From: a virus
Lineage: Duplodnaviria > Caudoviricetes
DNA: 41,283 nucleotides
Reading direction: 5' to 3' (one strand)
Virus record (IMG/VR): IMGVR_UViG_3300032253_000010
Location: 1 to 41,283 of that record
Of the stretch, positions 1-41,283 are shown piece by piece (the first letter of the stretch is position 1; every line of letters starts with the position of its first letter). Made by a program: the position numbers and the translations under genes. The notes below the pieces were generated by a model. That model had not been told where the DNA came from. It searched no databases and worked only from the letters and a program-made list of their open reading frames with translations.

Positions 1-647
1 TGGATCTGCTTTTAGAACAGGGAAAAATTGACTGGGATACTTACAGTCGTGCTGTGTTTAATGCTAATGAAGAGTTTGATGAGCTTGCTGTAACAGGTTC
101 AGACACCATGAAAGAGCTAATTGCAGCAACACGCGGCTGGGGTGATCAGTTTACCAATACGCTGGCCGATATGGTGCAAACAGGAAAACTTGATTTTAAG
201 AGCCTAGCCGATTCTATTATTAGTGATTTATTGCGTATTGCTATTCAACAAACGATTACTGCACCTTTGTTTGGCGCCATTTTACCAGGTCTTGGTATTG
301 GTATTGGAAGCGCGCACACCGGCGGCATTATTGGCAGTGGAACCGCAGCCATAAAAACCGTAAACCCTGCTGTTTTTTTAGGTGCAAGAAAATACCATAC
401 CGGTGGCATTGCCGGGTTAAAACCCAATGAAGTGCCCACTATTTTGGAACGTGGTGAAGAGGTGCTTACTCGTAACGACCCCCGGCATAAATTAAATCAG
501 GGTGCTACTGGAAAAGTCAGTGTTGAAATTATTAAAAACGGAACACCGGCAGAGGTTACTGACTCGCAGGCATCGGTTGATGTAGACGGTATGGTTGTGA
601 AAGTATTTTTAGATGATTTTAACCGTGGTGGACCTATTCGCCGTGCA
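1..647 (+). repeat. Terminal overlap, copy 1 (matches 40637-41283)
   Basis: Offset 40,636. The first 127 bp are identical, then about 29 substitutions (manual count), almost all synonymous in the tape-measure frame. Confidence 0.97.
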
Positions 648-665
648 ATTAAGGGTTCTGCATAA
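3..665 (+). CDS. Tape measure protein, C-terminal part (5'-partial; continues 39229-41283)
   Basis: Open frame from position 3. Lambda-type TMP C-terminal motifs (GKLDFKSLADSIISDLLRI, YHTGGIAG, EVPTILERGEEVL). In frame with the ORF at the window end via the overlap. Confidence 0.9.
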   Translation, partial: DLLLEQGKIDWDTYSRAVFNANEEFDELAVTGSDTMKELIAATRGWGDQFTNTLADMVQTGKLDFKSLADSIISDLLRIAIQQTITAPLFGAILPGLGIGIGSAHTGGIIGSGTAAIKTVNPAVFLGARKYHTGGIAGLKPNEVPTILERGEEVLTRNDPRHKLNQGATGKVSVEIIKNGTPAEVTDSQASVDVDGMVVKVFLDDFNRGGPIRRAIKGSA

Positions 666-1024
666 TGGCATTTCCGAATTATGGTAAGCACATATTAGCG
701 GGTTTTAGTGAGGCTCCGCAATCACCGGTGCAACGTACTGAAATGGAGGATGGTTTTGTAAAGGAAAGTGAAATTAAAAGCCGGGTGATGGTACCCCGTG
801 ACGTTAACTATTTTTTTACACTCGCTGAATATGCAAACTTTAAAATCTGGTTTAAAGCAGAGGCCCGTGGCGGACTATTCTTTGACTGGACCGACCCGAT
901 AGATGGTGCTGTAAAACAAATGCGCCTGGTAAGCAGCCTTTACTCAACTAAATTTACTTCGCAGGGTGATGGCGCTGAGCTAGGTGCACAGGTGAGCTTT
1001 ACACTTGAAGGTTGGGAAAGCTAA
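665..1024 (+). CDS. Distal/minor tail protein (lambda gpM-like)
   Basis: 119 aa directly after the TMP with a TAATG overlap. RTEMEDG and FFDWTDP motifs. Confidence 0.7.
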   Translation: MAFPNYGKHILAGFSEAPQSPVQRTEMEDGFVKESEIKSRVMVPRDVNYFFTLAEYANFKIWFKAEARGGLFFDWTDPIDGAVKQMRLVSSLYSTKFTSQGDGAELGAQVSFTLEGWES

Positions 1025-1497
1025 TGCCTAGAAATGTTTCATCAAGTTATAAAGATGCGGTTAATAGCAACGCAAAAGAGTTGCCATTAACCCTACTAGA
1101 AATTACGCACTCAGGCTTGGCCATCCCCGTTCGTGTGGTGAATGACACACAGGATATTACTGTGAATGGTAGTGTTTATTCGGCCATGGCATTTCGTGCA
1201 ACCCTGCCAGATGATTTAAGCCAGGGACAACCTCGTGCGCGCCTGGCAATAGATAATGTGGGGCGTGAACTCACGAGCTGGATAGAAAGCACAGGGGGTG
1301 GTAAAGATGCGGAGGTGCGTTTAATGCAGGTGCTGCGCTCTGATCCGGATGTATTAGAAATTGATATTACCCTGGGGCTTGATGATGTAAGCATGACGCA
1401 AATTGAAGTAAGCGGTGTGCTGAGCTTTGATGATATTTTAAACCGGCCTGCGGTTACAGTAAATTACCGCCCTGAAATTGCTCCGGGGTTATTTTAA
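1024..1497 (+). CDS. Tail tip protein (DUF1833/gpL-like)
   Basis: LLEITH..PVRVVND..F..TLPDD..P.ARLAIDNV motif. ATG at 1024 overlaps the upstream stop (ORF track starts at 1012). Confidence 0.75.
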   Translation: MPRNVSSSYKDAVNSNAKELPLTLLEITHSGLAIPVRVVNDTQDITVNGSVYSAMAFRATLPDDLSQGQPRARLAIDNVGRELTSWIESTGGGKDAEVRLMQVLRSDPDVLEIDITLGLDDVSMTQIEVSGVLSFDDILNRPAVTVNYRPEIAPGLF

Positions 1498-1889
1498 TGC
1501 CTGACGTTTATTTACATTGGGCGAGTAAGTATGTAGGTACCCCCTACAGTGAGTACGACTGTGCAGAGCTTGCTGTACATGTGCTGCACGAACAGTTTGG
1601 GCGTGAGATTAATTTGCCAACGACTCGTGGCGCAGGTGTTCGCGGTATATCAAATCAGATTAGTGATTTACAAAGTGATTTTGCCGATGAAACGAGTGAA
1701 CCTGCTGAGGGTGATGCGGTGCTAATGCGAAGCCGGGGGCGCATTAATCACATTGGAATTTATTGTTATGCAAACGGTGAGCCCAGTGTCTTGCACGCAA
1801 TGCGAAATACTGGGTGCACCTGTTTACATAAGCTGCGCGAGTTACAAAACTTAGGCTTAGTGCTTGAGGGGTTTTATCGGTGGAAGTAA
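1497..1889 (+). CDS. NlpC/P60 tail assembly protein (gpK-like, no JAB domain)
   Basis: YVGTPY..YDCAEL (Cys), HIGIY (His), VLHA. Only 130 aa. Lies between the gpL- and gpJ-like genes. Confidence 0.85.
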   Translation: MPDVYLHWASKYVGTPYSEYDCAELAVHVLHEQFGREINLPTTRGAGVRGISNQISDLQSDFADETSEPAEGDAVLMRSRGRINHIGIYCYANGEPSVLHAMRNTGCTCLHKLRELQNLGLVLEGFYRWK

Positions 1890-4800
1890 TGCCCGAAAAC
1901 TCAGTGTCTAAAAATGAACTTGCGCCAATAAAACAGCCTCGACTGGTGTATAGCCCACACCCCATTTCAGCTGCGGCAAACCGGCAAATAATTTCATTTC
2001 CTTTTTTACCTGATGAATCAATTGAAGATTATTTACTACGGGTGGGCATTGAATTTAATACGCCTGTAATTCTGCAGTTAAATGATCGGCGCATCGATGT
2101 TGAGCAGTGGTCCAGTGTTGTGCCTAAAAGCGGCGACCTGATTACCATACGGGCATTGGTGCAGGGCGGCGGTGAAGGTGGCTCAGATCCATTGCGCATT
2201 ATTTTAACGATTGGCGTACTGGCATTGTCGCAGGGCACACTGGCGGGTTGGGTTGGTTTTATGACGGGAACCAGTGCGGCTGTGGGAACCGCTGTTGTTG
2301 CTATAGGCGGTCTGTTACTGGTTAACGCATTGGTGCCCATTCCGGAGCCGCCGGATTTTGGTGATAACACCAGCCCAACTTATTCAATAACCAATGGCGC
2401 TAACCGAGCGCGGCTTTTTCAGCCGCTAAGTTTGGTAATGGGCACGCATAAAGTGGTGGCTGATTTAGGAGTAAAACCCTATACAGAAATAAGGGGCGAA
2501 GATCAGTATTTATTTCAGGTGTTTCATTTTGGTTTAAGTGATTTGATATTAAGCAATTATCAAATTGGTGATACGCCCATTACCAGTTTTGAAGACGTTG
2601 TTATTGAGGAAAGTTTAGAGGCGCAGGGTGGCAAGTTGAATTTGTTTCCAGCCAATGTTGATACTGTACCCGGCGGTACGCTTGAGCTTGATAACACATG
2701 GGTGCAACGCACGACCTCTATTAATACCACCTCGATTGGCATTGATATTAACGGATTGATTTTTTATACCGGCAAAAAGGGATTTCAGGCCTTAAGAGTA
2801 ACGTTGCTTTTTGAATACAGGCTGGTTGGCTCTTCTACCTGGTTAAATTTAACTACATGGATAATCGCTAATGACACCCGCACCCCTTATAGAATTGGAT
2901 TAAAGTTTGATGTTCCGGAGGGGCAATATGAAGTGCGCGGGCAATATGTTGACGCAACATTGCCAGGCACAAGTTGTGAGTATGACGTAGATCAAGAACG
3001 CATTTGTACTACGGTTTATAACCCAGTCGACCCGGATACAAATACGAATGCAAGTGCCGTTATTACGTGGTCTGGTTTGCGCAGTTATCAGCCTGATACG
3101 GCAACATACCGAGACCAGAAGCGAGTGGCCGTTAGTATAAAAGCCAGTGGTCAATTACAGGGACAAATTGAACAGTTTAATGCGATTGCTAGTGCCCAGT
3201 GCCCAGTATGGAATGGTAGTGCATGGGTGACACAGGAAACCAGTAACCCAGCATGGTGGTTTTTGTGGTTTGCCCGCGGAAAATTTAGGAACGGGGTGCG
3301 TTTGTTTGGGGCGGGGCTGCCCGACAGCCGTATTGATATCGCGGCGATTCAGGCGTGGGCCGTGTGGTGTGATGCCAAAGGGCTGACCTTTAATGCAGTG
3401 ATAGACCGAACCATGAACTGCCAGCAAGTGCTGCAACTTATTGCCCGCGCTGGGCGTGCCGCCCCTACCTGGGCAACGGGTACATTAGGCGCGGTATGGG
3501 ATGCAGAAAATCAGGGCCCGATAACGATGTTTGGCATGGGCAATATTGTGCGCAGCTCTTTTCAGGTAAGTTACTTAACCGGGCGTGTTGCTGATGAGGT
3601 GGTGGTTAATTTTATTAACCCAAATAACGCATGGCAACCTGACACTGTGCGTTCACCGGTACCGGGTGTAACTAACCCGCAAAACCCGGTAACCATTGAT
3701 TTATTTGGTTGCACGTCTGAAGTAATGGCGGGGCGTGAAGCTAACTTGATTGCTGCTGAGCAGGCTTACAGGCGCAGGCTAATTACGTTTGAAACTGATT
3801 TGCAAAGCATGGTAGTACAACGCGGTGACGTGGTCACACTGAGCCACGATTTAACGCAATGGGGCGCCAGTGGCCGACTATTGGCTGGCACAACTACAGT
3901 GTTGCAATTAAGCCGCCCTATAACCATGACCATTGCCATTACAAACTACATTGGCGTGCGTTATCCAAATGGTGATTATGATATTTATGATTTGGTTTAT
4001 GCCGCGGGCGAAGTAAGTAGTGTTACGTTGGCAACGCCACTGCCCAGTGCACCTGATGATGATGCAAGCCACCGACCAGAAGACTATTTATTTGTGTTTG
4101 AGCCTCAGGCTACGCCTGGCAAGTTAGTGAAAATAACAGACATTCGCCCACTGTCGGCGAATAAGATGAAAATTAGTGTCACTGATGAAGATCCGAATTA
4201 TTACCTGGCTGAGTTTAACGCTTATACCTATGTGCCACCGGCTACTTTTGGTGCAAACCTGCCGACTATTTCTAATGTAGAAGTGGGTGACACGTTGATA
4301 CGTGCCGGTTCTGGATTTGGTGTGCGCGTTGGTGTGGTGTGGGATGTTACCGGTGAGTATGGAGGTGCGACTATTCGGGTTGCAAACTATCAGCAGCCAC
4401 TGCGTGAAATGGGTAAAACACTTGGACGGCGTTTTGAGTTTGACTGGAATGCAGAGGGCAATATAGATATTGAAATTACGCTGGCTAATTTAAAAGGTCA
4501 GTTCGGCACCAATAGCCGCTTTACTAAACAATACATTATCCAGGGAAAAACGGCATTGCCTGATGATGTGGCTATATTTAATGCATCGTTACAGGATTTT
4601 TCAATTAAATTAGATTGGGAACCGGTGGCAGATGTTGATGTGAATGAGTATGAAATTCGTTCGGGCGCTGATTGGGCCAACTCTACTTTGCTCGTTAATG
4701 TTAATTCAACTGAATATTTGCACCCTATGGCTGTGGCGGGTGTTTATGATTTTGTTATTAAAGCAAAAGACACCTCTTCAAATTATTCCTTAAATGCGTT

Positions 4801-6079
4801 TACCACTCAAATAACGATTAGCTCGCCGAACCAACCTGCGGTAAGCAGCCGATTTCAGGGTGAAAATTATGTTTTAAGCTGGACCGCCGCCGCGGGTTCT
4901 TTTGCTGTGGCTGAATATGAAATTCGCACAGGGGCCAACTGGGCAAGTGGTACCTTTGTGGCCAGTATTAAAAGCACGTCTTATTCTGAGCGTGTTGATT
5001 TTTCCGGTACTAAACAATTTTGGATTGCGGCTATTGATGCGGTGGGTAATTACAGTGGTGCATCTAATATTGATATTGTTATAGGCAATGCGCCCACGGT
5101 AACTATTGTGGCTGAGGTTATTGATAACAACGTGCTATTGCGGTGGGATGAAGTGTCGGGCACGTTGCCCATTAAGTTTTATGAAATTAGGCGGGGGGCT
5201 GTGTTTGCCACGGCCACAACGCTACAAACAGTTAATGGCACCTTTGCTTCGTTTTTTGAAAACCAGAGTGGGGCTTACATTTACTGGGTGGTTGCTGTTG
5301 ATAGTGCTGGAAATTATGGCACAGAAATTTCAATTGCTACAAATGTAAATGAGCCACCTGATTACCAGTTAAATATTGATTGGTACAGTGTTTTTGATGG
5401 TGCTAAAACCAGCGCGTTAATTATGTTGAACGGTGATTTATTAGTGCCGGTGGATATTGCAACTAATTACCAGAATCACTTTTTAAATAACGGTTATAAC
5501 TCGCCGCAAGATCAAATTAATGCTGGGTTTTTACATTTTATTCAGCCTTCAGTTACCTCTGCTGTGTATGAGGAGGAATTTGATTACGAAGCTGTGTTGC
5601 CTGCTACTTTAATTAAGGCAGCATTAAGCACCACGGTTATTACCGGGGCTATTTCCATTACACCTACACTTTCAACTCGCAAGTTACTTACCGATGCCTG
5701 GGACGATAATGTAAATGTATGGCAAATTTTTGCCACTGATTTCAGGTATGTAAAAGTAAGACTTGATTTTGCGGCTGCAGGAGGAGACGACCTGTTGCAG
5801 TGCCACAGCTTAAATGTGCGCCTTGATACAAAATTAATTAATGATGCGGGTAGCGGCACGGCTAATGCCGGGGATGCGGGTGGCACTACCGTTAGCTTGA
5901 ACAAAACTTTTATTGATGTTGAATCCATAACGGTTTCACCCAACACCACGTCATCTGTAACAGCAGTTTATAATTTTACTGATGCACCTAATCCAACCAC
6001 GTTTAAGGTTTTATTATTTGATTCGAACACGGGCTCTCGTGTAAGCGGCGACTTCTCGTGGAGCGCAAAGGGGTTTTAA
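1889..6079 (+). CDS. Central tail fibre/host-specificity protein (gpJ-like) with an N-terminal gpI-like ubiquitin-like domain and FN3-like repeats
   Basis: About 1396 aa. N-terminal GDLITIRALVQGGG followed by hydrophobic helices (gpI-like). SNPAW and QRGDVV.LSHD gpJ motifs. Repeated W..V....YEIR units. Likely start ATG 1889 (TAATG overlap; track gives 1880). Confidence 0.88.
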   Translation: MPENSVSKNELAPIKQPRLVYSPHPISAAANRQIISFPFLPDESIEDYLLRVGIEFNTPVILQLNDRRIDVEQWSSVVPKSGDLITIRALVQGGGEGGSDPLRIILTIGVLALSQGTLAGWVGFMTGTSAAVGTAVVAIGGLLLVNALVPIPEPPDFGDNTSPTYSITNGANRARLFQPLSLVMGTHKVVADLGVKPYTEIRGEDQYLFQVFHFGLSDLILSNYQIGDTPITSFEDVVIEESLEAQGGKLNLFPANVDTVPGGTLELDNTWVQRTTSINTTSIGIDINGLIFYTGKKGFQALRVTLLFEYRLVGSSTWLNLTTWIIANDTRTPYRIGLKFDVPEGQYEVRGQYVDATLPGTSCEYDVDQERICTTVYNPVDPDTNTNASAVITWSGLRSYQPDTATYRDQKRVAVSIKASGQLQGQIEQFNAIASAQCPVWNGSAWVTQETSNPAWWFLWFARGKFRNGVRLFGAGLPDSRIDIAAIQAWAVWCDAKGLTFNAVIDRTMNCQQVLQLIARAGRAAPTWATGTLGAVWDAENQGPITMFGMGNIVRSSFQVSYLTGRVADEVVVNFINPNNAWQPDTVRSPVPGVTNPQNPVTIDLFGCTSEVMAGREANLIAAEQAYRRRLITFETDLQSMVVQRGDVVTLSHDLTQWGASGRLLAGTTTVLQLSRPITMTIAITNYIGVRYPNGDYDIYDLVYAAGEVSSVTLATPLPSAPDDDASHRPEDYLFVFEPQATPGKLVKITDIRPLSANKMKISVTDEDPNYYLAEFNAYTYVPPATFGANLPTISNVEVGDTLIRAGSGFGVRVGVVWDVTGEYGGATIRVANYQQPLREMGKTLGRRFEFDWNAEGNIDIEITLANLKGQFGTNSRFTKQYIIQGKTALPDDVAIFNASLQDFSIKLDWEPVADVDVNEYEIRSGADWANSTLLVNVNSTEYLHPMAVAGVYDFVIKAKDTSSNYSLNAFTTQITISSPNQPAVSSRFQGENYVLSWTAAAGSFAVAEYEIRTGANWASGTFVASIKSTSYSERVDFSGTKQFWIAAIDAVGNYSGASNIDIVIGNAPTVTIVAEVIDNNVLLRWDEVSGTLPIKFYEIRRGAVFATATTLQTVNGTFASFFENQSGAYIYWVVAVDSAGNYGTEISIATNVNEPPDYQLNIDWYSVFDGAKTSALIMLNGDLLVPVDIATNYQNHFLNNGYNSPQDQINAGFLHFIQPSVTSAVYEEEFDYEAVLPATLIKAALSTTVITGAISITPTLSTRKLLTDAWDDNVNVWQIFATDFRYVKVRLDFAAAGGDDLLQCHSLNVRLDTKLINDAGSGTANAGDAGGTTVSLNKTFIDVESITVSPNTTSSVTAVYNFTDAPNPTTFKVLLFDSNTGSRVSGDFSWSAKGF

Positions 6080-6080
6080 T

Positions 6081-6887
6081 ATGGCTAATTGGGGTTTACC
6101 AATACTTGCTAGTTTGTACACAGATTTTTTAAATATTTTAAAAGATAGAGATGATGATTGTGCCAAAATGTTTGATGGGGTGACGGCAAGTAATTTGCCA
6201 GTAAATACCATTCGATGGAGCAGTGCTAATAACTTATGGGAACGCTGGAATGGCTCTGCCTGGAGCGTTTTAACCAATAAGTTTTTAACCAATGTTGATA
6301 CAGTAGATGGTTATCATGCAGAGGCAGCAACAACCTTAACCGGCAATAGAATTGTTACCCGTGATGTTAACGGACGTATACATGCGCAGTATTTGAATGT
6401 GTCTGCGCCGGACACTACGTCAGTAGCGACGAAGATGATGGTTGAGGTGACAAACGATAATTTGACCCGCTGGCAAACGCCGGCACAGTTTCTTATTAAC
6501 AACAGGGCCAATATAAAATCACAGTATGAAGCGAACTCAAATACTAACGCATTTACTGATGCAGAAAAGACCAAGCTTGCCGGTCTTAATGGGAGCTCAG
6601 AGGGTAGTGGAGTATTTTGTGGCCGAGCAACAGGTACAAATAATACGATGATTTCTGGCTCTCCGACAGTTATAAACTGGCCGGTTTCTGGAAGTAGTAC
6701 CGTCGTTACTGTGACACATAATCTTGGCCATACCAATTATATTGTTACGGCAAATGCATTTGGTCCACTTGTCGGCCAACAGACACAAGTTTCAGTTGGC
6801 GCAATGACTTCGACAAGTTTTACATTGGTAGGCCCAGATGCCAGTTTGGGGTTTACCGCTAATTTTACTTTGATTAATTTTAATTAG
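6081..6887 (+). CDS. Tail fibre/receptor-binding protein
   Basis: Follows gpJ. Fibre motifs NVDTVDGYHA and FTDAEKTKLAGL; beta-rich C-terminus (VTVTHNLG). Confidence 0.7.
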   Translation: MANWGLPILASLYTDFLNILKDRDDDCAKMFDGVTASNLPVNTIRWSSANNLWERWNGSAWSVLTNKFLTNVDTVDGYHAEAATTLTGNRIVTRDVNGRIHAQYLNVSAPDTTSVATKMMVEVTNDNLTRWQTPAQFLINNRANIKSQYEANSNTNAFTDAEKTKLAGLNGSSEGSGVFCGRATGTNNTMISGSPTVINWPVSGSSTVVTVTHNLGHTNYIVTANAFGPLVGQQTQVSVGAMTSTSFTLVGPDASLGFTANFTLINFN

Positions 6888-6896
6888 GATAATGAA

Positions 6897-7214
6897 ATGA
6901 AAAAAATATTAATAACCTTTCTAATGACTATATCATTTTCAATATTTGCACAGGATTTTGAGCCACGAAAATGGCGGCTTGGTTTGGGTATAGAGGCGCA
7001 TGATATGTCTGATAGCGTTATGTGGGAAGGTAAAAACACCAGTGCTAAAGTTGAAAACCCGGTGGGTGTTCTGAGATTTGAATATGATCTTTCCATTCGA
7101 AAGCATTTAAATACACCACGAATATCAATGTATGTAGAGCATCGATCGAGTATGTATAAGTCTAATGACGGTACTGGGTATAATGCCCTTGGGATAATAT
7201 TTTTTACTAATTAA
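6897..7214 (+). CDS. Exported hypothetical protein (signal peptide, possible small beta-barrel)
   Basis: MKKILITFLMTISFSIFA signal peptide, amphipathic beta-strand pattern, AGGA RBS. Confidence 0.6.
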   Translation: MKKILITFLMTISFSIFAQDFEPRKWRLGLGIEAHDMSDSVMWEGKNTSAKVENPVGVLRFEYDLSIRKHLNTPRISMYVEHRSSMYKSNDGTGYNALGIIFFTN

Positions 7215-7261
7215 ATTTTTAAGTAATTTTAGTACGTTAATTTATTTCATAAAAACGTTTG

Positions 7262-7291
7262 TTGACAATTAAAATAATGAGAACTTATACT
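7262..7291 (+). promoter_or_regulatory. Sigma70-type promoter
   Basis: TTGACA (7262-7267), 18 bp spacer, TATACT (7286-7291), in an AT-rich intergenic region upstream of 7428. Confidence 0.55.
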
Positions 7292-7427
7292 TGAAAGCCT
7301 TAGGCGAAGTAGTGAATTTGAATTATGACGAAATAAGGCGGAAATATTATTTATTGTGACGTGCTGAATTTTTGTGAACTGGTTTAATCAAAATGACTAT
7401 GTAATCTGTAATAAATAGGGAGTTGTT

Positions 7428-7613
7428 TTGTTAAAAGCCGATGATAAAAAGAATGGTAATGTTTATGATTTGAACTCTGGTAAGGCGGTGGCCGCTATTA
7501 AACTAATGCATGAAAGAAAGGTTATTGAGCAAATTCCAGACCCTGAAGACAGAGTTATGAAACTTTTAAGATGGAAAGATGAGGCTAAAAAATATTGGGT
7601 CGATTTTGTTTAA
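7428..7613 (+). CDS. Hypothetical protein (61 aa moron)
   Basis: TTG start preceded by a GGGAG RBS and the candidate promoter. Confidence 0.55.
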   Translation: MLKADDKKNGNVYDLNSGKAVAAIKLMHERKVIEQIPDPEDRVMKLLRWKDEAKKYWVDFV

Positions 7614-8087
7614 CTATTCAAAGTCACTATCTTTAGTGTTTGTGTTTTCTACTTGATTACATACCGAATAATCCGCTTTTACGAAGTCTAACCAGGCTTG
7701 TCTTGTGGCTCCTTTTTTGCTGCTTAATGTGGAATCGAAACTGGTGATTACACCGGCTTTTACTGACGATATATTCTGGTTTTCATCAATTGTTAATTTA
7801 CCAATAACTAATGGGTTTTCACGAAAAGCATAAACATCACATAAAATGTTTTTGTCTGTCATGTTTATACATTCTAAATAGCCTATTGCGGTTCCATTAG
7901 GTGCTGTTGTTCCGCATTTTCTAAAACCAATTTTTATTTTATTTAATATTTTTTCTGGGTTTTCACTTATTTCTTGTTTTTGCCATATAAAATCACTGTC
8001 TTTTAATTGGCCAGCCGGTAAAAAGCAGGATGATATAAATAATGTAGAGAGCAATATTGCCGATATTGTCATTATTTTTATTTTCAT
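7614..8087 (-). CDS. Putative lipoprotein co-transcribed with the repressor
   Basis: Signal peptide ending in FISSC (lipobox-like). Start overlaps the repressor stop (ATGA). Confidence 0.65.
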   Translation of the reverse strand: MKIKIMTISAILLSTLFISSCFLPAGQLKDSDFIWQKQEISENPEKILNKIKIGFRKCGTTAPNGTAIGYLECINMTDKNILCDVYAFRENPLVIGKLTIDENQNISSVKAGVITSFDSTLSSKKGATRQAWLDFVKADYSVCNQVENTNTKDSDFE

Positions 8088-8884
8088 ATCGTGTCCAATG
8101 TCATTAACAAAATATTTTTAGTTATAACTTTACTATGCGTGCGTTGCATGTGCTTGTAAAGCGCGGCAATTACCCTGCTTTTTTGCTCTACTGATAACTT
8201 TATTGTTTCTTCTATACATATTGTTTCTGTTTCTGATATCGCAGTTTTCATTAATTCTAAGTCGACACCATATGTTGGGGCTGTTTCTGCTACTTTGTTT
8301 TCATGGCTTAAGTTGGGATTAAATGGCATTAGGTCATGTGATGCCAGCTTACCATCGTCTCCAAATATTTCCTGATTACTCATTTTCCCGGCGTATAACC
8401 TACGCATAGTAAAGTCATCCGGTGATATTTCGGATACTGAGCAATGGGTGCTTTTTAATATATGCAGCGTTTCTGTATTTATGGGGCCGGCAATAATTTC
8501 TATAGCCGTGTAATCAATATGCTTTTTACCGACCAACATGGTAGTGGGTAGAGTAAGAATAATGGCAGGGTATATGTGGTTTTTTAAAACAAGAACTTCC
8601 CATTTTTCGTCATCAATATAATTACTTAAGGTTTCGGCAGTTTCTTCATCTGTAAAGCTATGGTGCACCATATAAGTCTCACCAGAACCTTCGATTAACC
8701 AGGTGAGCGATACATTTTCAGCTTTGCATATAGGGATTAGTTTTTCTGAAGCGGGTAATTCGCCGTCAAATAACCTTGCAACAAGGCCATGACTTAACCC
8801 AAGGGACTTTCCCCAAGGGTGTTTTTTTCTATTACCCAGCAAATATTCCATTCTTTCAGAAAATAAATTAACAAATTTGGACAT
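8084..8884 (-). CDS. CI-like HTH repressor (no recognisable S24 peptidase)
   Basis: N-terminal HTH (WGKSLGLSHGLVARLFDGELP..L..ICKAENVSLTWLIEG), divergent from the cro-like gene. Likely start ATG 8884 (track gives 8938). Confidence 0.75.
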   Translation of the reverse strand: MSKFVNLFSERMEYLLGNRKKHPWGKSLGLSHGLVARLFDGELPASEKLIPICKAENVSLTWLIEGSGETYMVHHSFTDEETAETLSNYIDDEKWEVLVLKNHIYPAIILTLPTTMLVGKKHIDYTAIEIIAGPINTETLHILKSTHCSVSEISPDDFTMRRLYAGKMSNQEIFGDDGKLASHDLMPFNPNLSHENKVAETAPTYGVDLELMKTAISETETICIEETIKLSVEQKSRVIAALYKHMQRTHSKVITKNILLMTLDTI

Positions 8885-8938
8885 TTTTATTTGACAGTAT
8901 CCAAATTTGGATATACCGTGTGATTCATAGTGATTCAT
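8871..8938. promoter_or_regulatory. Immunity switch: rightward promoter with palindromic operator
   Basis: TTGACA 8891-8896, 17 bp, TACCGT 8914-8919. Perfect 16-bp palindrome TATCCAAATTTGGATA (8898-8913) in the spacer. Partial copy CAAATTTGGA at 8872-8881. GTGATTCAT direct repeats at 8920 and 8930. Confidence 0.7.
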
Positions 8939-8974
8939 TCTAACTCACTCTGATACATGGTTAAAGGCAATAAC

Positions 8975-9154
8975 ATGACAGACATAAAAAAGAAAAAGGT
9001 GCCGCTGCTGTTACATGTGGACCCCGCTGTGAAGGATTTGGTTGAAAAATTAGCGGGTATAGATGACCGCAGTATAAGCAGTAAAGGTGAACAAATTCTG
9101 AAGTATGGGTTACAAGCAGATGCGATAGCTGCAGCAGTTGAGGCAGCCGCATAA
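8975..9154 (+). CDS. Cro-position ribbon-helix-helix (Arc-like) regulator
   Basis: KVPLLLHVDPAVKDLVEKLAGIDDRSISSKGEQIL fits the RHH pattern. First gene of the early operon. Confidence 0.7.
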   Translation: MTDIKKKKVPLLLHVDPAVKDLVEKLAGIDDRSISSKGEQILKYGLQADAIAAAVEAAA

Positions 9155-9315
9155 GATGAATTAAAAAGTGGACTAACGAGAGGTGCAACTCCCGTTAGCC
9201 CGATTGAGGGTACTGGCTTGAACACCGTTTCTCCTCCCGTAATAGTTTAATCATTACGGGAGGATCTTACCAGTACCTTGTTTGTATACAACGTGAACAA
9301 GGGGCGTATTTCACA

Positions 9316-9783
9316 ATGTCACAAAAATCAATTAGTGATTTAGACCAGGCAAAGCACGATATTGTGCACAAAGGTAAGTTTACTGCCACTGAGCTTTCAG
9401 AGCTTACAGATATTGGTTATGGCACTTTATGCAATAAGGTGCATACCAAATCACCTAATCATTTTTTAATGGTTGATGAGGCCATTAAAATTCAAAAAAT
9501 TCAGGATGTCCGTTTTTTAATTGAGGCTGAGTGCCACGATTTAGGTGGCGTTTATATTGAAATTCCTGAAGAAATTCACAATACATCTGATGTTGATTTA
9601 ATTGCCTCCTGGGCAGCATGGCATAAAGACACCGCAGAAACAGGCACGGCAATTAGTGAAGCTTTAAAGTGTAAGCGCATTACTAAAGACCATTTAAAAA
9701 AAATTCGTAAAGAAATGTTTGAAGACTTTCAACGTGAACTAGAGCTCTATCACAGAATGGAGGCACTTTGCGATGATAAGTAA
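9316..9783 (+). CDS. Phage regulatory protein, CII-like (186/P2 type)
   Basis: Position after cro; YGTLCNKV..PNHFL.VDEA..I and LGGVYI pattern. Confidence 0.7.
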   Translation: MSQKSISDLDQAKHDIVHKGKFTATELSELTDIGYGTLCNKVHTKSPNHFLMVDEAIKIQKIQDVRFLIEAECHDLGGVYIEIPEEIHNTSDVDLIASWAAWHKDTAETGTAISEALKCKRITKDHLKKIRKEMFEDFQRELELYHRMEALCDDK

Positions 9784-9988
9784 CCCCGCCATTCTTAAGC
9801 CCCCCGAAGCCTTACGTAAAAAAGGCATTACACAGGTAACTGACAACATACCCGAAGGTAAACAATTGCAGTTGCCGGGCTCTCTTATTTTTCAATTTTT
9901 TGGTAAAGAACTTCAAGAACGATTTATTAAGGGTGGCCAATATGGCAGCACAACAAATGAGTCTGCCGGGAATGGATCTGGCGAGTGA
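9773..9988 (+). CDS. Hypothetical protein
   Basis: GGAGG RBS, overlaps the cII stop. Confidence 0.45.
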   Translation: MISNPAILKPPEALRKKGITQVTDNIPEGKQLQLPGSLIFQFFGKELQERFIKGGQYGSTTNESAGNGSGE

Positions 9989-10139
9989 TGAGGTGGCTTT
10001 GCGTAATGCGTGGGCGTGTGTGCCGGGTGTTATTAAAAGTGATTTCAATTCTAAGATTGAGTTTGATGCAATTCGATTTTGTTTGGTTCGGGTGGCAGAG
10101 GCGCAAATGAAGAGGGCTAAAAAATGTCGGCACAGTTAA
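9942..10139 (+). CDS. Hypothetical protein
   Basis: MAAQQMSLPGM start, in the early operon (track start 9900). Confidence 0.5.
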   Translation: MAAQQMSLPGMDLASDEVALRNAWACVPGVIKSDFNSKIEFDAIRFCLVRVAEAQMKRAKKCRHS

Positions 10140-10474
10140 TTAAGTTAATAACAACTAAGGCTAAAAAAAATCACAACAAAACGATGAGAACGTGGGTTTT
10201 GGCAAATGAACTGGTTGAGCAGGGAAACGGCATTACTTTCTTCCCTTATTTTTGTAATGAGGGAGACCATTATTCTCTGCATTTGTTTTTCTTTGATACG
10301 TTAAAACAGAAAAATATTGAGGTGGTTGGTGGCCGGTGGATAGATGATTATATTTTTGAAACAGGCATTAAGTTATTACCTATGGCTGTTTCATATTTAG
10401 AGAGTGGAAGGCCAAATGCAGTTTTTATTGAGTTTGCTGTGATTAAGCGATTAGAGAGTATTTTTTCAAATTAA
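10124..10474 (+). CDS. Hypothetical protein
   Basis: 116-aa ORF packed in the early operon. Confidence 0.55.
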   Translation: MSAQLIKLITTKAKKNHNKTMRTWVLANELVEQGNGITFFPYFCNEGDHYSLHLFFFDTLKQKNIEVVGGRWIDDYIFETGIKLLPMAVSYLESGRPNAVFIEFAVIKRLESIFSN

Positions 10475-10832
10475 GGTTAAGCCGCGGGAGGTAAGCCATG
10501 AGTAAAGAAAGATTTTTCGAGATGGTAAGTAATTACCCGAGAATTGCGAAACTTTGGAATAAAGAGCGCGAGGAATTATTGATAGAAAACCTAGAGAGTG
10601 CTCTGGGCGTTATGAGCTCTGGTGAATCTGATATGACCAGGTTTTTTGTGTCGATTTGGTTTTGGAATAATAAGCGTTATGGCTTCGACTTAATTGATGC
10701 AGTATCTCGCGTTGACATACAAGACAGAACAGTAATTTTGACATGGGTAGGTAACCCTTTTTGGCCATAATTAATTTTATCGAAAATAGACTTTATTTGT
10801 TTAGGTTAAGCCGAAGGAGGTAAGCCATGAGT
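10474..10832 (+). repeat. 30-bp direct repeat (10474-10503 and 10803-10832) containing RBS and start codon
   Basis: AGGTTAAGCCG(CG/AA)GGAGGTAAGCCATGAGT, 28/30 identical. Confidence 0.92.
10498..10770 (+). CDS. Hypothetical protein
   Basis: GGAGG RBS; 90 aa; bracketed by the 30-bp repeat. Confidence 0.75.
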   Translation: MSKERFFEMVSNYPRIAKLWNKEREELLIENLESALGVMSSGESDMTRFFVSIWFWNNKRYGFDLIDAVSRVDIQDRTVILTWVGNPFWP

Positions 10833-11435
10833 TATGCGAGAAAACAGTTTGAACGTTATTTAACGGTGGATGAAGAGAAGAAATTATTTAGTTATGTTGC
10901 ACAGTTTGGCGATGTTATGTCGCGCCGTGATTATGCCTGGATGGGGGTGCTTCGACAAAGTGGTATGCGGGTTAAGGCGATGTCTTTATTTACGGTGGAA
11001 GATGCACGGGTTTCGTTGGCCACGGGTTATTTCCACATTCGTGCTGAAACCAACAAAGGCGGTAAGGCGTACACCGTTAAAGCAAATAAAAAAGCATTAA
11101 AACATTTAAGCGCTTTGTTATCTATTCGCGTTGAAATGGGTTTTTTAGAGGTGAACGGTGGCGCATTGGTAATGGGTAGAAACCATAAGGCTTTGAGTAT
11201 TCGTAGTTATCAGGATCGCATAAAACATTGGCGCTTTGCTGCGGGTTTAAAGTGTGATGTTTCGCCGCACTGGTTTAGGCATACGTTAGCTAAACGTATT
11301 ATCAGTACATCTGTTTCTCGTAATCCATTGGCTATTGTTCAGGTGGTTTTAGGGCATGCATCAATTGTTAGCACCGGTGTGTACACCATGCCAGATAAAG
11401 AAGAGCTGTCTCTTAGTATGGAGGCAGCGTCTTAA
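10827..11435 (+). CDS. Tyrosine recombinase, catalytic domain only (202 aa)
   Basis: SGMR (Arg), TNKGG (Lys), SPHWFRH (HxxR), LGH, STGVY (Tyr). No N-terminal core-binding or arm-binding domain. Confidence 0.9.
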   Translation: MSYARKQFERYLTVDEEKKLFSYVAQFGDVMSRRDYAWMGVLRQSGMRVKAMSLFTVEDARVSLATGYFHIRAETNKGGKAYTVKANKKALKHLSALLSIRVEMGFLEVNGGALVMGRNHKALSIRSYQDRIKHWRFAAGLKCDVSPHWFRHTLAKRIISTSVSRNPLAIVQVVLGHASIVSTGVYTMPDKEELSLSMEAAS

Positions 11436-11437
11436 TT

Positions 11438-11761
11438 ATGGAAACGATTAGCGTAGTACAAACCTGTCCAGTGTGTGAGGGCACAGGTAAGCAATATAAC
11501 CCAGATTGGAGTGATTACCTGCAGGCTTGTATGCATTCTGAATTAGGTGGTTATGTTTCAAATGTTGTAAAGCAAACTGATTTTTTCCATTCACGTGGTT
11601 ATGCCGTTATTCCTAACATTATTGAGCCTTGTTCTTGTTGTGATGGTGGCGGGCATGTGGTTGTGAAAATTAGCTTAAAAGATTATTACGAATTGCCAAA
11701 CAAAACCGCTTCCGAGCTCGGGTTTGTTTGGCCTGCATCAGTAAGCTCGGGACGGCTTTAG
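11438..11761 (+). CDS. Zinc-binding protein with two CxxCxGxG motifs
   Basis: CPVCEGTG and CSCCDGGG. Confidence 0.65.
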   Translation: METISVVQTCPVCEGTGKQYNPDWSDYLQACMHSELGGYVSNVVKQTDFFHSRGYAVIPNIIEPCSCCDGGGHVVVKISLKDYYELPNKTASELGFVWPASVSSGRL

Positions 11762-11881
11762 TTAACGGTCAAGTTGATTAAAGATCTGGCAGACCTGGAC
11801 GTGTCTAATCTCGACCCTCCTGCATGTCTTATAGCCAGTTTATTAAGGGAAAGCTTTTTGCGAGTACCTTTTTATTAATAA

Positions 11882-12130
11882 GTGGAGAAAGTTATGGATT
11901 CTAATTTTTTATATGGTGTGATTTTAGGTTTGGTTTATGCCTATGTTGGGCTTTTGGTTGTGCTTTTAACGTTGGATTTTGCAGATAGCGCAGTGAGCAA
12001 ATGTGTAGATGACAGCTTGTTGAAAAGCTTTTTACTGCTTGTGTCATGGGTTGTGGCCGTGCCCTGGTTGCTTTGTGCTTCATGGTTCAAGCTGTTGCGT
12101 AAGCGTTATAAAGCTCTGCGCTTGGTGTAG
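11882..12130 (+). CDS. Small membrane protein (2 predicted TM helices)
   Basis: Two hydrophobic segments and a basic C-terminus. Confidence 0.55.
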   Translation: MEKVMDSNFLYGVILGLVYAYVGLLVVLLTLDFADSAVSKCVDDSLLKSFLLLVSWVVAVPWLLCASWFKLLRKRYKALRLV

Positions 12131-12135
12131 TTAAC

Positions 12136-12411
12136 GTGGCTAAGAAAAGTGTTTGCTATTGGTCGAAAGATCATGTGAAGGCTAAGTCTCTTGTGGTATT
12201 GGCACATGACAATCGCAGGTATATCTACATTGATGAGTTAGGCGATGACAGGAAAGCACAGTTTTTAGCCGCGGCTAAAAAGCTAAATAAAAAATATTAC
12301 GATCTTATTGAAAATGATGATTTTGTGCAGGCAATAAAAAAAGAATTTAATGCCACGGTGGTGATTGAGCAGAAGTCATTTAATAGAGCGATGAACGTTA
12401 AAAAAAGGTGA
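12136..12411 (+). CDS. Hypothetical protein
   Basis: Packed ORF in the early operon. Confidence 0.55.
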   Translation: MAKKSVCYWSKDHVKAKSLVVLAHDNRRYIYIDELGDDRKAQFLAAAKKLNKKYYDLIENDDFVQAIKKEFNATVVIEQKSFNRAMNVKKR

Positions 12412-12728
12412 ATATTATGAAACCGCTGTTACATGAAGTTAAGGCTGCACCAAGCGCTGCGCCTGAAAACGTGATTCTTTTAGATTTACGTAAAAAAGGA
12501 CTAATAGAAAACAATGCCATATTAAAGCCGTTAAATGGTTTGTTAATGTCAAATGCAAAGGATGAGTGGTTTGAATCTAATGTAGGGCAAAGCTGTTTGC
12601 AGCCTGAAATTTTGTATAACCCAAAGGATGGGCTGAAGTATTTAAAAGAAAGGCTTGAGGCAGCTTTTATTGCCGGTGCTACTGCATCTTTTGTTGTTTT
12701 GAATGCTGATGATGAGACACAAATATGA
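12408..12728 (+). CDS. Hypothetical protein
   Basis: 4-bp overlaps with both neighbours. Confidence 0.55.
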   Translation: MNIMKPLLHEVKAAPSAAPENVILLDLRKKGLIENNAILKPLNGLLMSNAKDEWFESNVGQSCLQPEILYNPKDGLKYLKERLEAAFIAGATASFVVLNADDETQI

Positions 12729-13342
12729 CCGTTGAAGCATATCCACTATGTTGGCCAGAAGGCTGGCCACACACTGAATCACATAAACGTGAACGCTCGC
12801 GATTTAATACATCACCTGATCTGGCCCGAAGGAATTTATTAAATGAGATTAAACGTCTTATTGGTAAGTACTATTTCAAACGTTCGAACGTGATTATTTC
12901 AACAAATATTAAATTGCGTCTTGACGGTGAACCCCATATGAGTCAACGCACACCAGATGAACCAGGTGTTGCTGTTTATTTTGAGTACAAGAAAAAGCCA
13001 ATGGTATTTGCCTGTGATCGCTGGAGCCTAGTGCATGACAATTTGCACTCTATAGGAAAAACAATAGAAGCATTAAGGGGGATCGAGCGATGGGGGGCCA
13101 GTGACATGCTTGAAAGAGCTTTTACTGGTTTTGAGCAACTGCCATCACCTGGAACAGTTGGCTCAGAGAGTTGGCAGGATGTTTTACAGGTAGGAAACCA
13201 ATTTACATTTGAAGAATGTGAGAAAAATTATAAAACACTTGCATTTGATTATCACCCAGATAAACCAACTGGTAGCAATGAAAGAATGCAGCAACTTAAC
13301 TGGGCACGTCGTAAGGCCCGAGAGTTTTTTAATAAGCCATGA
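12725..13342 (+). CDS. Phage protein with C-terminal J domain
   Basis: WQDVLQV..YKTLAFDYHPDK..MQQLNWA carries the HPD motif. N-terminus AYPLCWPEGWPHT. Confidence 0.85.
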   Translation: MTVEAYPLCWPEGWPHTESHKRERSRFNTSPDLARRNLLNEIKRLIGKYYFKRSNVIISTNIKLRLDGEPHMSQRTPDEPGVAVYFEYKKKPMVFACDRWSLVHDNLHSIGKTIEALRGIERWGASDMLERAFTGFEQLPSPGTVGSESWQDVLQVGNQFTFEECEKNYKTLAFDYHPDKPTGSNERMQQLNWARRKAREFFNKP

Positions 13343-13357
13343 CACAAAGGTATAAAC

Positions 13358-13600
13358 ATGAAAAATAAATTGATTGATTTAAATAATCATCTGTTTGCTC
13401 AAATGGAACGTCTTTCAAGTGAGGATTTGAAAGACGATGAACTTAAGAACGAAATAATGCGATCAAAAGAAATGTCGAATATTGCAGGCAAAATTATTGA
13501 TAATGGCCGTCTTGCTTTTGATGCACATAAAGCAGTAGGTGACGGATTAGTTTCTGGAACACCACAAATGTTAGGTTTAGAGAAAAAAAATGGGCTTTAG
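13358..13600 (+). CDS. Conserved-type phage protein upstream of HNH gene
   Basis: MKNKLIDLNNHLFAQMERL pattern. Confidence 0.7.
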   Translation: MKNKLIDLNNHLFAQMERLSSEDLKDDELKNEIMRSKEMSNIAGKIIDNGRLAFDAHKAVGDGLVSGTPQMLGLEKKNGL

Positions 13601-14387
13601 ATACTCCCATGAGAATCTAGAATTTCTTAAACATGGTTATATTGAGATGCAGATACCAGAGCTAACAACTGCTTTTAATGGGTTTTTTGATTTAGATAAA
13701 ACTGAAGTTCAAATTAAATCAGCTTTAAAATCTCATGGTTTTAAATGTGGCAGACCTGTTGGCGTAGAAAAAGGGACTTTTCGATCATTTACAAAAGAGC
13801 AGGCTGATTTTGTTATTGAATACTATAAACAGCTAAGTTTGGTTGAATTAACAAAGGCCTTTAATAATGTCTTCAAATTAGATAAAACCGTCCAGCAAAT
13901 CAGGTGTTTTACAAGAAATCATAGTATTAAGTCTGGTCGGACTGGTCAATATTCAAAAGGTTTAAAACCATGGAATAGCGGAACAAAGGGAATATGCAAA
14001 CCAAATTCAGGTAGCTTCAAAAAAGGTGATAATCCAAAAAATATTAACCCGATAGGGCATGAACGTATATGTAATAAAGATGGGTATATTTTGGTGAAAA
14101 TAGCAGAACCAAACCCATACACAAGTGCGAAAACAAGGTACAGGCATAAGCATTTATTTATTTGGGAAAAAGCTAACGGTAAAGTTCAGCCAGGAATGGT
14201 TGTCACATTTAAAGACGGAAATAAGCTTAATTGTGATCTTGATAATTTAATCGTTATCTCAAGGGCAGAAAATCTATACCTCAACCGTCACGGTTATAAA
14301 GACTTACCTGATGAATTAAAACCAAGCATGTTGGCATTGGCGAAGCTAGAAACGAAACGTTTTGAACTAATAAAGGATAAATCATGA
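13590..14387 (+). CDS. HNH-family endonuclease-like protein
   Basis: KDGYILVK..HLFIWEKANG..VVTFKDGNKLNCDLDNL..ISRAEN. Confidence 0.8.
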   Translation: MGFRYSHENLEFLKHGYIEMQIPELTTAFNGFFDLDKTEVQIKSALKSHGFKCGRPVGVEKGTFRSFTKEQADFVIEYYKQLSLVELTKAFNNVFKLDKTVQQIRCFTRNHSIKSGRTGQYSKGLKPWNSGTKGICKPNSGSFKKGDNPKNINPIGHERICNKDGYILVKIAEPNPYTSAKTRYRHKHLFIWEKANGKVQPGMVVTFKDGNKLNCDLDNLIVISRAENLYLNRHGYKDLPDELKPSMLALAKLETKRFELIKDKS

Positions 14388-14554
14388 GTTCTAAATCTAT
14401 AGAATCGTCTGAAATTATGCAGCATATTGATGATATGCAGGTACGTGAATCATTGCTAAGAACGGATATTTTAAAGCTACAGGTACAGGTAGATACGATT
14501 CACCAAGAGCGTATTAAGTTGACCGTATCATTAAAGCAACATTTAGAAGACTAA
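14384..14554 (+). CDS. Small coiled-coil protein (56 aa; below the ORF-track cutoff)
   Basis: ATGA overlap with the HNH gene, AGGA RBS, heptad Leu/Ile pattern. Confidence 0.5.
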   Translation: MSSKSIESSEIMQHIDDMQVRESLLRTDILKLQVQVDTIHQERIKLTVSLKQHLED

Positions 14555-14566
14555 CGGAAAGCAAAA

Positions 14567-14881
14567 ATGAGTAAGTCATTATTTATACCACTGAAAACGG
14601 AGTACTTTAAGGCTTTTCAGGATGGTAGTAAATCAGAAGAGTTGCGTAAGTATGGTCCTGGGTGGAATGAGAAAACTTGCAGGGTAGGGCGTGATGTTGT
14701 TTTGTCTAAAGGCTATGGCAAACAATGCCGAATGAGAGGTATTATTTATCGGTTTAAAAAGCAGCATGGTTCATTGTTTGGCTCTACTTATAAAGCTGAA
14801 ATAATAGCAGTGTATGGCACTTTGGATATTGAAATTGCCTGTATAGGAATCTCTAATATTAGACCCCATAAACGGATATAA
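14567..14881 (+). CDS. ASCH/PUA-like domain protein
   Basis: LFIPLKTEYFKAFQDGSKSEELR matches the ASCH G.K..E.R motif. Confidence 0.7.
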   Translation: MSKSLFIPLKTEYFKAFQDGSKSEELRKYGPGWNEKTCRVGRDVVLSKGYGKQCRMRGIIYRFKKQHGSLFGSTYKAEIIAVYGTLDIEIACIGISNIRPHKRI

Positions 14882-14972
14882 CAGGGACTTTTACACCACT
14901 ATCCGACATAACAAACTCACTATATCGAAAGCCACTAATCGAATTGATATTAAATAATAACCGGGCTTACAA

Positions 14973-17702
14973 ATGGCATCAATACAACAATTAAAAGAAC
15001 AAATTGATTTACACGACTTAGCAGTAAAATTAAACCTTAAACAAGCAAAAGGTAAAAACGCAAATTATTACAGCCCACACCACAGTGACAAATCACCTAG
15101 CCTTTCAATAGATAATAAGCGTAACCGCTGGAAAGATTTTAGCGACCCGGATTCTGGCGGCTCATGTATTGACCTGGTTATGTATGTGGAAGGGGTTGAA
15201 GCGGCTGAAGCGGTTAATATTTTGCACGAAATTTTTAATATTCCTAAAGATAAACCCAACCCAAGAAATAACCAGAAAAAATCAACTGTCGAATACATCG
15301 CAGATAATTGCAAAGGCAATGATGACAAAATAATTGAATATATAACGGGTCGCAGTATCTCTCAAAAAGTGATAAAGCAGGCCATTAGTAAAGGCATGTT
15401 AGGTTTTAATACTTACATCGGTAAAACAGCTACACCAGGTGAATTTGGTTATGGTGGCCCAGGTGTCGCTTTTATTGTTAAGTGTTTGAATACTTCTAAC
15501 ATTGTTGCTGTTGATATGCGTTATCTAGACCCTGAGTTAAACGGTGGGGTTAAAACACAAATTCAGGGTGAGAAAAATGGTTATTTATGGACCAGTGATA
15601 TTCAAAAACTTAAACGATCGCATGTTGTTTTCGTTGTTGAAAGTTCGATTAATGCCTTATCAATAGACAGTTGCGAAATACCAGGTACAGCCTCAATTGC
15701 TTTAAGAGGCACGGGTAATACAGATAATTTAGACCTGCGTTTTTTAATAGGTAAAAAGGTGGTTATTTGCCTGGATAACGACCCGCAAACGGATAAAGGA
15801 AAATACCCCGGGCAGGAGGCTTCGTGGGTTTTGCATTCGCGCCTTACGGCCATGAATGTGGCTTGTCATTTAACAGACCAAACTACATGGGATGAAGATG
15901 AATATAACGATGTTAATGACATTATTCAGGATGTAGGTGTCTCGGGGTTAAAGATACATTTATCGAAGTTGCAGGGTGGGTGTATACCAGGTGTTTATGT
16001 TTCTGAAGATTACCAGGGCCCGAGGCGCATCTGGTTACCGCCACATGATTTTGCTCAGTATTGGCGTTTTAGAGTAAAAGAAGATTTCACTACCTGCATT
16101 ACTAAAATGACTGAAGATGATGACGGTAATAAAAAACCAGAGTTTGCTGATTTATGTGGTTTTAGGGTAGCTGGGCTTTCACGTATAACCGTTTCAAGCG
16201 CAGTTTCTACTATGAGTGGTGAAGAAGATACTTCGCCCAGAACTCAATTTGCTGTAAGTGTGCAAACACCTCGACACGGTAATAAATTAATTCGAAGAGT
16301 GTTTGAAGATGAGCGCTTGCATAATGTAGATCAGTGGCGAAAGTTTGGCCCTGTGTATGCACAAAATGGATTTTTACGCATGATTAATATTTTAGAGCGA
16401 GCTGCACATATTGGCTCACGTGAAGCTATTAATTTTGTTGGATTGGCATGGAGACAGGGTAAGCCAACGGTAAATGAAGGGCCTGACTGCTATTTTACCG
16501 ACCCTAATAAGCAATGCCCTTATTATAACTTATCTTTTCCATCGGGCTCAAAAAGTGACGCTAGAAAAGTGATTAAGGCTTACCAGGCAACATTTAAAAA
16601 TAATGCGGCTATGCACACTTTAATGTGGAGTATTGGGGGGCATTTAAAGGCTTTTATGGGGTTTTGGCCGCATTTAATTATGCAGGCTGATAAGGGGAGT
16701 GGTAAGTCGGTTTTAACTCAGAGGCTTTCGCGTACTGTTTCTATGACGATGTTTTCTGGCCAGTCATTACAAACCGAATACCGGTTACTTACTTCTATTA
16801 GTGGTACGTCTCACCCCATTGGCTGGGAAGAAATTTCGGCACGCTCTCAGCAGGTAATTGATAAAGCGGTTTCTTTATTACAGGAATCATATGGCTATAC
16901 GGTTACATACCGTGGCACTGATATGACTGAATATTTAATTTCTGCGCCGGTGTTGCTTGCGGGTGAAGATGTGCCAGTTAAAAGTGTTACCGGCAAAGTT
17001 GTGCGGGTTAATTTAAGCCAGCGTAAGGGCGATTTACTGCCTGAAGATTTACCTCGTTTTCCTATGCTTGAGTGGTTACAGTTTTTAGCTGAACAATCAC
17101 GCACCCAAATACTCGAGCTTCATAAAAGGGCTGTCGACCATTGCGATTATCATTGCAGAACCGATGGCAAAGATGAGGGTGCGAGCCGTATGTTAAACAA
17201 CTATGCCGCTATGCTAACCAGTTGGCGGTTGCTGTGTTCTTTTGCCGATATACCAAAAGAAACAGGCAATTTTGAAGCTGACTTATTAACTGAAATGAAT
17301 GTCCACATTGCTGAAACCAGTGGTGACCGTCAGCCCTGGGTATGGATTATTGAAACCTTGTTTAGTCAGATTTCTTCTCATATGTTTAATTACCCATATA
17401 AGTTTGTATTAATGCGTAATGAAGGTGAGCCGGTTGAATGCCTGTTAATTCGTTGTACGCATATCATGCAGCATTTTAAACACAGCCCCAGCCTTAAAGA
17501 CACCTATAACAGCCTGCCTGTTAAGTCAGATCGAGTGCTCAAACGTCAATTAAATCAGGCAGAAGTGATTTATAAAGACAGGGTTGATACAACCATCGCT
17601 AAGAAGAGAGAGAGCCACATGATGGCTCTGTCTATTGATGCGCTGGAAGCCTATGGACTGCACGTGAGCCGCCCTGAAACACCTGATGAACTCGCAGAGT
17701 AA
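14973..17702 (+). CDS. Primase-helicase replication protein (CHC2-like + TOPRIM + P-loop NTPase)
   Basis: SPHHSDKSPSLSI (CHC2-like); VVESSINAL, CLDND and NDVND (TOPRIM); ADKGSGKS Walker A; IGWEE Walker B. Confidence 0.88.
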   Translation: MASIQQLKEQIDLHDLAVKLNLKQAKGKNANYYSPHHSDKSPSLSIDNKRNRWKDFSDPDSGGSCIDLVMYVEGVEAAEAVNILHEIFNIPKDKPNPRNNQKKSTVEYIADNCKGNDDKIIEYITGRSISQKVIKQAISKGMLGFNTYIGKTATPGEFGYGGPGVAFIVKCLNTSNIVAVDMRYLDPELNGGVKTQIQGEKNGYLWTSDIQKLKRSHVVFVVESSINALSIDSCEIPGTASIALRGTGNTDNLDLRFLIGKKVVICLDNDPQTDKGKYPGQEASWVLHSRLTAMNVACHLTDQTTWDEDEYNDVNDIIQDVGVSGLKIHLSKLQGGCIPGVYVSEDYQGPRRIWLPPHDFAQYWRFRVKEDFTTCITKMTEDDDGNKKPEFADLCGFRVAGLSRITVSSAVSTMSGEEDTSPRTQFAVSVQTPRHGNKLIRRVFEDERLHNVDQWRKFGPVYAQNGFLRMINILERAAHIGSREAINFVGLAWRQGKPTVNEGPDCYFTDPNKQCPYYNLSFPSGSKSDARKVIKAYQATFKNNAAMHTLMWSIGGHLKAFMGFWPHLIMQADKGSGKSVLTQRLSRTVSMTMFSGQSLQTEYRLLTSISGTSHPIGWEEISARSQQVIDKAVSLLQESYGYTVTYRGTDMTEYLISAPVLLAGEDVPVKSVTGKVVRVNLSQRKGDLLPEDLPRFPMLEWLQFLAEQSRTQILELHKRAVDHCDYHCRTDGKDEGASRMLNNYAAMLTSWRLLCSFADIPKETGNFEADLLTEMNVHIAETSGDRQPWVWIIETLFSQISSHMFNYPYKFVLMRNEGEPVECLLIRCTHIMQHFKHSPSLKDTYNSLPVKSDRVLKRQLNQAEVIYKDRVDTTIAKKRESHMMALSIDALEAYGLHVSRPETPDELAE

Positions 17703-17898
17703 TAAGGGGGCTACATATGCTTATGTGTAAACACTCCCCCCGCACCCCCCAACAAGTTTGGCTGCGCCATTTTAATAAAAAAAACTTCATCAGTTTTTTT
17801 TACGTCAAAATCTTCCCTATAAGTTGTCGGGGATGGTTCGTTTTTGTGGCGGAATTCGTTACTTTTTTATCTATGTCATTGATTGTTGGGGATAAACC

Positions 17899-18213
17899 GT
17901 GGCGGGTTAGCTTGTTTTATACGCCAGTTAGCGTTATTTATGCGCGGGTTACGTTGATTTGCACGCGCTTCTCTATTTTTCACTCTTTATATATATATTT
18001 ATCTTATCTTATTGAAAAGAAAGAAAATAAAGGGGTAGATGAGGGGGAAATACAGGGTTTTACAATACGCGGGTTACGTATATTACCATGTACTAACCTA
18101 CGCGGGTTATGCGTGGGTTTTACCCTAATGCGCGTATCAACCCGCGCACATCTTTCTTATAAGAAACAAATAGTTATGTATAAAATTAGGTTGATCCGCC
18201 AATACGCGGGTAA
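17899..18213. promoter_or_regulatory. Probable replication origin: TACGCGGGTTA-type iterons around an AT-rich core
   Basis: Copies ending at 17909, 17930, 17951 and (degenerate) 17972 give a 21-bp period. AT-rich stretch at about 17973-18031. More copies at 18066, 18099, 18110 and 18203, and an inverted copy at 18139-18148. Confidence 0.75.
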
Positions 18214-18246
18214 ATCTGCCCCTACCTTCTTTTTTCGGAGTATTTC

Positions 18247-19242
18247 ATGGATTTAATTGAGCAGTATTTAGAGTGGAAACAGTTTAACCAGGGCAGGTCT
18301 ATTGGTACTTGCGTTAAATATCGGTGTTATTTAAAGCGGTTAAGTGACTCTTTACCTGGTGAATTAGTTGATGCTGAAAAAGAACAATTAGAGGCTTTTG
18401 TGGGTATCGATGCACATAAGGAAGGCCTGGCACCTAAGAGCCGCAGGGCAATGGTGGCAGCTATTCGTGGTTTTTATTCCTGGTTATTACGTGAAAAGAA
18501 GATATCGGTTAACCCGGCTTCAATAATTGAATATCCGACTGCAGGTAATAAGTTGCCCATTGCGGCCAGTTTAAATACTGCTGAAAAATTATTAATGGCA
18601 CCTGACCTTAATACTTTAAAAGGTGTTAGAGATGCTGCTATTTTAGCGGTGCTTATTGGTGGCGGTTTAAGAATATCAGGATTGTGTAGATTAAATGAAA
18701 GTCATATGTTGTGGTTTAAAGAAGCTGATGGATCGGAACGCTTAGTTCTTAAAGTAACTGAGAAAGGTAACAAAGAAAGATTGTTACCTATGACATCTGA
18801 GGCAAGGTTATTGATTAGGGCATACCTCGGGCATCCAGATCTTAAGTATATTGATCGCACATTAAATGATAGCGACAAGGTGCTGTTTGTTTCATTCAGA
18901 AATAGAACTATCCCTGAGTATGATTATCACGGTGAGCGTCGGCGCCTTTCGGCCAGGTCTATTCATGACATGATTCAACTATATGGTAAGCAGCAAGGTT
19001 TACCGGTAAACCAGCTTCACCCTCATGCAATGCGTCATCTATTCGGTACCGAACTGGCAGAGTCAGATATGGACCTACTTAAAAGCCAAACATTATTAGG
19101 TCACTCAGACCCTAAGACCAGCGCTATATACATGAAGCTAGCAATTAGAAAGCTGGCTAAGGTGGTAGATATTGCCAGCCCACTGAGAAAGATTAAAACA
19201 CCTGTATCAGAGCTTGCCCAACATATTGAGAATAAAAAATGA
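18247..19242 (+). CDS. XerC/D-like tyrosine recombinase
   Basis: N-terminal SAM-like domain; RDAAIL..GGLRISG, EKG, HPHAMRH, LLGH, SAIY. Confidence 0.92.
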   Translation: MDLIEQYLEWKQFNQGRSIGTCVKYRCYLKRLSDSLPGELVDAEKEQLEAFVGIDAHKEGLAPKSRRAMVAAIRGFYSWLLREKKISVNPASIIEYPTAGNKLPIAASLNTAEKLLMAPDLNTLKGVRDAAILAVLIGGGLRISGLCRLNESHMLWFKEADGSERLVLKVTEKGNKERLLPMTSEARLLIRAYLGHPDLKYIDRTLNDSDKVLFVSFRNRTIPEYDYHGERRRLSARSIHDMIQLYGKQQGLPVNQLHPHAMRHLFGTELAESDMDLLKSQTLLGHSDPKTSAIYMKLAIRKLAKVVDIASPLRKIKTPVSELAQHIENKK

Positions 19243-19399
19243 CACGTCTATTTAGGCACGTCAGCGGCATAGAACTTATATACCATGGGGTTAGCTATAT
19301 TCTCACAGGCCTGTTGCTCTGCCCTCGCAGCATGGGTGTGCACCTCTCTGAAACTTGCCTTTATAACGGCCTAACTGTTTCAACTACCTTAGAACTTTC

Positions 19400-19428
19400 A
19401 ACTGCGTCTTATTACATAAGGCGCAGTT
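19400..19428. other. Candidate tyrosine-recombinase site (29-bp near-perfect palindrome)
   Basis: AACTGCGTCTTAT-TAC-ATAAGGCGCAGTT; arms 12/13 complementary; 157 bp after the XerC-like gene. Confidence 0.55.
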
Positions 19429-19467
19429 CAATAGGGCTCAAAGACCAACTATCAATAGGTTACGATC

Positions 19468-19956
19468 ATGTCTGATGATGAAAAGCGCAGTACAGATAAA
19501 GAAGTACACCTGGTTAACTCAAACAATAAGCCATGTACTCAAGGGGTGGGGGGTCGGCATAGGGAAAGTCAATCCCCTTTCGAGGTAGGAGGGTACCTAG
19601 ATATCTGCAATATTTCTGATTTTGACTTTACGGCAACCATTCGAAAAAACGACCCGCGAATTAAACAATTAATTGAAATGGGTATAGGTAAAGAATGGGT
19701 CAGATACGCATCGATTGCCGGTTATGAGGCATTTATTGCTTTATGGGTAGTCATTGGCAAAGATGAATCAGTTAGAGTTCGTATGCCTCCATTTTCAAAA
19801 TTTCGTCGATTCCAACGTAATCAACTTATTAAGCAGCTTTCTGCGGAAGGGTTACGTACAGACCAGATAAAAAAACATATCAAAAAACACTTATGTGAAG
19901 ATGTAAGCCTTCGTCACATAGATCGTATTTGTGCGAAGAGTAAAATAAAAAAATGA
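19468..19956 (+). CDS. Mor/C-like late transcription activator
   Basis: IAGYEAFIALW..VRMP..RNQLIKQL.. plus C-terminal HTH (VSLRHIDRI). Start position uncertain. Confidence 0.6.
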   Translation: MSDDEKRSTDKEVHLVNSNNKPCTQGVGGRHRESQSPFEVGGYLDICNISDFDFTATIRKNDPRIKQLIEMGIGKEWVRYASIAGYEAFIALWVVIGKDESVRVRMPPFSKFRRFQRNQLIKQLSAEGLRTDQIKKHIKKHLCEDVSLRHIDRICAKSKIKK

Positions 19957-21575
19957 GTGAAAAAACCGCTGTTATTTATGCCAGAGTTTCTGATAAAAAA
20001 CAGGTCGAAAATGACATATCAATACCTGGGCAAATTGAAAGAGGACACGAAAAGGCATTATCCTTAAAGTCTAGCGTATTACAGGTTTTTACTGATGAAG
20101 GGATATCAGGAAGATCTGATAATCGCCCAAGTTTTGAGGCTGCTATTGATTTTTGTGAAATATATAAAGTCGATTATTTTATTTGTTGGTCGAGTAGTAG
20201 ATTTGCTCGAAACAGATTTAATGCAGCAATATATAAGAGACGACTAGACAATTGCGGAACTAAACTCGAGTACTTAACTTTTTCTGTTGATAGGGATACC
20301 GATTCAGGCCGATTGCTTGATGGGTTTCTTGAGATAATGGATGAGCATAAATCTGTTCAAACATCTAAAGACACGATTCGTTCACTCATTCGAAATGCTC
20401 AGTTAGGTTATTGGAATGGTGGTCGACCCGCATTCGGTTTTAAGGTTGTTCCTGCAGAAGACAACCCAAAGAAAAAACGATTAGCAGTAAATAATGAAGA
20501 ATCTTATGTAGTTAAAAAAATATTCGAATTAAGGTGCGAGGGATATGGTATTAGAACAATAGCTCAGTGGCTGAATGAAAATAATCATTTTAATAGATCT
20601 AACACCTGGAAAAAAAACACCATAGCAAATTTACTAAATAATATGGCCGTATTAGGTAAAACTGCTTTTGGAAAAACATCAAAGACAACGGGTAAAAAAC
20701 AACCTAGAGAAAATTGGATTATTGCAGATAGTCATGAAGCAATAATTACACAGGAGTTATGGGATAAAGCTCATTCAGAGATGGATAATGATAATTTGAA
20801 TACCCGAACATCATCATCTAAAAGTATGTATAAATTTACCGGTCTATTGAAATGCGGTGAATGTGGTGCTGCGATGCATACAGAAAGTGCGAAAGGTAGA
20901 ACAAGGCGTTATTGGTATTACAATTGTAGTGCATCGAAATTAAAAAAATCACATCCTCCTAGACGCTTGCCAGCTGTTGAAATAGATGATTTTTTAGTTG
21001 AATGCATTGTTACAAATATTTTCACCCGTGAAACTTTGACTGGAATATTGACCGATTTATATGATGTGTCTAACAGGTGGTTACATGACCACTCAGAACG
21101 GAGGTTATCAGTCCTTAATTCAATTAAAGGTATACAGAAAAAACTCGATAATTTATATTCGACATTAGAATTATTTGGTAAAGATGCTCCAAATTTGGGT
21201 GACTTAACAAAGAGATTAAGGCAACACAATACTCAGATTAAAGTATTTGAGGGGAAGTTAAATATTATTGATAAAGAAGAGCCACCAAAAGTGGATGTGA
21301 CAGATGAAGACGTTACTCAATTATTAGAATTTTTGATAAAAACAATCAGAGAGTCTGATGATCCTAAGAAAGTGAGAATGTTCTTTAAAACTTTTATTCA
21401 GAATGTTGTTGTTGAAAGTAAATCATTGAAGATCACATATGACCCTCAGAGACTAGTGAACCGTCCCGAATGGACGGTTCCCAGTACAAGAATTTGGCTC
21501 CCCGAACGGGACTTGCTGGGAACCAAAGTTATAAAACTTGATTTACCTGAAAAACTACAGAAAAAAGCTGCTTAA
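19953..21575 (+). CDS. Large serine recombinase (integrase)
   Basis: YARVS catalytic Ser, DEGISG, SRFAR, recombinase domain GYWNGGRPAFGF, Zn ribbon LKCGECG..YYNC, coiled coil. Confidence 0.95.
   Translation: MSEKTAVIYARVSDKKQVENDISIPGQIERGHEKALSLKSSVLQVFTDEGISGRSDNRPSFEAAIDFCEIYKVDYFICWSSSRFARNRFNAAIYKRRLDNCGTKLEYLTFSVDRDTDSGRLLDGFLEIMDEHKSVQTSKDTIRSLIRNAQLGYWNGGRPAFGFKVVPAEDNPKKKRLAVNNEESYVVKKIFELRCEGYGIRTIAQWLNENNHFNRSNTWKKNTIANLLNNMAVLGKTAFGKTSKTTGKKQPRENWIIADSHEAIITQELWDKAHSEMDNDNLNTRTSSSKSMYKFTGLLKCGECGAAMHTESAKGRTRRYWYYNCSASKLKKSHPPRRLPAVEIDDFLVECIVTNIFTRETLTGILTDLYDVSNRWLHDHSERRLSVLNSIKGIQKKLDNLYSTLELFGKDAPNLGDLTKRLRQHNTQIKVFEGKLNIIDKEEPPKVDVTDEDVTQLLEFLIKTIRESDDPKKVRMFFKTFIQNVVVESKSLKITYDPQRLVNRPEWTVPSTRIWLPERDLLGTKVIKLDLPEKLQKKAA
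21476..21524. other. Putative attP inside the serine recombinase gene, carrying a tRNA 3'-end fragment (Asn-like)
   Basis: Minus strand 21515-21495 reads CAAGT-CCCGT-TCGGGGA-G-CCA (T-loop part, T-stem, acceptor strand, discriminator, CCA). It is flanked by a perfect 9-bp inverted repeat GGTTCCCAG/CTGGGAACC. Adjacent 9-bp hairpin at 21458-21480. Confidence 0.75.
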
Positions 21576-21583
21576 TCAATAAG

Positions 21584-21676
21584 TTAAATTTCTTCTATAT
21601 GTTGGTATTTGATGCAGTATCTGCAAACCGTGGCTTAATATTTTATTGATTCTGCACAGAATTTACAGTTTTTCAT
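21584..21676 (-). pseudogene. Zinc-ribbon gene remnant
   Basis: MKNCKFCAESIKY*ATVCRYC...: double CxxC interrupted by TAA at 21635-21637. The ATG abuts the upstream stop. Confidence 0.6.
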
Positions 21677-22123
21677 TTATTGTTTTGGTTGCGTATTTTC
21701 TTTGGTATCAGATTGAATCTTTTGTTGCAAAGGCTGAAGCCAAAAAACAGCAACAACGACGACTATAATGCCGACAACTAAAGGAAGCAAAAAATGCTGG
21801 ACTAGCCATGGTTTTTCTTTCTTATTGGTTTTTTGAGCGTCTATCTCCTTTTGTATATCATCTGGTACTTCACCCATGGAAATGCCAACACCAACAGGGC
21901 CATTCATTTTTACTTTGCTATTAACGATTTTACCTGTACCTGTTTTGTCGTGTATTCCAATTCCATTTTCCATAGTTACGTCAGCATTATAAACTTCCGG
22001 TCTGTTTGGTTGTATTGACTTGCCACCAATACTATTACCTTGTCCACCGCCAATAGTATTTCCAGATCCTCCAGATATGGAGTTGTCCTTGCCACCATTG
22101 ATAGTGTTGTTGTCATCACTCAT
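21677..22123 (-). CDS. Membrane-anchored protein with N-terminal GGxxNxI repeats
   Basis: NTINGGKDNSISGGSGNTIGGGQGNSIGG; TM helix FLLPLVVGIIVVVVAVFWL. Confidence 0.7.
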   Translation of the reverse strand: MSDDNNTINGGKDNSISGGSGNTIGGGQGNSIGGKSIQPNRPEVYNADVTMENGIGIHDKTGTGKIVNSKVKMNGPVGVGISMGEVPDDIQKEIDAQKTNKKEKPWLVQHFLLPLVVGIIVVVVAVFWLQPLQQKIQSDTKENTQPKQ

Positions 22124-22275
22124 AATTTTTAAAATCTCTTATTATATCGGAAACTTTGCTTGCCATTTCTTTTAAACAGGGAACAACTAGATTACCTTTA
22201 ATAGTTTCAACATCTCCGAACGTAAGAGCCATTAAGAACTAAAAAAATGGTTGTTGTCCACCTCAGGGCGTGTTG

Positions 22276-23088
22276 TTAGCTTTTTAGTGGTGTGTTTAGT
22301 AATTTATTAATAAATTCATCTGGTCCAGCAAACCCAACACCTTCAAAAATACAATCTTCAAATACAGTATGATATATACCGATAGCACCAATATGTCCAT
22401 TATCAGAAGATGGGTTTGGCTGCCAAATAATCGACTTAATAGAGTCACCAACAGCAAATGAACAGTTTCCTATTGTACAGTTACCCATATGAAATAAGAT
22501 TCCCGGCCCCCTAATAATGGCATTTCTAAAGTATTTTCCAGCAATTATATTCGTTTCAGTTGTAATGTCAGATAATCGGATTAGTTTACGTTGATCTAAA
22601 TCGATATTTAAAGCAGTCTCAATTTCCGATTGAAATGTAGTCCACGATGCCTCAAAAGCCTGCTTTAATTCTGATTCGTTGCGTTTCCCTGTCGGTAATA
22701 TTTCGTTAATTTCAATCACAAGTTTTTCAATATCATGTTTATTTGCTTGCGTATGTTGAAACTGTGAAAGTGGTGACCCCTGTAAATGCTCTGGACTAAG
22801 ATCGTCTAACAGTAATGTCCATACTTTGGGCTTGTCAGTAGTTTTTGATAATGCACCGGCTTCAAATAGTAACCATGGCTCTTCATAATTATCTTTAGTC
22901 AAACAAATTATACCTTGTTGAGATTTGCATAACTTTTCAAACAAATCTGTACTCCATTGACCGCCTTTTTTAAGATCTTCTGATGATAAAAAAGGAGCAG
23001 TGGTTGGAAATATTTGACGTAGAAAGACTTTAGTTGCAATAGCTACTTTCTGACTTATGGATCCAGACCAACTTAAAAAGATATCCAA
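22276..23088 (-). CDS. TIR-domain protein with an unrecognised beta-rich C-terminal domain
   Basis: IFLSWSG, DLKKGGQW, GIICLT, PWLLFEAGAL (catalytic Glu). TTG start with AAGGAG RBS. Low GC, opposite strand. Confidence 0.9.
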   Translation of the reverse strand: MDIFLSWSGSISQKVAIATKVFLRQIFPTTAPFLSSEDLKKGGQWSTDLFEKLCKSQQGIICLTKDNYEEPWLLFEAGALSKTTDKPKVWTLLLDDLSPEHLQGSPLSQFQHTQANKHDIEKLVIEINEILPTGKRNESELKQAFEASWTTFQSEIETALNIDLDQRKLIRLSDITTETNIIAGKYFRNAIIRGPGILFHMGNCTIGNCSFAVGDSIKSIIWQPNPSSDNGHIGAIGIYHTVFEDCIFEGVGFAGPDEFINKLLNTPLKS

Positions 23089-23333
23089 TTTTATACTCCT
23101 TTTTTATTTTATAAAGCTAACTAATATCGGTAACAACTAATACTTAGATGTAAGTTATTGTTTCTAAATCACATTACCCGATTGCTGTCTATTAACAATA
23201 AGAGCATATCTTGACAGGCCAGATCGCTACTAAAAACACCCTATGTGGCAAAAATTATTATTTATATGTCTGCTTTAAAATAGGTGGTTACCGACCATCA
23301 TCTATTAGCCGTAGCTGCCATGTGGCCATTTTA

Positions 23334-23357
23334 GACCATAACGTCCCTTATTATGTC
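23334..23357 (+). promoter_or_regulatory. Late-promoter dyad box 1
   Basis: GACCATAACGTCCCTTATTATGTC, 26 bp before the terS start; shared with 30024 and 32332. Confidence 0.75.
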
Positions 23358-23383
23358 TTTATTTTTTCAACAAAATACGGCAT

Positions 23384-24325
23384 ATGGGAAAACCTCGTTT
23401 ATTGCCTTTGTTGGAAGTTTATTTTAAGTGCCATTCTTGTGGGCATGATTTTAAGGCTGTGCCTGGTGAAACGGTTGAGGCGCCTGATTGTTGGTGGCAT
23501 CCGTTTGAGTATTCTTGCGCGTGTGAAAAGTGCGGTGATGATGCGGTGCAGCATGGGCGTGAGGTTGGTTTATTAAAAGCTCATGCTATGTCCACAGGGC
23601 CTCGAACGACTGAGGGCAAGGCCGCATCAGCTAAAAACATTGAAGGTCATCCTACGCCTGAAGAGGCACAACAAACGCGGTTTAATGCCTTAAAACATGG
23701 CATGTATGCTCAAACGGCTACCTATTTTCCGGCTCGGCCTGGTAAATATGCTATCTGTGATGGTTGTAATTATCACGGTCATGAATGCAGAGAATACTCA
23801 GATGATAACCCGCCGGCTTGTTTGCGCCGTGTAGAGTTATTTATGAAACACCAGATGGCATTTGATGCCAAAGACCCGTCAATGTTGACCTCATTACGCT
23901 CGGGAACCCAGGCCGCCATTCAAGCCATGATCGATGAAATGATTATGACGATTGCTGCAGATGGTGGGCCGCGTATTAAATCGGTTGAGTGGTACCACGA
24001 TAAAGATGGTGGTTTTCATCTGGCCAAATACAGAGATGAAAATGACGTACCACACCAAATTCATAAGCTTGAAGAGCATCCGCTTTTAAAGCGATTAATT
24101 GATTATATTGCTAAAAATAACCTCACGCTTTCAGATATGGGTATGACACCCAAAGTGCAAGAAGACCAGGATATTTTACGCGGTCATTTAGCGGATGATG
24201 AAAAGGAAAAAGAATCTGTTAAAAATTATATGAAAGGCATAGAGCAAAAGCAAAGTAACTTAATGGAGTTAATTAGTAATAGCTATGAAAATGATATAGA
24301 AGACGCGGTGATTGTTGATGGCTGA
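23384..24325 (+). CDS. Putative terminase small subunit with Cys-rich segments
   Basis: First late gene, overlaps terL. STGPRTTEGKAAS and NALKHGMY motifs. CHSC, CEKC and CDGC motifs. Confidence 0.6.
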   Translation: MGKPRLLPLLEVYFKCHSCGHDFKAVPGETVEAPDCWWHPFEYSCACEKCGDDAVQHGREVGLLKAHAMSTGPRTTEGKAASAKNIEGHPTPEEAQQTRFNALKHGMYAQTATYFPARPGKYAICDGCNYHGHECREYSDDNPPACLRRVELFMKHQMAFDAKDPSMLTSLRSGTQAAIQAMIDEMIMTIAADGGPRIKSVEWYHDKDGGFHLAKYRDENDVPHQIHKLEEHPLLKRLIDYIAKNNLTLSDMGMTPKVQEDQDILRGHLADDEKEKESVKNYMKGIEQKQSNLMELISNSYENDIEDAVIVDG

Positions 24326-26006
24326 ACGTGTAACAGCAACTCAGCGCTTAAAAATACAGAATGTTGCTGAGTGTGAGATTAATCGTTATGCAGGCAACCA
24401 TGCCATGTGGCATAAGCATGTTCACAATATTGATTTAGATGCTGTGCAAATATTAAAAATGATTGAAATGGATGATCATCCGAATACGTTAGATTTTAGC
24501 AGTAGAAGAACACGTAAAACCTCATGCAAAGAACTATACAACCTCAAATACCTGGCAACACATAAAGACCAGGAATTAGGCATAGTTGCACCAAGAGAAG
24601 CCCAGTCATTAACCAATTTAAATTACCACATGGACGCAATTAGACGGTCTGAAATACTAACGGCAAGTTTAATGTATAAAAATGGCCGCGCTCAAATCAG
24701 TGACACAAAGTATGAATTTATGAACCGTAGTAAAGCATCGGCTTATGGAATTATGGCTCAAGTTGATGGTGGCGATTTAACGATGGCCTCATTAGAAGAA
24801 GTAGATGACATGCCTAAAGATAGGCTGTATTCGCGTTTTCTATTAATGCTTGGTGCAACTGAAAGGCTTGGCGCCAGTAAAGACAGTGAGAATAAACCTC
24901 AAATACGAATTACAGGTGTTTATAAGGGTGCAGATACGTTAACCGAGTTGCTTGATAGCGGTAGTTATTATGTAATTGGTGCACATAAAGGTAATTCAAT
25001 TCGCAAAGTTTTGCAGTTCATGATTAATAAAGGCTGGCTTAATCCTGACTGTGTAGATTTGGAAAATTACAATTATCCTATTCCTATTTTGCATGCAATT
25101 AATGGAATAAAACTAAAGTTACTTAATGAAGTTTTCATTAAGGATATGAAAAAACAGCTATCAGATGATGAATTTACCCGCCAACTACTTTGCATAAACA
25201 CATCATCACGAAACTTAATATGGGAAATTTACTTACGCAGAGCATTGCAGGTTGGTTTACAAGCGGGGCTTGAATTAGCTACACCGTTACCCGGAGAAAA
25301 ATATAAAAAACGAGGTTTGGTTTCATTTGGTTATGACCATTCCGGACATGGCGAAAACCCAGCTTCATCAAAATACGGTTTTGTTGTGCTCGAGCAGCTA
25401 GGTAATTTTAGCGTGCCGATATTTGTAAAAACATGGCCACCTGGCACAGATGAAATTATTGTTCAGCGTGATCTGGTTGGCTTCTGGCGATATTTCGACC
25501 CAGACATTGCCAATGGTGATGCGTTTGGCATTGGCATGATGACCAATTTAAATGATGATTTATTTCGTTTAGGTTTAACCTCTATAGACAGGCGAACAAT
25601 TGGTGATGGTGAATCAACCGCCTCTACCTGGGGAGAGTGGCCATTTGCGCCCATGCGCTTTGAAGGCATGATAAAACACCAAATGGCAACCACAGTAAAA
25701 TCTAGTTTTCATAATACACAGGCTGCATTGCCGTATATAGATGACCGTGATTTAGACGACCCTGAAACTGAAGACTATCGCCTTTTACTGCGCCAGTTAC
25801 TCAACATCGTGCCAGAAGAAACCAGCAAATCTTACTCAAGTTACAAAATGGCTAAAAAGTCTGTGGGAGATGATTTATTTGATTCTTACATGGCAGCGCA
25901 ATGGGGCTTAACAACCAGAGGCGTCACAATTATTCCTACTGCCATTGTTTTGGGCACAAGTACACGCGCTAAGTTACTGGGGCAGCAGCAAGTTATTGGA
26001 GGTTAA
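24318..26006 (+). CDS. terL: Terminase large subunit (divergent)
   Basis: Walker A-like SSRRTRKT, GIVAP, Walker B-like LEEVDD, nuclease FGYDH..GDAFG..DDLFDS. Lies upstream of the portal. Confidence 0.75.
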   Translation: MAERVTATQRLKIQNVAECEINRYAGNHAMWHKHVHNIDLDAVQILKMIEMDDHPNTLDFSSRRTRKTSCKELYNLKYLATHKDQELGIVAPREAQSLTNLNYHMDAIRRSEILTASLMYKNGRAQISDTKYEFMNRSKASAYGIMAQVDGGDLTMASLEEVDDMPKDRLYSRFLLMLGATERLGASKDSENKPQIRITGVYKGADTLTELLDSGSYYVIGAHKGNSIRKVLQFMINKGWLNPDCVDLENYNYPIPILHAINGIKLKLLNEVFIKDMKKQLSDDEFTRQLLCINTSSRNLIWEIYLRRALQVGLQAGLELATPLPGEKYKKRGLVSFGYDHSGHGENPASSKYGFVVLEQLGNFSVPIFVKTWPPGTDEIIVQRDLVGFWRYFDPDIANGDAFGIGMMTNLNDDLFRLGLTSIDRRTIGDGESTASTWGEWPFAPMRFEGMIKHQMATTVKSSFHNTQAALPYIDDRDLDDPETEDYRLLLRQLLNIVPEETSKSYSSYKMAKKSVGDDLFDSYMAAQWGLTTRGVTIIPTAIVLGTSTRAKLLGQQQVIGG

Positions 26007-26010
26007 AATC

Positions 26011-27402
26011 GTGGAACTTTACGACATTCAAAGTAAATATATAAAACTGGGCTTAGGTGATTTGGGGCGCATTGGCAAAGAAGCTATGTACCAAAGCCAG
26101 GGTTATACAGCAGGTATAACCAGTGAGCGCGGTAGTCGTGCAACACTGGAAAATAGTGTTAAATATTTATATCGAATGATGTGGACCGACCCGGAATTGC
26201 ATCAAGCCATTTTAGATTTGCGCATGATGAATAAAGAAGATGGTCGGGTTAAAAAAATACATAACAAAATGTCACGAACAGCTGTGAAAGGTGGTTTACG
26301 CTTAAAAATGGATGAAGATGATCAGCGCGTTATTAAGCTTTGGAAACAATTTGTTAAACGACTTAAATTAGATAGACAGGAAAAGCTTGAAAGTGATGCA
26401 CGTGGCCTGGTAATGGAGGGTAACCTACCTTTGCAATGGGTTATTGGTGCAAACAATAGCGTTGTTAATTGTGCGCGCATGCCCAGTGAAACTATATTAC
26501 CAAACGTTACAGAAAACGGTTTGTTTAAAACACCTCAGCATGCATATACACAAATTGATTTAACCACGGGTAATGAATTAGCTAAATTTTCATTATGGCA
26601 ATTAACTTTAGTGAGGCTCGATCCAGATAATTACGATGACATGGGCTCTATGGGTCGACCTTATTTAGATGCCTCGCGGGGTGTTTGGAAAAAGCTCTGC
26701 ATGACAGAGGAAGATTTAGTTATTCGCAGGCGTGAGCGCGCACCTTTAAGAACAGCGCATTCATTAGAGGGAGCAACGACAGAAGAGCTAGAGATTTACA
26801 AGCAACAAGTTGAAGGTGATCAAAGAGAGTTAACCACTAACTATTATATGAACAAAAAAGGTTCTGTAGTTGCCGTACAGGGTGACTCAAACCTTGACCA
26901 AATTGCCGATGTTAGTTATTTACTAGATACATTTTTTGCAGGCTCACCCGCACCAAAAGGTTTATTTGGTTATGTAGGTGATTTGAACCGCGATATTCTC
27001 GAAGATTTAAAACGTGATTATTTTGAAGAAATAGACGCGCTTCAAGACACGCAGGCCTTTGCTTACCAGTTAGGTTTTCGCCTTGAATTATTACTGCATG
27101 GTATTAACCCAGATGCGATTGATTACGAGGTTAAATTTGCAGAACGCCGAACAGACACACCAAACCAACGTGCAGACCATGCATTGAAATTACAGGCCCT
27201 TGGCACTGGTAACCGAATAGCATGGGAAGCTGCTGGGTTAAACCCAGAGGCTGTTTTAGCTGCAAAAAGAATAGAGGCCAATAGCAATGACCCATACCCA
27301 GAAGGTGAAGAAGGTTCGCAGGGACCGGGTAAACAACCGGTTGTAAAGGTAACGCCTGGTAATGAGAAAAAAGGCGAAAGCTCAACGGCTATTAGCAACT
27401 AA
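26011..27402 (+). CDS. Portal protein
   Basis: About 463 aa between terL and the MuF gene. MGRPYL and AGSPAPKGLFG motifs. GTG start after GGAGG (track gives 25945). Confidence 0.75.
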   Translation: MELYDIQSKYIKLGLGDLGRIGKEAMYQSQGYTAGITSERGSRATLENSVKYLYRMMWTDPELHQAILDLRMMNKEDGRVKKIHNKMSRTAVKGGLRLKMDEDDQRVIKLWKQFVKRLKLDRQEKLESDARGLVMEGNLPLQWVIGANNSVVNCARMPSETILPNVTENGLFKTPQHAYTQIDLTTGNELAKFSLWQLTLVRLDPDNYDDMGSMGRPYLDASRGVWKKLCMTEEDLVIRRRERAPLRTAHSLEGATTEELEIYKQQVEGDQRELTTNYYMNKKGSVVAVQGDSNLDQIADVSYLLDTFFAGSPAPKGLFGYVGDLNRDILEDLKRDYFEEIDALQDTQAFAYQLGFRLELLLHGINPDAIDYEVKFAERRTDTPNQRADHALKLQALGTGNRIAWEAAGLNPEAVLAAKRIEANSNDPYPEGEEGSQGPGKQPVVKVTPGNEKKGESSTAISN

Positions 27403-27410
27403 ACGAGGCA

Positions 27411-27635
27411 ATGACAATGGGATCAGGTATGAATATGGCGCGTGTCGACGCGCCTGAACATGCACAAATATTAGATGATTTCAGAGATCAACTACTCATT
27501 GTGTTAATAAAAAGATTGGGTGGAAAAATTACAATACCTATTTCTGAGGCTGACAATACTGGTGGTAATTTATTGGCTATGAGCGTCGACATTAAGAATA
27601 AAACATTTAATTTTGAGGTGAAAAAAAAGCAATGA
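27411..27635 (+). CDS. Hypothetical protein
   Basis: GAGG RBS; packed in the late operon. Confidence 0.6.
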   Translation: MTMGSGMNMARVDAPEHAQILDDFRDQLLIVLIKRLGGKITIPISEADNTGGNLLAMSVDIKNKTFNFEVKKKQ

Positions 27636-27952
27636 GTAATAAACCAAAAACGTGCTTATCAGACGGTGGACCAGTGACTGATGACCATAAAGATATTAAT
27701 TCAGATACTGGCCAACAAAAAGGGTATGTTGTTTTATCGCCCGAAGAAAGAGAGAAAGGGTATGTGAGACCGTTAAGACTCTCGTATGTGCATAATAAAT
27801 GCGGTGCTGTAACAAAAATGGCACATTCGATTGCCGAGACATACGCACGGGACCCTAAGTTTTATAACGGCACTTTCTGTGTGGGCTGTAAAGATCACTT
27901 TCCATTAAACGAGTTTGTTTGGGATGACTCTGATGAAATTGTTGGTAGTTGA
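27632..27952 (+). CDS. Hypothetical Cys/His-containing phage protein
   Basis: YVHNKCG..TFCVGC; 4-bp overlaps on both sides. Confidence 0.7.
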   Translation: MSNKPKTCLSDGGPVTDDHKDINSDTGQQKGYVVLSPEEREKGYVRPLRLSYVHNKCGAVTKMAHSIAETYARDPKFYNGTFCVGCKDHFPLNEFVWDDSDEIVGS

Positions 27953-29676
27953 CTAGTAAATTGTACACACTAGCCCACAACCCACGCACGGTAACTCGCT
28001 CAACCATAAAGCGCGCATCTAACCAGGCACGGGCAAATATGAACCGGCTTGACCGTGCGGCGTTGGGTGACCTTGAGCAAATATATAGAAATGCAGCGGC
28101 GAATATAAAAAACACCATTGAGGGTTTTGCTGGCATTGATGGAAACTTACGTCTTAATAATTTACAGGATATACAAGCCCAGGTTAATACTCTTCTCGGG
28201 CAAATTTCTAACACCCGTGAAGCCTTGCTTAATAATAATTTAGAGCAAGCTGCAGTGTTAGGCACGCAACCCTTCACCGGTGCTGTAAATGGCAGCACAC
28301 TTGTGCGCGTGGCAGATGATGCAGTTAAATTTACTCAATCCTTTATGAGTAAAGATGGGTTGCAGTTATCCGACAGAATATGGCGCCTAGATAACCATGC
28401 CCGTGAAGCCGTGGGTGGTGCTATTCAAAATGCCGTTGTTCAAGGACATAGTGCAAGCCAGGCAGCTAATGAGCTTTTAAACCGTGGCGAACCGGTAACC
28501 GCGGCATTAAGAAATAAAATAAACAATGCCAATGCCAGCACCGTAGGCAGGTCAGCATCAAGAGCCTTACTTACCGGCCAGGGCTCACCCCGGCATAATG
28601 CAATGCGTGTTTTTCGAACTGAAATAAACCGCGCACATGGTGAGGCCTACATGGCATCGGGTGCAGAAGATGAAGACTTTGGCGGTTGGCGCTATTTACT
28701 CAGCCCACGCCACCCCGAGCCAGATATTTGCAACATGCATGCACGGGTTAATAAATATGGCCTGGGCGCTGGTGTTTACCCCAGCCGCCAACGCACACCA
28801 TGGCCAGCTCATCCAAACACATTAAGTTATGTTGAAATTGTATTTAAAGATGAAATTACAGCAGATGATAAAGCTGAAAAAATAAACAGAATTGACTGGC
28901 TAAAACAGCAACCGTTAAATATTCAACGTGGTGTACTCGGGGCACCACAAAAAGTGGCCGCACTACGAAAAGGCTTGCTGGCAGAAAATGAAATAGAAAC
29001 GCCGTGGCGAATATTAAAAAAACGCTTTGAGAAAAAAGGTATTTTCACGGCCGATTTAAAGCTGGTTAACCCGGTAAGTACCGCCGTAACCCATACAGAT
29101 GAAGCTGTAAAATATGTGGTTGATAATGGGCTAAGCACAGGTAACGAGCACCTGGTGGCATTTGACCAGGCAACGGGCAAAGAGCTTATTAAAAAAACCT
29201 CCCATGCGGTTAATTATGTGAGTTTTACCTTAGAAGAAGTTTCCCTTATTCGCAGAGGTGATAGAAGCATAGCGCTCATACATAACCACCCATCGAGTAC
29301 ATCACTCTCATATGCTGATTTGAAAGTGGGAGCTCACCCAGGCTCTGCCATCATAACTGCGGCAGGGCATGATGGTGCCATTTTTAGTGCCAGGGTAAGC
29401 AGTAACTTTGGAACCATGGCCAATGTAGAGCAAAACATAAACAGAGCAGTGACTGATACTATATGGCCGCAAATAAACTCAGGTGCATTAACCCGTGAGC
29501 AAGCCAGTGCAATACATTCTCATGTGCAAAATGTAGTTATGCATCGCTCGCGTTATATGGATTATGAAGCCACTTTTAATAACGGCATTGTTGGCAAAAC
29601 ACTCAATGACTTAGGTGATGATATAATGGCAAATATATACACAGAAGCCGAAACTTTATTTAATGAGGCCTTGTAA
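27949..29676 (+). CDS. MuF-type minor head protein with C-terminal JAB/MPN domain
   Basis: LSDRIW, RVFRTEINRAH, DICN and PAHPNT (MuF). C-terminal GNEHL..IHNHPSSTSLSYAD (E..HxH-x9-D, JAMM-like). Confidence 0.82.
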   Translation: MTSKLYTLAHNPRTVTRSTIKRASNQARANMNRLDRAALGDLEQIYRNAAANIKNTIEGFAGIDGNLRLNNLQDIQAQVNTLLGQISNTREALLNNNLEQAAVLGTQPFTGAVNGSTLVRVADDAVKFTQSFMSKDGLQLSDRIWRLDNHAREAVGGAIQNAVVQGHSASQAANELLNRGEPVTAALRNKINNANASTVGRSASRALLTGQGSPRHNAMRVFRTEINRAHGEAYMASGAEDEDFGGWRYLLSPRHPEPDICNMHARVNKYGLGAGVYPSRQRTPWPAHPNTLSYVEIVFKDEITADDKAEKINRIDWLKQQPLNIQRGVLGAPQKVAALRKGLLAENEIETPWRILKKRFEKKGIFTADLKLVNPVSTAVTHTDEAVKYVVDNGLSTGNEHLVAFDQATGKELIKKTSHAVNYVSFTLEEVSLIRRGDRSIALIHNHPSSTSLSYADLKVGAHPGSAIITAAGHDGAIFSARVSSNFGTMANVEQNINRAVTDTIWPQINSGALTREQASAIHSHVQNVVMHRSRYMDYEATFNNGIVGKTLNDLGDDIMANIYTEAETLFNEAL

Positions 29677-29849
29677 TGAAAGATAATTTTTTAATGATAG
29701 ACCCACCAGTTACCCCATATTCAAAGCCCGAAGACATTGAAAAATGGCTTACAGAGCTTCGTGCACTAGCACAAACAGAAGAGGTTAATATTCACATAGC
29801 GCAGGCAAAAGAATGGCTAGAACGTGCCAAAAAAGGTGGTGACAAGTGA
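29676..29849 (+). CDS. 57-aa protein coupled to MuF-JAB (candidate immunity/partner; not in ORF track)
   Basis: TAATG overlap, GAGG RBS. MKDNFLMIDPPVTPYSKPEDIEKWLTELRALAQTEEVNIHIAQAKEWLERAKKGGDK. Confidence 0.7.
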   Translation: MKDNFLMIDPPVTPYSKPEDIEKWLTELRALAQTEEVNIHIAQAKEWLERAKKGGDK

Positions 29850-30025
29850 ATACAGTACCCATTAAGCCAGTTCAGGTTGAGCAGGTTAAGTGTGAGTGTG
29901 GGCACGTGCTTTATGACGGTGAAGCTATTAAATCGAGATGCGTAAAGCCAGGCAAAGACTTAAGTTATGCATTATGCAAATGCAAGCGCTGGGTGAATGT
30001 GCCGATTTGCTTAAAACCGTTATGA
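29846..30025 (+). CDS. 59-aa zinc-ribbon protein (Mu Com-like; not in ORF track)
   Basis: GTGA overlap; VKCECGHVLY...ALCKCKRWV. Confidence 0.6.
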   Translation: MNTVPIKPVQVEQVKCECGHVLYDGEAIKSRCVKPGKDLSYALCKCKRWVNVPICLKPL

Positions 30026-30047
30026 CAATAACGTCCCTTATCATGTC
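30024..30047 (+). promoter_or_regulatory. Late-promoter dyad box 2
   Basis: GACAATAACGTCCCTTATCATGTC followed by a T-tract and TAAACT. Confidence 0.75.
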
Positions 30048-30088
30048 TTAATTTTTTTATTAATTTAAACTTACCGAACAAGGTTAAC

Positions 30089-30122
30089 AAGCCCGGTTGC
30101 TGTATAGCACCGGGCTTTTTTT
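30089..30122 (+). terminator. Intrinsic terminator in the leader of 30136
   Basis: GCCCGG-T-TGCT-GTAT-AGCA-CCGGGC followed by T7. Confidence 0.8.
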
Positions 30123-30135
30123 ATGGTAGAAGATT

Positions 30136-30567
30136 ATGAAATTGCCAAGAATAGATTTAACTAAGTTAATTGCGGGTTTGCATGAGGTGAGTGCTGGTGT
30201 TTTTGAGCATCGATGGTTGAAAATTAGCGGTGCAGGCGCAGTGCATATATTAGATGCAGGACTGGCTCCATCATCTTACTTTGATTTGGTTACAACAGAA
30301 GTTGCTCCATTGAGTGGAGTGGCAACATATCCGCTTGCAACAGGGGTTAAAGCAATTGAGTACAAGAGTCTTTCTGAGGTTCCGGCCGAGTACTGTTTGC
30401 TTGGGTTTGGAGTAGGTTTTACTGATGCTGAAGCAAGTCGCGATGCTGGGCAAGTAATTATTAAGGCGGGTGAAATTGGGAGTGAGCGAGTTCCAGAATT
30501 AGCGTCTCATGTTTCAATAAAATCAATTTTTGGAAATCCTGTAGTTCAATTTCAACAGAAGGGTTAG
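30136..30567 (+). CDS. Hypothetical beta-rich protein
   Basis: 143-aa ORF after box 2 and its leader. Confidence 0.6.
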   Translation: MKLPRIDLTKLIAGLHEVSAGVFEHRWLKISGAGAVHILDAGLAPSSYFDLVTTEVAPLSGVATYPLATGVKAIEYKSLSEVPAEYCLLGFGVGFTDAEASRDAGQVIIKAGEIGSERVPELASHVSIKSIFGNPVVQFQQKG

Positions 30568-30570
30568 GGC

Positions 30571-32298
30571 ATGCCTAATTATAACTTTAAACTAACCGGC
30601 ACAAAAACAACCGGCCCTAGCATTGTTGATGATTGGACAGATGCTAACTGTTACCCAGAAAGTAGAATACATTCTATTGTTGAGGTTGATGGTGATATAT
30701 ACAACTTTGACGAGAATTTAGCTGGTTTGGGAACAACCACATACATAGCTAGCTTTGCGTGGTCAATAAGTAAAGGGATTACAGTAAATACGCGATTTGG
30801 AGCTAACGGTGGCGGAGCTATTCTGTCGCGTGCTAGCGGGGGCTCTTTAATAGAGCTGAGCGCAGATAGCACGGTTATGACAACAATAAATGATCTGAAA
30901 TTTAGTTCTGATAGTATCAGTTTTGCAATGATGGTGATGTCTTCGAGTATTGTATCGAAGAATGTTACATTAAACAGGCTAGAATTTATCGGTGCATCCA
31001 CAACGGCACAAGTAATAAGTCTACAACAAGAAAACGGCACAATAGTAATTAACGATATAGTAATTAGTGGTATATACACTGCAAGTTTAATATATGGTGC
31101 AGCTACTATGGGTGCAAACTCAACCGTAGACATAACTATTGATGGGGTACATTTTAACAATGTCATTGGACAATCCTCAGTTGGATTCTACGGTATATTA
31201 TTAAGAAAAGGTAACTTTGCAAATGCAGTTTCTACCAAAGTACGGAATGTAACGGGCATTGTTACAGCAGCAAATATATCTGGAGCATTTAGAGCAATAG
31301 AACTACAGGGCATAGACGAGATGCTAATTGAGTATTGCTCGCACACTGTAGTAGGTACAGCAACAGCAAACAGCGCATATGGAATACTAATAGTAGGACT
31401 AGATGCCGTAAACAGACAGGCAATTAATCCAATCGTGAGATATAACGATATTAAATTTAATTGTCCAGCAGGCGATGCATGTAGTATAGGAGCAGACACC
31501 ACGATAGACTTCATGATTAATCCACGTGTACATGATAATGAATTCGCTGGTCTATTACCTGCATCACTTGTAAGTTCCGGGGTATCACCACATGGATTGA
31601 CAATGCGTGGACTGCCTAGCGGGAAAGCATACCGTAATATTATTCATGGGTTCCACTCACCATTAATGCACTCCCTTTGTACTAGTGACGAAGTACAAAG
31701 TGTAGGGAATTTTATATACGACTGCTACGGTGTTATTTACAGCTATAAAGGTAACTCTGGCGGAATTATGGCGAATAACCTTGCCATTGTAACACCTAAC
31801 TCAATGGACGGAACTGTAACTAAACCTTACGGCACATGGGCTCGTGAACAAGGTGGCACCGCTAATAGCGCAGGACAATCAATCAATAACAGCATTATAT
31901 ATTTGGGCATGATTAAGCCAGGAATGTTTGCTTTAGTAGATGCTGGTGACGCACTCACATTAAGTAATAATAATTACTATACAGATCAGGTGTTACCTGC
32001 GGATGCATTTAGTTATCAAGGTACTGATTACGATACATTGGCAGCTTGGAATGTCGCACATGAAGCAGAAGCCACAGATAAAAAGAATTTCTCGGCATCT
32101 GTCGCGGAAATTATCGCCGCGTTTGGTAATCTTGATATTGATGAATTGGTCGCAAATAGTGACACCTACGGCGGCGGCATTAAGTGGTGGACTGGCGCAA
32201 ACCCTGAAACGCTAGGTGAGCCGTTACCTGATTTGGTTTCGCATATTGATCAAGGGTTGCAATCACGTAACGGCCCACTTAGCCTGAAGAATTTATAA
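30571..32298 (+). CDS. Right-handed parallel beta-helix (pectin-lyase-like) protein
   Basis: 575 aa, Gly/Asn/Ile/Ser-rich, with repeated beta-helix rungs (IVRYNDI, RVHDNEF, AYRNII, SVGNFIY, MANNL, SINNSI, LSNNNYY). Confidence 0.7.
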   Translation: MPNYNFKLTGTKTTGPSIVDDWTDANCYPESRIHSIVEVDGDIYNFDENLAGLGTTTYIASFAWSISKGITVNTRFGANGGGAILSRASGGSLIELSADSTVMTTINDLKFSSDSISFAMMVMSSSIVSKNVTLNRLEFIGASTTAQVISLQQENGTIVINDIVISGIYTASLIYGAATMGANSTVDITIDGVHFNNVIGQSSVGFYGILLRKGNFANAVSTKVRNVTGIVTAANISGAFRAIELQGIDEMLIEYCSHTVVGTATANSAYGILIVGLDAVNRQAINPIVRYNDIKFNCPAGDACSIGADTTIDFMINPRVHDNEFAGLLPASLVSSGVSPHGLTMRGLPSGKAYRNIIHGFHSPLMHSLCTSDEVQSVGNFIYDCYGVIYSYKGNSGGIMANNLAIVTPNSMDGTVTKPYGTWAREQGGTANSAGQSINNSIIYLGMIKPGMFALVDAGDALTLSNNNYYTDQVLPADAFSYQGTDYDTLAAWNVAHEAEATDKKNFSASVAEIIAAFGNLDIDELVANSDTYGGGIKWWTGANPETLGEPLPDLVSHIDQGLQSRNGPLSLKNL

Positions 32299-32331
32299 GT
32301 TAAAAATTAGATTAATTGAAAACCATTTTAC

Positions 32332-32355
32332 GACAACACCGTCCCTTAAGTTGTC
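32332..32355 (+). promoter_or_regulatory. Late-promoter dyad box 3
   Basis: GACAACACCGTCCCTTAAGTTGTC followed by a T-tract and TATAAC. Confidence 0.75.
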
Positions 32356-32407
32356 TTTAAATTTTTAATACATTATAACCTACCAAAAAGGTAAATGGTT
32401 TTTAGCC

Positions 32408-32446
32408 AAAAAGCCGGGTAAGACGAAAGTCTGCCCGGCTTTTTTT
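32408..32446 (+). terminator. Intrinsic terminator in the leader of the capsid gene
   Basis: AAAAAGCCGGG-TA-AGAC-GAAA-GTCT-G-CCCGGC followed by T7. Confidence 0.8.
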
Positions 32447-32469
32447 ATGGCTGATATAGAGCGAAATTA

Positions 32470-35034
32470 ATGCAACCAACTCGTATTTTTAAACTTGAGT
32501 CAATTACCCCGGATGGGGTACGTCGGTTTTGTGCTGATGTTGTGAACCTTACAGAAGGTAAACGCGTTACCACACTAACAGTTACCCGGACGGGTAAGTT
32601 TTACGACCCACGTTATGGCGAGTTTGAAATTACACGCACTATGTTAGATAGCATGGTGAGTAACTTTAAAAACGATGCTTATGGGCAAAAAATTGTGTTG
32701 GATGTTGCACACAATGCAAGTAATGGTGCTGCTGGATTTTTCCGCAAGTTGTTTGTTACAGAAGGCAAACTGCGCGGTGAAGTTGAACTCACTGAGTACG
32801 GCGTTGAAGCAATAAAGAAAAAGGGTTTTATTTATGTGTCTGCGGAGTTTCACGATAATTTCGTTGATAACGAGGCACGTGAAGAACATGGCCCTACGTT
32901 ATTAGGTGCGGGTTTAACGCCTCGTCCTGTAATAAAGCATTTAGACCCTATTCAGCTTTCAGAAGACGCTTTAGGTCCTGTGCCTACTTATTTATCAGAA
33001 CGAATTAAAAATATTATTCATGAGGATATGAACATGAACTTAAAAGAATTAATGGCAATGTTACGTAAAAAACTGGGTGCGTTTAACCTTGCTGAACATA
33101 TTATGACGCAGTTAATCCAAACGTTTGAAGGTGTTGCAAAAACCGCGGCGAATGAAGAAATTCAAATGACGCTGATGGAAGCGTTTGTTGACCAGGGCAA
33201 AGTGCTGGCTGAAGAGCTAGAAAAAGGCAATAAAGACATTAAACTTGATTTCTCTGGCCTTGATATGGGCACATCACTCAGCGCTGATGATGTCGCTAAA
33301 ATGCTTGCTGAGCACGATAAAGATAAAGCTAAAACGCTGGCGCAATCGCAAGCCAGCTTAAAAACCAATGTTGATGCATTTACAGCACAGCTGAGCGAAG
33401 CAAAAGAGCTTGAGGGTGCACCCGATGAACTCATGAAAACACTGGGTGAAGCTTCAAAGCTAATTACCGCAACAATGACACCGGACCAGGTTAAATCGTT
33501 AGCCTTGCAACAAATTGCGCTCGGTCAGCAGTTTGTTGTGCAGTCGAAGTTGCAGGGCATGGGTTATGCCAATGCACCGGCTGGCAGTGTGCACTTGAGT
33601 GTGGACGATTCAAACAATATCAATAAGCTGCAGGAAGGTATTATTACCGGACTGCAAGGTACCTCTCACCATGCAAATGGTTTAATTCATTTATCTGAAA
33701 AACTTCACCCTTTCTGTGAGCGAGTGCTTTCAGAATTTGACCGCATGCATGCGCGTGAGCTGCACAATGAAGCTAAGTTACTGGCCGGTGGTGAGAGTTC
33801 AACCAGTGATACAAACCTGCCCGTTGGTTTTCAGCGCACCGTTATTCGTGAGGCATTATCTGACACTAACGTTTTGCAGTTAGTGCAAACGCTAACTGAT
33901 TTTGGTGCAACGGGCACAACCAATATTCCTTATGAAACTCGTGACACAAGTAACGTGCTAAATGATGGCATTGTGTACGAAGGTGCGGCCATTCATCGTG
34001 CCAGTGTTTCGCAGGAAATGGATCTTGCTTATATCTTACCCATGAAAATTGCATTTCTTATTTCAAATGAAGTCATGCACTTTACGCGTGCCAGCGCCAT
34101 TAACTGGGATGCGTATGCCCGCAATGTTGAAAGCAATGCACGTGTTATGCGTGAACTCGTGGCTCGTCGCATTTGTAATGAGCTACAACGTTCAGCTGAT
34201 GCTTATGCAGCACTTACTATCAGTAATGAAACACTGGATGCACAGCTTGATGGTTCAACCAGCATAATGAAAACAGTGGAATTTCCTCTTGTACGCCAAC
34301 ATCAACAACGTGATTTAAAGGGTACTGCAGTAGGCAGCCCTGAAAACCCCATTGTTGTGCGATTAAACAGCGTGGTTATTGCTGAGTATGATGGTTCTGG
34401 TAATCAGTCTGCGGGTAACTATTACCGGGTGATTAACTACAACCTGGGTTATGTTCAGTTTGTTGATGAATCCGGTGTGGCAGTTACTCCGGCATCTGCG
34501 GCAGGTGCCGATGATATTAGTTACAGCTATGCAACTAATGTTGAAAAATTCGACCTGGACAACGGTTCAACTGAAATTGGCAAGCACCTAAATGGTTTAA
34601 TTCGTGCCATGGGCAGCCGTAAAGCACTGATGTTATCAGACCGTTTTATTACCCCAAACTTTGCATTGATGAGCCCCACCATGAACAACACGTATACCAA
34701 TGCTGATAACTTTGAAGCACAAAGTAAACGTGATGGTTCAGACACTAATAACGACGGTGATCTGGATATGGTGAAAGGTATTGCATCCTTCGGCACGAAT
34801 GCCCCGGGCATTGATTTAGGCGATGAGCGGACCATTCTTGGCCAGCGCGGCACCATGACTTACACCATTGCAAAACCCTTTGTGACCGGACAGCCATTTG
34901 AAGCGGTTGATTCAAACGGTAACGCCATTGGTAAAAAACAGGCTTACGGTGAAGAGTACAGCGCGATTAAGGTACCCACTCCTATTCGTAATCGCCTGAC
35001 TTCTGTGCTGGCTTATAGCTTCACTGGTCGTTAA
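32470..35034 (+). CDS. Fused Mu-type prohead protease - scaffold - major capsid protein
   Basis: N-terminal RTGKF, LDVAH, YVSAEF, GAGLTPRP (Mu gpI-like protease), then a helical scaffold. C-terminal HK97-like capsid region (LP..FQRTVI, VYEGAAI). Confidence 0.82.
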   Translation: MQPTRIFKLESITPDGVRRFCADVVNLTEGKRVTTLTVTRTGKFYDPRYGEFEITRTMLDSMVSNFKNDAYGQKIVLDVAHNASNGAAGFFRKLFVTEGKLRGEVELTEYGVEAIKKKGFIYVSAEFHDNFVDNEAREEHGPTLLGAGLTPRPVIKHLDPIQLSEDALGPVPTYLSERIKNIIHEDMNMNLKELMAMLRKKLGAFNLAEHIMTQLIQTFEGVAKTAANEEIQMTLMEAFVDQGKVLAEELEKGNKDIKLDFSGLDMGTSLSADDVAKMLAEHDKDKAKTLAQSQASLKTNVDAFTAQLSEAKELEGAPDELMKTLGEASKLITATMTPDQVKSLALQQIALGQQFVVQSKLQGMGYANAPAGSVHLSVDDSNNINKLQEGIITGLQGTSHHANGLIHLSEKLHPFCERVLSEFDRMHARELHNEAKLLAGGESSTSDTNLPVGFQRTVIREALSDTNVLQLVQTLTDFGATGTTNIPYETRDTSNVLNDGIVYEGAAIHRASVSQEMDLAYILPMKIAFLISNEVMHFTRASAINWDAYARNVESNARVMRELVARRICNELQRSADAYAALTISNETLDAQLDGSTSIMKTVEFPLVRQHQQRDLKGTAVGSPENPIVVRLNSVVIAEYDGSGNQSAGNYYRVINYNLGYVQFVDESGVAVTPASAAGADDISYSYATNVEKFDLDNGSTEIGKHLNGLIRAMGSRKALMLSDRFITPNFALMSPTMNNTYTNADNFEAQSKRDGSDTNNDGDLDMVKGIASFGTNAPGIDLGDERTILGQRGTMTYTIAKPFVTGQPFEAVDSNGNAIGKKQAYGEEYSAIKVPTPIRNRLTSVLAYSFTGR

Positions 35035-35054
35035 TCGAACTCAACCTAAACCGA

Positions 35055-35080
35055 TATATCCGCCTAATTTGGCGGATATA
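35055..35080 (+). other. Hairpin after the capsid gene
   Basis: TATATCCGCC-TAATTT-GGCGGATATA, no U-tract. Confidence 0.55.
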
Positions 35081-35096
35081 CAAAAGGTACTGAATC

Positions 35097-35690
35097 GTGA
35101 AAAAAATTCCTTATACAAATAATTCAAAAAAAATTCAGCATATTGGCCCTTGTACCATCTGGCCTGGCCAAACCCGTGAAGTTGATGAATCTTATTTAGA
35201 TGTATCAACCGAAAATCCCGATGCTGATTTTAAGAAAACTGATTTGAGCAAAAATATTGAAGACATATTAAAGCTTTCAGTTGCTAATTTAACCAAAGCA
35301 TTACCCAGCTTAAGCCCTGAAGATTTGGATGCAGTTGATACGGGTGAAAAATCTAAAAACAAACCCCGCATTGGTGTTGTTAATGCAATTGCTGTAGAGC
35401 GCGTTAACCGTGCAAGCCAGTCGCTTGAAGGTGATAAAGCCGCCGATGAATTTCTCGCGCTCGTTTCAGTGATGGGTGACGCTGAATTGGCTGAACAAGA
35501 TTTTCCTGCAGAAAGTGTTTTTGCTGTGATCGTTGATGCAGAAAAACAACGGCGTGCAGTTGATGTTTTTAAGGCTGATTTTGCAGAATTTGACGCTGCT
35601 GAACTTGAGTCTTTAAAGGCAGACTATGCAGAGCAGCCCGATTACCTTACGGCTATTGATGAGTTAATAGCAGATAAAGCAAATAGCTAA
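35097..35690 (+). CDS. Hypothetical acidic protein (head-associated position)
   Basis: Follows the capsid gene; acidic helical repeats, E..KNKPRIGV motif. Confidence 0.65.
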   Translation: MKKIPYTNNSKKIQHIGPCTIWPGQTREVDESYLDVSTENPDADFKKTDLSKNIEDILKLSVANLTKALPSLSPEDLDAVDTGEKSKNKPRIGVVNAIAVERVNRASQSLEGDKAADEFLALVSVMGDAELAEQDFPAESVFAVIVDAEKQRRAVDVFKADFAEFDAAELESLKADYAEQPDYLTAIDELIADKANS

Positions 35691-35728
35691 TATTCGCAAG
35701 GCTAAAGGCTTTATCTAAAAGGCAAAAC

Positions 35729-36031
35729 ATGAGCAGTGAATTGGATGTTTTAAATCAGAAAGTTGATGCACTCACGAGCAATTTATCGGGCATTGATAAT
35801 GAGCTTAAAAAGGTAAATCAGTCGCTGACTGATTTAATAAGAATTGATGGCGATATTCGACGCATTGAGGAAAAAATAGACCGTATAGGGCTTGAAAATG
35901 ATGATCATGAAAATCGTATTCGAGAGCTGGAAGCGAAAAGCGGGAAAGTTTACGAGCGGGTTGTTGGGCATGTTCTTTCTGTTTCTATTGGTGGCGTTGT
36001 TGTTTTTTTTATAATGAAAGCGTTGGGTTAA
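35729..36031 (+). CDS. Coiled-coil protein with C-terminal TM helix (possible holin-like)
   Basis: Heptad repeats, HENRIRELE, hydrophobic C-terminus. Confidence 0.6.
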   Translation: MSSELDVLNQKVDALTSNLSGIDNELKKVNQSLTDLIRIDGDIRRIEEKIDRIGLENDDHENRIRELEAKSGKVYERVVGHVLSVSIGGVVVFFIMKALG

Positions 36032-36033
36032 TT

Positions 36034-36660
36034 ATGGGCGCAATGGACCAGACAACACTGGTTGATGACCTTAAAAAAATGCTGAATGATTCTGCAAATA
36101 AATTTGAAGCGGATGATACAGATTTTGTGCGTCAGCTTGATTTCGCATTAGGTGATGTTTCCCGCGTTAGACCATATCGTCAGATGGGATCCATTACGTT
36201 GACTGCTGATGTGGGCGAATATTCAGCCCCTGCCAATTTTTTTAAGATGGATTTTCCATTATGGGGAAATGCAGAGCGCAGAACACGACAGCCATGGAAT
36301 AGCAATTACCCAGGACCTGCGCCTTCTGTAACAGTTTTTGGTAGTGGTACAGGTAAAACAATATCGCTAGAGCCTGCACCCTCGGCTGCACAAATTTTTA
36401 ATTTGGGTGATCAATATAGGTTTTACTACCGTGCTCTTCATGTGATTTCAGTCATTGAAGCCGACACAACAGTTGATGTTGCTGATAGAGATTTGCTTTT
36501 AATTCGTGCAGCCGCGCAAGCAATGCAAGAACTGGCCGCCCGGGGCGTAACTAAGCCGATTAAATTAGGCGGCTCTGGTGTTGGGGCGATGCCTAAAAAT
36601 GGCACCCCTGCCGCATTGGCTGAAGGTTTAATGAAATTATTTGAGAGCATGACTGCATGA
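36034..36660 (+). CDS. Head-tail adaptor/connector (putative)
   Basis: Position; ITLTADVGEYSAPANF pattern. Confidence 0.55.
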   Translation: MGAMDQTTLVDDLKKMLNDSANKFEADDTDFVRQLDFALGDVSRVRPYRQMGSITLTADVGEYSAPANFFKMDFPLWGNAERRTRQPWNSNYPGPAPSVTVFGSGTGKTISLEPAPSAAQIFNLGDQYRFYYRALHVISVIEADTTVDVADRDLLLIRAAAQAMQELAARGVTKPIKLGGSGVGAMPKNGTPAALAEGLMKLFESMTA

Positions 36661-37172
36661 ATGGCATGGAGCTCACCATTGATGCAAACAAACTGCAACA
36701 GGCTATTTTAAAAGCACCGGATAAGCTTGAGGCTAATTTAAATAAAGCCATCACTCGAACCATAAGAGAAATGGCAAGAAGTGCCAGGGAGCACGCATCT
36801 AAAGCCTTTAGCACATTGGTGCAATCAATTCGCTCAAAAAAAATATCAACACTTGAGGGGCAGGTTGCACCTGGTACTAATTATGCTGAGGCGGTTGAAC
36901 GGGGCACGGGTGTTTATGGCCCTGCAGGTGTTGCCTCTGGCAAATTACCCCCGGTAGACAATATTGAAGATTGGGTAAAAGTCGCTGGCATTCAGCCCAG
37001 GGAAATCGGACAAACTCAGCGTGATGTTGCCTGGTTAATTGCCAGAAAAATAGCCGTTACCGGCACAAAGCCACAGCCTTATATGCAGCCAGCGTTTGAT
37101 GATAATGCAAAGCGTGCAGAGGCCCGTATTAATAAAGCGATTAGCAACGCGATTAGTGAGAGTGGCGGCTAA
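36657..37172 (+). CDS. HK97 gp10-like tail completion protein
   Basis: STLVQSI, YAEAVERGTG, GTKPQPYMQPA motifs. Confidence 0.8.
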   Translation: MNGMELTIDANKLQQAILKAPDKLEANLNKAITRTIREMARSAREHASKAFSTLVQSIRSKKISTLEGQVAPGTNYAEAVERGTGVYGPAGVASGKLPPVDNIEDWVKVAGIQPREIGQTQRDVAWLIARKIAVTGTKPQPYMQPAFDDNAKRAEARINKAISNAISESGG

Positions 37173-37621
37173 TGCCAATGGGCCCAATCGTTTTAGAGCG
37201 AATGGATGATCGCCTCGATGCCATTGAAACGGCATTTGTTACTGCGCTATCTACACGCATTATTAAACGTGAGCTAATGCATTTTGATGATCATGAAGAG
37301 GCTGAAATTAACGCCGGTGTTTTAATGATTGCTTCGCAAGGTGAGGGTAATTACAGCGAATCACTGGGCATGGTAGCCAAAGAAGGTACACAGCGCCTTT
37401 TGCTTATAGGGCATTTGAAGTTAGCAGAAGCGGCAAGCAGCCTTGATGTTGAAAATGCTGAAATAGATTTTATAGAAGAGCTAAAAGCCGCTCTAAGGTT
37501 AGGTGTTGATGGTTTAAGTTTTTCGTTAAAAAACGTAGAGCAATCAGCTCAATTAGATAAACCCTATGGTTGGTTTGTAGCATCGGTTGATGCAGGGCCA
37601 CCACTGCAAAATTCATATTAA
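37172..37621 (+). CDS. Tail terminator protein (putative)
   Basis: Acidic 149-aa protein just before the tail tube gene. Confidence 0.55.
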   Translation: MPMGPIVLERMDDRLDAIETAFVTALSTRIIKRELMHFDDHEEAEINAGVLMIASQGEGNYSESLGMVAKEGTQRLLLIGHLKLAEAASSLDVENAEIDFIEELKAALRLGVDGLSFSLKNVEQSAQLDKPYGWFVASVDAGPPLQNSY

Positions 37622-37636
37622 CAAGAGGATAAGGCG

Positions 37637-38386
37637 ATGCCTGAACAATTTGACAGTAAATATTTTCGTGGGCAAGGTCCGTTGTTTCTTGCTGATCGCG
37701 ATGTTAACGGTAACCCAACGGGTTTAGTTTTTGTGGGTGATGTGAGCTCAGCTGAACTTACGCCACAAATAGAAAAGGGCGAGGTTATTGAAAACGTATC
37801 GGGCGCTGGTGGCGTTGGTGCCAGTTGGACCACCCGGACTCAGTATAATTTATCGATTAGCATGCGCTCAGTAAAGAAAGAGCACTTAGCCATTGCGCTG
37901 CATGCAGATTTAACGTCTAAAGTCGCGGGCACCGTAACTGATGAAGCGCAAACCGCCTATTTAGATAAATTTATTTCACTCGAGCATACAAAAGTGAGCG
38001 CAGTGGTCGTAACCGATAGCGCAGGCACAACCACCTATGTGCTAGACACAGACTATGCACTAAGCGCCGATGAAGGCATGGTAGAAATACTTTCAAGCGG
38101 CTCCATTACAGAAGCCCAGGCACTGTTAATTGATTACGCTTATGCAGCGCAGGGCCACTTATCGGCTAACCCGAATAACCTGGACAAATACCTGGTGTTT
38201 GCGGGAAAAAACACCGCCGATAACGATAAACAAACCCGCTGTGAAATTTACAAAATTAAGTTAGACCCCAGTGTTTTATCCATGATAACAACCGATGCAG
38301 CTGAAATTCCTATTACCGGTATTGTTGAAAAAGATTCATTGCGTGCCGCGGGTGATCAGTTCTTTGGTTGGAAGATTGAAGACTAA
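37637..38386 (+). CDS. Major tail (tube) protein
   Basis: YFRGQG..L..RD..G.P.G..FVGDV N-terminal motif; GAGGA RBS; position before chaperones and TMP. Confidence 0.82.
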   Translation: MPEQFDSKYFRGQGPLFLADRDVNGNPTGLVFVGDVSSAELTPQIEKGEVIENVSGAGGVGASWTTRTQYNLSISMRSVKKEHLAIALHADLTSKVAGTVTDEAQTAYLDKFISLEHTKVSAVVVTDSAGTTTYVLDTDYALSADEGMVEILSSGSITEAQALLIDYAYAAQGHLSANPNNLDKYLVFAGKNTADNDKQTRCEIYKIKLDPSVLSMITTDAAEIPITGIVEKDSLRAAGDQFFGWKIED

Positions 38387-38477
38387 CAGGCCATAAACAA
38401 CGAATAACCCAAAAGCCACTTGAGCGATGCTGCACACATTAAGCGTGTGCAGCCAGCTTCCTTTAGAGGAAAAGACA

Positions 38478-38663
38478 ATGAATTCAGATAAAAAAGAGGC
38501 ACAAAAGGTTTCAGTTAAATTGCTAACTGATAATCACACTCATGCCGGCGAACCGTGTGCAGTAGGCGATGTTATTGAGGTGCGCCCGGATCAAGCAGAA
38601 AAACTCTTTAAAACTAAACAAGCCGAAGCTACAAAAGGTGATGCCAGTGCCAAAGCAAACTAA
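38478..38663 (+). CDS. Small hypothetical tail-region protein
   Basis: GAGGA RBS before ATG 38478; HTHAG....GDVIEV motif. Upstream hairpin at 38429-38453. Confidence 0.6.
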   Translation: MNSDKKEAQKVSVKLLTDNHTHAGEPCAVGDVIEVRPDQAEKLFKTKQAEATKGDASAKAN

Positions 38664-39042
38664 TGATGCAGACGTTTTATTCCCGAATATTGAAGTAAAA
38701 ATAAAGAATGAAGTGATTACTGTAAAAGAGTTTAGCTTTATTCAGGGAATGAAAATTAACGCTATTGCTCAACCGATGATAAAAGACTTAAGTTCTTTTT
38801 TTACGGATGAAAATGCAGATTTTAGCGCTATGTCATCTGTTTTTGATGCTCATGCCGAGTTGCTTATTCATTTAATGTCGATAAGCAGCACCATGCCGGT
38901 TGAGTGGTTTGAAACATTAACCGACTCTGAAGGGCAATCGCTGTTAATGACTTTTTGGAGCGTGAATAAAAGTTTTTTTATAAATCGCTTGCTACTGAAG
39001 AACATGGAGACTCAGCAGCAAGCGCAAGCCTCGGATGCATAA
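38641..39042 (+). CDS. Tail assembly chaperone (gpG-like)
   Basis: DVLFP..ITVKEFSF..FWSVNKSFF; likely start ATG 38641. Confidence 0.75.
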   Translation: MPVPKQTNDADVLFPNIEVKIKNEVITVKEFSFIQGMKINAIAQPMIKDLSSFFTDENADFSAMSSVFDAHAELLIHLMSISSTMPVEWFETLTDSEGQSLLMTFWSVNKSFFINRLLLKNMETQQQAQASDA

Positions 39043-39239
39043 TAAGCCGCTTAATTGAAACCGGCCACAGTATGCAAGCTATTAACACTTACACCGCCCG
39101 GCAAATTGGTTTGTTTTACACGCTGGCAGAAAGAAGAGCCGCGTTAAACCGAGCTGATAACCTGGAAGATTTAAGCGTGAGTTTTGTGGGGAAAATAAGC
39201 CCGATAGCGGAAAAAATAAGACAGCAATATGCAGACTGA
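38973..39239 (+). CDS. gpT-like -1 frameshift extension of the tail chaperone
   Basis: Slippery T-TTT-TTT at 38973-38979 in the correct phase. The -1 frame is open to TGA 39237-39239 (LIETGH....INTYTARQIGLFY). Confidence 0.75.
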   Translation, partial: FFYKSLATEEHGDSAASASLGCIISRLIETGHSMQAINTYTARQIGLFYTLAERRAALNRADNLEDLSVSFVGKISPIAEKIRQQYAD

Positions 39240-41283
39240 TAAAGAGTTTTTAATTCGCGTTAAGGCCGATATCAAGCAGGCATCAAATGACCTGAAAAAA
39301 GTCTCGTCTGAAATAAAAAAAACGGGCACTGTATCTGGAAAAACCGATTCTCAAGTCAATAAACTGGGTAAAAGTTTTGGTTTTTTGGGCAGTGCTGTGG
39401 CGGCTTACTTTTCATTTGATTTTGCTAAACGCGTTGTGCTGCAGGCTGATGCGTATAACGTTTTGCAGGAACGCATAAAAACCGCTACCCGTGAAACCGG
39501 TGATTATGTAAAAGTGAGTCGTGAATTATTTGAAGTATCACAGGCAAATGGTGTGCAGTTAAGAACGACTGTTTCACTTTTTCAGAATCTGGCTAGATCT
39601 GGGCCCGAACTTCAAGCGACTAATGATCAAATGATTTCGCTTACTAATTTGGTACAGCAGCTCGGTGTTATTTCAGGTGCAACCGACCAAAATTTAAATG
39701 CCGGTTTATTGCAGTTTAGCCAGGGCTTATCGGCTGGCGTATTTCGCGCAGAAGAATTTAACTCATTACTGGAAAATATACCTGAGGTAGCAAATCGCAT
39801 AGCCAAGGGCATGGGTAAAACCACAGGTGAGCTTCGTCGTGCTGTGGTTGATGGAAAAGTGCTTTCTAAAGATGTGTTTGATGCATTGTTAAAGCAAGCC
39901 CCTGAAATTTCTGAGCAGTTTCAGGAAATACCTTTATCTGTTGGGCGTGCGGCGACAAGGCTGGGTACCAGTTTAACTGCAATGGTGGCCAGGCTTGATA
40001 AATCTTTGGGGTTAACAAAAGATATTGCTTTTGCTATGGAGCGATGGTCGCAAGCCATCGATGGCAACCCGCTGGTTGAACAGCGTGAAGATCTTGAAAA
40101 ATACACCAATGAGCTTCGCCACACAACAGACCAGATTGAAATTTTACAGGCATTTATAAGCCAGGATGCATCACTTTCAGAAGAGCTGAAAGGTGCACTT
40201 GAATTTGGCCTTGTTAATGTTAACACCGCAGATAAAACAACCGAACTGTTAAAGACGCTGCAGCAACGTGTGGTTGATATTCGAGAGAAAATGCAGGGTA
40301 TTGTTAATGAGCTAACGGGCACAGATGATTCCGCCACAGCTGAACCTGGCAATGCAGATAGCACCCCTGCCGTGGACCCTAAACAATTAGAAAAAATAAA
40401 AGCCATTAATGATGCTTTAAAACTGCAGTCCGATAATTTTGGAAAAACGGCAGAAGAAATTAAGCTTTATAAGCTTGAGTTATTGGGCGCCTCACCTGCA
40501 CAGCTGCAGTTAGCACAAGACACCATAAATACAATTAAAATCCAGAAAGAAGCTAATGATGTACAGCGTGAAGCGGCTCAGGTATATGCAGATACCCGAA
40601 CGGAGCAAGAAAGATTGGCCGACTCATTAATTAATTTGGATCTGCTTTTAGAACAGGGAAAAATTGACTGGGATACTTACAGTCGTGCTGTGTTTAATGC
40701 TAATGAAGAGTTTGATGAGCTTGCTGTAACAGGTTCAGACACCATGAAAGAGCTAATTGCAGCCACCCGCGGATGGGGTGATCAGTTTACCAATACGCTG
40801 GCCGATATGGTGCAATCAGGCAAGCTTTATTTTAAAAGCTTAGCTGATTCTATTATTAGTGATTTATTGCGTATAGCTATTCAACAAACGATTACTGCAC
40901 CTTTGTTTGGTGCCATTTTACCAGGTCTTGGTATTGGTATTGGAAGCGCGCACACCGGTGGCATTATTGGCAGTGGAACCGCGGCCATAAAAACCGTAAA
41001 CCCCGCTGTTTTTTTAGGTGCAAGAAAATACCATACCGGTGGCATTGCTGGGTTAAAGCCTAATGAAGTGCCCACTATTTTGGAGCGTGGCGAAGAGGTG
41101 CTTACTCGTAACGACCCCCGGCATAAATTAAATCAGGGTGCGACTGGAAAAGTCAGTGTTGAAATTATTAAAAACGGTACACCCGCAGAGGTCACTGACT
41201 CGCAGGCATCGGTTGATGTTGATGGCATGGTGGTAAAAGTATTTTTAGATGATTTTAACCGTGGTGGACCTATTCGCCGTGCA
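39229..41283 (+). CDS. Tape measure protein (3'-partial here; about 690 aa when joined to the window start)
   Basis: MQTDKEFLIRVKAD..; LLQFSQGLSAGVFRAEEFNSLLEN tape-measure motif. Runs off the window end, so it is absent from the ORF track. Confidence 0.92.
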   Translation, partial: MQTDKEFLIRVKADIKQASNDLKKVSSEIKKTGTVSGKTDSQVNKLGKSFGFLGSAVAAYFSFDFAKRVVLQADAYNVLQERIKTATRETGDYVKVSRELFEVSQANGVQLRTTVSLFQNLARSGPELQATNDQMISLTNLVQQLGVISGATDQNLNAGLLQFSQGLSAGVFRAEEFNSLLENIPEVANRIAKGMGKTTGELRRAVVDGKVLSKDVFDALLKQAPEISEQFQEIPLSVGRAATRLGTSLTAMVARLDKSLGLTKDIAFAMERWSQAIDGNPLVEQREDLEKYTNELRHTTDQIEILQAFISQDASLSEELKGALEFGLVNVNTADKTTELLKTLQQRVVDIREKMQGIVNELTGTDDSATAEPGNADSTPAVDPKQLEKIKAINDALKLQSDNFGKTAEEIKLYKLELLGASPAQLQLAQDTINTIKIQKEANDVQREAAQVYADTRTEQERLADSLINLDLLLEQGKIDWDTYSRAVFNANEEFDELAVTGSDTMKELIAATRGWGDQFTNTLADMVQSGKLYFKSLADSIISDLLRIAIQQTITAPLFGAILPGLGIGIGSAHTGGIIGSGTAAIKTVNPAVFLGARKYHTGGIAGLKPNEVPTILERGEEVLTRNDPRHKLNQGATGKVSVEIIKNGTPAEVTDSQASVDVDGMVVKVFLDDFNRGGPIRRA
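40637..41283 (+). repeat. Terminal overlap, copy 2 (matches 1-647)
   Basis: See copy 1. Confidence 0.97.

Follow-up and report, generated by a model that had tools for sequence, protein, structure and literature searches.

Can a phage alter the C-terminus of its own integrase by the act of integrating? The question arises from a large serine integrase encoded in a DNA stretch of 41,283 bases (hereafter the window), which is the entire record of a single virus contig. The free-phage form of the protein has the C-terminus WLPERDLLGTKVIKLDLPEKLQKKAA, and its last codons overlap a candidate attachment site, where, according to a first-pass annotation of the sequence, integration at a tRNA gene would replace the C-terminus and remove a degron-like tail.

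By Pfam, the window encodes tail and head proteins, a primase, two tyrosine recombinases and one large serine recombinase. No terminal repeat was found in the window, and long reading frames leave both contig ends, the left one being the tape-measure gene. A scan of the window for tRNA genes also found none, in line with the earlier assignment of the site to its unintegrated form. The integrase gene is the last of a plus-strand gene run that starts at 9316 and contains the primase, tyrosine recombinase A and a 162-residue gene (Table 1). The product of this small gene has no match in Pfam or PHROG. A homologue lies upstream of the integrase in 70 of the 89 loci with sufficient flank, and the gene at the matching position of phage yong1 is annotated as a middle operon regulator; the gene places the integrase at the end of an early/replication gene run. 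The primase (14973–17702, 909 residues) combines a CHC2 zinc finger and a Toprim domain with a long C-terminal part that lacks a Pfam match, and is preceded by DnaJ-domain and HNH genes (12725–14387). On the opposite strand, two cargo genes adjoin attP (21677–22123 and 22276–23088), the second of which shows a weak TIR_2 match (E = 1.4e-4, below the cut-off) together with phrog_13899, and is possibly a defence gene.

The integrase possesses the features of a large serine integrase: catalytic, recombinase and zinc-ribbon domains and a coiled coil. Its catalytic serine motif, R11-V12-S13, is invariant across 62 aligned sequences, and its AlphaFold2 model superposes on the SPbeta integrase (9dxh) with a Z score of 19.5 and an rmsd of 17.4 Å over 476 residues. 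Most of the solved integrases align only to residues 497–504 and a few phiC31 chains to 510–513, while none of the solved chains aligned past residue 513 or to the predicted strand at residues 525–530.

Table 1. Positions of the integrase, its attachment site and related genes in the window.
Feature	Position	Strand	Basis or remark
Large serine integrase, free-phage form, 540 aa	19953..21575	+	Resolvase PF00239, Recombinase PF07508, Zn_ribbon_recom PF13408
Upstream gene, 162 aa	19468..19956	+	Its stop overlaps the integrase start
Tyrosine recombinase A, 331 aa	18247..19242	+	Pfam; rival enzyme
Tyrosine recombinase B, 202 aa, catalytic domain only	10827..11435	+	Pfam and PHROG; second rival enzyme
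Repressor-like gene	8084..8938		12 kb from the integrase-borne site
Hairpin in coding sequence, directly 3' of the restored CCA	21458..21480	-	9-bp stems 21458–21466 / 21472–21480
Inferred attP, 49 bp	21476..21524	.	Outer 9-bp inverted motifs 21476–21484 / 21516–21524, 31 nt between
7-bp core common to both prophage ends	21495..21501	+	19/19 evaluable pairs
tRNA-Asn-like 3' end, 21-mer	21495..21515	-	Single occurrence in the window
Swappable tail, codons 518–540 and stop	21504..21575	+	Core mapping and family comparison
Predicted β-strand of the tail, residues 525–530	21525..21542		Tail landmark
Terminal Ala-Ala of the tail	21567..21572		Tail landmark

A probable attachment site in the last integrase codons

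The 49-bp site within the last integrase codons is very likely the phage attP. The span and the perfect 9-bp inverted repeat that bounds it, both noted in the first-pass annotation, were confirmed, and the two outer motifs are likely the binding sites predicted for the zinc-ribbon domain (DBD2). Taken alone, a repeat of this kind is weak evidence, as five window positions carry one at a spacing of 20–40 nt, two of them inside the integrase gene, and the case for attP is therefore carried by conservation in the family. The spacing seen at 21476/21524 gives the best pairing in 40 of the 46 distinct free sites, with at least seven of the nine bases matching in 37 of the 46. Moreover, the codons beneath the outer motifs and the core are nearly fixed across the family, and such near-fixed codon choice indicates selection at the DNA level, as expected of a DNA site. 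A blastn search of GenBank phages with the 49-bp site returned no match.

Variants of the site were seen elsewhere. In the alphaproteobacterial relatives L051 and L053, 13 bases instead of 10 separate the left motif from the Trp codon. Two other contigs, from runs X1 and X2, match only the att arm (window 21489–21527), with host-like DNA before it, including one terminator-like hairpin, and a related tail after it; they are likely the far ends of related prophages from the same samples.

Inside the site, the codons for WLPERDL had been read as the reverse complement of a 21-nt tRNA 3' end. The stretch is present, but the exact 21-mer was not recovered in any tRNA: a search of JGI metagenomes, proposed as a means of predicting the host, gave the window's own contig (L182) as the sole exact match, and the best-matching tRNA-Asn detected agrees at 20 of the 21 positions (L207, among 401 genomes in the class of genome G001). 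The tRNA-like pattern occurs with at most one mismatch in 36 of these 401 genomes, and, for the class of G002, with zero mismatches in none of 133 genomes. Most relatives match their tRNA at 14–20 of the 21 positions (mode 16), and the window is among the two best in the family. From the positions of the core and the crossover described below, only 21495–21499, corresponding to tRNA positions 72–76, would enter the restored tRNA, and the remainder of the 21-mer is likely a recombinase-domain arm that resembles attB.

The hairpin beyond the CCA, a further element of the first-pass annotation, was also found where it had been placed. When folding was compared with shuffled sequences, the hairpin region reached a z score below −2 in 50 of the 105 family sites, versus 28 of 525 control windows. 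A role as an intrinsic terminator was rejected: without a U run, it is not a classic terminator, and it is absent from the terminator scan list. Integration would carry the original trailer hairpin of the tRNA off to the far prophage end, and the hairpin in the integrase gene is likely its substitute.

Free and integrated forms among the relatives

A protein search gave 240 matches, and the tail counts for free and short forms given here and below refer to the best 120 of these 240. In this set, 88 tails are of the free type, 27 are of the integrated (short) type and 5 are unclassified. The closest relative among the matches listed, P0002 (63% identity), is a short form. The free tails read Trp-Leu-Pro, then Leu-Gly/Arg-Thr, as in the window, and 52 of the 88 have a length of 25–26 residues from Trp. 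The 27 short tails end in Trp-Leu-Pro-x-x-Asp/Gly-Ser-Asn, with 26 of them extending 13 residues from Trp, and integrated forms are typically 13 residues shorter than free forms. The two tail forms are states, not clades. For 26 of the 27 short forms, the closest protein body, at up to 93% identity, belongs to a free form, where 77% of short forms would be expected to have a free neighbour at random, and a FastTree tree requires 27 tail-state changes of 27 possible (shuffle mean 24.5).

At the DNA level, a scan of viral contigs with the single protein found no match, and the alignment query gave matches. The resulting 161 rows were reduced to 105 distinct loci (59 integrated and 46 free) by dropping duplicates and entries that fell below 31% identity, did not reach residue 495 or lacked a Trp anchor or a stop. 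An antisense tRNA whose 3' end coincides with the Trp codon was called in 38 of the 59 integrated loci and in none of the 46 free loci; of the other integrated loci, 16 are truncated where the contig stops and 5 lack a tRNA call. In the integrated relatives, the gene points out of the prophage and overlaps the intact tRNA in antisense, and the short-form stop usually corresponds to the anticodon loop read backwards. The tRNA-Asn target suggested by the first-pass annotation was called at the ends of integrated relatives, and the targets called also include tRNAs for Arg, Glu, His and Met.

To locate the exchanged tails, the free-arm pattern was searched in 20 Asn-type genomes and a looser pattern in 5 others. 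In 20 of the 25 genomes (16 of 20 Asn-type and 4 of 5 others), the lost free tail was located about 40–49 kb upstream, on the contig and strand of the integrated end. These far prophage ends consist of host DNA, often with a terminator-like hairpin, followed by the lost tail, and a scan of 19 far-end loci, the L043 match included, called no tRNA. L046 gave no match and L041 none at the expected place; the matches in L002 and L036 were set aside as not fitting the expected contig, and that in L043 was dropped as lying on another contig. Both prophage ends thus show the tail swap in the relatives.

L018, the contig of which ends at the Trp codon, was excluded from core mapping. On the point set beforehand as the refuting test, the integrated relatives break at the predicted site, with the same core in every evaluable pair (Table 1). 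Counted from the Trp codon, the core covers positions 0–6, stopping at 6 in 5 pairs and starting at 0 in 10. In the His- and Glu-targeting relatives, identity to their own tRNA extends up to and including position 6; at positions 7–9, the His case again follows the family consensus. A central 2-bp crossover, as expected of large serine integrases, would thereby be confined to 7 bp; the spacer has an odd length (31 bp), so that one arm would be displaced by 1 bp relative to such a crossover. Given the dyad centre at 21500, the His and Glu cases and the core bounds, the crossover dinucleotide is probably 21500–21501, corresponding to tRNA positions 70–71. With this crossover, the phage would supply only the last five nucleotides of the tRNA, not 21. 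The proposal that integration restores the tRNA is supported in the relatives, in which the tRNAs are intact, with a smaller phage share than had been proposed. Similarly, the swap of the last 19 or so residues is borne out in the relatives, but by the mapped core 23 residues (codons 518–540) would change their source, about 19 of which lie beyond the tRNA-like stretch.

The window's own phage would very probably undergo the same tail swap. The proposed search for attL and attR succeeded for integrated relatives, but not for this phage: the contigs from four runs contained only att-like ends of related elements and no junction or integrated copy of it. No RNA dataset is listed among the sequencing runs that contain it.

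Several relatives merit a description of their own. Among close relatives, L042, L131 and L028 target tRNA-His, L032 and L041 tRNA-Glu, L015 tRNA-Arg and L155 tRNA-Met. L042 and the Asn-type free sites of L137 and L138 are nearly identical before Trp, suggesting that retargeting takes few core bases. In L008, L105, L109 and L110, agreement of the integrated end with antisense tRNA-Asn breaks off shortly beyond the anticodon loop, a pattern that would be expected had a second element inserted at this loop. L017 and L016 have damaged integrase ends; L017 is without the left attP arm, and its gene joins a tRNA fragment in another frame. Antisense ends on tRNAs for Arg, Ala, Leu, Pro, Tyr and Val were found for the distant serine recombinases L051, L057, L060, L061, L064–L067, L072, L073 and L075–L077, among which L072, L073 and L075–L077 look like a single integrase type at four different tRNAs. 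Phage yong1 (L001, MT855965.1), with Microcystis as its recorded host, carries the same module with a free-type site; the records of close integrated relatives name proteobacteria, and the yong1 host label may deserve a check.

Candidate enzymes at the site

The window encodes three candidate enzymes for this reaction, and the geometry of the site bears on the choice between them. In the consensus of 46 free and 48 integrated sites, GAAC of the right attP motif occupies positions 25–28 of the free sites, versus positions 20–23 in the tRNA T-loop read backwards. According to the SPbeta study (PMC11722253), the DBD2 motif of large serine integrases is shifted inward by 5 bp in attB relative to attP, and by 4 bp in SPbeta. 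The 5-bp inward shift observed here is this attB/attP signature, and argues against the two tyrosine recombinases. An offset of −5 is the best in 34 of the 59 integrated sites, where typically only 5–6 of the 9 bases match, and the shifted motif is seen on the tRNA arm only, the host-side downstream attB arm being without a conserved motif. The tRNA T-loop would accordingly act as the attB zinc-ribbon motif, and it is very probably the serine integrase that performs the integration reaction.

The first-pass annotation had allowed that one of the tyrosine recombinases might use the site instead, the serine recombinase being only the gene that is switched. A length of 7 bp is typical of the overlap in tyrosine-type recombination, and the 7-bp core fits it; the odd spacing of the repeats also speaks for this reading. 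Nearly all members of the family carry a tyrosine recombinase: recombinase A lies upstream of the serine integrase in 82 of the 89 loci, and a PF00589 match is still present in 4 of the 5 checked records without a match to recombinase A. Furthermore, serine recombinases were not known to target tRNA genes, according to the Islander paper (PMC4383910). However, the repeats lie 14–15 bp from the crossover and not beside the core, the attB motif is shifted by 5 bp, and distant serine recombinases (26–29% identity) also end antisense on tRNAs; DsiB, discussed below, provides a serine precedent. Site geometry disfavours integration by a tyrosine recombinase, which is compatible with the co-occurrence but seems highly improbable. 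If the serine enzyme integrates the phage, the two tyrosine recombinases, one of which consists of a catalytic domain only, would have to serve some other purpose.

The exchanged tail and its relation to known systems

The degron-like character that the first-pass annotation ascribed to the free end is conserved at the protein level in the family. Among the 88 free tails of the best 120 of 240 matches, 59 end in Ala-Ala, 67 in Ala-Ala or Val-Ala, and 76 in Ala, as compared to an Ala-Ala frequency of 0.4% expected from the interior composition, and 60 have a basic residue directly before this end. In the integrated forms, Ala-Ala is found in 0 of 27 and Asp in 25 of 27; acidic C-terminal ends are known to resist ClpXP-type proteases. 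Across 24 loci, each of the four Ala codons is used in the terminal pair and each of the three stops is represented, which indicates selection on the protein. None of the other open reading frames of the window ends in Ala-Ala, among 44 listed. The ssrA degron ends in LAA and the MuA degron in RRKKAI (PMC12723719), and the free integrase end conforms to the predicted ClpXP C-terminal pattern of a terminal Ala-Ala or a basic residue with a small hydrophobic end. The pattern has exceptions. Of the 88 tails, 21 end in neither Ala-Ala nor Val-Ala, and of the 36 tails that differ from the two most frequent lengths, only 18 have such an end. On the tree, the losses are grouped (14 changes versus 15–21 in shuffles), so that the 88 free tails are not independent. 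Nor do all targets give an Asp end: with the best-matching tRNA, the reading frame would terminate after Gln, and His targets leave a tail of three residues.

Service as a degron is probably the main role of the tail. The tail contains more than a degron needs, however. Two AlphaFold2 runs gave a low-confidence linker at about residues 504–520, followed by the strand at 525–530 in a block with a pLDDT of about 80, and the tail also has a conserved hydrophobic stretch and a Pro-Arg-Phe motif, and Pro532 is conserved. The predicted strand, and the failure of solved integrases to align past residue 513, leave room for packing of the tail against the enzyme as well. Its role could then be mainly structural or regulatory, with the strand packing on the zinc-ribbon domain, the free form being integration-competent, and the short form weaker or excision-biased. 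The binding of the directionality factor to DBD2 in SPbeta (PMC11722253) is compatible with this, and the DsiB authors raised the same possibility (PMC3146451). On the other hand, a structural tail leaves the codon-independent Ala-Ala unexplained, and the short form is complete, with all of the known domains encoded before the crossover. We regard a mainly structural role as rather unlikely, and it can coexist with a degron.

The overlap might, alternatively, reflect the mere compact packing of attP beside the integrase gene, the tail being an ordinary protein end without regulatory meaning. Residues 504–521 are indeed of low confidence and shaped by DNA-level constraints, and about a quarter of the free tails in the best 120 of 240 lack Ala-Ala or Val-Ala. 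A meaningless end would hardly show the sharp length peak described above, though, nor an Ala-Ala that survives synonymous change and tail lengths from 23 to 37 residues, and 15 of the 20 far-end tails in lysogens still end in Ala-Ala or Val-Ala. Simple packing is highly improbable.

The best explanation, and probably the correct one, is that integration at a host tRNA-Asn gene would exchange a likely protease tag ending in Ala-Ala for a short, tRNA-derived tail. Encoded last in the early/replication run, the integrase would be made during lytic growth, and ClpXP or a comparable protease would remove the tagged free form, which would restrict both integration and re-integration; in a newly infecting or lytic phage, integration would require the enzyme to outrun proteolysis. 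Integration would cut at tRNA positions 70–71, and the phage would restore the last five nucleotides and provide the new trailer hairpin. An induced prophage would then produce untagged, stable integrase for excision, after which the tag would return and limit re-integration. More speculatively, the tail may be a state sensor with two jobs, its strand docking on the zinc-ribbon domain, at the place bound by directionality factors, and its end acting as a degron. The direction and the lifetime of the integrase would both be set by the integration of its own gene, perhaps without a separate directionality factor, and the family could retarget between tRNAs by a few core-base changes because the enzyme would read the universal T-loop. 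We consider this joint reading doubtful.

If the preferred exchange of tag for tRNA-derived tail is correct, it constitutes a one-gene feedback switch in which recombination edits the recombinase, bringing lambda-style state control of Int to the protein level, in a widespread proteobacterial phage family with a self-editing integrase. The relatives show serine integrases at tRNA genes, a combination that the 2014 paper (PMC4383910) called unknown, apparently with the T-loop as the zinc-ribbon motif. Integrases mined from prophages would be short forms and those derived from virions tagged forms, which could alter the measured activity, and tools for annotation and att mapping should expect integrase genes that run across att. 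A serine integrase that targets tRNA genes, with a natural site in many bacteria, is also a useful engineering lead.

In the literature covered (titles and abstract openings, mostly outside subscription journals), no serine integrase that loses a degron at a tRNA was described. The main text of Durrant 2022 (PMC10083194) contains neither "tRNA" nor "C-termin", and the available portions of PMC12884075, PMC13626063 and bioRxiv 2020.12.28.424599 contain nothing on an integrase gene across att. In domain order, fold, an attP of about 50 bp with outer motifs and an attB shift of 4–5 bp inward, the integrase resembles those of SPbeta, Bxb1, LI and phiC31; none of their solved chains aligned to the window tail beyond residue 513. 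Large serine integrases depend on a directionality factor to excise, and none was recognised here. The closest serine precedent is DsiB of Dehalococcoides, also a recombinase of 540 residues, with its 3' end over attL/attP and antisense into a stable-RNA gene; the gene always overlaps the att site, and a regulatory relevance was suggested (McMurdie 2011, PMC3146451). Unlike the window integrase, DsiB targets tmRNA (ssrA), resides in non-phage islands and has a second recombinase, DsiA. The available portions of that report call the C-terminus divergent and mention neither a conserved free tail nor a degron nor a T-loop motif, and the comparison is by description only.

Other relatives in design are tyrosine enzymes. 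The archaeal SSV-type suicidal integrases also have the att site within the gene, but these genes are split into inactive halves, whereas the window integrase keeps all of its catalytic and DNA-binding domains (PMC8371274). The Islander paper (PMC4383910) lists both Mx8 and SSV integrases as crossing attP, and in Mx8 the gene extends across attP and integration alters the C-terminus, as in the present family, and thereby regulates activity (PMC4383910, PMC11610982). The Mx8 integrase differs in being a tyrosine recombinase. Mx8 reportedly targets a tRNA gene and exchanges a much longer segment than the window integrase, and its altered-tail enzyme is said to be weaker or excision-biased. We know of no degron in Mx8. 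The Int of mycobacteriophage BPs is likewise of the tyrosine type. Integration of BPs removes a C-terminal degradation tag from the repressor, the gene that holds attP, and Int, which is also tagged, keeps its tag (Broussard and Hatfull, PMC3694055). In the window it is the integrase itself that would lose the tag, the repressor-like gene being distant (Table 1). In the sib retroregulation of lambda, Int of the free phage is kept down through RNA decay by an element spanning attP that integration removes; the switch proposed here would be its protein-tail counterpart. The relatives show the hallmarks of the Mx8/DsiB type, namely a reading frame across the att site and distinct C-termini in the free and integrated states, with the window representing the free state. 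The self-editing integrase is therefore real and well supported, as a variant of the self-overlapping integrases of the Mx8/DsiB type.
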